From positions 1-64,000 of the forward strand of contig JYFJ02001553.1 in NCBI GenBank assembly GCA_000934665.2: a stretch of 64,000 bases of DNA, written 5' to 3'. This document shows positions 1 to 64,000 of this stretch, piece after piece (positions within the stretch are counted from its first letter, which is position 1; the number at the start of each line of letters is the position of its first letter). Below the pieces are notes generated by a model. It did no database searches. It was not told where the DNA came from and saw nothing but the letters and a program-made list of their open reading frames with translations. Position numbers and translations under genes: made by a program. This stretch comes from Catajapyx aquilonaris. Lineage: Eukaryota.

Positions 1-899
1 ATGGCTGAAGTAACCCTCCTTCAAGAGCAAGAGCAGTTATTGATCTGGACATTTCCAGTAAAGGAAGTAAGGCGGAGGCTACTGCCAGTAACAATGAGCA
101 TTTTCGCAGTGACCTCTTGTGCCTGCTCACATCTTGATATGACAATCGGTTGATTAGTTTCCAAATATTCGTGAGACTCTTTTGAACCCAGATGAAGTTC
201 AGCCACGGGGCAATACTTAGGAGGACTTGCACAATGAGACCAGTCAATGTTTTAGTCTTGCTTTGCTCTTGGTTGTCACCGATCAGGTCTTCCCACGGAT
301 AACAGCTGAATACGGCGATGTAAGTGGCGAGTAAGAGAAAATGGACCATTGTTGGCCATCGCCTGTACCACTTCCCTCTCAGATCCTCCATTTTCTTGGG
401 CCATGGACAAGGAGCGATTCCTCCGACCACCGACATGATGGCCACTGGTCTCAACCCTTCCCAAAATGCATTTTCCTTCTTTGCACTATACCGGCCCTTA
501 CTCACCTCCCACCTTCCCCCTCCTGCTAATTAGTCCCTTCCTGTCCAGTCACCCTCTCCTCTCCTCCATAGACTTATCGGGTCATGAACCCGCGTCCTTC
601 TTGCTACCCTTCGTCCAACCCTCCCTACCTTGACCCCCACAGAGAAGTACTCCATAAATAGGAGTTGGACTGGTGGGCTCGACCCTCTTTCACCCCATCC
701 TTTGCCTGATCAGGTCCTTTCTTCCTTTCTTCCATCCTATTCCTTCTCACTGTATTTATGTATCATATTGTAATATACTAGTTATTAGCCCACCCTTGTA
801 CGTTATTCTCACCTATCCCCGACGTACCGTTACAGCACTGTCTTTTGGACTGTTCATTTCCTTCATCGAAATCACCCTATTGGACGTTACCCTGAGCAT
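1..899 (-). pseudogene. Gustatory receptor copy 'GR0', 5' part (runs off the window start), exon 1 interrupted by a solo LTR
   Basis: Removing 487-838 gives one open frame from ATG 899: MLRVTSNRVISMKEMNSPKDSAKKENAFWEGLRPVAIMSVVGGIAPCPWPKK...KWYRRWPTMVHF...APWLNFI, colinear with the GRs at 1423, 4699 and 9640. With the insertion in place the frame from ATG 899 stops at 813-815. Confidence 0.85.
487..834. mobile_element. 348-bp solo-LTR-like insertion
   Basis: Flanked by 4-bp direct repeat GCAC (483-486, 835-838). Ends TATACCGG...CCGTTACA form an imperfect inverted repeat of TG..CA type. Internal TATA-like CATAAATA near 653. Precise removal restores the GR frame. Confidence 0.75.
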
Positions 900-1422
900 A
901 ATTTCTTGTCCAATCCAAGTGCCAATTGGTGAATGTCTCAGTGATTTGGCACCTTTCCTCTTAGCAGTCCGTGTCACTGCACTGCAATTGTGAAACTGCC
1001 ACGTAACACTGTTTGGGCAGAATATAAAGTTTTTATGGCCACCATTTTTTACAATTGAATAAGTTTGCATGGACTGTGCTGTAAAGGCGTATAGGAAGGT
1101 CATTAATTTATTACAGCCTGGTCATCCCTTTATAGATGGAACGGCCGCTCCCTGACCTTGACCAGACCTGTGTCCACATTAACTAAACATTCGCTTCTGG
1201 ACACAATGGCATTGATCACCGCCATCGACTATCCTTTTCAGTGTCACCCTTTGTCTTCTCGGATGTTATATTCATGGGCTCTCTAAGACAGTTTGGACAC
1301 GTTCAGACGAGTCGCCAGCACAGGACAAGACTGTTTAGGTCGTGTTCGGTGGTGATGGTACACTTGGCTGCCCTGGTGAAGGTTCAGCGTGGTTCAGAGT
1401 ATTGTCCACTTGTTGCATAAAA

Positions 1423-2828
1423 ATGAACAGATCAAATCGCGACTTCCTCATGTTACGTCAAACATCACCAGTGATTCATGTGGAAGACAAGAAGAAACCA
1501 GAAGAAAGTGAGGAGCAGAGAGACGCTTTTTGGGCTTCGTTCAGACCACTGTCCATCTTGGCCACCTTTGGAGGAATCGCTCCTTGTCCTTGGCCCAGGA
1601 AAGGGCAGAGTTGGAAGTGGTACCAACGGTGGCCCACACTGGTCCACTTCATTCTTTTGGCTGCATATGCCGCAAAGCTGACTTGGATGCCATTCCCGTT
1701 TTGGGACAGGAGCAATCACACGAGCACAACAAGTTGGGCAACATGCGTAATTCTCTATGCAGTAGCAGTGGGTGCTCCGTGGCTTCACTACATTTTCTGC
1801 CAAACCAGAGTCACTCAGATTTCGAAACTAATGCAACTTGTTTCTGCACTAAACCTGCGTCTCCACGAGAGGAAACTGCGAAAATATTCCGCACTGCTGA
1901 TGGCTGCTTGCCTCTTGCTGCCGTTAGCTGAAGTCTCACACCTGATCTACTTGTATCTTCGAAGTGGACAACTGTTTCAATCTTACAACATGCTTGACAC
2001 TATCATTGCATGGCACGCTTTCTTTCTGCTTCACTTGATCCCCATGCAAGTGACTTTTTTGGCTACAGTCATTCGATTGAAGCTAGATGATTTCAATGAG
2101 GAAGTAATCCATGTCTGCACTGCTGGGCATAGTAATGGCCCCTGTGATGACGAATTGATTAAGAAATTGAAGTCTGCCAGCGACCTGTTGTACGACCTTT
2201 GCCTGATTGTGGAAGACATGGGCAGCACTTACGGAGCATCCATCATGGCCACATATCTCATATCTGTCGTGTGGATTACCGGCGATATGTTTTACTTGGT
2301 TCCAGACAGTGATAAATACCAAAGTATAATAATTGAACCAATAATATTAATAGTGATTCTTGGGATAATCATCTCATCAGTCGTTACCTTCACCACCATC
2401 TTGGGACGTATACCTCAGCAGGTAGCATCATACATTGAGTGTCCATTTGGTGTGATAATAATAAATCTTTATACGTTTCCAGAGCACAAGGGCATTGCCT
2501 CACCTCATCCACTTCTGTCCTCTAGCCACCAATCCAAGGATCAAGGCACATATGAGTGATGCACCTACACATTTATAATCCCTCATTTCCTGAATTGTAC
2601 AACTGTATGTTTCAGATGGAAGTATTCATACAAAAGCTGACCGGTCCTCCCATCGAGATATCCGCAGCAAATTACTTTGCAGTCAACCGGGGCTTATTGA
2701 CAGCCGTAAGTCTACAGAGGACATTAAGATGGATGTGTAGCTAATCACTCTTCACGTCTCCTTCACAGTTGGCTGCAGCAGTGACCACATACGTCATAGT
2801 CCTGGCGCAGTTCAAGGGAGCAGAATGA
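1423..2828 (+). CDS. Gustatory receptor 'GR1' (7tm_7), possibly inactivated by a mutated intron-2 donor
   Basis: Exons 1423-2421, 2483-2551, 2616-2705, 2769-2828. Three phase-0 introns near the 3' end and the TM7 motif TYVIVLAQF are typical of arthropod GRs. The intron-2 donor reads ATGAGT at 2552 where the paralogue has GTGAGT. Confidence 0.9.
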
Positions 2829-4698
2829 CTGTTGCACCGCCTGATTCATATTCCACCAGCCTGGAACATAATCACCGTGAAATGGTTCACAATCATTCTT
2901 AATCATCACATTCTAATGAATTATTATAATCATCTAGTACCAAAATCAAGGTTGCTTGTACCCAATGGTAGTTTAATGACACTGCAATCAAGTCCATTAG
3001 ATTAATAACATACGGATCTGGTGTCGACGACCAAACCGATTACTGTTAAATACTATATATTGTTTATGTCGAGACCCAACATCGCTCACACGTTGCCAAG
3101 ACATTGGCACATGTTGTGCACTTTTACTCACTCTCGGGATTGTTTTGGGGAAGATGATGTAGAAGTGTAGCCATTCATGAGAACATTACCAAGAGGCAAG
3201 TCCGCCTTCATTCGGATGAATGTTGAGCTACTTCCCACCATTTGGTACAATGTACGCACCATCATTGCGGGGACAAAATATCTGCTGTGGTTCCTTCTCC
3301 CTGCGGAAGACGAATATTTTGCTTCTTTTGCTTCAATCAATGTATCAAAAATAGACCCAATAAATGATATCAAACGGGTGAGTCATACTTTTGAGGCATT
3401 TTAATACATTGGCTTCTTACAATATTCAAGGACAATGACGACATATTTGATGTGCTAGTCTTAACCAACAGTGGGCATGTACAAGATGGGTCATGGAGTC
3501 GTATTCGACCTTCTCTGCACAGAAGATATTTTTTTTAATTTAATTTAATTGTTACCCCGTGCTCGAGCCATTGCGTGGGATTTTTTCAAGGGGTCATTCG
3601 GGACTCCCATTTGTCCAGGATTCGGGCAAACTGTCACGGTTAGGACTAGTGTTGTAAAGGCCAGGGAATAACCGATTTGGGGGGGGGGGGGGGGGGGNGG
3701 GGGGGGGGGTTCCCGTTTTTTACAAAGACCCGAATTATTGTTACCATAATTATAATCAGCGTAGATGATTTCTCAAATATTTAACATATTATAAAATAAT
3801 GAGATCAAAATTCTCACAAACATAAAATATTTCATTTTTTATGTAGGCTATGCCAACTTGTACAAAAATGGAAAAACTAATCTTCAGTTCTGGACATCAG
3901 TAGGCCTATCACTAGGCCTACATTTTTCTGGTATTTATACCTTGAATATATTACGCTCTTTGTGTATATTTCAGCCAATCCCCAAAGCGTCTGTTGGGTC
4001 CTTTGCCAGTTGTAATTATTATCTTGCATTTTGCTGACCTTTTCAGCATTTTCATTTAAAGAAAATTACTGGCAGATGTCAATAAACTGGATGGATATAA
4101 TGTTTTGGGTCATTTTGGACGTCTAAATTTCGAGCATGATGTTGATGAAAGGAACCAAGCAGCATGCAAACCAGTTAAAAATAAATAACTAACTGGTCAG
4201 TTACATTCACCTAAGCTTGTGTGAGCCTGAACACTCCACTGCAATGGTGAAATTGCCACGTAACACTGTCTGTGACGAGTGTTTTTCTCCGCAGATTTAT
4301 AACCACCATTATCCACAATAATGAATTAGGTTTGGATGTACCCTAGACCGAGAGCCACAGGAAATTGACAGATTATAGCCTGGGTGTGGATTTATTGGTG
4401 GGGAGGCCGCTCCCTGACCTTGACCTGACCTGTCTCCACCTTAGCGAAACATTCCCTTCTGGACACAATGGCATTGATCACCGTCATCGACTATCCTTTT
4501 CAGTGTCACCCTTTGGCTTCTCGGATGTTATATTGATGGGCTCTCAAGGGCACAATTTCTAAGACAGTTTGGACACGTTCAGACGAGTCGCCAGCAAAGG
4601 AGAAGACTGTTTAGGTCGTGGTCGGGGGTGATGATACAATTGGCTGCCCTGGTGGAGGTTCAGCGTGGTTCAGAGTCTTTTCCACTTGTTGCATAAAA

Positions 4699-6120
4699 AT
4701 GAACAGATCAAATCGCGACTTCCTCACATTACGTCGAACATCACCAGTGATTCAAGTGAGCGTGACAATAAAGCAACCAGAAGGAAGTGATGAGCAGAGA
4801 GACGCGTTTTGGACCTCGTGCAGACCACTGTCCATCTTGGCCACCTTTGGAGGAATCGCTCCTTGTCCTTGGCCCAGGAAAGGGCAGAGTTGGAAGTGGT
4901 ACCAAAGGTGGCCTGCAATGGTGCACTTCATTCTGCTGGCTGCATATTCTGCGAAGTTGACTTGGATGCCATTCTCGTATTGGTACAGAAGCTTTCACAC
5001 GAGCACAACAGGTTGGATCACAACATTAACTCTTGATGGAGTAACACTTGGTAGTCCATGGCTTCACTTCATGTTCTGCCAAACAGGAGTCACTCAGATT
5101 TCGAAACTAATGCAACTTGTTTCTGCACTGAACATGCGTCTCCACGAGAGGAAACTGCGAAAATATTCCGCACTTCTAGTGTCTGCTTGCTTCTTGTTGC
5201 CATCAGCTGAAGTCTCATGCATGATTTTTGTCTATCTTCAAGGTGGACAACTGTTTCAGTCTTACTTCATTTTTGACATAATCATTGCGTGGCACTCTCT
5301 CTTTCTGCTTCACTTGATCCCCGTCCAAGTGACTTTTTTGGCTACAATCATCCGATTGAAGCTAGATGATTTCAATGAGGAAGTAATACATGTCTGCACT
5401 GCTGGGCATAGTAACGGCCCCTGTGATGACGAATTGATTAAGAAATTGAAGTCCGCCAGCGACCTGTTGTACGACCTTTGCCTGATTGTGGATGACATGG
5501 GTAGCACTTACGGAGCATCCATCATGGCCACCTATCTCATATCTGTCATATGGATCACAGGATATTTGTTTTACTTGTTTCTTATTAGTGTTACCTACCG
5601 AAGTATAGTTGACACAATAATATTAATAGTGATTCTTGGGATAATCGTTTCATCAGTCGTTACCTTCACCATCATCATGGGACGAATACCTCAGCAGGTA
5701 ATTAGTACCGGTACATCTTTCTTCCCTGGGGTGTCCATCGACTGCGATAATAATGAATCTTTATACGTTTCCAGAGCACAAGGGCATTGCCTCACCTCAT
5801 CCACTCTTGTCCTCTGGCCACCAATCCAAGGATCAAGGCACATGTGAGTGATGCACCTACACATTTATAATCCCTCATTTCCTGAATTGTACAACTGTAT
5901 GTTTCAGATGGAAGTATTCATACAAAAGCTGACCGGTCCTCCCATCGAGATATCCGCAGCAAATTACTTTGCAGTCAACCGGGGCTTATTGACAGCCGTA
6001 AGTCTACAGAGGACATTAAGATGGAAGTGTAGCTAATCACTCTTCACGTCTCCTTCACAGTTGGCTGCAGCAGTGACCACATACATCATAGTCCTGGCGC
6101 AGTTCATGGGAGCAGAATGA
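4699..6120 (+). CDS. Gustatory receptor 'GR2' (7tm_7), intact tandem duplicate of GR1
   Basis: Exons 4699-5697, 5775-5843, 5908-5997, 6061-6120, all GT-AG and phase 0. Ends ...ISAANYFAVNRGLLTA/LAAAVTTYIIVLAQFMGAE*. Confidence 0.93.
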
Positions 6121-6474
6121 GTGTTTCACCGCCTGCACTATCTTACATCATGTTTCAATAATTCTTCTACACTGGTCACCAGCCTGTAACATAATCACCA
6201 TCAAATGGTTCGCATAATTCTTAATCATCACATTCAAAATATTACAATCATCTACCAAAATCAAGGTTGCGTGCACCCAGTGGTAGTTTAATGACATCAC
6301 TCACAAGCTTCCAAGACATAGGCAGATCACTGTTTGTCTCACTTTTGGGAAATAGTTTTTTGGCCAGATCATGTAGAAACGCACCCCTTCATGAGAACAT
6401 TAACAGGTGGTGAGGAAAATGCCACCTTCATTCCGCTGAATATTGAGCTACTTCCCTTCAGTTGGTACAATGTA

Positions 6475-6838
6475 ATGATGAGTAATGAGTAGGCCCTAAT
6501 GATGATAATCCGGGGTAGTGCTTGACCTCATCATCCGAGGTATGCAGCACGGACCTTTATTTATTATATCAAGTACATTTGAGCCTTTTTACGTAGCGCC
6601 CGGGCCCACGGGCAGGATGACAAGAGGGGATGTGCAAGGTGCAGTGCAATGTCTTAAACGTGGCCATTTTTAGTGAGCTCCCCCGGGTGGTTTAGTCTGT
6701 GGAAATACCACCCGAGACGAAGCCAGAGGTGACCCTGAACTCTGCACGAGATGAAGGGGGTGTCCCCGGGCTGGGATCGAACCCGGGACCTTAGCATCCG
6801 TGGGCACATACGTTACCGCAGCACCACTCCGCCTCCCC
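6475..6838 (-). mobile_element. tRNA-derived SINE
   Basis: 16-bp target site duplication CAGTTGGTACAATGTA (6459-6474, 6839-6854). Pol III B box GGTTCGATCCC on the minus strand. The paralogous site near 3240 is empty. A second family member lies at 37901. Confidence 0.9.
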
Positions 6839-7347
6839 CAGTTGGTACAATGTACGCACCATCATTGCGGGGACAAGATATCTGCTGTGGTTCCTTCTCC
6901 CTGTATGTGGAAGACGAATATTTTGCTTGTTTTGCTTCAATCAATGTATCAAAAATATACCCAATAAATGATATGAAACGGGTGAGTCATGCTTTTGAGG
7001 CATTTTAATACATTGGCTTCTTACAATATTCAAGGGCAATGACGACATATTTGATGTGCTAGTCTTAACCACAACAGTGGGCATGTGCAAAATGATTCAG
7101 CAAGCCGTCTTCAACCTTCTCTGCTCAGAAGATAAAATTATGGCCGACATTTTTCACCATTGAATCTGTTTGGATGTACTATACCGCGTAAAGGCGTAGG
7201 AAGGTCATAAAATATATCCTGGTTGTGGATTTATTGGCGGAGAGGCCGCTCCCTGAATATGTCCTGAATAGTCTCCACCCTGACCAAACACTCTCTTCAC
7301 AATGGCATTGATCACCACCATAGACGCCTCTTATATTGTGACTGTCA

Positions 7348-7510
7348 AGTTGCCGTTACATGTGAGCGATATCATCGCCGAGCGATGAATCCAATTGTTT
7401 GGGGCAAAAGTAACAATCACGGTAATAATCGATTTTCGCCCCAAACAATCTGATTCATCGCTCGGCCATGACATCACGCGATCAAATCGCTCAGATGTAA
7501 ACGCACCTTA
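7348..7510. mobile_element. Small palindromic MITE-like element
   Basis: Inverted arms TTACATGTGAGCGAT..GCCGAGCGATGAATC..TTGTTTGGGGC / GCCCCAAACAA..GATTCATCGCTCGGC..ATCGCTCAGATGTAA. A shorter relative lies at ~22950-23028. Confidence 0.65.
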
Positions 7511-7570
7511 ACTCTTTTGGGCTTTTCAGATGTTATTTAAACACAATATGCTGTCCAGGCAGGGAGCATA

Positions 7571-7910
7571 TACTACATAAGAGGCGCAAACATTCTATTT
7601 CCGCGTCTCTCTGTTTGGAGCGTTGCTAAGGCTGGCGGCCATTTTGAAGTGTGGGCAACGCCAACGAGGTATAAATAGGGTACAGGCAAAAATAGGGTCA
7701 GCCATCTTTGATTCGCGCGTGTTCTTGCCGTGTAGTTGCCGTGGCCGCCAAAACCATCAAAGATGGCGGACCCTATTTTTGCCTGTACCCTATTTATACC
7801 TCGTTGCCGTACCACACACTTCAAAATGGCTGCCAGCCTTGGCAACGGCCGCAAACAGAGAGACACAGAAATCAATGGCGCTGACCAAAGTTTGCGCCTC
7901 TTATGTAGTG
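7571..7910. mobile_element. 340-bp foldback MITE, TA-flanked (Tc1/mariner-type target)
   Basis: Near-perfect inverted repeat over its whole length: ACTACATAAGAGGCGCAAAC...GTTTGCGCCTCTTATGTAGT, with TA on both sides. Confidence 0.8.
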
Positions 7911-8326
7911 TAGTGTTAACTTGTTGTGTGTTTCTTTGCCTCGTTCATATAGCCACTATACTATAGCATCGTGTCACTATCATTTTATTAATATGAATGC
8001 CTGTTACAATAGTAAAGACATTGATTCTTGTGCATAATAAATCAATATCTTCTTGTGAGAGATCCACAGTTCACTAATAATGCACTTACTGATTTTAAGG
8101 CAATAATTTGGATGCAATTTTAAATACCAGCAAGTGTATTTTAATACAGTAATTGTGCTTCATATCATTTTCTCTTCCTACTGACGTGCACCTTAGGCTC
8201 GGAGCTGAACACTTTAGTCCCAGTTGCGTGACTGAGAATAAATAAATAAATAGCTGGTTCATGATTTACGATCTGTTAGCATGCAATGGTGTTTACAAAA
8301 ACACATTGTTACCTAGTTGCTCTCTA

Positions 8327-9640
8327 CTATACGCCTTCAGCAGATTTGAACTGCGCCAGAACTATGATGTACGTAGTTATAGTTGCAGCCACCTGTTAAA
8401 CAAATTATGCAGTAATAATGGGAGGTTACAAGATTAGTAAAATGCATACCGAAATGAGCAGCCCTCGATTGATCGTGAAGTAACTGGCAGCAGTCACTTC
8501 GATCGGAGGTCCAGACATTTTCTGGATCAAAGCTTCAATCTGAAAGATAATTAGATGTTAATTAAAATATTTATTGATGGCAATGCTTACTTACATCGGC
8601 CTTAGTTCTTGGGTTGGTAACTAGACGATTCGCATAGATCAGCTGCATAAATGCTCTTGTGCTCTGAAAGTACATGGTGCATAATTTAACGCAATTTTCA
8701 AACATTTCGGTTCGCTTACATGTCGTGGGATGCATCCAACAATTGTGGTGAAAACGGCAACTGACGCAACAATAGCCAAGATAGCAAACACTACGGAAAC
8801 AATAGAAACAACTCCAGCAGGCGACGAAATGATTAGATAAAACAACCAAGATGTGATCCACAACACAAATATGAAGTATGTGCTCATTAACACTGGGCCG
8901 TAAGTGCTGTCCAATTTGTCCACCAAGAGACACAGCTCGTAGAACAGGTCAACAGATCGGGTCATGTCAACCTGTCGCTTTTCGCACAAAATGTTACAGG
9001 ATTTCAACACGTCCGAGTTAAAATCTTGCAACAAACAACGAAGCACGACGGATAAGAAAATGATCTGGACAGGTACGAGATGCAGCAGAAAAATGCACAG
9101 CCAGTCCACAAAGTTCCAGAACAAATGGTACGGCTCGAACAACTGACCACTGACCCCCTGTGTGACCATCGCCTGGGATAGTTCACACAGAGGCAGCATG
9201 AAGCAAACAACAGTCAGAAGCGCCGACCATCTCCTCAGCTCCTTCAGGTGACCTCCGACCTCCAAATGGGCAAACCGATGTATGAGCTTCCATATCTTGT
9301 GCACTCTAGTTTGGATCAGAATGTAGTTGAGCCACGGACAGCCTTCGATGACTCCTTGCCACAAGATGTAGGCCACCTTCTCCGTCGGACTCTTGATCGT
9401 GTTGTGCTTCCAGTTCGGAGGAGGGTCGACCGATGTTCTGATTACGACTGTTGCTAGGACTATAAAATGAAGCAGTGTCGGCCATCGTCTGTACAACTTC
9501 CAGTTCAAGTTCGCAGCTGTCTTGGGCCACGGAAAAGGTGCGATTCCTCCGACAGTTGCAAGGATGCCCAGTGGTCTGAACGCGGTCCAAAATGAGTCCT
9601 CTTTCGCAACATCCTCAACCTCTGTGGAAGGTAATATCAT
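8327..9640 (-). CDS. Gustatory receptor 'GR3' (7tm_7), intact
   Basis: Exons 9640-8720, 8663-8595, 8539-8450, 8392-8327. Same internal exon sizes (69 and 90 nt) as GR1/GR2. Ends VAATITTYIIVLAQFKSAEGV*. Confidence 0.93.
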
Positions 9641-9980
9641 TGTTAATATCAGCGAGGCAGTGCGTCTTACACGTTCAACTAATCAAATGAAACGGATCGT
9701 GACACCCGGCCGTGACAAATATGAACACATGTCCAATGTTATGACATGAACTGGTATGACACCTTTTATATTGATCAGGTGTCACAGAAAATATTCATGA
9801 TGGCATGACCTGTCAAGATTGAGTTCAAGGCAACTACGCAGCAAGGTGTTACGTACAAGGTGATTAATAGGGTCCTTCTCTGGAATTTGAAACCATGGCT
9901 AATTTGTAAAAGGTTGTTATTTTTAAATGGGTAACCATCGTTAATTAATGTCAAGAACAGCAACAATGAATACGTTGCAT

Positions 9981-10115
9981 TAAGGCCCCTAGTCTGATGA
10001 CCCGGGGTAAGCTATCCCGGGGGTAATCACCATGGCAGCATATGTAAAAGGATAGCAGTAAACAACCAGTTACCCCAGGGGGCAAGCTACCCCGGGTCAC
10101 CAGACTATATACCTA
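9981..10115. mobile_element. Small palindromic MITE-like element
   Basis: TAGTCTGATGACCCGGGGTAAGCT...AGCTACCCCGGGTCACCAGACTA inverted arms, flanked by TAA-like trinucleotides. Confidence 0.6.
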
Positions 10116-10202
10116 AATATGGTGGTCAGGGCCTTCGTTTCTGAGCAACGGAACAATCACGATGTAAACAGATGTAAAACCGAAGAGAAGACGAACAAAC
10201 GC

Positions 10203-10330
10203 ACATATTGTGCATAATTTAATGCAATTTTCAAACAATTAGGTTCGCTTACGTGTCGTGGGATGCATCCAACAATTGCGGTGACTGACGCAACACGGCA
10301 TAACATATCCTAGCAACGACAATAGTACAA
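10203..10330 (-). pseudogene. GR relic: partial copy of the GR3 exon 1/intron 1 junction
   Basis: TGCATAATTTAA..GCAATTTTCAAACA..GGTTCGCTTAC.TGTCGTGGGATGCATCCAACAATTG matches 8677-8745, with an internal deletion. Confidence 0.75.
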
Positions 10331-10480
10331 CAATCTCTGAAACGCTTGAGAACAGGGGGATCCAGACACTGCAAAATATTCCAGTAGTAAGTTGCAATAA
10401 TGAAAGTCCGATACATTTCCGCATCAAAATATTTGCACAGATATTTCAGATGCCCCTGTTACAAAATCAACTAGTGATCG

Positions 10481-10942
10481 ATGGCCATCCTGTCCAGGCT
10501 GCTCGGATTAGAGAACGAGCCATTCAGAAAAGGACTGAACTACATGATCAAACTAGCCTGGGAGAATCGTTACCGCCTTCCCATGCTGATCATGGTCGGA
10601 TTCATGGTCTTCGACATCCACATGCAGATGGAGATACACGTGGACGTGGAGATGGTCGAATTTGAAGGAGGCAGCGGCAACTCCAACGAAGCTTCAGACG
10701 ACTACGACACGGACAGCAGCGCGTTTGATATGGAAGGAGAAGAAAGCGATTTAGAGGAGAACGCAAGCCTGCAGTACTCTCTGGAATCGGACGACGAACT
10801 CCTCACCATGCCAGCGCTCAGGGAATACCTGGGGTTGGATCCAATGGTAGAGGATTCATCGGACGCTGCACCGGACCAGAATCGAAGGCCATCGGGAGAG
10901 GAAGAGGACGACAGATTCATCGACGTTTTACATGAGGACTAA
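10481..10942 (+). CDS. Uncharacterised 153-aa protein: hydrophobic segment followed by a long acidic region
   Basis: Uninterrupted ORF with coding-like composition; segment LPMLIMVGFMVF; D/E-rich C-terminal half; AATAAA at 11001; convergent with the GTF3C1 3' end. Confidence 0.6.
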   Translation: MAILSRLLGLENEPFRKGLNYMIKLAWENRYRLPMLIMVGFMVFDIHMQMEIHVDVEMVEFEGGSGNSNEASDDYDTDSSAFDMEGEESDLEENASLQYSLESDDELLTMPALREYLGLDPMVEDSSDAAPDQNRRPSGEEEDDRFIDVLHED

Positions 10943-11112
10943 ATATGACTTGTAGGTGTGTTATTTAAAAATTATGCGATTCTAAACGTAAATTTTTTGC
11001 AATAAATGCGATCCTGCGTACAACTAGATTTCAATGCAAAACATGTTCAATCAGCTTACAATGTACTCATCGGGACACGCAATTTTAAGCACCAACACTC
11101 TCGCACTTCACA

Positions 11113-14100
11113 TCAGTTCGCATCGTCTGTTCCTTTCCGTTCGAGCGCAATTTCCTTTCCGGCCAAGAAATCCGTCGTATAATTCTTGACGCCTATGAAC
11201 TGTCCCATCCGCATTATCGCATCGCTCGTGGCTTCGAACAACACGCCGTCGTCCTCAAGCGCAATTGAATCCACGGGGACGACTTCGATCTGAGGCGTCT
11301 TGGAGAACAAGCTGGGGTTCCCTTTCCGCACGACCTTGTACGCTCGGACACATCCGAGCTCCATAAGGATCTCGATCAACTCGGATGTTTGGAACGGCTG
11401 GAGCGCTGGAGTGAATCGCTCCGCAGCCGAGTTCAGACGTGTGCCTGGAAGTTCCATCAGGTAACAGAGGACGGAGCCCAGAAGACGGTCCAACACACGT
11501 CGGTTTAATGTGCCGTCGATTCGTATCCACGGACGTATCGGGACGTCAATCTGCGTCAGAAAAATAATGCGGATTAGTCTCATCTCGAAAAAAATCGGGA
11601 CGCAATTCAAAATGACCTTACCTGTTCCGACTGCTTCCAATCCGCATTTTCAAGATCACGGGTCATCTCCTTAGGGACAGTCTTTGCCTTTTTAGATCTG
11701 AAGCGACGATCGACTGTCACGACTTCTCTGGGCCGCTTCATACCATGGGCAGCCGTTTGCTCAACATCCGCATCCTCCTCTTCGTGTATCACTTCTGAAG
11801 ATGTCGAGGGTACTTCCTCAGCTGCGTTTGATACTGACACGTCTGCAACTGGTTGGTCCGCAGCTGAGTTTCCTTGCTGCGTCGTTTCGTCATCAACTTG
11901 GACGCGATACAACGAATTCTCAGGTATGACAGTCAAGTTTTCCCGCTGTAGTCGCAGAAGCTTGTAAGACGATATGACCCACGGCTTCAGATGCGGATGG
12001 GCCACATATCGAAACCTTACGATTCCAACTCGGTTTATGACTCGGCTGCTTATCAGGAATTGTACGCATTCTAGCGAGACCATGTCGGTGTTTAAACCGG
12101 AGCAAAACGCCACGACTTCCGGTCCTGTTGCGCCAAACTCTCGCTTCGACTTGATCCAACCCAGCAAATCCGCCAATGCTATTGTCTGCTGTTCGGTATG
12201 TCCAGCGTCTCGTGACATTTGCAGGAACGTACTCTGAGACGGCCGGTCGCTAAGGGTCGTCGACAGTCTGTTGATGATCGACTGAACCTTAGTCGAATCC
12301 AATATAAACGAGTGATTCGGATCCGACACCAAAGTGCATGAAACTTCGCAGGAATTGACCATGAAGAAGTCGTGAGCATGTTGGGTCGTATCGGACGGAG
12401 TGTCCCGCATCTCCTCACGCATCATGTACAATGCGATCCTGCAAAATTTAGGACGGTCCAATTGTCATCAAATTTAATCCCAAACTATTTAAAACATTAC
12501 CTTGATGCGGCCCTCGCAACGAGGCTATTCTGGCTCTGATCATCACCTGATGTGGATGCGCCTTTACTGATATCCTCCTGAAAGATTATTCCTTCGGCAG
12601 GCTTTTGCGTTTTGATCATCACTTGTACGCTAGATTGCACTGAAAATTAAATGCGGTTACAGTACGAACGAGACAGGATAATGCAACACATACTCATTGC
12701 GAGTTTCGCCTTCTTCGCTTCATGCGACGCTTCGTCCGCCTTCCGCTTCCTTGCCTGCGCAACTTCTGAATCCGCATCGGGACTGTCCGCACCTGTTGGC
12801 AACAACACAGATTAAGATACCAGAAAACTAAATAGGGAAATTCGGCTCACCTTCTTTGAACACAGCGCTTGTGGTCGGAACGCCTCGTCCTCCTTGCGCA
12901 TTGGTCAGTATATCCTTATACCGCTGAAGTATCCGAACGTACGGCTCGTCCACATCCGCAACCTTCGGATCCAACACGATAATCTGCCCCGGAACCTCCA
13001 CGTGAAATTGCACCCTATTCGCAGCCATCATCTCGACAACAACAGCGACCCAACCGCCCTCGGATCCAACCACAACATCGCAAGTTCCTTCAGTCAGCAG
13101 CCGTTGCATCATATGAAAAGCTGTTGAGAACGTACCGTACTGGAAACGGTTTTGCATCAGATGCAAGTATCGGATGGACAATTGAAACGGACTGGAGTTG
13201 AGCGGAAGGTAGCTTCCTTGTCGGAACTGGGAGCGAAGATACGCCTTTTTAAGCGACACCATCTGGTCGTTTCGCATTCGGGTTATGACCGAACGTAGCA
13301 GCGCATCGGGGTACTGCTGGTATATCTTGTACAGTTGGTACGCACGGGATGTCTTATCCTGTAGGCTACACAATGAGCTGTACGCTAGCGATGTAATCAC
13401 TCCGTACTGTATATCCAGCGTGGTCTTCGGCTCCTGGAAAAGCCTGCGTTTACTCATCGCTTTCGGTGGAGCCACAATCGTAAACTTCTGGTACACCTCG
13501 TCGACAGTATCCGGCAACTCAAGATCCTCCGTGTCCTTCTGGAACGTAAACTTCTCACGGAGATACTCAACAAGCTCAACATACACCTTATTCATTTCCG
13601 CTACTCGCTCGTCCAAACCCAGCTCCGATTCTTTAATCTCGTCCACCTTCGATCCGAACCTCTCCTGTACGACCAGGTCCTGCTTAACTTCTTCGACAAA
13701 CAACGAGACGTTATTCAGCGTCGTCTGGTTCTTCATCATGTACACAAGCCGACGCTGGCATGCCCGCGACGTCTTATTCTTCGACTCTGGAACATTCCGA
13801 TGCAGAATGTCCCGTACGACTGAGCAGTTTGCAATGCGTGAGTGCTTCTGCGGGACTAGGTACATCGATGCAACTTTGCATACCAGTAAAGTCGTGTCCT
13901 CTGTTGACGACCAGTCCACTCGTAGCTTGCTCATCATACCCAAAGCCGCACGATCAGTGTCGTCGTAGTACGGCTTACGTTGCGTCGTCTTACGAGGCTT
14001 AAACACCCGATGGTACACCCGCTGCGATGTCTGGCGTCTACGAGGCATCACCACTTTCTCCGGTACGTCAACCAGCTTCCGACGCATTCCTTTAGTCGTC

Positions 14101-17100
14101 CTTTTGACGTTCGGTTGCATCGTTACTGGCACTGAAACCGTTTGATTGTTCGCCGCCTTGTACTTTGCCCATCGCACAACTTTGGCCTCTTTAGTCTTTG
14201 CCACTTTAGCCTTCTCTTCTGTTGATTGCTGTCGAGGCGCTTGCCACGACCAGTTCCGCTTGAGGTGCACGAAAAATGCGGAGTCGAGTCCCGCAGCCCC
14301 ACGGTTATCGCCTGGTATCTCGCCCGTATCGTGTTCGTACGGTTCATCCGGTTTCCTCGGTCGCATCGAACCTTCCATCTCCGGTTTCGGCATAAACTCA
14401 AGCGTCACTTTCTTGCCTTTCGATGAATTACGGCAGCCGAGCGGCGTGTGCATCGCCATGTTCCATAGGTCGTACCAGTATGTCTCGACATCATGGATTG
14501 TGTTGAAGTTGTAGTCCATCTTCGGATATTCCTTTTCAGATGTTTGGTGGTAACCAGGTGCGGATGACGTCGTGTCGAGCAGGGCCGCTTTACGGTTGAG
14601 GAACAGAAATATTTGGTCCTTTTCCTTCTGCTTCTGCGGACCAAACTGGACCAGCCCAGCGTAACACAGCAGCGTCGTTGCTTCATGTACGTGGTACATG
14701 TACCGGCGTTCAGCAAGTAAGCAGTTGCGGACTTCCAACGGCAAGTTGCGGACCAAATAGTGGCGACGTACCGGATGCAGTATGTACTCGTTAAGCTTCG
14801 GAATGCGGTACGTCACATGTACAACCTTCAGAAACATGCTTAACGGCAGCCGAAGAAGGACATCGCACATCAAGCACCATCCGTTGGGCCATCCGTTATG
14901 AACAGGCAGCGGAAGAACAAACATCTTCCAGGACACTTCGGGCACATAAACGCGTGACATCTCCTGCCGTACATCTTCAGTCAAATCGAATCCGGCCGCC
15001 TCGATCGTGGTAATCGCCTCGTATTGATCCAACTCCGGATTTCCTTCAAACCCATACACTAAGTAGTACAGGAACGTGTGCATCTCCCGCATCCGCATGA
15101 ACTTAGGGACGTACCCATACTCCCGACCCGCGGCCTTGCTTTGAACCATCGTCTTAATCAACTTGGCAACCGGATCCATATCTTTAATCTCCCTTACGCT
15201 CTCCCCGACCGTTGGAGTCCCAAACGGATTCTCCTTCTCTGCATCCTTCGCCTTCTCTTCCGCCTTAAATTTAGCCTGCATTTTCCGCATCAGCTCCGTC
15301 CCCACCACGAAGAACTTGATCTTCGCCTGTTCGATCACCGATTGAATCAACGAGTGATCAGGCGTGATTGTCGGATGGCACACGAAGAACAGAGTCTTCT
15401 CCTTATCTTTGCTTTTGAGTATTGCCTTCATGTGCTTAATACTTCCGTCCACTTCTAGTTTATGCAGTAGTCGCAGTAAAGTCTTGCGGTCGATTTTGGC
15501 CGTGTAGCCTTCTTTCACTTCTTCCTCGCTGATTAGCTTATGAAGCTTTGCGGTGTCCGATATCACCTTGTTTTCATGTACGGCTTGGATAATTAGGTTG
15601 GCACGACGAATTAAACGTGTGGACGGACCGGAGCATTTTCCAGATGGAGACAGCTCCTGAAGGAAGCTCATATTGCCGTACTTCACGTCAGCCTCGTCCT
15701 TCAGTTTAATTTCCATCACCTGAACGTCGATCACAATGTTTGATATTGCATCGGATGGCCCAGCATCGGCAGTACTGTCATCCGCATTCAAAGTGACCTC
15801 AGTTGAATCAAAACAGCTGTCGACGGTCACAGTTTCAAACAAGCCCGGCTGTTGCGCCGTCTCCGGAATTTCATTTGGAGCGGCTTGGCCAGATCCGTCC
15901 GCTTCACATGAACCGATAAGTTCCCGCAGCCGATCCGTCTCCATTTTGAGCTCGACCGTTAGTTTGCTCTGAGTTTCATACTTCCTGGAGACATACCGAC
16001 AGACACGCTGCCTTCCCTCATCCTGAGTGTATGTCGTGGCCATCCCTTTCCGAACTAGGTTACGGCAAAGTAGACGTGAATCTAGTTTGGATTGGCCCAT
16101 TAGACGTCCAAGTTCGGCTTGGCTGCAACCTTGCGGACCAACCTTTTCCAGAAGGTAATACGCATGCTGGAGAAGCTGTCGGTTCATCACCATATTGCTC
16201 TGGTCCAAGTAGCCTTTATCCGCAGGGTCCTCGTCATACTCCGGATCGTCTTTGGCGGCCAGAGCTTCATGAACATCAACTTCTGGATCGATCAGCTTCA
16301 TCACCCGAATGAGCCTCTCCTTATTCGAACCCTTCTGCTTCCACTCGTCTTTAGTCGCATTTTGGTACAGCATACGATACGGCATTCTCACATCGGTCGA
16401 AACATACTTCTGAAACTCCGGCCCCTGCAAATCAAATGTTCAAATTAAGTCATCAGTTAATCTGCAACAAAATCCCAAACAAACCTGTATGCTCTTCTTG
16501 ATGTTCGTGCTCATCCCGAGAGCCTGTCGCACCTCCTCGTATTCGGCGGCGTAATGCGGCGGCTTCTTGCTGAGATACGCCACAACTTGCTCCAGGAATA
16601 TCCTAGCTTTTGACCGCCTCTCGACGTAAAATCGGGTCAGATGCAGCAGAGTCCCACAGGATGTGTTGGTCTGAGTCGACTTACGGACGTTGTACGCCTG
16701 TTTTGTAATCAGCTTTTGACGTATCAGGACTTTGCGGTAGTAGTGAAGAGTCTTGGAGTCCTCGCCTAGAACCTGAGCAGTATGTTAGTTGAACTGTGTC
16801 GCGGCAAATTACAACCGGTCCAACCTGCAAGCTCTGCTTTCCTTGCGTGACTTCCCCCAAATGCCTGGCTCTTCCGATCCTCTCCAACATGCAGTACTGG
16901 ACTATGGTCAGCTCAAGCGACGGATCGCACTGGTTGCCTATCAGAGCCATGGTCCGCACCTCCTGGTCCGCCACGATGACAAGCCGTGACCCCCAACGCT
17001 CCTCCGCATCCCCCAGTCCCATCCCCCTAGCTTCATCCGTCACATCCTTCCGCACGTGATAACCACCGCATGACCCTTGAACCCCCCCGTCTTTTATGGG

Positions 17101-17495
17101 CACATGTTGGTATATGTCGCTCGGTACCAGCTCCTCCGTCTCGACGACCTGGCCTGACTCCGAGTCGTAGTGGTCAAACCGGTTGTACAGGACCAGCTCC
17201 GGGCGTGGACTGGGCAGCTCGTAGAAGCAAACGTTTGGCGGCATCTGCCCAATGCAGCTCCATATGAACGGCTTGGACTTGGCATCGATCTTGAACGCAA
17301 AGAAGGGTCGTCCGGCCAGACGCACCCACAGAGCCTGGAAAATAAAAATTGTACCGATGCAAAATATTTCACTGGTTAAATTCCTCCAGTTGCTGGAACC
17401 CAGTTCACCTGGAGCGTGATGCCATCCAGTCCTTCCAGAGCAATCTCGTCCAGTATTCCAGCCGCAAAGTTCACATCCGGACCCTCACCTTTCAT
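11113..17495 (-). CDS. GTF3C1: General transcription factor IIIC subunit 1 (B-box-binding subunit), ~1980 aa
   Basis: N-terminal ILDEIALEGLDGIT, LERIGRARHLGEVTQ and C-terminal RPWIRIDG motifs. Exons 17495-17409, 17334-16825, 16772-16485, 16424-12851, 12792-12694, 12639-12501, 12438-11622, 11550-11113 join in frame with GT-AG introns. Confidence 0.93.
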
Positions 17496-17639
17496 CCTCT
17501 CAACTGCTCCTCTTGAGAAATATAATTATGGTCAGTGTCACCTCTTTATGCCTCAACATTTCCTGCGTACTTACCCACCACCACGTGCATTAATTAGTTC
17601 GCTAATTAATTAAAAATCAATCTGAAGCTAAATCTTCAT

Positions 17640-17720
17640 AACGTGAAGAGACGCCATCTTTGTTCAGGGTAACATGTGTCGATACCATCGTTTGTTCAGG
17701 GTAACATGTATTCAGGCGGG
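17640..17720 (-). promoter_or_regulatory. Probable GTF3C1 promoter
   Basis: YY1-type CGCCATCTT at 17652 and a duplicated 19-mer TTTGTTCAGGGTAACATGT (17659, 17691) just upstream of the gene. Confidence 0.45.
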
Positions 17721-18305
17721 ATTTGTGAATTTATTTTAATTATTATATTATTTTTATGCAGGAAAAAGGGCAATTATAAATATTCAAATAAATTTCCTAA
17801 ATGTGGGCATAGAACAAGGGCAAAGGTTATTTATTATTTTTTTATTTGAATTCATTCGGTACAGTGTCACATGTGCTGTGTAATGCAGCTTCTCGTTACT
17901 CATAACAAAATATGAGGAACAGTGCGTACATGACATGATAACAAACCGTGGTCATATACCCAAACTATTTAAAAGCTAGACAAATTTATTGTGTATAATT
18001 AAAAAGTAACATAATTGCAAACCAAGCCAATGAAGCCCAACGACTTCATTTTTTGCTTAATGTTGCAACGGGTTGTGCGCATGGCGATTTGATCATATTT
18101 TAAGTGCAAATTGTTCATAAAAATAATATTAGACACCAAAAAAAGTAAAACTGTCAGCAATATCCCAATCTCTGCAAAATATTAGCTTGAAAATAGTGCT
18201 GTTGGGAACAGATGTATTCAGCACATTTTTAGCAATGTCAATATAGCTGTAAATTTTGATTTTCTATGCAAATTGCTGTTTGCATGGTTAGATCTGATGT
18301 CTTCA

Positions 18306-19734
18306 CTAATTCATGTTAAAGATCCAGCGTATGAACTTCATGACAGGATCCCCTGAATCCCAACCGTACAAGTACTTCCAGGTGAAGTCGACCACCGCGT
18401 AGAGCACGAAGAGAGCCATCACCTTCCGGCCGAACCGGTCATGCAGCAGCAAATACTGGAGTCCCTGTAAATATATTTATTCATGTATGCACAGCTGGCT
18501 TATTAGGTACATTTATTATTTATGTACATTATAATGCGTATGAATTAAGTAATTTTGGTATGAATGTGCATGAATTATATGGGTAGGAATGCATATGAAT
18601 TATAATTCATTCACTCATACACAAATAATTATTGATACACTTTCATACACAAATAATTTCATACACATGCACACAAATAATAATAATAATCAATAAAAAA
18701 TAAAAATATTAATTGTAATTCATATACATTCATACACAAAGAATTACTTGTGTCTGAAAATGTATTAATAATTTGTGTATGAATCATTTGTATATGAATG
18801 TGTATGAGTGGGTAATTCATGTAATAATGTAATGTAATAATCCATGCACATTTTATCCGCAAATAATTCTTGTGCATACACAAATAGTTCATACACATAC
18901 ATTAATTAATGTAGGTATACCGGTACATTAATAAATGTCCATAAGCCAGTGAATGAATAAATATGAATGATTTATGTATGAAGTACCTATGCTTACATTG
19001 TCATCCGGTGGAGTGAACACAAAGCGATGGCAGCCTCTGGCGTGTGCTTCGTCATCTGCAGTCACTCCCGCATCGTCTCGGATCCCAGACTGAGCCCCTT
19101 TCACCACCAGATATCTTGCGGTATGCACAAACCCATTTCTGAGGGCCTCGTGCAACGGGGTCCTTCCGTCAGATCCCGTTGAATCCACGTCCGCTCCATT
19201 CTCCAGATAGAACTTGACCACATCAATGTGGTCTGCCCTGGATGCAACATGAAGCGCCTGCTCTCCTTTCAAGCATCTAGTGTGCACGGACGCACCTCCT
19301 TCGACCAGTGCCTTACATGTGGGCAGGTCGCCTTTAAGCGATGCCACATGGATGGGGACATGCCCAAATTTATCCTCAAGCTCGGTAAGTGCTCCAGCGT
19401 GCAGGAGACACTCGCATATCCCGGCATGACCCTGCGATGCGGCCATGTACAGCGGGGTCTTCCCTAGTGAGTCCCTGCGATTAACAGGCCAACCCTGATC
19501 CACCAGGAACTGTACGACCTCGTCCTTTCCCATCAAAGCGGCCAGGTGAAGTCCGCTCCGCTTCCATCCGTCAGTCATACCCATCAGTTGATTCATATCG
19601 GTGCTGTACTCCACCGCAGTCTGGATCCGCTCTAGGTCTCCATACTCGCAGTACTGCAGGAACATCATTGAGTAGACCTACAAAGAGAGGCACGTAAGTA
19701 TGTGCAATGGACTGAACGGTCCGCTTATTACCAT
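18306..19734 (-). CDS. Ankyrin-repeat protein (~6 repeats) with a C-terminal hydrophobic segment, ~280 aa
   Basis: Exons 19734-19732 (ATG only), 19677-18997, 18464-18306. G.TPL/LH.A ankyrin motifs. Last exon GLQYLLLHDRFGRKVMALFVLYAVVDFTWKYLYGW...MN* is absent from the ORF track. Confidence 0.85.
18470..18965. repeat. AT-rich degenerate inverted-repeat element filling ankyrin intron 2
   Basis: ATTTATTCA..CTGGCTTAT..ACATTTATT at the left end mirrors AATAAATGT..ATAAGCCAG..TGAATAAAT at the right end; internal CATACAC/GTGTATG repeats. Confidence 0.5.
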
Positions 19735-20204
19735 CTTCGGTTGATTCCAATCTGGACGTTCAACTGGATTTAACTGGAATTATATATTTACACTTCCATT
19801 GAATTATTTTGTACTGGCACGTACCACATTATTTTATACAAGTACTGCTTGGTACACAGTTAACACTTTTTGGCTCACCGTAGTACGTGGCAGCTTGTTG
19901 CTACGGGGTGTGGCAATGTCTGGTACAGGCACGAACAATTTGATTTCTGTCCTTATCTCTGTGAGGAGTCGGCTTACAATACCCATTCCAAGAAGGAGTC
20001 GGATTGCACTACCCTCCTGCAAACTTCTGGTGTTGGAAACATGGAACATTTCTCATTACACTCATCTATTGTCCAACGCATGACAAACAAGCATAATATT
20101 TTCCATCACACTGAAGCCGTTGCACTGAAAGAATCAAAATGTCGTCATCGTCGTGAGGAAAAGTGCACTTTTTCTTTCATTTACTGTGCCAAGGTAAGTG
20201 ACAG

Positions 20205-20490
20205 GTAGTAAGTGCATCATGCTAAAGTGCTATTTAGTAAGTACTACATTATAGTAAGTGCATTGTACTAAAGTGCTATTAGTAAGTGCATCGTACTAAA
20301 GTGCTATTAGTAAGTGCATGGTACTAAAGTGCTATTAGTGAATGCATTGTACTAAAGTGCTATTAGTAAATGCATGGTACTAATTAAAGTGGTATTAGTA
20401 AGTGCATGGTACTAAAGTGCTATTAGTAAATGCATTGTACTAAAGTGCTATTTGTAAGTGCATTGTACTAAAGTGCTATTAGTAAGTAGC
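20205..20490. repeat. ~28-bp minisatellite
   Basis: About 9 copies of TAGTAAGTGCATTGTACTAAAGTGCTAT. Confidence 0.9.
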
Positions 20491-20989
20491 CTACTACATT
20501 AGTATAAGTGCTACTACTCAGTTGTACTAGTAAGTATTTGGCAAGATTAGTAGCCTACTGTAGTATCGAGAACTAATAATAATACTCTTGGTACCGCCGG
20601 TAGGTAGTACCAAGATTTAGCTCTTGGTAGGTAGTACCAGCTAGTATAGTGCCAATCATGCCATACTATAGTAAAAGTACACTATTACTAAGCAAGAGCT
20701 AATAATGGCTCATGGTAGTAGCAACCATGATACTAGTAAGTGTAGGTAGAATACTACTCCTCTACAAGATCAGTAATTATTACAGGTTAGAATTTTCGTC
20801 CCACTGCTATAGTTACTGCTAACTTAGCAGTATGCAGTACCATTGCCACCACTGGAACTGCAAATAAGCTAGAAGTAGGTCGAAATTAGTGGTAGGTAAC
20901 CTTTGGACTGAAGAGTGTAGGGCACAATAAGGGTAGCAATAACATTTATTTTTATTTTCATACCCCGGTAAGGGGGCCTGGTAGCAATA

Positions 20990-21099
20990 ACCCAGGTAGC
21001 ACACTCCGTCGGCCCGACCTCACCCGAAATCGGGGCGGTGAATGTGACGTCGGCCCGATTTTGGGGTGAGCTCGGGCCGACGAACTGTGCTACCTGGGT
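20990..21099. mobile_element. 110-bp palindromic MITE-like element next to the U2 3' flank
   Basis: ACCCAGGTAGCACA..CGTCGGCCCGA.CTCACCC..AATCGGG / CCCGATT..GGGTGAG.TCGGGCCGACG..TGTGCTACCTGGGT. Confidence 0.75.
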
Positions 21100-21193
21100 A
21101 ACATGACTACAGCAACAGCAGGCATATGTGAGGAAGAGGAATGCTTATTGTCTTTTGATTTGTATTGTTTCCTCTCCCTCCTGGGAAGGAGAG

Positions 21194-21384
21194 GTGGGTC
21201 GGCCCATGGCGGTACTGCAATGCCGGGGCCAACCCGTGGCGGGGGAGGAGCAAGCCCCTATGCACCCCGCCCCTTCGCAAAAATCAGATTAATATACTGA
21301 CCCTCATTAGAGGGACTATCAGATATTAAGCTGATAAGAACAGATACTACACTTTGATCGGAGCCATTAAGCCCGAGAAGCGAT
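21194..21384 (-). ncRNA. U2: U2 spliceosomal snRNA, full length, sequence variant
   Basis: Minus strand reads ATCGCTTCTCGG...GATCAAAGTGTAGTATCTGTTCTTATCAGCTTAATATCTGATA, with branch-point recognition sequence GTAGTA, Sm site ATTTTTG and stem-loop IV loop ATTGCAGTAC; about 191 nt. Confidence 0.95.
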
Positions 21385-21599
21385 GGCAATAGCGGTGGAC
21401 GAATGGCCACTAGCCAGCAGCGCAATCCCTACTGGGGACACGCAATGGTTGGTCTGGCAGATGATTACAATTGTTACGGGGCAGGCTGTGGCAATGTAGT
21501 CGGTTCAAACGACGGAGCAGATCGTACTGGATCGGTTGTGCATGTCGTATATTTTCATACTGGCCGGATAATTACCTCTAACTAATTGTCATTAGTTGA

Positions 21600-21752
21600 A
21601 CTGCCCGCAGCGCCATCTATCGCGCACTACAAAATACGGTATCGCTATACGTACGGTAGTCCTTCGTCTGGCAACCACTGCGCAGCTGGCAACCCGTGCG
21701 TCTGGCAACCACGCCCCAAAATGGCGGCCTCCACGAACTGATGAGAACAAAA
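21600..21752 (+). promoter_or_regulatory. Promoter and non-coding first exon of the one-finger C2H2 gene
   Basis: CTCF-like CAGCGCCATCTA (21608), three CTGGCAACC motifs (21668-21710), YY1-type AAAATGGCGG (21718), possible donor AG|GTTTCG near 21753. Confidence 0.5.
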
Positions 21753-22267
21753 GGTTTCGCTTTTAATTGTTTTCATCTCCGTTAAATTAATCTCGGATCT
21801 AATTTAAGTCAGGCTGATCATAGGCGATGCGTTACACTGCCCGACAATGCATGGGGGTCATACACAGTAATTGCATACATGACGTGACAAGTCATACCGG
21901 GTAATCAGCATCACTTTAATAGTCATACCAAGTGCACTAATTACTCGGTATGACGGCAGTAGTCACGTCATTCATGCAATTACTGGGTATGACCGTCATG
22001 CATTGTTTCAACTAGTCATACCATATTAGTGTACACCACTCGCAATTAGTCATACCGAATAATTAGTGTAAACCACGTGCACCGTTGCACATACAAATTT
22101 AATTCCAATAATCAACGCGTACTAATTAAATTTCAACAATTGATACATACGAATTTAATTACAGCAAACGGCACGTACAAACGTAATCGCAACAATCGGC
22201 ATGTACAAACCTAATCCCAACAAACGGCACGTACAGATTTAATTTCAACAATTATTGCGATTTACAG

Positions 22268-22872
22268 ATGATGGGTACACGGAGCAGGACTGCGGCACAG
22301 GCTTGCCTTCCCAATGAAGCCGCAGTTAAGGAGGAGGCTGGAACCGAGGAGAATCTGAGCCGCACCTCTGGGGACGCGGTAAACAGCGGGACGGCATTGT
22401 CCAAAAGTGACGTGGACAACATGGCGACGAAGCTGCGGACGGCGCTTCACAAGAGCGGCACGCTGGAGCCGGAGTGTAGCCTGATGGAGCTCGATAACAG
22501 CGTCCAGCCGCAATGGTTTGGTTTTGTATTAATTTGGGAATTGTTATGTACTAATTGTGATTTCTTAGCAACAAGTGTGCCACAAGCCGCATTCGCCAGA
22601 AGCCAGCCGTCCGCCATGTAACATTCCGCTGCTCGTTCTGCCCGCGCCGCTTTGCAACCCAGTGCGTCCGGAACGATCACGAGATGTCCCACCTGCCGGA
22701 GCCGGAAGAGAAGCCGGCCACACCGGACGTGCCCAAAGAGTGCGGCTGTGCCACCAGTTGCATGTGCCGAAGCCCCTTCAAGAAGGAAGGAGTGGCCAAG
22801 CTGTCCACGGTCGTTGGGTTAATATTGGGTATGAAAGCCAAAGAACTTGAAGCTCAGAAGAGTGCTGTGTAA
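22268..22872 (+). CDS. Small protein (~183 aa) with a single C2H2 zinc finger
   Basis: Exons 22268-22515 and 22569-22872 (53-nt GT-AG intron) join to give ...QPQCNKCATSRIRQKPAVRHVTFRCSFCPRRFATQCVRNDHEMSHLPEPEEKPA... Acceptor TTTACAG lies directly before the ATG. Confidence 0.75.
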
Positions 22873-23719
22873 AGTCAGGTACAATCAGATGCGACAAGTC
22901 AAGACGTCGCCTCCAAAAAATGTACGATGTATTTGTGCCATAAAAAGGATAAAGCCGCTTTTACATGAGAGCGATTCGCTCAACGATGCGAATCGCTGAG
23001 CCAGTCGCTTACATGTAAATGCAACTTAAAGTGTGATAATTGCTTATTCAGAAATGTGCGGAGGGATGCAATAGGCCATGTGGCGGCCAAGTACGTAACA
23101 AATGTACTGATAATTAGTCAAAAGAGTTTATGCAAAAAGCGTGTTCCTCATATCCTATATATGCAACATTAAGAATTTGTTCAAAGAATAATAATTAATA
23201 ATTCCAAGTTGTTTGTCACATTTTTACACTTATGTGATAAATGGTTACAAAATGATGTGTTCAATTTATCTCGTCATGTACACAACACGTGTTGGGTTTT
23301 TTTCATGTGTATAATTTGTTGGTATGCGGAAGTAAAAGTTTTCATTAAGAATTTATGTGGATTTATTCAGCGTATATTTACAATTATGTTTTTCACGTAT
23401 TATTTTCATTGTTATAGTAGCCACTCTCTGAGAAGAATACATCGTAAATTTTAATTGTTACGTACAGTACAGTACTTTTAACTGTAATATTTTATACAAA
23501 ACAATTATGATAATAATAACACCATTGTACAGACACATACAGTACGTGATTGAACGATTTTTTTTTTCTGTTGCTTTTGTGCCGCTTCGTAATGGCAGTA
23601 AAAAAGAATCCAAATATTGTATAGGGGACCAAGCATAACATGCTGACTGTGACGAAACAGCTTTGTTTGCCAAATTCAAGATGGATATACGGAGTATGGT
23701 GGCCTCACTCGCTCGATAC

Positions 23720-24683
23720 AGTAGCATGCTGAAGTGGGTCCATCCACTGGAGGTGCCACTGGTGCATCGGGGCCGATATTCCCCATGGGCGGTTGCCGAC
23801 GGATTCCCAGACCTCGCTGCAATGCTGTCGGAGCAGGTCATCCCGGCGCTCATTGCGATTATCCCACTCCCTGACCATCATACCCCAAAGGTTTTTCTAT
23901 GGGGTTGAGGTCAGGGGAGTAGGACGGCCACTTCATCGGGGAAATCTTGCTCTGGTCATCAAGGAAACCCGTCGTCAGCCTGGCCCGATGGATCCCAGTG
24001 TTGTTATGAACAAATGTGATCTGGATATCGTTCCTCTAGTTCTGGCAGGAGGTCATTCTCAAGGATATTCACATATCCCTCAGCATCCATGTGCCGAGGG
24101 GTAGATGTGAACACGAGGGCGTCATGACCCCTGATCGCCCCCCAGAATCCTGCCGTTATATGTGGCTACTGCGCCGGGCCTCCAGGATGTCCTCTTGAGG
24201 GCAGCTACAACAAAAAGAAGACCGTAACTTGTTATGCCCGACACTGACGATCATCTGATAAGTTCGAAACAAATACGACTCTCAAGTGGCCCACGAATTT
24301 CTTGCCCTTGCTACAGACCGTGTGTCATCCAGCATCCAGCAGTGTAACCTTCCCTGACAGTCAGACAGGAAGGTCTTCTCATCACTGAAGATGGTGTCTT
24401 TCCAGTACTGGACCGGACATCCAATGTTTTCTAATCGCTGTCGTTATAGGCTGAAATGTCTCGAACTGTCTCGAAGAGGGCTAGGTGCTCCTCAGAGTTG
24501 GTGACACGTGGCCGCCCAGGTTTGGCCCTCCAAGGACTTGTCCTGGTAGCGCTTAATCCATCTCTGGACGGACCTGACTGAGAGCTGTCCCCTCGATTTT
24601 TCACATATTTCGGACAGCCTCAAACCCATCTCATGGTAGGCCACGATCATGCCTCTCAACCCCTGTGCCGAATATGGTGGCAT
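23720..24683 (-). mobile_element. Degenerate Tc1/mariner transposase
   Basis: HTH MPPYSAQGLRGMIVAYHEMG...SVRSVQRWIKRY, then YWKDTIFSDEKTF, FWGAI and WPSYSPDLNPIE.NLW in shifting frames with stops. No terminal inverted repeats identified. Confidence 0.85.
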
Positions 24684-25067
24684 GCTGCGTGAGCAAACGA
24701 TATTGAATCAGTTCAACTATAACATTGGAAACGCAGTGGTAAAATGTAACGAAAAACCAATATTCATACACACCTTTGTTCTGCTCCCAGAAGTCCACTG
24801 ACAGCACGTGTTCCAGAATTTTCAGAACAGGCGGTCGGCATAACAACGATTCCGTTATGTACCCGGCTTCCCCGTCCCACTAGGGATGGGGCCAAAATCA
24901 CGTTACTCTTTAAAATCACTAATATTTGAAAATCACGGTTCACTTGTAGCGCGGGGAACATCGGCCCTGATGGACCCACTTCAGCAGCTGTATGCAGCGA
25001 GTGACGCCACCATAATATGTACATCCATCTTGAATTGTAATATTTTTAATAGTACAGTACATGTTAA

Positions 25068-26263
25068 TTACGCATCAGCGGATGTAGACTCTTCATGTGT
25101 CTTAAGATGAATGGTGAGCGTCCGCTTTCGGGCAAATCCCTTCGGACACTTCGGACACTGATGTGCTTTTTGTCCCGAGTGGGTCACAACATGTGCGTTC
25201 CTGTCGCTTCTCTGGGCAAACTCCTTCCCGCACTCGGGACACTTGTAGGGCTTGAACCCGGCATGTGAACGTCGGTGCGTGACCAGATTTGAGTTTGTAC
25301 GGAAGCCCTTACCGCACTCATCGCATCGGTATGGCCGTACATCAAGGTGGACCCGAAGATGCAAACGGTAGTCGGATGGGCGGACAAACGCTTTTCCGCA
25401 TGTCTCGCACACATGCTCTCGTTTGCCTAGATGTCGTGCCTCGTGGAATTTCAGCCCGTGCTTGGTGGTCATCGAGCGTCCGCAGAAACGGCAGACGAAC
25501 GGATCAGCACCTGTAATGAGCCGGCAATTAGCAGGCGACATGTTACATATTGTGAGTACTTGCCTGTGTGTGTCCGCTTATGCAGAACCAGCGCATCTCG
25601 CCGCAAAAAAGCCTTTCCACATGTATCGCACTCGAACTTCTTCTCCCCTGTGTGCACCGGAAGATGCCTGGTCAGCTGGTTCTTCCGCAAGAACGCCTTC
25701 CGACAGTACGGGCATGTAAACGGCTTGATCCCAGCATGACCCAGCTGATGGTCGACCAGCGACTGCCTCGATACAAACGCCTTGTCGCACTCGCTGCACT
25801 TGTACGCCTTCTCCTCCCGATTGTGCGTACGCTCATGCCGACGCAGATTCCCACGCTGTACGAAACACTTGGAGCAAACACGACATTTGTATCGTGCGTC
25901 CCCCAAATGGTACCTCTCGTGAACACGTCGCTTGTAGTAATTCGGGAACGTCTAATTGAACAAAACGTGTGAGTAACATCGCGTGATATGGACAGTCGGA
26001 TTCACCTTGAAGCAGAAGCGGCAGTGGTTGGCTGCGGCTGGCACCGCATGTCTCTTAAGCTCATGTGCGGCGCAGGCTGCTCTCCGGCGGAACAGCTTCG
26101 GGCAATGCAGGCAGCAGAACTTTGACTCCGAAGCAGGCTTCTCCTCCTGCGGCTCAGGCTTCGGATGCGCTTCCCTCTGGTGCGTGATCAGGGCCCACTT
26201 GTACAAGAATTGCTTCTCGCACTCACCGCAACGGTTGACAGTTTTCTCCTTCAAGCGCTTCAT
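25068..26263 (-). CDS. Tandem C2H2 zinc-finger protein (12 fingers); 5' end uncertain (may extend to ~26490)
   Basis: Exons ~26265-26006, 25951-25564, 25510-25068 with HTGEK/AGIKPF-type linkers. The last intron is GC-AG. Confidence 0.88.
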
Positions 26264-26599
26264 TGCTGAGAAGTACGAACAATGCATTTAAGTCAGTATG
26301 TCATCGCAATGTACAGCGAATAATTATTGCGCCTTCACCCGCTTTTTTAAAACTGTCTTCGGCAGTAGCCTGAAGCCTGCTCTCACTCAATTGCTAATTA
26401 CTAATTAAGATGAATAATTAATAGTGTGTGACATGAAATTGAATGTCCTGGCAATATACAGACAAATTATGATTAAAATACATGCCATCACTTTCTCTTT
26501 CAACTGCCCACCGCTTCCTAAATGAGCCACGAACCCACCTGTGGCCACTGCAGCATTAATTGGCTAATTAATTAATTAATTGCCCAAAATTTTATGACA

Positions 26600-26720
26600 G
26601 AAAAATTCTTCGCGTCCAAATTCAACGGCCATCTTGCTCGTCAAGTCACGTGATGACAACCCTCATTTCTGATTGGTCCGATTTGAAACATGGCGGCGGC
26701 CATCTTGCTACTCTGTAGTT
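26600..26720. promoter_or_regulatory. Bidirectional promoter between the zinc-finger gene and PHAX
   Basis: GCCATCTTG and ACATGGCGGCGGCCATCTTG (YY1-type, both orientations), E-box TCACGTGA and CCAAT box (GATTGG) between divergent genes. Confidence 0.55.
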
Positions 26721-26922
26721 GGCTACACTGCAAAAGCGAACATTAGGCCTTATTTGCACAGTAATTAGATTTAATTCAGTGAGTCAAATTATACTGAATA
26801 TTTTTTGAATGTGGCTCTGTGCTAATTAGTGGTTAAATTATTGTTCCTTTAATATGAGAGGGGTCGATATGGCAACATTGCACGTTCGGCCAAAAATAAA
26901 TAAAAAAGAATAAAATAAAAAA

Positions 26923-28706
26923 ATGGACGCCGAAGAAGGAGAGCTGATGGATTCATCTGCTGAGAAAACAGCGGCTGGCGACTCACCCGAAGAGGTATCA
27001 CCCTTACAATTAGCACCATCGTATTCCTTATTATTAAATCTATAATATGCATAGGCTTTAATGATGATACGTTCTCGACAAATAACAATTAGAACGGATT
27101 AGAACAATGAGAGCATCATTTTGTTGCAATTTAATTTTAATTAATTTCCAGCATGATATGTTTGAGTACAATCCGCAACCACGGCCTGACACTAAGGGAT
27201 TCACCGGACCTTTCCGAGCGGCACCGCAGCCTGTTCACTACAGCGATTCGGATGAGCGTCCGTCTGAATCGGATACGACAGACACGGACTCGGACTCAGG
27301 GATTCCGCGTAAGAACCAGAAGCGGAATCCAAAGCCGCCCGTTGCGACTCCGAACAATGCGGAGTTCAGTACGATGGCGGCAGAGTTCCAGCAGACACGC
27401 AAGAAGAACAACGTCTGGAGCAGCATCATACAGGAGGAGGTGTTGTCGCAGGAGATGATCGGCATCGGCGTTGGGAAGTCGAGGAGGAAGGGCGGACGCG
27501 ATGTGGAGGACTACGATTACATGTTGGCGCACTCACTGGACAACACCGACGATGGTAAGACCTCATGGTAAATTCTGCTGTACAAATATGTGACGAGCAT
27601 GATCCAAACAGATGACGAGGAAGAAATGGCCGATGACGGATCCAGTAAGGACGATAAGATGGAGGATGACGAGAGGCCAACAGGTGCGAAAGGTTTCGGC
27701 CAATTCCGCGGCCGCAAGCGAGCCAACTGGCAGCGAAAGGCTATCAAACGCAGACCACAAAAGGCGGACGTCCCGTTGACTCTTCAGGACCTGAAGGTGA
27801 CAGCGGACGACACTCCTGACGACATCGCGATGGACATTGCCAACAAACTGTTCGAACCGAAATCCGATCTAATCAGTAAGTTACATATTGATAGTATGAA
27901 ACAGGATTACTAATTACATAACAATTTCTGTACAGAACGAGTGGTCGACATTCTTGGGAAGCAAACAGCAATGAAATTGTACAAGGACACGAAAGATATC
28001 GAAGACGCCGGCGGAATTATGGTTGTGGTAAGTACTGCGTTCGTTTTGACGGAATTATGGTTGTGGTAAGTACTGCGTTCGTTTTGACGGAATTATGGTT
28101 GTGGTAAGTACTGCGTTCGTTTTGACGATAATGCGATTAACTTTTGCATCCAATAGAACGGATCACGGCGACGGACACCGGGTGGCACATATCTTCATCT
28201 GGTTAAGACGAATCCGGATCTGTGCATGGATTCGGTTCGGAAAGTGTTCGCGGATGAGGTGAGGGAAAAAGAAGCGTTTAGAAGGAAGAATCAAGCTTAC
28301 AGGAGGCGGCAGAAGGCAATAGAGAGGGTGCGGCATCTTCCCAACGATGATCCGCAGAATTTACCAGCGCCAGAGGACACACGTTAGTAATTACGTCACA
28401 GTACGTCGGGTCTCACGTAATTAATGGCAATGTTTTAAATCTGCAGTTCCTCATCTGCCGACTAGAGAGGAGCTGTTCCTGAGTGATGTGCTGGAAACAC
28501 GGAAGTTCGTAGTGCCCGACAGTGACGGAGAAATCCAGTCGGATGAGGATAACATTGTGAACAAGTGCGAAGAAGCTGCAGTTCCAAGCGTAGAAACCAA
28601 GAGACTGAACAACACGCCCGAGAACTCTCAAGACGGGTTTTCAAATGAAAAGAAGAGTCAAGATGAGGACTTTCTTGAAATCACTTTTAAAGACGACCTC
28701 TTCTAA
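26923..28706 (+). CDS. PHAX: Phosphorylated adapter RNA export protein
   Basis: Exons 26923-26994, 27152-27554, 27612-27875, 27936-28027, 28157-28382, 28447-28706. Motifs EEGEL, KKNNVWSSIIQEE, RDVEDYDY and the RNA-binding domain IEDAGGIMVV/NGSRRRTPGGTYLHLVK. Confidence 0.93.
28012..28125 (+). repeat. Perfect 3 x 38-bp tandem repeat spanning the PHAX exon 4 donor
   Basis: CGGAATTATGGTTGTGGTAAGTACTGCGTTCGTTTTGA at 28012, 28050 and 28088. Confidence 0.95.
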
Positions 28707-30774
28707 AGCATTGTGATAAATATATGTGTACCGTTGATGAATTTGCATACCTATAGTTAGTGTGCAATTGCGGGGATTGTCCGAAAGGGCCATGCAAATT
28801 TTATCAAACTAATCACAGCGATGCAAACACCACCCCCACCGAAGGGAAACTCGTTGAGCAAATAGCTAGAGTGTAAGCGAGGCAAAATTGCATGGTATGA
28901 TTCATTCGCGTGTGATCATAACGTTGTTAAAATATTTTTCTTTTGAAGTACCCACTTTTTGTTTCGTCCTTTTTTTGATGCAAGTGTTTTTTTAAAATCG
29001 TAACATGAACTCGTTAGAGCCTAGATTTTTGAGCGCTGTATAATAATTGTACAGTTGATTTGATAAGGACAATACTAAGCCACTGCAATCAAACCACCTA
29101 ATTAACAGTAAGTCATGTAAATAGATTTTGAACCGAATAGTAATAGTTCAGTAGAGTTTATGCAATGCAAAGTGACTGCGAGTTACCACAGCGTGACTCG
29201 AGTTTTTTTTTTCCTTTAATTATTATGAAATCGATATGTATTACTCGATATGTAGTTTAATGTGTTTTTTCTGCTTTCTAGTTTCTTTTTGAAGCAAACT
29301 TGTTGCAACATTTGTAAATCAGACGTAATGTTTGTCTCGAATCATCTGCCAATATTATTTACGATTACGAGTTACTTTGCCGCAATTGTATGAACCTGAA
29401 CGATGAAAAGTTTAATTTTGAGTAACGTAAAGTGTAATGGGATCATTGTTCTGATAGACTCCTTTCGTTCTAAAGAGTTGTCGTTATGCTTTTTTTTTTT
29501 TGTTATTCTATTAATTAATATTAACGAGTTGCATAGGCCCAATTGTATGAACAAGTATGATGAAAAGTTTAATTTCGTGTAACGTAAAGCATGAAACATC
29601 ATTTTGCGTAACGTAAAGTACGATGAAAAGTTTAATCAAGATAAAGTGTAATGAGATAATTTTTTCTTTGTTCTTATTATTCAGCTTAGTGTCGTTATGC
29701 TTTTTTTTGTGATTAAATTTATTTAATGTTACCTTTTGTAATCGTTTTGTTTTTTTCTGCGGAAGTGTCTAATTGACTGTTGCGAGTGCAGATAAAGGTT
29801 TTAACAGGTAACGATCATGTATTGTTCAGATGACGTTATTTTGATTCTGCGACTGTAATTATTTTGTCAATTTGTTTTCTTGTCGCGCATTGTATTGTAC
29901 TTGACGCAATTTATAAAAAATTGCATATGCATGAAACCATATGATTTTACATGTATCCCATACGCATTGTCTTTCCCCCCCCCCNCCCCCCCCCCTCCGA
30001 AATAGAAGAATGCAGATGATGCAGCGACCAACTACTGAGGTCACCTGAATGCGGCACGGGCACAAAAAGATCTCCATAAAAAGGTCAGAAGAAGCCGCAG
30101 TCGGTGTAAACAACATTTCTTTTTCACGCCGCAGATGATGGTCGGCGTGTAGCTCTTCTTTTTTTAAAATATGTGATCATGAATTCCATGCGGGTCTCCT
30201 GCGGTGAGATGAGACGACTCAAGGCCCCCTCTTCCACAAAGGGGAATCTGATGACCTCCTGACCTCCCTCGGCAGTCACTTGTCCATCAAACATTCCCCT
30301 GGCAGCCACAGGATAAAAAATTGAGCCAACTCCCCCAGAAGTTGACTGCAACTTTAGTTGACATACCGAATTACTACCAGTGGCTGATTGGATCTACTGA
30401 AAAGGTCAAAGGTCAAACGATGGGTTGTTTTGAAGGCATGATTTTGCAACATTTTTGTAGCCATTCTTGCTATGTTGTAGGTATCAAGGTCAGCATTTTT
30501 TGTTTAAAAATATTCAACAAAATATTGGACATCCGCCATCCAAGAGGTCAAAGGTCAAACAACGGCTGCTACTGGCAAATTTGTTGGGGTCAGATATTTT
30601 ACGACCTCATTGTTGTAATTAGTACCAATAAGGTCAGCATTTTTAATTAAATTTTCTCATCACAATATCATGTCAGTCCGATTGTCCACCCCCAGAAGAG
30701 GTCAAAGGCCAGAGGATCTACTTCGCTCCATTCACAACCAGTGGTAATTAAGCGATTAACAATATGGACTCTTC

Positions 30775-31470
30775 CATCACCGTAACCCGCAGGCCTAGAA
30801 ATTTTTAAGACAATATTAACAAGATGGAGTCTCCCCACCACCGTAGACCGCAGGACTAGAAACAAAGTTTCTTAAACAACATTAACAATATCGCCTCTGT
30901 ACCACCACAGACCGCAGGCCTAGAAAAAAAAGTTATTTGAAAACAATATGACCAAATATACAGGGTGGTCCAAGTTCAAGTGTCGTTTTATAACGGCGAT
31001 TAATAGAAGCGCTTAACGATGACGTAGCAGCGACGTGTAAAATTTCCCACTTCGATTGCGCCGAAGTGGGACATTTTACGCGTCGCTGCTACGTCATCGC
31101 AAAATCACTGCTATTAATCGCCGTTATAAAACGACACTTGAACTTGGACCACCCTGTATGATCTCGCCACCACCGTAGACCGCAGGCCTAGAAATAAGGT
31201 TTTTTTTTTTAAAAAAAATAATGTTAACAATATTAGCAATATGACCTCGTCTCCACCAGCGTTAGAGTCCACACGCTTAGGGGGAAAAACAATATTAACA
31301 AGATGGCCTCTCCACCGTATGCCGCAGGCCCAGAAAAAATTTAAACCATATTAACAATATTAACAAGATAGCCTCTCCACCGTAGACCGCAGGCCTAGGA
31401 AAAAAATTCAACCAATATTAACAATCAATATGGCCTCTCCACCACCGTGCACCGCAGGCCTAGAAACAAA
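30775..31470. repeat. ~60-bp degenerate tandem repeat
   Basis: CACCGTAGACCGCAGGCCTAGAAA...CAATATTAACAAGATGGCCTCT repeated about 8 times and interrupted by a MITE. Confidence 0.85.
30961..31156. mobile_element. 196-bp Tc1/mariner-type MITE
   Basis: TA|CAGGGTGGTCCAAGTTCAAGTGTCGTTTTATAACGGCGATTAATAG ... exact reverse complement|TA; terminal inverted repeat of about 46 bp. Confidence 0.9.
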
Positions 31471-32379
31471 GTTTTTTTTCTATTTTTTTTCAGATAAAAA
31501 GGGGGATATGAGCGGACACATTGTCTTCTCCCCTCTGGCCATACACCGTACGGTTTCTCCCCCCGTGTATATAATTGGTGGGCGTGAAAACTTGGCAAGG
31601 ATGAGGATCGCCAGCCTGGGTTGGTTGGTTGGTTGGGAGGCTGGAAAGAAGAAGAAGAAGAAGAGCTTGTGCCATGTGGTGGTGGGGACCTAACCAAAAG
31701 AAAGTGTATATAGTGGCGGTGCATGCCCGAGGTGTGTTCAGTGCGTCGTCCGCCGGCGCATGGACACCACCACCGACATGATGAGCAGTAGTCTCACCTC
31801 GTCGCCCCAACCATCCCAATCGGATCCGGACACTCGTCCGGGACACACCGGATGACCTAGGTGTCCGGACAACAACTACTGACCAGTAAGTTGTGGGTGG
31901 GTTGTCCACTCCAGCAACTACACTCGAATCATATATTATGTGTATAGGTTGCTGGGGTCAACAACATATTTTTTTGGAGGGGCCAAAATGTGTTATCGGG
32001 TGGTGATCGGGGCGGAACTGTTTCTGGCAGGGGACATGGAAAGAAAGGGATATTAATAATACAAAATATTTTTGCGGAAGGAAAATAGTGAGATCATAGA
32101 GGTAGATATGGACTTTTAAAGATAGAAAAAGGGGAACCCGAAGCGTTATTTTTCGAGCATGATCGCGGTACTTTCAAAGAAGTGTGTCGAAGGTGATGAA
32201 GTGACCTTGACCTCTGGGCGCCTTTATTACCAAACTTTTATTTTTGTTTTAGTTATTTTTTAAATATTTGTGCGTGAACATGACGGAAAATGTACCGACG
32301 AGTACGTTCCGTTGTAATTTTATTACTAAATGTCATACTGCGTCACACATCATGTCGATAATTAACGCAAACATTTATT

Positions 32380-33270
32380 TATCTACTTATTTTAATCAGC
32401 TAATAGTTTTGCTAATTATTACTTGTTAATTGATTTTAATGGATACTATTTGTTGTTCATATTTATTAATGGATGCCATTTGTTGATTAATACCATTTCT
32501 AATAGTTATTTACTTTATTAATAATATTTCATTTTTTCTTTCATTCGTGACGATTATTTTATTTATTAATAATTTAGTTATTTCTTTAAAATTTAATTCA
32601 AGTAGCCTATGATTCAATCATTAATTATTTTAATACTTTAATAAATTATTGTAATTGTTTGATAATTTTAATAATTTAATTTTAATACTTTAATTATTTT
32701 AATGGTTTGATAATTTTAATTTTTTAATTATTTTAATGGTTTGATAATTTTAATCCTTTAATTATTTTAATGGTTTGATAATTTTAATAATTTAATTTTA
32801 ATAATTACATTAATTATTATAATTAAATTATGAATAAACAAATAAATTATTAAAAATAATTTATCAATAAACAAATAAACCATTTATTTGCTTATTAGTA
32901 ATTTATTTGTTTATTAATAATTTAATAATTTTAGTAATTTGATTTTAATAACGTCATTTTTGCTAATTAATTAGGTTACCGTAATCTAATTATTTTAATA
33001 ATTTGATTTTTAGTAATTTCATTTGACATTGAATAATTTGATTTTAGTAATTTCATTTGTACTAATTTACATTGAATAATTTAATTTTTAATAATTCGAT
33101 TTCTGTTTATCCATTTAATTGTTTTAATCATCAATTTTATTTAATGATCTAATTATTTGTGTAACAATTTACTTATGTAATAATACGTACTTATTTATTT
33201 AATTATTAAATTTGAAAATTAATTAATATGCATATCGTATTGATGGTTTATTGATTAATATATTTTTATT
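32380..33270. repeat. Extremely AT-rich low-complexity tract
   Basis: TTTTAATAATTT-type repeats with almost no G/C. Similar tracts at ~40100-40900, 42240-42900, 52440-52810 and 53720-54420. Confidence 0.85.
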
Positions 33271-34380
33271 GCGTCTCTCTGAGCATAGACACTGATTAAT
33301 GACCTTATTGGCCCGCTTTTTTTCTCTCTCTCTATAATATGTTTGTATTCGATGCAAGGTTTATATGATGAATGGGAGTTTATTAGTACGTGTGCTCATA
33401 CAAATATATGAACCCAATACGTACGGTTCGGAGTATTAATAAGCACGGTTCGGAATGAATGGACATGTGCGACACGTCGTTGCCCTGTTATGACGGTGTG
33501 ACCTATTTAGGACCGTGGGAAAATAACTATTTTGTGTACAGTACACGTACCACAAAAAAGTGCGTAGTAAACACGAACATGACCCCCCGTCCAGCTGTGC
33601 CCCAATGTGGCTCCACCCTATTGGACAGAAAAAATTTGGGTGCGTACCTTTTCCACAAAATATTCTTAAAGGAAAAAAAAACATGCAATTTTCTCATCCT
33701 ATGGGTGCGTCCAACACTTATGTAAAAAAATTTCGGTAATTAGAATGTTTAAAAGAAGAAATTGTAGTGTTGCGCAAGTACAAGCAGATGGGAAGTTTCC
33801 GGTTGTATTTATTGCCCCCCCCCCCCCATCCCCCAAAAAAACCAAATTTGGGGACATTTTTATGAACATCCGGATGCAATTTTTAGCTTTAAAAAATCTG
33901 GGTTTTGGAAGACATTTTGGCCTATTTTGGGTGGTGGGGGGGGGGGGATTCCAAAAGTGTTAAGACACAGTGGGGGTATGGGCTTTAATCAATGGACCTG
34001 CATTGTCCTCAAAAATTAATTAATCACCCGCATCGTAAGTACAGTACTTGCAATGTCTGCAGCTGAAGCAACATCCAGCTGAGGTCGTATATGAAGAAGA
34101 AGAAGAAAAAAAAGGACCCCCCATAGACCAGCCCCTTTTGACCTCGAATTTTCCGCAGTCCAGTCCGAGGCATCCGATAACCATACATAGGTTGTTTTTC
34201 CCTTCCATGTTTATTTTCGGTTGGCCCCCGTGCCCAAAACCACACACTATAGAAACTCAACATGACACTCATTAGAAATTTATTTACTCAGACCTTTCTG
34301 GGGGGGGGGGGGGGNGGGTGGGGGGGGGGGGGGGGGAATAGGCTCAAATTGCTCAAATTTACGTCGGTGGAGGCTTTGCT

Positions 34381-34990
34381 GGATTCAAAATGGCGTCGAT
34401 TAAATATGGCCGCCGTAATGTGGACTCAAGATGGACGCCATAGTGAGTGGATTCAATATGGCGTCGATTGAAGATGGACGCCACCGTAATGTGTGGACTC
34501 AAGATGGACGCCATAGTGAGTGGATTCAATATGGCGTCGATTGAAGATGGACGCCGTAATGTGTGGACTCAAGATGGCCGCATAACGGGTGGATTCAGTA
34601 TGGCGTCGATTCGATGTGGACGCCGTAATGTGTGGATTCAAGATGGACGCCACAATGGGTGGATTCAACATGGCCCTCGTAATATGTCGATGTGGATTCA
34701 ATATGGCGTCAGAATGATTTCCGTCCTCGACGTGATGTACTCATTCGTTGTCGTCGATCGTCGTCGGTGGCCCCTGCCAACCGCACTAAAACTACACATA
34801 CTGTACGACACTCTTAGAAATTTATTTTGTCTAATTAGCCCTTTTTAGAAAAGAAAAGAAAAGTGGCCCGCCATGGGTTCAGATTGCGCTAATTTCGATG
34901 CATATCTTTGCTGGATTCAAAATGGCGTCAATTCAATATGGCCGCCGTAATGGAGTGGATTCAAGATGTTGTTGGATTCAAAATGGCTTC
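34381..34990. repeat. Array of YY1/Pho-like motifs in two duplicated blocks downstream of the acidic gene
   Basis: About 20 copies of (GGATT)CAA[AGT]ATGG[CA]CG at ~20-bp spacing in 34381-34712 and 34912-34990. Confidence 0.8.
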
Positions 34991-34997
34991 CGGAATT

Positions 34998-36614
34998 TTA
35001 TTTCCGTCCGCGACGGGCCCTCTTCGGCGACGGAGTGTAGTACTCATCCTCTTCCTCCTCCTCCTCGTCAACGTCGGTGTCGTCGTCGTCGTCGGAGGTG
35101 TCGTCAGACGACAACTCGTCGTCGCCGCTCCAGCCTGACAGGGTGCTTGGTGAGGGCTCTTCCTCGTCGTCTTCGGATTCCTCTGAATCGTCGGAGTCCT
35201 CGTGGTTCTCGTCCTCGGACTCATTGTCGGACTCGTCGCTTTCCAACGACGCTGCTGATGAGTTGGCAGAATTATCATGTTCCTCGTCGTCCTCCTCTTC
35301 TTCATGTTCGTCGTTTTGATGCTCTTCCTCGTCGGACTCACTGCCATGGTAGCCTTCGTCAGCAGCATATTCGTCGTCTTCGTCATTGGCATCCTCATCA
35401 CCGTCGTCGTTGTCCTCACTGTCATCGCCACTTCCCTGGTGATCATTGTCGTCGTCGCCTGCTTCGTCGCCGTCACCGTTGTTCCCGTCGTTCCCGTCGT
35501 CTTGTCCCGTATTACCCGCTTCGTCCGATTCACCGTGATCGTCGCCGGCGTCGCCGTCGCCATCCCCGTCGCCTTGATCCCCACCGTCCTGCGCATTGTC
35601 CTCATCGTCGTTGTCCGACTCATCGCTGTCAGTCCCATCTCCCTCGCCGTCTTGTTCCGGCTGCAGCGCCAACGTCGGTCCCCTCTGATGGGTCAGGGAG
35701 GAGTGACGTCGTTTGACCCCTGTTTGACCCGCGCCACTGTCGCTTTCGGACTGTCGCTCGTCCAGGCATGTGTACACGAGCTCTTTGATCTGATCGACGC
35801 TCAAGTGTGACCTACCCTCGACTTCTGACACCCTGATGCTCTTGCCACTTACCGTCACCTGCAAACCATAATTAACAAAATAATGTTGTTATAGGACAGT
35901 CCATCATTCGATACGTCTAACTTGTAAGTAGACTTCGGTACGTATGTCGTTACGTGTATAAAGCAGACACCGATTATGTCGTTACCGGTACGTGTAAGTA
36001 GACGTTGATGACGTCATTACACGTCTAAGTAGCTGTAAACTGCAATTACTTCGTTACAAGTAGACGCCGATTATGTCGTTACGTGTAACCTAGCGTGTAA
36101 CTCACTAACTGGTGTACGTATACGTAACGTAGATGTAAAAAGTTCTAGGCAGAAGTATCAGCCGTAACGTAGACGTACGGTAATTAAGTAGGCGTAACGT
36201 AGGCGTAACATATTTGTTCGGACAAATGTCAGCTGAGTTATTTTATACGCAGTCCTAAGTCGTTAGACTGTAACGTCTACGTAGCGTCTAAAATGTATAA
36301 CTGTATAAGTATACGTACATGTACATATATTATCTCGAGTTCTGGTGTGGATTCCAGAAGGTTTGCTATCCGATCCTTCCATTTCTCGGTGACCTTTACC
36401 TCCCTGAGGTTGATGTCTACTGGGGTCAGGTCGTCCCCATCTTTCCTGGACATCATCTGGCTTTTGATCCGACGTGTGTACGTCACTTCGTAGGCGTCTA
36501 TCAGTCGCCACTCAGACTGATCCATGATCGTCTCTGTCGGATTTTCTGAAGCTGAAAAAAGATGGTACAGAGTAACACCGGTACACCCAAAACCGAAGAC
36601 GTCAACTCACCCAT
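34998..36614 (-). CDS. Uncharacterised ~364-aa protein: ~110-aa N-terminal domain, very long D/E tract, C-terminal TPSPKRARRGRK (NLS-like)
   Basis: Exons 36614-36611 (ATG G|GTGAGT), 36551-36319, 35858-34998 join in frame: MASENPTETIMDQSEWRLIDAYEV...LEIIYVH/VTVSGKSIRV... Intron 1 is 59 nt, a typical size here. AATAAA on the minus strand at ~34820. Confidence 0.75.
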
Positions 36615-36727
36615 CGTGATGGCCCTGGAACAACTTGTTGACTAATTCGCTGCGACCATGGTAACACGACTGCTCCATTGTTGTCCTTTTTGCTCGAATT
36701 ATTCATCGGGTTTTTCTCGACGTGAAT

Positions 36728-39288
36728 ATGTTGCTGGACGAGAGGGACGTGGAAGATGTGGGGCTCTTTTTGTATGTGGAACAGTGCAAGCAGTACCTGC
36801 GGGACGGGCTCATAGGCGAAGATGTGAGGGAAGTGACGGAGGATGTCCTCCATAGAAAGGCTGTGGAGGCGTGGCAAGAGATGACCACGCAAGAGGAGCA
36901 GCAGTGGCACGCTAAGTCTTTGGAGACCATCAATCGGATCAGAGAAACGGCCAATAAAGGCCTGAAGAGAGAGTTCAGACTCTACTATGTCTTGAAGAGA
37001 TACGACGTGAGTTTTGATTGTCACAAGTTTGCATCTTCATAATATTATTCTAACTTCGTCTAGGTACTTTACGTCTATGTTACGTAGACATAATTACATT
37101 CACGAAGACGTAACAACGTAATTGACGTCTACTACGACGTAACGACGTACAATTGACGTATACTTATACGTAACAACGTAATTGACGTCTACTACGACGT
37201 AACGACGTACAATTGACGTATACTTATACGTAAGGTCCTTACGTCTACTTCTACGTCAATTATGCGTAATTGTACGTAAGGACGTATAATTGACGTATAC
37301 TTATAAGGACGTATAATTGACGTATACTTATACGTAATGACGTATAATTGACGTATACTTATACGTAATGACGTATAATTGACGTATACTTATACGTAAT
37401 GACGTATAATTGACGTATACTTATACGTAATGACGTAACGTAGACGTAGACGTAGGAAGTACAATTGACGTATACTTATACGTAATGACGTAACGTAGAC
37501 GTAGACGTAAGGAAGTACAATTATTGACGTATACTTATACGTAATGACGTAACGTAGACGTAGACGTAAGGAAGTACAATTATTGACGTATACTTATACG
37601 TAATGACGTAACGTAGACGTAGACGTAAGGAAGTACAATTGACGTATACTTATACATAAGGTCCTTACGTCTACTTCTACGTCAATTATGCGTCCTTACG
37701 TCTACGTTACATCCTTATATGGTACGGATGTAACGTAGAAGTAGACGTAAGGACGCATAATTGACGTATACTTGTATGTAATGAACGTAGACGTAAGGAC
37801 GTACAATTGGCGTATACTTATACGTAAGGTCCTTACGTCTACTTCTACGTCAATTGTCCATCATTACGTCTACGTTACGTCATTACATACAAGTATACGT
37901 GGGGAGGCGAAGTGGCGCAACGGTAACGTTCGCGCCCACGGATGTTAAGGTCCCGGGTTCGATCCCGGCCCGGGGACACCCCCTTCATCTCGTGCAGAGT
38001 AAAGTGTCGTCTCTGACTTCGTCTCGGGTGGAATATCCACAGACTAATCCACCCGGGGGAGCTCACAAAACGACCACATGCGGACAAGGCACTGCACTTG
38101 CACATCCCCTCCTGTCATCCCTTCCTGCCCGTGGGCCCGGGCGCTGTATAAATAGGATCCAATTGTATTTGACGAGTAATAAAGGTCCGGCAAGACCCCA
38201 ATAGGGGTACGCCTATACCCAATTATTAATTATTATTATTATTATTACAAGTATACGTCAATTTTACGTCCTTACGTCTATGTTACATCCTTACGGTAAG
38301 GATGTAACGTAGAAGTAGACGTAAGGACTTAATTGAAGTCTACAATCGGTGTTTATCGGTGTTTTTGTTGTTTTGTGTCTCTTAACGACACCTCAGGAGG
38401 TCCGGAATGATCATCCGGAGTTAGACAACAACACGTGGATCGAGGTTGCGTTGCCTGGATGGCTCGATTTAACCAACAGTCAAAGACGAGAGTATAAGAA
38501 GCAAGCTTTACAAATATCGAGCCATGTTTGGATTTGGGCTGCGTCTGACGTAAGTTTGGGGGTTCACACGAGAGTCTTTTGGTCGTTGAACCTAATCGGA
38601 ATGATGTGAATGTGTGCAGGGTATCGATGGGTGCGAAACCGAGACGGGGACGTTGTCATCTTCAGAGTCGGACGACGACGAACCGAAGTGTAAGAGACAA
38701 GCGACCAACGACAGTTGGCAGAGTTCAAGCGAAGTGAGCAACGACAGCGACAAAGCCAACGACGATGTGTTGTACGACTCACCAGGTTCCGACGTGGACG
38801 GGATCGACAGCGACGGTGAATCAGGCGACACCAGGAACACCGACGACAGTAGTTCATGTGACGACAGCGACGATCGAAGCACCCATGACAGCGACACCTC
38901 CAGCGACAACAGCGACAACAGTAACTGTTGCTCCAGTAGCAGTGACACCATGGTCAACGACATCGACACTGCCATCGACGATCTCTATTCGCCTGACGGG
39001 CAGGGATCTGAGGATACACTCAGTGACGTAGGCAGTCCCTGTGATGACGTGGGCTGTCCCTGTGGTGACGTAGGCTGTCCCTGTGATGACGTCGGCTCTC
39101 CCCTTGATGACGTGACCTGTCCCCATTATGACGTAGGCTCTCCCCATGATGACGTCGCTTCTCCCTGTGATGACGTAGTGCAACTTCGTGACGAATTCGA
39201 TCCTGGTGAAGGTACTAGCAGTGGTATCAGAGCTAGTCACGACTTGCTTAATTTGGACAGCTTCCTAAGGCAAATTAAACGGAAGTGA
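36728..39288 (+). CDS. Divergent tandem HMG-box protein with a long acidic tail, ~366 aa
   Basis: Exons 36728-37006, 38397-38549, 38620-39288 (phase 0, donors GTGAGT and GTAAGT). Box 1: LFLYVEQCKQYL...KAVEAWQEMTTQEEQQWHAKS. Box 2 spans intron 1: FRLYYVLKRYD/EVRNDHPELDNNTWIEVALPGWLDLTNSQRREYKKQA, matching the HMG pattern F..F....R..v...hP.......lg..W..ls.eek..Y...A. AATAAA at 39395. Confidence 0.75.
37060..38340. repeat. ACGT-rich tandem/inverted array in intron 1 of the HMG gene (related sequence at 35910-36300)
   Basis: 29-bp unit ATGACGTATAATTGACGTATACTTATACGTA and longer ~55-bp units; blocks GTCCTTACGTCTACTTCTACG occur in both orientations. Confidence 0.9.
37901..38245 (+). mobile_element. 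tRNA-derived SINE (same family as 6475-6838)
   Basis: A box TGGCGCAACGG (37913), B box GGTTCGATCCC (37956), (ATT)n tail, 13-bp target site duplication TACAAGTATACGT (37888-37900, 38246-38258). Confidence 0.92.
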
Positions 39289-42200
39289 TGGACACATCAA
39301 CAATGTCCACAAACTATCCTGCATCCTCCACAGTGCGAGAAATGATGCCAGCACACCTAGCGGATGGTCAAAAAAAACAATACTTTTCACTGGAAATAAA
39401 ACAAGTTTTTATCTAAAACACAATCTGAACATGACGCTTTTACTGATATTAATTTGCATTTTTCTAAACACCTTTTTTTGGATTTTTTTCCCACCTAATG
39501 ATTTATGTGACCACTAATTATTTTCATTAAGCTAATCGGTTGGACCACACGCATCGATTTATCTCCGTAAAATTTTAATTGCTTTAAGAAAAAAATTGTT
39601 ATGGCCGCCCTATAGTCATAAATCGCCTCCTTTTATGAATATTTTTTTATATCTTGTTTTACGAACCGATATGCGATCCGGATCGACAAATAAACGATAA
39701 CCAAATATGGCATATCTCCACCCATACTCTACACAAAAAAAAAAACATTGATGTTTTGCGCAGGTAAATTACACCTGTTCCCATATATTATTTTGGGTCT
39801 TCCTTGATGATCGTGTCCCACCTGCAGGGGGGGAATTTGAGCTGTTTGAATCACTATATTTTTTTTTGTAGTATATGTACATGTGTGTTGTAGCCAGGTT
39901 TTTTGGGCGTCGACAACCAGGTGGGACACACTCACGTTCTTTTTCACGCCTTTAAGTCACGCTTCCCACACGACATGGGGCGTTTAACATTTTTCGAACT
40001 TCATTGTGTCTGATCACATCGAGCAAGAAATTATTGTACCGTCTGCAAGGTGTTTCTAAAAGATAAACCGACAAACAAGCCATCCATATGAATATTTTAC
40101 CAACTGAATTATTACATTATAATTTTTTATTTTATTTCGTTCAAATAGGTATAGTTTTAATTTTTATTTGAAATTTTAATTATTTTATTCATTTTATTTT
40201 ATTTGAAAAGTTTTATTTAATTTATTTTAAATATATGAATCTGTTAAAATTGTTTTATTTTGTGAGAAATTATTTATTTTTGATATAAATTATTTTATTT
40301 TACATTAGAATTTATTAGTTTACATTATATTATTGCCTTTTTGGAAATGATTTATTTTATTTTGTGTTTATTAAAATTAATTTATATATAAATTATATTT
40401 ATGAAATTATTTTGTATATTTATAAAAATTATTTCTTTATTTTATTAAAAATACTTATTAAATTATTTTATCAATGTATTATTTAACAAATGTATTAATT
40501 ATTTAACAAATGTATTAAATTACGGTATTTATTAAATGTATTATAGAAATTATTTTAATTTGTAACTTTATTTTAGAAATTATTTTATTTTAGCAGAATT
40601 TATTTTTAAATGACATTATCAGTTTATTTCGTTTTATTTAAAATGCTTTATTTTTATTAAAATATTTTATTTTATTTGTATTAAAATATTTTATTTTATT
40701 TGTATTAAAATATTTTATTTTATTTTTATTAAAATATTTTATTTTATTTGTATTAAAATATTTTATTTTATTTGTATTAAAATATTTTATTTTATTTGTA
40801 TTAAAATCATTTATTTCATTTTTACTAGCATGATTTTATTTTAATTGACAATATATTCGCCTTAATTTCAATATACTGTTTTTTTATTTTGAGTATTAAT
40901 TGCGATCACGTGATAGTCCAATGTACTTTTTATATTAGTTTCGGTACACCTTGTACACATTTATAATATATATTTTTTTGCACGTAAATTGATTTGGGTC
41001 TAAACTGGACCCTCGGATTGGTCACGCGAAACGCCCTCATTAATCAACACGTTTAAAAGGGTGAGTTCGCGTGCACCATTTCGGGGCAACACATTTCGAG
41101 GAACCCACCCTGTCTAAGCCCCTTTTAGGATTACATAGGCACACACACACACACACACACACAAAAAAAAAATATATTAGTGGCGTACCGTGTTCTTTTC
41201 AAAAAAAGAGTTTTTTATGGTCACCTTCGAACGAATATGGAGGGTTCTTTATGAGGTCACTAACTCTTGCAATGTTCCTTGTTTCAAAAAAAAAAAAATG
41301 GTTGGTTTAGCACTATATTTTGGAAAGCTGGGTAATTATTATGCAAAAAAATTTGCGTTTTTTATCTTTTTTGGTGTTTTTTCATATTTTTTTGTTCGGG
41401 ACCTAAATGTAGAGAAAAAATCTTTCCAAGTCCTATGCTGGTCCTTCCACAACTGTAATCAGCACCAGACATCGAACCCATTTTGACCCATGTTGGGAGA
41501 CAACCCACCCTAACTTTGACTGGTTTTATCTTGGTGTATGGGTCCCAAGGCGGCCACTTTGAAGATTTTGAGGAGTGGTTCCTTATTTCCGTTCCACCCC
41601 CCCCCCCCCCCCAAAAAGCTACTTCTGCACTCCCTCCACATTTCTGTAATAATAGGCTGCTTTATCTAGAACTAGAAAAGCAGACTTCATATATATATGG
41701 TATTCGCCACTGGTAAAAATAACATTATTTTTTAACAATGCAATTGGGAGGTAATGACTGAATTAATTGGAGGCAAGATTAATGATGAGCCATTCAGATA
41801 CACTCCGGATATTTTTGCATATTATCGTAGCCATCGATGTTTTTTTTCTTCGTNCCCACAAAAAAAAAGGTTGTAAAAGATGAAGCTCCAGGCCACCCCC
41901 TAACCCTCAGTGATTTATTAGAACGCCATGAGGTCTGTATCAAGGGCCCCAGAGTTCCTTCTTCCCCCCCTTTCTTTGGGTTTCTTTCCACAGAAAAGAT
42001 GTCCAGCTGATGGGACCAAAAAGGCCATCAAGAGCAACTGTTATGACCGCCGAAAATTGGTTGAGTGACCGTATATCCACGCAGGCTTCGGGGAAAACTT
42101 CAGGGCCGGGTGATAAATGAAGTTTATTTAGCAGTAATAAAGCTATTTATTTCTGGGAAAGGAAAAGATCGAGTTGGAAATAATGGTGACGGTTCTAAGG

Positions 42201-44019
42201 TAGTTCCAACCCTCAAATGACATGGGATAGTCCCCTTTATATCTTTTATCTCTATTATTTTGTTTGCTGTATTTATTTATATTTTTATTATGTATTGTGA
42301 CTCTGTATAACTTATATTTAATACTGTGATTTTATTTCATTGTTATTAGTTTTATTAATTTAATTGTTCGTTTGATTCATTTTATTCTAGTCATTTTATT
42401 AGTTCGATTATTTTTAAGTTTCATGATGTTATTTTAAATTTAATTCTGATATTTTATTTATAAATTCTGTTAATTTCAATTGACTTAGTTAAAACATATT
42501 TTGAGCATAAGTGAAAAATGACATTTCAACAAAAATTTAATACATATTTTAAATATAGGCCTAAATGAGCAAGATTTAAACAGATTTTAAAATCTGATTG
42601 TAGAAACTACAATTTTTAAATTTAATTATGTTATTTAAAATTTAGTTGTTATCTAAAATTTAGTTGTTATCTAAAATTTATTGTTATGTTAATTCAGCTA
42701 TGATATTATTAATTTATTATTATTTAATTCATTTCTGTTTAATTATGTGTCATTATTGATTTAATTTTGTGGTTTTTATGATTGCTGTTGTCTTTCAATT
42801 TATTTTTGTTATTTTGAAACTTATAATCCTGATATTTTTATTAATTTAATTCTCCTACTTTTTTACCATGTTCTGTTGTTTGAATTTTAATGTTTGTGTT
42901 TCTCATTGCAATTTTTGCACTTTTGTGTCATTAAGTCTTCCATATTTATTTACAGTACCGTATGTGGTTTGATTTTCATTTCATTACTTGTATTACATTA
43001 GGTTAGCGTCTCCTTTCCTACGCAACCCCCCCCCCCNGGATTAGCTGCTGATATTTTTCATCCCCCCCCCCCCCAAATCATGAGTTATGGACCACCCCCC
43101 CGGATTATCCGCCAAAAAATAACAAAAAAATTTAGCAGCCAAATTTATGGCCCCTTTTTGCATATTTCCGGTTCAATGATCAAACCCACTTTAGTCGCTT
43201 CTTGTTTTCAAACTTTAAAAATAGGGGGGTGGCTCGATTTTAGGTATATGTGATTTAATAGCTACGGTTTTTTTTTGAGAGGGGGGGGGGGATCTAAAAC
43301 GTTACAAAGAAACAGTAGGAGGGCAAATGTTAAGACCCAGATGCGGGTCACTATTTTTTTTTCTCTCTCTCCTTCAGATAACGGTGGTGTTTGAAATGCA
43401 TAAATTTTTCAAGACCAGACGTTTTAAAAGTTCTCATTTTACGATCTTTCCAGCATCTTCCAGAAACCAAACCGAAAAGATTGCATGTCGGTGTCAAAGG
43501 TCAATTACAAAAATGTCTTAAAAGCCAGCATGAAATTTCACCAAAGGAGAGAACGAACTGGCTTGTTCTTGGCATTTTTATGGCCTTAGTTTCCTACTCA
43601 TCCAATCACAGATCCTGTGTCCATTGAGGATCCTCTGTGGTAGGTGGACCACTTTTAGAAGCATCTAGTTTACCAGGTGAATAGAAGCAGCTGTGCTTAG
43701 AGGGTCTTTATTATTATTAAAATGATAAAAAGAGCCCCTTCAGAGTTTGTCCACCTTATCGCTGACCACTGAAGAGGCGATCTCGAGTCTCCTTTCATGA
43801 CCTTCCTAAATGGAGAGAGAGAGACCCACGTGTGTCCCACTACTGGAACAACCGGTTATGTAAACTGACACTGGTAGTACTGTCCTGAAATATCTCAATA
43901 TATAAAACGGAAAATTCCGTCCGGATGTTTGTTTGGAAAAGTGGGAGGAGCTTAAGAGGAGTCATGGCCAATCACGGCCATTGATGTCACATTTGACCAA
44001 TCACAGCGTTTGACGTCAC

Positions 44020-44600
44020 CTATGAATATCGATACATCGCGAGGGGTTATAGTATCGATACGAATAAATATGAAATAATTTGTGTTTTTATTTATTTATT
44101 TATTTTCAATACTGTTGCTAATACTCGCCATCCAGCGTCATTTTTCGAACACAACCAAGTGCGCACCACATTTCGCGCAGCGTGCACGGTTGGAATTACG
44201 CGTATCAATGATAACTGGTAAGCTGTCTTTGCGCCGAACTTATTTCCAACACTACGTTCGGGCCCATAGCGGTTATTTATGTCAACCACGAACATCGATA
44301 CATAGCGGAAGGGAATATCGATACGATGCAATAATTTGTGTCTGGGGTGCAAATACGGACCAGAAAACCTGTTCAGTTAAAGATGATTTTATCTAACGAG
44401 CGCAACCGAGTGCGCACCACATTTCGCGCAGCGTTCAGGGTTGGAATTATCAATGGTAGCTGGTATGCTCTGTGTATAGTACGCGCTGCACTTATTTCCA
44501 ACGCTACGCTCGGGAAGCATTGACAGCCATTGACGTGAATATCGATACATTGCTGGCGATAATATCGATACGATGCAATAATTTGTCTGTTTCTTAAAAA
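44020..44600. repeat. Tandem ~250-bp duplication, preceded by a Helitron-like 5' end at ~43893
   Basis: GTGCGCACCACATTTCGCGCAGCGT and ATATCGATACGATGCAATAATTTGT each occur twice; a related segment lies at ~50440-50560. Confidence 0.6.
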
Positions 44601-45309
44601 ATAAATATTATGGAGATTGATGCACATTTCAAATTCTATGAACAGTGCTATAGACATTTTCGGTGTAACGGACCTTATAACAACAGCAATGACAGCATGA
44701 TGTACCGCTGTCACATTATACACCGCTAATGCCTTGTTTCCAGCCCACCATTTGTTTATGTCCTCCGTAGTACACTTCCTGAGATAAACAGTTCCTTGTT
44801 CCCTCTCCAAACGTTTCCTCTATTAGCATTTCATGCAACTCTTGTTCTGTGAAATAGACAAATTTAGACAGACCTACGAATGACGGGCTCACACGGTGGT
44901 CCGAATTATTCAGAAGGTCTCCTCTTCTTTCTTTTGGGAGGAACCGTAAACCCTTATTTTAAATGTACCATCATTTTCTGGCTCATATAACAACAGATGT
45001 CATAATAAAGGAGCAAAAAAAAGAGAGAGAGGCTTAATTCCAACCCCCAGAAGACTATAAACTCCGGAACTTTGCGACATTGATTCTACTTAACTACGTA
45101 TCGTCAAAAAAAAAAATTGTGGTCATTCCGTTGCAGACCACGTGGTCGTTTCTAAGCAAAGGAAAGGTTCCTTTTCGAATATAAAATAAGCAAGGTGGGG
45201 GGTCGAATGGTCATATAAATCAAATAAAAATGTCCTCCCATCGGCAATAATACTGTACATTCACAGTGTACGTCCAATTTTTAAAATTACCATACCCCCC
45301 AAAAAAATT

Positions 45310-45750
45310 AAATCATGCCATTGGTTTTACCAACATTTTTTTAAAAAAAATCAGGTCATGGGTCATGCCAACAATATTATTTTTAATCAAGCCATTGGTC
45401 TTACCAGCATTTTTTTTAATCAGGCCATTGGCCTTAACAATATTTTTTTAAAAGAAATCAGGTCATGGGTCATGCCAACACTATTTTTTTAAATCAAGCC
45501 ATTGGTCTTACCAACAATTTTTTTTAATCAGGCCATTGGCCTTAACAATATTTTTTAAAAAGAAATCAGGTCATGGGTCATGCCAACAATTTTTTTTAAA
45601 AAAATCAAGCCATTGGTCTTACCAACAATATAAATTTTTTTAAATCAAGCCATTGGCCTTAACAATAATTTTTAAAGAAATCAGGTCATGGGTCATGCCA
45701 ACAACAGTTTTTTTTTAAAAAAATCTAGCCATGGGTCATGCCAACAATAT
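45310..45750. repeat. Higher-order tandem repeat of ~35-bp subunits
   Basis: Cycle of CAGGTCATGGGTCATGCCAACA / CAAGCCATTGGTCTTACCA / CAGGCCATTGGCCTTAACA separated by T/A runs. Confidence 0.85.
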
Positions 45751-47554
45751 ATTTTTTTAATTAGGAGATAGGTCCATACCTTGCGACAATGACCTTTTGC
45801 TGTAATTACTTTACCCTGAAGGCCTTGCTTAATTCCAACCGCCAATTTTCAACAAGGGTGAATTACGCAACCGCAGTTGAAGTCCCGGGTTATTACTCTT
45901 GAGCCCCAAGAAAGATTTAGTGAATGGACCCCAAACGAAGCTAGACAATAAAGAAACCCCATTCCTTTGAAAAAAGCCGCCCATTTAAAATTATGGTGTT
46001 GAATGAATAGGAGTGTTGATTGGGCATGTCAAATTTTTGCAATGTTAAAAAAAATTCTATTCATCGACTAGTACTATTCACTATACATATGGGCCGGAGC
46101 CAATAAGCAGAGTTCATTATGGAGCTACTGAACCACAATTTTCACACGCGATTAAGATGGAAATCTCTGCCTAATTTACAACCCCCAGAGCCCAACCCTG
46201 ATTATTACATTAATTGGAGGAAGAGCTGGAAAGAACGATGTAACCTGCAGAACATTACTTCTCATTTGCATCCGATTATTAGTTTTTTTAACACACATGC
46301 AGGGGGAAGATTTATAATTTTTATTTATTAGCATTTTATAAGTAACCAATGCGGCGCACGCAATCCAAAATGGCCGCTTACTTCGCCGCCTCGGAAATTT
46401 GCACATAAATTACTGTCGCCATGGATTTCTAATCAGTCTTTAAGGTGTGGAATGAGTTTGATCAGACGTGAACAACTCATTAGAGACTAGTTTGGCCGCC
46501 TAAAAATGCTTTTCAAGAGGGAAGGGTTGGAAATAATGGTAAGTTGGAAATACGCCAGAATTATTAAGAATCTGAGCCAACTTGGCAAAGAATCGGTTTT
46601 TTTTTTCGTATTACAGAGCTAGTGGTTTAGTTGGTTCGATTAATCCGTATGGCACCAGGATGTCGCCGGAGGGGCTGTGAAGATGTCGTAATTTTTTTTA
46701 TATTTGAGCTAATGAAAATCGGCATTAATTTGAATGAGTCGTAAAGATGGCAGTGGGCGAACTGTAAAATTCAGTATTCATTATGTAGACCATTTTATTA
46801 GCAATTTCCGATCCTATTTATAGTGGGACATATCCTTGAATCGTTCAATGTGAAGCGAACTTTTCAATTCCAGCCAAATTTGCATAAGTTTTTGCCAAGT
46901 TTTAAGTGGATTTAAACAGTAAAAAAAATCTAGTGAAGTGACATGGAAAAAGAAGACCTGTCACCACCACTACTCCTCCCTAGTTTATTACAATCTTGAA
47001 CATAAAAACCAGAAGTGCTGACATCTTATAAGATCACAAGCTCTTTCATTTGAAGTGATAGGGTGTGGCGCAAAAAAAACAAAATTCAGGGACATTATAA
47101 TGATCCAAGTGGACACCAGAAGCGTCTCGGGTACCTACTATTTTTTTGTATAGTAAAAATTACAGGTTCTGATAGGTCGAATGTGACAGGCACCATTCTG
47201 AGTTGTAAGATTGAATACACCCATCACGCGAGGGCTCATTCTGCCGTCAAAAACACTGGAGTTATCTTTCAAAAAGATGCCAGTCCTCCTTTCTCATCTT
47301 GAGCTTTTTTTTGAAACCCTCCAAAAAAAGATTAATTCTCATACCGCCCATAACTATTTTTTTATAAGATATAACCACCCACCAATTTAAAGCTATGCGA
47401 TTGTGGAATTTTTTTAAACTAAAAAAAGTGTTTATGTAATGTGGAGGTAATATTTTTTTTTTTTAAGTGGGCAACATTGTTTGGACAAGAGCTGTTAGTG
47501 TTGAGCCATAATTGGTCAAGTGGAATGCGGATAAAAAGTGTAACCATGATGTTG

Positions 47555-48460
47555 ACATCTGTTTCTACAAGGTGATTCAAAAGTAGCTGCAATGTTTTGA
47601 ATGTGATTTTCTAATAGTGCCAGGTCAATCAGGAATTTTTGAAAAGGAAAATCAGCTGGTTCTACAAAGTTAGATTTAGAAAAATTATTTTTCTAAATCT
47701 AAATTTTTGCTGAAACTTATATCATTTTTTATTTATGCTTAAAATATGTTTTAATTGCGTCAATGAAATTAACAGCATTAATCAATAAAATATCAGAAAT
47801 TTCAAAGTAACAAAAATAAAATTCAAAATGCGCAGAAAAACAAATAAAAGCCACAAAAGTAAATTAATAATATAATTGTGCTTCAAAGTAGCTACAATAA
47901 TATATAACTGTTATTTTCTAATAGGTTTCTGGCCAATCAGGATTTTTAAAAAATTCAGATATTGCCATCTGTACAGTGTGATTCAAAATATCTGCAATTT
48001 TTTAAAACTTATTTTCCAATAGTGTCAGGCCAATCAGCTGTGTGCTCCAGAGTAACAGCAATTTTTAACCTGTTATTTTTAATAGGTTTTTTTGGCCAGT
48101 GAGGATTTCGTTAAAAAATTCTACAAACTGCTTCAAAGTAATCGCAATTTTAACTGCTATTTTCTAATAGTTCCAGGTCAATCAGTATATTTAAAAAAAA
48201 AATCAGCAGTGTTTCTGCAATGTGCTTCAAGGTAGCTGCAATTTTAAATTGTTATTTTCTAATAGTCTGGCCAATCAGGATTGTAAAAAAAAAATCAGTT
48301 GTTTCTATACAAAGTGCTTCAAAGTAGTCGGAATTTCAACTGCTATTTTCTAATAGTCTGGCCAATATGAATTTTTTAAAGAAATCAGATGTTGATATAT
48401 GTTTCTACAAGGTGATTTAGTGTAGCCGCAATTTTTAACTATTTACAGGCCAATAGGAAT
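47555..48460. repeat. Degenerate ~75-80-bp tandem repeat containing CCAAT
   Basis: TTCAAAGTAGCTGCAATTTT..TTTTCTAATAGT..GGCCAATCAG repeated about 8 times. Confidence 0.75.
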
Positions 48461-48974
48461 TTTCCCAAAAAAAACAAGTACAAGTCGTAAACAAAATTCC
48501 AAACATTTCTGACATACTAGTCTGAAAATAACCACTATATGCACGTGCTAATTAGCACCCATATATTTTTTTCCCCCCAAAGAAAATTTTGCAGGTGGAA
48601 AAATACCAGCACGGAATAGCAAACAGAACTTAAGCTTTCATAACTCAGAAGATGAGAATATAATGAAAGGTTGGGCAACTTATGTCCAGTTTACACCTGT
48701 GGGCTCATCGTGATGTAGCCTCCTCTTCATTGGTCTTGAAAAAGAAAAAAAAAGGATGACCTTTACCTGTTGGTGATGACTCCGTGATGATGGCTGCTGG
48801 TTTTTGTTGTGTTTGCAACCAGCAGGACATTGACCTGCTTTTTTGATTGGCAAAGGGTCAGACTCTCCATATCAGTTGCTGGGATCAACAATTTCATGCC
48901 TGCGGAGTTGGGGGAGGTTGCGTGGATAATCGGGAGATAAGTTGCTGACTTTTCTCTTTACAGTGTGGACGTCC

Positions 48975-51900
48975 ATGGTTTGGATGGTTATCCTGGCAGG
49001 GCTGACCTCCACTGATGCTGTGAGTATGACCTTACTCATTTCGTACTCCGTATACTGACCATTGTTGATTGGTAGGAAGCGTGGAGATCGGCTAGGTTGT
49101 ATCGTCCCAGAAGCAGCCGGAGGTCACAGGGAGGTCAGCTGGATGGGGGCACCAGGCGACCTGTGGTGTACGTATGGGCCACATGGGAGCAGTGGTCATC
49201 CTGCAGCCGGACATGCTCCTCAGGGGTCAGGTCAAGAACCAGGGTTTGCCGTGTGGCCTATCCCAGGTAAGACCGGCCATCTTGGATATTAAAAACTACC
49301 TTTACATTTTATGCTGTCCATTATTTAAGTCCAAAATTAACTAGGGACGTTCACATATGGGCTATATGGCACCAAACCGACGCATTGTATGTGAAAAAAT
49401 GGCTATAACATAGTTTACGGCAACTGGCAGCCATCTTGGATCTTTTAAAATAGGGCGTAACTTTTGTGATGTCAATAATTTCGAGATGTAATTAAGAATC
49501 ATTAACGTGTAGCCTATGTGGCATCAAACAGACCCATTTTTGTGTGAAAACATTGCCTATAACATAGTTTACGCAAGACTGGCATCCATCTTGGATTTTG
49601 AAAATTGGCCCATAATTTTATGGCCGTCCACAATTTTTAAGATAAAATTAAGGGTCATTCACATACGACCTATATGGCACCAACCAGACCCTATTTGTAT
49701 GCAACAAAATCAGTTTCAACCTATTTTTTCGCTACCTTTTTGACACTCTGTAACCCTTAAGATACAACCTAATAAGCGTCTAAAGATAAGCCCTCTAGAT
49801 GTTGCCAACCACATATTTTCCTCTAAGGAATGAGTCAGTTGGCATCAAGCGTTTGTTTGCTGAAGGGGTTTGGAGGTTAATGGGCATTGTGACGTGAAGT
49901 GCAAACTTGACCTTTTTTTTTAAACCCCCTGCCATTCTTGTCACTCTTTTTTAGCTCTACCTTAATGGTGTCTGGGCGGAGACAAAAGTGCTAAAGTTGG
50001 ATATCTGTAATATCCACAGAGAGAGACGCAAGGGGGGACTTATGATAATAAACAGTGTGTCAGTGACGTTGAGTAATTGTTGCGTGGCACAGAACATCGC
50101 GTGACCACATGTCACTTTCTATAGAAAATGGGGCTATTGTTGTAAGTGCTGGGTGTGAGACATTTCGGAGTAAGTGCATGGCGTTTATGGGCACCGAGGT
50201 GCTAAGTACTGCGGACAGCAGTCATTATTGAGTTTGATTTATGGGCTTTGGTTATGATCTCAGCGGGATGGTAATTTCTGGAAGTTGGTCTTAACGGTAC
50301 GTGACTTGATTAATTGTTGGGTGTAACCAGTGTTTAGGTGTAGGAATTTATTATTGGGAAGAGGTGCCAGAATGTTTGTGAACATTTTATACATTGTTGC
50401 GAACCTGTTTAGTTATACACGAATTTTTTATTATGAACGCACTACAGTTCTGGCATCGTGCACAGTTGGAATTATTAATCATTTCTGGTATAAAGCTCTC
50501 TGTATATAGAGGATGTAGCCTACTGCGATGCACGTATTTCCAACGCTACGCTTCGGAAGGGGACCAAAATGGCTGACGTTTCCGAGGCTACGACGACTGG
50601 GAATTATCACCGTCACCATCATTAAATAATATTTGAATATTAATGTTTTATATAAAATTAATATTTTAAATGTAAAATATTAATATTTTTGTGTGAAATA
50701 TTAATATTTTATGTAAAATAATAATAGTAGTTAAAATATTCTGATTAAAAAACGGTTGTTGTTGCCTCCTAGGGAGTCATTGGCAACGTTGTTGTTGGAA
50801 AAATGGACCTGCGCCATCTTGGATTTTAAGAATTGGCCAATAATTTTAATTATGTCCGCAATTTCGAGATAATTATAATTAAGGGGCATTCATATTAGGC
50901 CTACGTGGCACCAAAGTGGCCAATTTTCGAGTTGAAAAATTGGCTTTAACAGGATTGTCGCAAGAGTGGCGGCCATCTTGGATTCTCAAAATTGGCCGTA
51001 ATTTTATTGCTGTCCACAATTTCGGGATTTAATTAAGGGAGCATTCATATACAAGCTATGTGACATTTGGTTGCGCTCATAGATTTTTTTTAAATCATTT
51101 TATAGACAGTTATTGAAGTGTTTATAATCAACACATTTGCGCCATTCTTAGGCTAATAATTAAGTACTGGCACAACTCACACTTCAAACCATTCTTGACA
51201 CAACAAAGGAAAAATCCCGACCGACACTTGTTTCGTGTCCCCTCTAGCAATGAATCACGTTTTTATTAGAATCATGCATCACGACAGGGTCCTGTTGACA
51301 CTTTCAAACTTCAAAGAAGAAAAAAAAAAACCGGGGGACCAGATTCCAGGGACGACATGAGTTATTACAGTTCGTGCAAGTACGACAAAAAAATATAAAT
51401 AAAAAAATGTGTATCTATGAGAGAGCTTGGCCAATTCATAATGGCTCCATTAGATAAGGAAGTGGGTTCGATATTTTTGCTTTTACGTCACGTCATTAAT
51501 CAAATGGAAAGAAAGCTAGGGGAGAATTCATTTAGGAAAATGGCTGCTGATATCTGAATATATAAGTTGCCAATTAAGGGTTGGAAATATTTGCAAAAAA
51601 AATTTCCCCCCTAGCTAATAATAGTTTAATTTTTTTTGTTGGAACTTCCTGGAGTCTCTCGATGGACAGTTTGACGGAGGCCAAGTTTGAAAATAGAAGG
51701 GTTAGAATCTGCCGCCATTTTTTACCAACTTCTATGGTCTAATTTGGCCTGACGGTATTTTTGCTAAGCAAAACATACACCCCAGGTTTAACCGTCTGTA
51801 TCATCAAAAGCTGTGATGTACCGATAGCTCGTTTCCGGACACAAAATATCACATGTTTCTTTGTCTTTAACTCCAGGGTGACAGCCGGTTCTGGTGTCAG

Positions 51901-54900
51901 GTCCACGTACCGGGCATGCTTGGGACAATCGGAAGAGTACGAGCTGTGCAACAATGCGAGTTGTCCCGAAGGTTCTGTGGACTACAGGCAGCAACAATGC
52001 TCCAATTTTGACATGAGAAAGATCTCTGGACAGTTTGTGGAGCACTGGGTGCCTCATCAGGGAGGTAAGTGGATGCCATCTTGATTTCGTGACGCGTCAC
52101 ATGCTGCCATTTTGAAATCATGACGCTATCTATAATATTAAAATCCTTGCGGGATTGGCCGAGCCCTCTGATTGGTCCGCCGCATATTGTTACCGCCACC
52201 TCCCCATTGGCCCGCGTTCTACTCATGCGCAATGGGGGTGTAAACAACTCCTGTTGGGTTGCCGGGGAAACTGTCCATTCCCCGGCGTATGGTGCGCCGA
52301 ATAGGTAGCCTACCGCAGGCGGGAGGCCTAGAAAAGAGCGAGCGAAGCGAGTATGGTTTGCGAGCGTTTTCCTAGTGGACTTTAAAAATCAGCCTAACAA
52401 AATGAATGTGTAAAAGTAAAAGCAGTAAAAGTAAAAACGATATCTTAAAAATTATTCATTAAATTAAATTAAACTAAAATTATTCATGAAATTAAATTAA
52501 ATTAAAATAATTCACTTTAGTTTAATTTAATTAAAACGCTAAATGAAGTGAAGTTTCTTCTTAAGATTAGATAACAATTTATTAAATTAAATTAAATAAA
52601 ATTTATTTAGTTCAGTTTAATTTAATTTACACGCTAAATGAAATGAAATTTATTTTTAAAATTAGATGAAAATGTATAAAATAAAATAAAATAACATTTA
52701 TTTAGTTTAGTTTAGTTTAATTTAATTTAAACGCTAAATGAAGTGAAGTTTCTTCTTAAAATTAGATAACAATTTATCAAATTAAATAAAGTTTTAAGTT
52801 AAATAAAATTATCTTGGTCACGTGTGGCATCAAAATCGGCCATATTGATTTCATGACGTCACAAATCGGCATTTTAAAAATCCTGACGTCACAGGCGTGT
52901 GATATCATAGGCGATAAATCCAACTATTTCATGTCTATCAATCATAGTAATTTATAATTTGCAATTTTTGTGCTATAGTAATTAGTGGCCACCTGCAATT
53001 TTGGCCACCTTGGGAGCCAGAATTATTAATTAATCCGGACTTATCGGACGTTATAATCTCCGGCAGCTCCTTGGTGGCACGACATAGACCACAAGTGGAA
53101 TTGTGTGTTGAAGAAGCTTCTATCTATCCATATACAGGAGGGCCAATCAAAGGGGAGGAGCCATTAGGAGAGGGCTGATTTATACCTGATGACCTGTATA
53201 CAAAGGGGTCATCGGTTAAGGGGAAAAAAATGAAGAGTTAATGAGGAGAAAGGGGATTTTGATTAGTGGGAGACAACGAAGCATAAGTTACGCACTTTTT
53301 GTTGCGTTGAACATACCAAAGTTGTATAGTAACAAAAACTTGGGCGGTTTTAAAGGTTTGAACTTTATGAGCCGATTACACCAAAAGTTTGACGGCCTGT
53401 TAAATCGCTGGGGTGTTCAAAGTTCCGAACTTTTTTATGGGTCCTATTGCGTCAAACTCTGTTATAGGTTTAGAAAAATCCGGTTGTAAAATCCATGGAG
53501 GCCTACAAAGTTTTATGGACCTATCGTTAAGTGTGTAAAACGGGACGGATTGTATCAGCACGTAAAATATGCAATAAAAATTCAAAATCTCTACGAAATG
53601 TACAATCCCGGACAAAATGGTATAGGCTGCTGGTAGCGCCACGAGCCGATACGGCAAAAGAGCCATCTGCTCGTAGCTGCTCTCGTCGCCAACAATCACG
53701 AAAAAATTATGCTTCGTTTAATTGCAATTTAATTGGAATGAGAATGCAATTAAATTAACAATGTAGTATAAAATTCATGAACATAATTAATCCAATTCAT
53801 GAACATAATTAATCCAATTTCATTAACATAATTAATGCATTTAAATCAGATTTTAATCAATATAAGCAAGGCATTTAAGTAATAAATTAATAGCTTTTAA
53901 TTAATGAAACGAAATATAAATTTTAATTAATGAAACAAAATATAAATTTTAATTAATGAAACGAAATATAAATTTTAAAATAAAACTGAAATAGCCTACA
54001 AATTTTAAATAATATAATATTACCGTAATTTTAAAAATTAAGATAATATAGATTTTAAAAAATTACATTACATTATAAAATAATATAAAAGATAACATAA
54101 TATAACATATAAAATTAAAATGACATCAAATTGTAAAAAATGAAAACAAAAAAATTAATATAAAAATTAAAACAAAATGCCGTACTCATTTAAGCTGGAA
54201 ATTCACAATAAAACTTTATAACTTTAGCATGCATAAAATTTTCGAAAATTAATTTTCAAAAATAAACAACAAAAATAATACGCAAATTAATATTAATAAA
54301 ATAAAAAATTACAATAACACAAATTAATATTAACAAAAAAATCAATAACTAATAAGTAAATGAAGGAAAATATATTAATAACATACTACTTATATATTAT
54401 TAAATAACAGTAATATTTTAATTGACAAGATTCGTCACTGCGCAATTTTCCTAGACACAACTAGACCTTTAGTCCTTCCCGACTGACTGTTCATCTCTGT
54501 TTTTATCTCCACATCTCCTCTGCTTCATTTTTACATAACGAGTTTTATAGGGGTGCTGCCCTCCCTCGTCAAAATGACAAGATAATGAGAAACGTCAACA
54601 CCCCCGTCGCCAACTGCTTAGATTGGTCTCGAGTCTCTGAGTGAGAAATATCACTATTATGGGCCTATTAGAGTCCCTCACACGCGCTGCAAATCAGGAG
54701 CCATAAAAAGGAGAGGCTGGGCAACAGCTAAAATAAATATAACTACTACTGTTGGAGCTATACATCTAATTGCTACTGGGGGTGGAGAAAAACCATCAGA
54801 TTTATGGGTTTGGTTTAAGACTGGATTTATGGGGTTGATGAAACGGGAGCAATAAATTATTGCTACTGATTGCACCACTCATCATCAGGGTGCAAGAATC

Positions 54901-57900
54901 TTCTATAATCTTATATACGTATAAAACAGAAAGTATCTCTGTTTGTTTGTTTGTCGGGGCTACCTAACCCACTTCCGGAGTCCTGAGAGTACCGAAACTT
55001 TGCATACGTGCGTCTCATTCATGGCAAAATTCGAAAACCGCACTTTTTTGAGTGTAAATGCCCAAAATGTCAGCCTTATTTCCCACCTGCCCAATGAGAA
55101 AAAGGCTACTCGAATCACGCTCATTTTTCTAGTTGTGTGCTGTGTTGGTATCACGGTAACTGTAGCGGTGAGTGTTTGCAGGTAGCGGCAACGAGTGTGA
55201 GCTGACATGCCGATCGGATCCGCACGAGTTGGTGTACAGTTTCGGGAAGACCAAGGACGGTACCAGGTGCGACCAACAGGACGGAGTGTGTGTCAACGGA
55301 CGATGCATGGTACGACACCTGTGTGTTTTATTTGTGGTCAGGTTAATACCGGTATCTTATATTCCAGCCTGTAGGATGCGATGGGTCAGTAGGGTCCAGG
55401 CTGAAGGTGGACATGTGCGGCGTGTGCGGTGGGCGTAACACCACCTGTCAGCGGTACTCCAGCGTGGTCTTCGCTGCAGAGGTACCTTCAGGGGACGAAC
55501 CGGCCACCTTGAAAAGGACGTTGGACAGACGGAGAACCGGTGGTAAGCAGCTACTTGCAACGACCCCTGAGAATAAGGCGCCATCGATGTGAGGGATATG
55601 GTACTACAGTACGGTTGTATATTACAGGACAGCTTGGATACAACTCGATTATACGCATACCATCCGGTGCAGCCCACATACGAGTGCACGACAACAGCAA
55701 GAACTACTTAGGTAAGGGTTCAAACGGACGTCGTTGGTCGTTGGTCGTTCGGTCGGTCGTTGTTCGACCCAAATGCAGGGGTCGGTCTTAACCTGGGGGT
55801 TGATCCTGACCACAACGACCAACGACGCCCGCGTGAATACGGGTTCACACGGACGTTGTCGTTGGTCGTTCGGTCGTTCGTTGTTCGACCCAAATTCAGG
55901 GGTCGGTCTTAACCTGGGGGTTGATCCTGACAACAACGACCAACGACGCCCGCGTGAATATGGGTTCACACGGACGTTGTCGTTGGTCGTTCGGTCGTTC
56001 GTTGTTCGACCCAAATTCAGGGGTCGTGGGGGTTGATCCTGACCACAACGACCAATGACGCCTGCGTGAATATGGGTTCACACGGGCGTTGTCGTTGGTC
56101 GTTCGGTCGTTCGGACTCGATCCAGATTCAAACGGGGTCGGTCTCAATAACATTTCTGGTTGGTCGATCCCAACCCCAACGACCATGTTCACACGGGCGT
56201 TGTCGTTGGTCGTTCGGTCGTCCGTTGCTTGACCATCACAGTGGGGTCGGTCTTAACCTGGGTGTTGATCCTAACCGCAACGACCGAACGACGCCCGCGT
56301 GAATTTGGGCTCACACGGGCGTTGTCGTTGGTCGTTCGGTCGTTCAGTCTTTCGGGTTGTTCGACCCGCATTCAAACGGGATAAGTCTAAACATAGCTGA
56401 TGTGTCGATCCGAACCCCAACGACCAACGAAGCATGGGTTCACACGGGCGTTGTCGGTCGGTCGTTGGTCGTTCGGACCCTAATTCAAACGGATTAGGCC
56501 TAAACATGCCTGATTAGTTGATCCGAACCAGAACGACACAACGACGCCACGTGTCAATAATTTATATGGGTTCACACGAGCGCTGTCGTTGGTCGTTCGG
56601 TAGTTTGGTCGCTCGGTCGTTCGTTGTTCGAGCCGTATTCAAACGGGGTCGGTCTAAACCTGGAGGTTGATCCGAACCTCAACGACCGAACGACCGAACG
56701 ACCAACGACGCCCGTGTGAACCCGATCATTTTCAGCCCTCGTGGACACCCGTAACAACTCCATCATCAACGGCAACTGGATCATCAACTGGCCTGGAGAA
56801 TTTCCGGTGGCAGGAACCAGTTTCGTGTACAACCGAATCGGAAAGGACCGTGAGTCCATGGTGGCCTCCGGACCCACCAATGAGGACCTGCAGGTCATGG
56901 TAGGTGGTGCATACAACAGGTCATAGGTCAAGCCTCTGACCTTGTGTACTTTCAGGTGTTACTACGAGACATGAACCCGACACCGGGTATCTACTACGAG
57001 TACTGGATGCCCCGGGGAGAGTCAGAGGTCACGGGGTCGCCTCAGCACAGGAGCAACCAGCTGCCAGGAGAAGGTCAAAGGCCATTCTGCCCCAGGAAGA
57101 AGTGCAGGAGGACAAGGAACAGACGGAAGCACTTTTGTCAGAGCCAATTTGGTGAGTTTTAACTGCACTTTACGCTAATTCCTAATCGGCTTATTCTCTC
57201 CGTCGGATGATTGCCACTTAGAGGCAGACCGGGTGCGCCATCTATGATTGAATAATTGTACTACGTGGTAAATCCAGCGCTGTCAGGTCGGACGAACATC
57301 AGACGGAGAGAAACAGCGTATTAGTGTATAGCCAAATTAAGGCAACGGGTTGACTGTAAATGTAATTATTATATAATCACAAAAAAAACGAAATTTAATG
57401 ACCGTCAAAATTTCGTGTTAGTTCCAAGTAAGGTCGGTAGAGGCGCTCAATCCGTGTGTTGTGCTGCCATCTCTTGTAGACTTGTGTCACTACTATAGTG
57501 TAATGTGCGATACGGTAGCATCTTGTCTGTCTGTCTGTGGACATATATGGGAGTTATTCAAACCGGTAGACAAGTGTTTTCTGTCCGTCACGCTTTGCCG
57601 GGAAATTATTTTTTGTAACACCCTGTACTTTCTTTTTTTTCACGCAGTACTGAGATGCCTGGTGACCGGGTATGACCGGATACACCGTGACACCCGGTAC
57701 GAGATACAAGTCATCCAGAGCTACAAGAATGTTCAGAGGCTTCAGCCCAGGGAGTTCCTGTGGTCTGAAGGACCTTGTCCTTGCCCCCGGATGACCTCAG
57801 GTCACGAGTACCTGGTGATGATCAAGAGCGACAATAATAGGGCCAACAATGAGCTGAGACTGGTTCTGGAGAGGGACAGTTTCGTCAGGAAGTACACACC

Positions 57901-57979
57901 TGACAATGCACGGAGGGTACTGAGGATACGAAGAGACGAGAAGAAATTCTGCAGAAAGTGGAAGACTAATTATAATTAA
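48975..57979 (+). CDS. ADAMTSL5: ADAMTS-like protein with TSP1, Cys-rich, spacer and C-terminal NTR/C345C domains (ADAMTSL5-like)
   Basis: Exons 48975-49019 (signal-peptide-like; true start may be upstream), 49076-49266 (WATWEQWSSCSRTC), 51877-52064, 55182-55309, 55368-55542 (VGCD..DMCGVCGG), 55628-55711, 56736-56899 (INGNW..AGT), 56956-57151, 57648-57979 (CPCP..GHEYLVM). All join in frame; no metalloprotease domain. Confidence 0.88.
49276..49740. repeat. ~155-bp tandem repeat in ADAMTSL intron (related copies at 50810-51060)
   Basis: Three units each starting GCCATCTTGGAT and containing CCTATATGGCACCAA..GAC. Confidence 0.75.
52129..52375 (+). mobile_element. Possible non-autonomous Helitron
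   Basis: A|TCTATAATATTAAAA 5' end and ...CCTAG|T 3' end, i.e. inserted between A and T with no target duplication. The subterminal hairpin is weak. Confidence 0.5.
55716..56723. repeat. ~120-bp palindromic units in tandem, filling an ADAMTSL intron
   Basis: GGGTTCACACGGGCGTTGTCGTTGGTCGTTCGGTCG...CGACCAACGACGCCCGCGTGAA repeated about 8 times. Confidence 0.9.
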
Positions 57980-58429
57980 AACAAAAAAGGTCATGTGGGA
58001 GTGATTCTATGTGCGTATTTATTAAAATGTGGTTTGTATACTGTGACCCCCCATTTGTATGATTCAAATGACCTGCTCTATTTGGGCTGACCTTTCGATG
58101 CATCCAGCTGGTCAGATCCAGTCCGATTGTCGTGCAGTGCGGACCTCTTCGGTGTGTTCATCGGTGTGAAAATGGCCCCAACGCATTGCCAGGTAATTAA
58201 TAGTGATTAACATTTCCAGCTTAAACCTGCATTTATCTGAAGTGATATATTTTGTGCATCAAGTGGGCCATCTTTTTGTAATGATGGCAAAATCTGAGTA
58301 CGGTATGTTGCAGTGACCAATACATGTACGTACTGTACATAATGTGTACGACGTGTAATTAGTGCAACACTACAAGGTGGCAAATTTGCCAGTTTGCACT
58401 ATTTTTTTATGTGCGTACTTATTGGTCTG

Positions 58430-59092
58430 TTAACTCGAAGGTCAAGGTCAAATTTGACATTTTATTACGTGTATTTGAAACGCAGTCATAGTGTTGGTCA
58501 TACTCAAGCTGCTTTAAAAATCCAGTAATTATTAAATGTGCTGCCCAGTTTTTAACTGATATTGATTAATATTGGCCCCTATACGCTTTATTTTCAATGG
58601 CACTTAAAATGAGGTCAGTATTTAAGTGAGATTCACGTAAAATTTGGTTGCTAATATTTACATCAAATTAAATGTCAGATGGGTCCAGTAAATGCGGATA
58701 ATGCGGTTTATATTTATAAATCCGGCATTGACATCAGTGTTATTACTACCTTATTATCAAATTGGGATTATTTGCGATTTAACTAATTCAACGCAAGTGT
58801 TCGTGAAATTTAAGTCCCAGAATTGATTACATTTACGTAACCCTGGCATTTAACGTGGATTTAATATTAGGCAATTAAAATTTGTCCGTTCTCCAGATTT
58901 TGCGTGAATCTCGCCTTATTTTCAGTGCCATTCAAATAAATTGTAGTTGGTCAATTAATGATCAATCATTAAAGTTTTTGGCGACATTTTAAATTTTTGG
59001 ACAGGTTGAGTTACCTTCTTGTAGAGTGGAATTATTGCGTGTCAAATTATGCATATTAAATGTATGATTTGACCTGACCTTTTTGGAGTTAA
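58430..59092. mobile_element. Old ~660-bp foldback/MITE-like element
   Basis: TTAACTC..AGGTCA.GGTCAAAT mirrors ATTTGACCTGACCT..GAGTTAA; inner TGGCACT.AAAAT mirrors ATTTT.AGTGCCA. Confidence 0.55.
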
Positions 59093-59889
59093 GGGTCCTT
59101 CAAGTGAGAACATTGGGAGGGAAAATGCGGTGATATAATTGGAGCATTTGACACCCTATATAATTTTGCAACCACATGTCGTACTATACAGATAAACTAT
59201 GTTACGTATACGTACGTGCACATGCTTAAATGTGGTCAAATGGTAGCACTTTTGATGGGGAATGCATCTCATTTTATTATTAGTGTCATATGTTGCGTAA
59301 TGCTTGTGTAATACATGTTGCTCTTTTTTTTCCAGTGCTCGGACAAAAATATCCTGCACGACCTTTCCATAACCAATGACACCCCATGTGATTAATTCAT
59401 CGTATGATTTCCCACATTTCATTTGTGACATATTGTTTTAACATAATGGCTATATTTCAAGCAAATTGAAAGGTAAAAAAGTTGGTAGCATATCAGTTCA
59501 GACTGATCCATATGCATTTTGATAACAGCTGACTTGAGTTACATTGATTGGATCCGCACTGTAATATTGCATTTGGCTTAATTAACTACAACTGCTCTTA
59601 TCCCCGTATTTAGCACTTAACTCTTGTATTTCAATTGGTTAATGGTTATATTTCAGGCAACTTGAGGGTAAGAACAGGTTGGTATCATTTCAGTTCTGAC
59701 TGATCACTGATGCATTTTGATAACAGCTGAGTTGCATCTAAGCAGGGTACATTGATTGGATCAAATTAGATCCACACTAATTGATGCATTTGACTTAATT
59801 AATAACTGCTCTTATCCCCGTACGATTTAGCACTCCACTATGGCACCTCCATTGTCACCCTAATTTGAAAGGTCGTCGTCCCACTTAAC

Positions 59890-60760
59890 TCTGACAACAC
59901 GTCGTCGTTATACTGTACTGTACAGGTACAGCTCCGTCGATATCACACTACTACACTATAAAACCCAGTCGTCTTCGTCGTACGTACTCGACTGTACAGA
60001 GTGTACAACCCCCTTGTGCTCATACCGGCTCATACAGTATACAGTATAGTAGGAGGGGGTTGTATGTACAGTCCCTTCGTACTAATATACTAACACAATC
60101 CAACACCGTCGTCCTCGACTGTACAGAGTGTACAACCCCCGTACTCATACAGTATACAGTATGGGCACGAGGGGTTGTATGTACAGTCAGTCCCCTCATA
60201 CCAGTCATACTGTAACACAATGCAACACCGTCGTCCTCGTCGTACTCTTGTTATATACAATATACAACTGGTACAATACAGTCATCACTCCAATCTGAAA
60301 CCTCGTCATTAACACTGCGGTCCTGAAACTCAGTCGTCGTCATACCGATACTGTGCAAATATACCCTACTATGGAACACCGTCCACGTCGTACTCGACTG
60401 TACATAGTGTACAACCCCCTCATACTCATACTGTACCACAATGAAACACCGCCGTCCTCGTCGTACTCGACGTCTCATATCTCGACTGTACATATGTGTA
60501 CAACCCCCTCGGACACATGTTGTCCAAAATGCAACACCGTCGTCCTCGTTGTATACTCGACTGTACATAGTGTACAACGCCCTCATACTCATACTGTACC
60601 ACAATGAAACACCGTCGTCCTCGTCGTACTAGACTGGACATAGTGTACAACATCCCACCCCCCACCCCGCCCTCACACATACTGTAGGCCTACTACAATG
60701 CAACTCCGTCCTATAGTCATACTCGACTGTTCAACACCGTCTTCATCGCTCTACAAATAT
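59890..60760. repeat. Degenerate tandem repeat
   Basis: CACCGTCGTCCTCGTCGTACTCGACTGTACA.AGTGTACAACCCCC..CATACTGTA repeated. Confidence 0.8.
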
Positions 60761-60859
60761 TTACTACGGGTACTACGATCACTCGATAACCACAGGTAAT
60801 CATCACCGTCAACTAGGACTCCCACCTTCAGCGACTTCGTCCCTTCGGACATCTCGCCA

Positions 60860-61310
60860 AGCACCGCCAGGAACGTCATCTGCTCGGACTACACGTCACC
60901 ACCAGCAGGAACCTCATCATCTCCTCGGACCACCGCCCGATTGCCCAAGGAGAGGTTCCTGGCGGTGGCCAGGAACCTCTCCTTGGGGTTTGGGCAATCC
61001 CATCTTCACAATCAACGTCACTGCCACCAGGAACCTCATCTCTTCGGACAACACGTCACCGCCAGGAACCTCATCACTTCGGACAACACGTCACCGCCAG
61101 GAATAACCGCATCTCTTCGGACAACACGTCACCGCCAGGAACCGCATCACTTCGGACAACACGTCACCGCCAGGAACCTCATCTCTTCGGACAACACGTC
61201 ACCGCCAGGAACCGCATCTCTTCGGACAACACGTCACCGCCAGGAACCTCATCATCTCCTCGGACCACCCGATTGCCCAAGGAGAGGTTCCAGGCGGTGG
61301 CCAGGAACAT
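60860..61310. repeat. ~34-bp GC-rich minisatellite
   Basis: CTTCGGACAACACGTCACCGCCAGGAACC repeated about 9 times, bracketed by two copies of GATTGCCCAAGGAGAGGTTCC.GGCGGTGGCCAGGAAC. Confidence 0.85.
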
Positions 61311-63119
61311 CAGCCACATGAGTCATCTTGGACACCATGTTGTCATCATACCCCATAGTCATCATCACCGTCAACATTGACAATTTGGTCCTCTCCAATA
61401 CTCAATAGCGAGGGAGGAGGGTGAGCGAGAGACGGTGATATTCCTCCTGAGATGACCTGAAAGATAATTATTTATATTAATACTGATCTTGTGGTTTTCA
61501 GGGTTATTCTGTGGTGGAAAAATCTGCTAACTGAACTAACCATAATAATTACATGTTGAATGCAAATAGTGTGGATCCATTTATCAGGAAAATTAGAATC
61601 AATTTTGAAAGTAATTTATAACTTCCAAGGGTTATATATGCAATGTTATTCCCCATTTTCTCTCACCCTCAATGTTGCCCTTTTGACATAACAACCATGA
61701 CCCTGATGACCCCATCTTCCATTGTAACCTCCAATAATGCCCTTTGACCTAATGTGACCCTGATGATGATGATGACCTAATGGGCCACCTGTGCGTGTGT
61801 GGGGTGTACGTTGGACCATCTTCATCACTGAAATGTCACTATCCAGAGATGCACCATCACATCATGCGGACCATCCTCTTCACCGAGATGTCACTATCCA
61901 GCAGAGATGTACCACCGCATCACGATGACTATCGCATCAAGGAGGACCATCCATCAGCAGAAGTGCATAAAAGTTGAAAGATGACAGCAATGTGCATAAC
62001 TCGTAGGGGCCGTAAAATAGTGTGTAAGGTCATGCATTAGGTCATATGAGATATGACCATAATGCAGCAGTGCCTTACGCGCTGGAACCATATACGAGCG
62101 TGTCATCGCATAGTGTCTTATCTTTCAACTTTAAACACGAGGTACCATATCAGCTCATCACCGTTCAGATGTCAGGAATTTTAAAGCAGTAATTTTGGCA
62201 GAAAAAAGAGTAAAATTTGGATTAAAAATTTCTTGCGCTGAAATAATTTTAAAATTTGAAATGATTTGAAAGAAAATTGCATTGATTTTTTTTGCTAGCT
62301 AGGTGTCAGTTGAGTAGCAGGTCTGTGATGGTGACCATTCACGCTGAAACTAAATTACGCATTACTTCCAATTCAATTTGCAATAGGCTGTAATTATAAC
62401 TATCAATAATTTCCAGTCAATTAAATCCACCATTTGCATATTTACAGTACCTTCAATCACCAATTACTTATTTTAATTTAAATTATTGAAACTGCTGATT
62501 CTTAATAATTCAGTTCAAGTGCTCTGAATAATTTCCTATTTATGTAATGTCAATTAAATTTAAACATTCATTAAATTCGGGTGTTTATGGTCACCATCAA
62601 ATCTCGGGATGCGATGTTTGTGTTTGTTTTTTGTGTCTTCCAGTGCGCAAGAGGATTGGTGAGCTTTTTGAAAAATGTTTCCTCTTCTTGAGAGAGTGAA
62701 AAAAAAAACCTGATTTCTTTGAATTAACGTACAACATCTTTCAGATGACACACTCTCACTTTTTAAATGTAATTATTGCCAGAAATTAATTTTTGCTACA
62801 TGAAGCCCTGCTTTAATCTTTTTGAATCCGGCACTATGATGAAATCTGGCTTTTCAGTTTTGAATTGAACAATGCCTTTATATGATTTGAATTATTGAAC
62901 GATGCATTTGTTTTGAATATAATTATTGAACAAGGCATTTAAATTTTGAACAGGCTCAGAAATGAATGTATATGGTGCCTTTAAACTTGCCTCAATTTTA
63001 ATACGGCTTTAACTCACTTGGGATAATTTTTGCTCACTAGCCTGATAATAATTTTGCATAAATTTTTCAAGTGTATTTATCTCCATCATGGTATTTTTCA
63101 TACACAAGGGTATTTTTCA

Positions 63120-63440
63120 TACACAAGGTATTTACAGTCTCTAAGGTATTTACAGTCTCTAAGGTATTTACACTCTCTAAGGTATTTACACTCTCTAAGG
63201 TATTTACACTCTGAGTCTAAGGTATTTACAGTCTCTAAGGTATTTACACTCTCTAAGGTATTTACACTCTCTAAGGTATTTACACTCTGAGTCTAAGGTA
63301 TTTACGGTCTCAAAGGTATTTACGGTCTCAAAGGTATATCTACAATATCTAAGGAACTTACGGTCTCTAAGGTATCTACAGTCTCAAAAGGTATATCTAC
63401 AGTCTCAAAAGGACAAAAGGTATCTACAGTCTCAAATACA
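63120..63440. repeat. 18-bp minisatellite
   Basis: CTCTAAGGTATTTACACT and variants, about 17 copies. Confidence 0.9.
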
Positions 63441-64000
63441 ATGAGACACGAGAAATACACTGCGTATTTCTCTTGTCTCAGTGTATTTCTCGTCCGCAAT
63501 CTAGAAAGGATAGAACAATTAGTAGATAAACATTAGAGTCCAGATCAGGGTGGAAGGCACAGTGCGTATATCGCCGGCCTGTACCGCCAAAGAGCAAAGG
63601 TGGTGAGCTGATTGGTTCGTGTGATTGTGTTCATTAAATCCCCAAAATATTTGATTGGGGACAGGGCGTGATTGGCCCTGTTTTGATCTTTAGTTGTCCC
63701 ATTATGGGGGCAGGTGGGAACTGGCTAATTTAATTTGACTGTAATTGTATGCATCCAGTCTGCTTGTACAGACTTGATTAGTACAACGTACAGTTGTTCT
63801 GTTGACTGCCAGTAGACTGCCAGTAGAGTCAGTGTACTAAAGATGACATCCCGAGGCGATTGCAGATGAGCCCAGCAGACAGGCCCAGCAGACAGGTGAG
63901 CCCAGCAGACAGGCCCAATTGAAATTGGGTAATTTTTTTAAATATTTTAATGGCAAATATTATTTTGTAAATGTAAATGTGCCTGCAAGTACCCCAGTTA

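Follow-up and report, generated by a model that had tools for sequence, protein, structure and literature searches.

ANP32 proteins and nucleoplasmins have a folded N-terminal domain, then an acidic tail, and at the C-terminus a nuclear localization signal (NLS); in HMGB1 the tail is a short, pure run of D/E residues. HMG-derived proteins of the MST-HMG-box type evolve rapidly. Acidic tails regulate HMG-box proteins by folding back on and damping the HMG boxes (PMC4207994), and histone chaperones are typically rich in acidic disordered regions (PMC10987829). Here we describe a locus within a 64,000-nt window (the whole stretch of DNA analysed, to which all positions refer) which, on balance, probably carries two real lineage-specific host genes of a probable arthropod, A and B, divergent from one short common promoter and encoding strongly acidic nuclear proteins, that of gene B with HMG-like boxes; we hold this reading with no more than modest confidence.

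Layout and coding potential of the gene pair

According to the original prediction, five ORF pieces splice into two genes of about 365 aa that lie head to head with their ATGs 113 bp apart. Reconstruction of the coding sequences bears this out. The gene A coding sequence (minus strand) comprises 1098 nt and encodes 365 aa ending in SPKRARRGRK, whereas that of gene B (plus strand) comprises 1101 nt and encodes 366 aa ending in LRQIKRK; each contains a single, terminal stop codon. All four introns (4/4) are of the GT..AG type, and 8/8 splice signals are found exactly at the points where the frames must join. We infer from these signals that both genes are spliced at the predicted junctions.

The coding part of gene A exon 1, ATGG (36611..36614, minus strand), lies in a Kozak-like context (ATCACGATGG) and is directly followed by the donor GTGAGT; this start is a choice of the model, and the next in-frame ATG (MDQSEW, in exon 2) would place the two ATGs ~200 bases apart. 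The remainder of the gene, on the same strand, consists of intron 1 (36552..36610; 59 nt, GTGAGT...TTTTTTCAG), exon 2 (36319..36551), which encodes the bulk of an orphan N-terminal domain (residues 2-80), intron 2 (35859..36318; 460 nt, GTACGT...GGTTTGCAG) and exon 3 (34998..35858), which contributes the end of that domain, a basic linker (KRRHSS), the acidic tract, PKRARRGRK and the stop codon. Gene B, on the plus strand, starts with exon 1 (36728..37006), encoding HMG-like box 1 together with helix 1 of box 2 (KGLKREFRLYYVLKRYD). It continues through intron 1 (37007..38396; 1390 nt, GTGAGT...CACCTCAG), exon 2 (38397..38549) with the remainder of HMG-like box 2 (EVRNDHPEL...WLDLTNSQRREYKKQALQ), intron 2 (38550..38619; 70 nt, GTAAGT...GTGTGCAG) and exon 3 (38620..39288), which encodes a 222-residue acidic tail, LRQIKRK and the stop codon.

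Between the two ATGs, both of which have an A at position -3, are the 113 bp at 36615..36727, to which no strand is assigned. This stretch contains the palindrome CCATGG and presumably comprises a shared bidirectional promoter together with the 5' UTRs; the distance is well within the 1 kb below which divergent starts are counted as a head-to-head pair. AATAAA signals are located 107 nt past the gene B stop codon (39395..39400, plus strand) and 172 nt past that of gene A (34821..34826, minus strand).

Repeats occupy parts of the introns. An ACGTA-rich 31/59-nt satellite extends over 37107-37890 and 38231-38396 of gene B intron 1, where it is interrupted by a tRNA-like insert of the SINE type (about 37895-38230). 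Intron 2 of gene A is likewise rich in the ACGT core (17 ACGT, 37 per kb).

To assess coding potential, we used a codon log-odds table derived from the 3,414 codons of nine further ORFs in the window. In 4/4 non-repetitive exon pieces the proposed frame had a positive score and was the top one of six: A exon 2 (+0.231), the N-terminal part of A exon 3 (+0.119), B exon 1 (+0.335) and B exon 2 (+0.150). The three intron pieces tested (3/3) were negative in all six frames. For B exon 3 the proposed frame again ranked first of six, yet its score was about zero (-0.001). In the acidic-tail DNA at 34998-35888 several frames are open on both strands (293, 243, 296 and 182 aa), so that the length of an ORF is weak evidence where it encodes an acidic tail.

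These open frames and the near-zero score of B exon 3 are what might be expected if one or both models were non-functional, that is, decaying pseudogenes, untranslated transcripts or chance ORFs in low-complexity DNA of the GAC/GAA type. The 4-nt coding first exon of gene A, which is a guess, and the lack of relatives in the collections searched (see below) point in the same direction. Nevertheless, we regard such an origin as distinctly unlikely, given that the four non-repetitive exon pieces are coding-like in the proposed frame only, that all splice signals coincide with the frame joins, that polyA signals and Kozak contexts are present, and that joining exon 1 of B to exon 2 restores one continuous HMG-like box.

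Domains of the A and B proteins

Acidic tails and basic C-ends had been claimed for both proteins and are present in both translations. The gene A protein has a net charge of -103, and its acidic tract (residues 146-350, 205 residues) contains 50.7% D/E and 0 K/R. Pfam recognised no family, LRR and nucleoplasmin included, in the two gene A exon pieces tested, between which intron 2 splits the N-domain. In the PDB, gene A exon 2 had six sequence matches at E <= 10, none of them meaningful and no nucleoplasmin chain among them; across the gene A queries, in which each half of the N-domain was used by itself, the matches were confined to nanobodies, a surface protein and designed repeat proteins. 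In the Atlas, LRR_6 clusters were retrieved at 0.92-0.93 with a low number of features in common (127-145 of 256), the recognition value (2239) being below the threshold of 2300. The structural model of the exon 2 part of the N-domain (pLDDT 49.2) was too poor to serve as a search query. Jointly with the view that both are real host genes, and at the same modest confidence, we describe the gene A protein as an orphan alpha/beta N-domain followed by a polyacidic disordered tract and a basic C-terminal signal of the classical type.

The 222-residue tail of gene B is composed of 26.1% D/E and 23.4% S/T and carries a net charge of -46, the whole protein having -54. An in-frame repeat (21 nt x 7.4; 39024-39178) in exon 3 encodes heptads of the form D-D-V-G-C/S-P-C. 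The possibility that A and B arose by an inverted duplication was rejected; their N-domains are without similarity (223/2000 shuffles reach the score).

The N-terminus of gene B had been predicted to contain two HMG boxes. Box 1 corresponds to about residues 10-75 and is encoded wholly in exon 1, while intron 1 divides box 2; since the Pfam, PDB, fold and library queries were contiguous single-exon translations, box 2, like the A N-domain, was represented in them only as halves. A HMMER search of 1.84 billion proteins with B exon 1 yielded two matches. The better of these was to P0001 (E 2e-5), a six-box HMG protein (Pfam PF00505, E 2.6e-72), with an E-value that is inflated by the repeats, the best single stretch scoring only 14.3 bits. 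The other match, to a bacterial GBS Bsp-like repeat/amidase protein (P0002; E 4.9e-4, best stretch 10.7 bits), was discarded as clearly spurious. In BLASTP, residues 3-73 of gene B aligned to one whole box of P0001. When a hidden Markov model was built from five P0001 boxes, box 1 scored 17.4 bits while the highest of 1000 shuffles reached 8.6, a comparison that is uncorrected for the choice of P0001 as the top library match; box 2 (0.3-1.3 bits) stayed inside the shuffle range.

A search with B exon 2 alone had the HMG box of BBX, aligned in register, as the second of three matches (E 0.91), and with a profile that combined the two boxes of the window and no other sequence the SSRP1 HMG box took ranks 1-4 of 91 PDB matches (E 0.2-0.3), profile positions 3-38 being paired with positions 18-53 of the 68-residue SSRP1 construct. 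The same two-box profile aligned to P0001 with an hhalign probability of 11%. In the Atlas an HMG cluster appeared at rank 3 for gene B (score 0.85).

Both boxes display the HMG core, that is, Trp in helix 2, [LM][ST] at +3/+4 and an aromatic residue at +11 in helix 3 (box 1, WQEMTTQEEQQW; box 2, WLDLTNSQRREY). The five P0001 boxes that were compared agree at these positions, with A in place of S/T at +4 in one. The signature W..[LM][ST]......[FYW], composed with both boxes already in view, has four occurrences in the whole six-frame translation of the window (127,996 residues), and two of these are box 1 and box 2. The two boxes align to each other without gaps and in the same register, with a score that was reached by 49/2000 shuffles.

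The N-terminal arm of box 1 (DERDVEDV) is acidic and the box has a net charge of -9, while box 2, which retains a basic arm (KGLKRE) and a W / L-T / Y core, has +1; the P0001 boxes range from +1 to +4. No HMG family (PF00505 / PF09011) was reported by Pfam for the five exon pieces at E <= 10, box 2 being represented by its 51-residue exon 2 part, and the PDB sequence search with B exon 1 returned nothing at E <= 10. A single-sequence model of B exon 1 contains three helices (18-25, 38-52 and 55-76), but is too poor (pLDDT 52.6) to decide on the L-shaped fold of an HMG box. With this model Foldseek found one match in the PDB, to a HOPS subunit (E 9.3), and the wide VIA-align search gave a best Z of 4.2, to helical hairpins, with no HMG chain among the matches listed.

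Alternatively, the genes might be real and the N-terminus of B an unrelated small helical domain, in which case the HMG pointers would be coincidental products of a short W..LT....aromatic motif and a helical, charged composition. The silence of Pfam, the empty PDB search with exon 1, the acidity of box 1, the hhalign value and the failure of the poor model to give an HMG fold would all sit comfortably with that explanation, as would the finding that the spurious repeat protein scored nearly as well as the best P0001 stretch. What renders it unlikely, in our opinion, is that four different searches with two parts of the protein led to the same HMG register (P0001, BBX, SSRP1 and the Atlas cluster), and that half of the occurrences of the core signature in the window fall in gene B. 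HMG boxes make up an estimated very small share of the libraries searched. Judged from sequence comparison, the N-terminus of gene B therefore probably consists of two very divergent HMG-box-like domains, for which each pointer is sub-significant alone. The predicted HMG boxes remain the best available reading of several agreeing weak pointers, all of them below significance and without a Pfam hit. The layout of gene B, two tandem HMG-like boxes followed by an acidic tail, fits HMGB, with box identity taken from these sub-significant matches.

Relatives and genomic surroundings

Word-indexed protein searches, in which B exon 1 and A exon 2 were compared with longer proteins and A exon 3 was represented by residues 1-70, uncovered no relatives. 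B exon 1 and A exon 2 were equally without relatives among 2.9 million viral contigs, which also contained nothing for P0001, and among metagenome contigs. No look-alike of the pair was detected in a sequence index covering only part of the genome. An exact look-up of eight ORF-derived proteins, which included four neighbour ORFs, two of these with two starts each, found 0/8 in the collection, a result that is silent on annotation status. Because neither an orthologue nor a paralogue was found in the collections searched, conservation cannot vouch for either gene.

The neighbouring ORFs of the window provide a host-gene context and encode GTF3C1, a 7tm_7 chemoreceptor, and ankyrin, C2H2 and NTR-module proteins. 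The DNA around the pair is AT-rich and full of repeats, and between about 29 and 51 kb no further gene can be recognised. This isolation, together with the lack of detectable orthologues, could suggest that a large mobile or viral element brought the two genes along as cargo, be it KDZ/Zisupton-like, Maverick-like or an integrated virus; this is one of the two origins envisaged in the original prediction. The absence of a recognisable transposase or capsid gene, noted at the same time, holds for the 42 flanking ORFs of at least 70 aa at 29.3-49.8 kb: 0/42 had a Pfam family at E <= 0.01, transposase, integrase, polymerase and capsid families included. A repeat search of 28-48 kb (seed 14, minimum 40 nt) found no inverted or direct pair flanking 34998-39288; long-range inverted pairs were confined to 42.5/47.7 kb. 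Rfam found nothing at 30-45 kb, and ARAGORN found no tRNA.

With unlabelled flanks, no bracketing repeats, no viral or metagenomic relatives and no further copies in the partial genome index, an origin as cargo is unsupported and appears extremely improbable; spliceosomal introns with host-type repeats and a codon usage like that of the neighbours fit host origin instead. The accompanying idea of KDZ/Zisupton elements as carriers of HMG genes gained no support from the literature that could be searched: no paper names both Kyakuja and HMG, and in those that name both Zisupton and HMG neither term is in the title or abstract, the two belonging to unrelated references in the one examined. The other origin envisaged, lineage-specific innovation in the host, is plausible: A and B can plausibly be regarded as lineage-specific acidic nuclear proteins with a common bidirectional promoter.

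Possible roles and comparison with known systems

Expression, an HMG fold, nuclear location, binding partners and a functional link between A and B are presumed features of the pair. If the two genes are real, A and B would be transcribed divergently from one short promoter region and both acidic proteins would enter the nucleus. There, their acidic tracts might hold histones or other basic DNA-packaging proteins, as the acidic tails of histone chaperones do. In B at most box 2 would touch DNA, and the tail may weaken this contact, as in HMGB/HMG-D proteins.

A more ambitious and very unlikely proposal is that the two genes form a lineage-specific module, co-expressed and acting as a chaperone of basic chromatin proteins, in which an acidic, HMG-derived B works with an acidic, NLS-bearing partner A. 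Box 1 of B would then have switched from DNA binding to protein binding, for example in the handling of histones or sperm nuclear basic proteins, and the shared promoter would lie between intronic arrays of ACGT-core (bZIP-type) sites that occur nowhere else in the window. Close divergent gene pairs are common in animal genomes, and the head-to-head layout alone therefore shows no functional module such as the co-regulated two-component chromatin module of the original prediction.

As it stands, the locus is a plausible orphan gene pair in an ordinary bidirectional arrangement, which opens no long-standing question and has no tie to mobile elements. If real and expressed, A and B would add two acidic nuclear proteins that evolve fast and are unannotated, and gene B would be an HMG-box derivative turned acidic, bearing on the repurposing of chromatin domains in arthropod lineages.

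Gene A resembles ANP32 and nucleoplasmin/Nlp in that a folded N-domain of ~115 residues precedes a long, disordered polyacidic stretch and the C-terminus carries a basic signal, but differs from them in that its pieces contain no LRR or nucleoplasmin family detectable by Pfam. Gene B resembles HMGB-type proteins (HMGB1/2, insect DSP1, HMG-D), in which one or more HMG boxes precede an acidic tail, in having two N-terminal tandem HMG-like boxes with an acidic tail behind them. Unlike those of HMGB-type proteins, however, its boxes are below Pfam detection, with box 1 strongly negative and devoid of the basic N-terminal arm, its orthologues were not found, and its tail is far longer, rich in Ser, Asp and Cys-Pro, and built in part of heptad repeats. 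SSRP1, a subunit of the histone chaperone FACT that provided the best PDB match to the two-box profile, likewise combines an HMG box with acidic disordered and Ser-rich regions, although the profile match is non-significant and the large N-terminal PH-like domains of SSRP1 are absent in gene B. Finally, short, lineage-restricted and hard-to-detect HMG-derived domains are also characteristic of the MST-HMG-box sperm nuclear basic proteins of Drosophila (PMC10520872, PMC10120018); those proteins are strongly basic, whereas the products of genes A and B are strongly acidic.

Two predicted genes in head-to-head orientation

The exons of gene A, a predicted gene on the minus strand (36614–36611, 36551–36319 and 35858–34998), and of gene B, its predicted neighbour on the plus strand (36728–37006, 38397–38549 and 38620–39288), were joined by script from the coordinates of the original prediction. 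The resulting coding sequences of 1098 nt (365 aa) and 1101 nt (366 aa), respectively, each contain a single, terminal stop codon. All four introns are bounded by GT..AG, with donors GTGAGT, GTACGT, GTGAGT and GTAAGT and C/TAG acceptors, of which only that of gene A intron 1 is preceded by a clear pyrimidine tract. Exactly 113 bases separate the two ATG codons, both of which have an A at position −3, and the encoded proteins end in SPKRARRGRK (gene A) and LRQIKRK (gene B). AATAAA signals are located 107 nt past the gene B stop and 172 nt past the gene A stop. The description of a pair of genes spliced from five fragments is thus accurate with respect to coding sequences, splice sites, spacing and C-termini. 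The soft point of the predicted model is the first exon of gene A, the coding part of which is ATGG only; should this exon be wrong, an alternative start is available in exon 2 (MDQSEW) and the head-to-head layout would be retained.

Several frames are open on both strands at 34998–35888, so that ORF length is weak evidence of coding capacity in the tails. Therefore, a codon log-odds table was trained on 3,414 codons from nine further ORFs of the window, of which five have Pfam support (GTF3C1 winged helix, 7tm_7, ankyrin, C2H2 and NTR) and four were chosen on length and likeness alone. The proposed frame ranked first of six, with a positive score, in all four non-repetitive exon pieces (+0.231, +0.119, +0.335 and +0.150), and the gene A tail scored +0.324. 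Exon 3 of gene B also ranked first of six but with a score of −0.001. All three intron pieces scored negatively in every frame.

The layout suggests that the 113-bp region common to both genes is a bidirectional promoter. Such promoters are a common arrangement, and the layout is therefore by itself no proof that the two proteins work together. The spacer contains a palindrome, CCATGG (36656–36661), which on the plus strand provides an upstream ATG in strong context; the ensuing ORF of ~65 codons overlaps gene B exon 1 in another frame, which scores as non-coding in the codon test.

Genomic surroundings and repeats

Neighbours of the pair are ordinary host genes, including a GTF3C1-like ORF, several 7tm_7-type chemoreceptor ORFs, ankyrin and C2H2 ORFs and an NTR-module exon. 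Within a cluster of related chemoreceptor-like ORFs (2–529, 1339–2559, 4615–5847 and 8639–9682) only the last was confirmed (Pfam 7tm_7, E 1.1e-9), and 1339–2559 had no Pfam family. A further acidic ORF (10478–10942; …SDDYDTDSSAFDMEGEESDLEE…) adjoins the GTF3C1-like gene, its sole Pfam row being a sub-threshold match to DUF4560. The PHAX label proposed for ORFs at 27086–28706 was not confirmed, as the three ORFs tried yielded no Pfam family.

No other coding unit is recognisable between ~29 and 51 kb, and the AT-rich flanks of the pair carry tandem repeats. It had been proposed that the two genes might be cargo of a mobile or viral element. Pfam searches with 42 other ORFs of at least 70 aa around the pair returned no family, no inverted or direct repeat was found to bracket it, and no relatives of either gene were found in viral or metagenome contigs, nor look-alikes in a sequence index covering only part of the genome. 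The accompanying notion that KDZ/Zisupton elements carry HMG genes found no support in the literature searched. The mobile-element reading is thus unsupported.

An ACGTA-rich satellite is present on both sides of the common start region of the genes, within gene A intron 2 (35859–36318) and gene B intron 1 (37007–38396). It consists of 31/59-nt units (e.g. ...GACGTAACGTAGACGTAGACGTAAGG...), and the 1,850 bases of the two introns hold 95 of the 306 ACGT cores of the window, in which no 500-base bin outside the locus has as many as eight. Possible identities of the sequence are a satellite specific to the locus, a MITE family and an array of bZIP-type sites. In gene B intron 1 it is interrupted by a tRNA-like, SINE-type insert (~37895–38230; GGGGAGGCGAAGTGGCGCAACGG...GGTTCGATCCCGG...), in which ARAGORN found no tRNA and Rfam no match at gathering score. 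The same intron contains inverted repeats (37617–37708 and 37784–37875) with 92-nt arms, 83% complementary and 75 nt apart, which could form a hairpin in the predicted pre-mRNA. The gene A stop is followed directly, within the presumed 3′ UTR of the gene, by a 73-nt tandem repeat (34351–34946; 4.2 copies at 34380–34674, with more copies to 34946). Very AT-rich low-complexity blocks (GC 0.28–0.29) are located on either side of the pair (32380–33160 and 40170–42700); the similarity between them is low-complexity only.

The N-terminal domains of gene B

The N-terminus of gene B probably comprises two HMG-like domains, box 1 in exon 1 and box 2 spanning exons 1–2. Pfam searches with the five exon pieces of both genes (E ≤ 10) detected no HMG family, the sole row being PHY (E 0.013), under its cut-off, and gene B exon 1 matched no PDB sequence at E ≤ 10. 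By Pfam's standard gene B is not a member of the HMG families. In a full HMMER search against 1.84 billion representatives, exon 1 matched two proteins, with E-values inflated because their library scores are sums over repeats: P0001 (E 2e-5), which has six Pfam HMG boxes, and P0002 (E 4.9e-4), a bacterial GBS Bsp-like repeat/amidase protein. When phmmer was re-run, the best single stretches scored 14.3 and 10.7 bits, respectively; the P0002 match shows that chance matches come near the level of P0001.

BLASTP aligned residues 3–73 of exon 1 to one whole P0001 box. On an HMM of five P0001 boxes, box 1 scored 17.4 bits (maximum of 1000 shuffles, 8.6) and box 2 only 0.3–1.3 bits. Exon 2 alone matched the HMG box of BBX in register (second of three matches, E 0.91). 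With a profile made from the two boxes of the window only, the SSRP1 HMG box occupied ranks 1–4 of 91 PDB matches (E 0.2–0.3), profile positions 3–38 falling on positions 18–53 of the isolated 68-residue box; hhalign of this profile with P0001 gave a probability of 11%. The signature W..[LM][ST]......[FYW] is common to both boxes and those of P0001, and two of its four matches in the six-frame translation of the window (127,996 residues) are box 1 and box 2. The two boxes align without gaps in the same register, with a score reached by 49 of 2000 shuffles. In Atlas, an HMG cluster ranked third for gene B (score 0.85). A single-sequence model of exon 1 has three helices (pLDDT 52.6), and fold searches with it returned no HMG-box structure.

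These weak pointers, obtained from different libraries and with each half of the domain pair, converge on one small family and a single register, which makes an HMG-derived origin of the N-terminus likely.

Acidic tails and comparison with known proteins

In gene A, a non-repetitive N-domain (residues 1–120), interrupted by intron 2, is followed by a short basic, Gly-rich linker (121–145), a tract with 50.7% D/E and no K/R (146–350) and 15 final residues with 40% K/R. Its exon pieces have no Pfam family, and PDB sequence matches were only to designed repeat proteins, nanobodies and a surface protein. Atlas returned LRR_6 clusters (0.92–0.93) with a recognition value under its own threshold, and the exon 2 model (pLDDT 49.2) has a beta-beta-beta-alpha-beta pattern. 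An inverted duplication as the origin of the pair was rejected, because the N-domains of genes A and B are dissimilar (score reached by 223 of 2000 shuffles).

The acidic tails and basic C-termini predicted for both genes are present. Judging from these C-termini, and in gene A also from the classical-type PKRARRGRK, both proteins look nuclear. Long acidic disordered tracts are described as a hallmark of histone chaperones (PMC10987829), and acidic tails as folding back on HMG boxes and damping DNA binding (PMC4207994); by analogy with both, the two proteins would most likely bind and shield basic chromatin proteins. Gene B protein would have at most weak, tail-regulated contact with DNA, via box 2. 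Gene B is probably a new, very divergent protein with HMG boxes and an acidic tail, and its neighbour gene A is an orphan that would encode an acidic nuclear protein. Among known proteins, gene A comes closest to acidic chaperones with the ANP32 or nucleoplasmin layout, without assignment to either family.

Gene B differs from canonical HMGB proteins in the net charge of box 1 (−9) and in its tail of 222 residues (26.1% D/E, 23.4% S/T). Whereas the boxes of P0001 have basic arms of the PKKPKTGY type and are net positive (+1 to +4), the N-arm of box 1 reads DERDVEDV; box 2 retains a basic arm (KGLKRE) and a net charge of +1. The tail includes an in-frame 21-nt repeat on the plus strand (39024–39178; 7.4 copies, 80% match) encoding heptads D-D-V-G-C/S-P-C (last position C/H/L). 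The repeat unit begins with TGACGTA, the word that fills the intronic satellite. Among known proteins, gene B comes closest to those of the HMGB and SSRP1 types and to the rapidly evolving HMG-derived chromatin proteins of arthropods, without assignment to any of these families.
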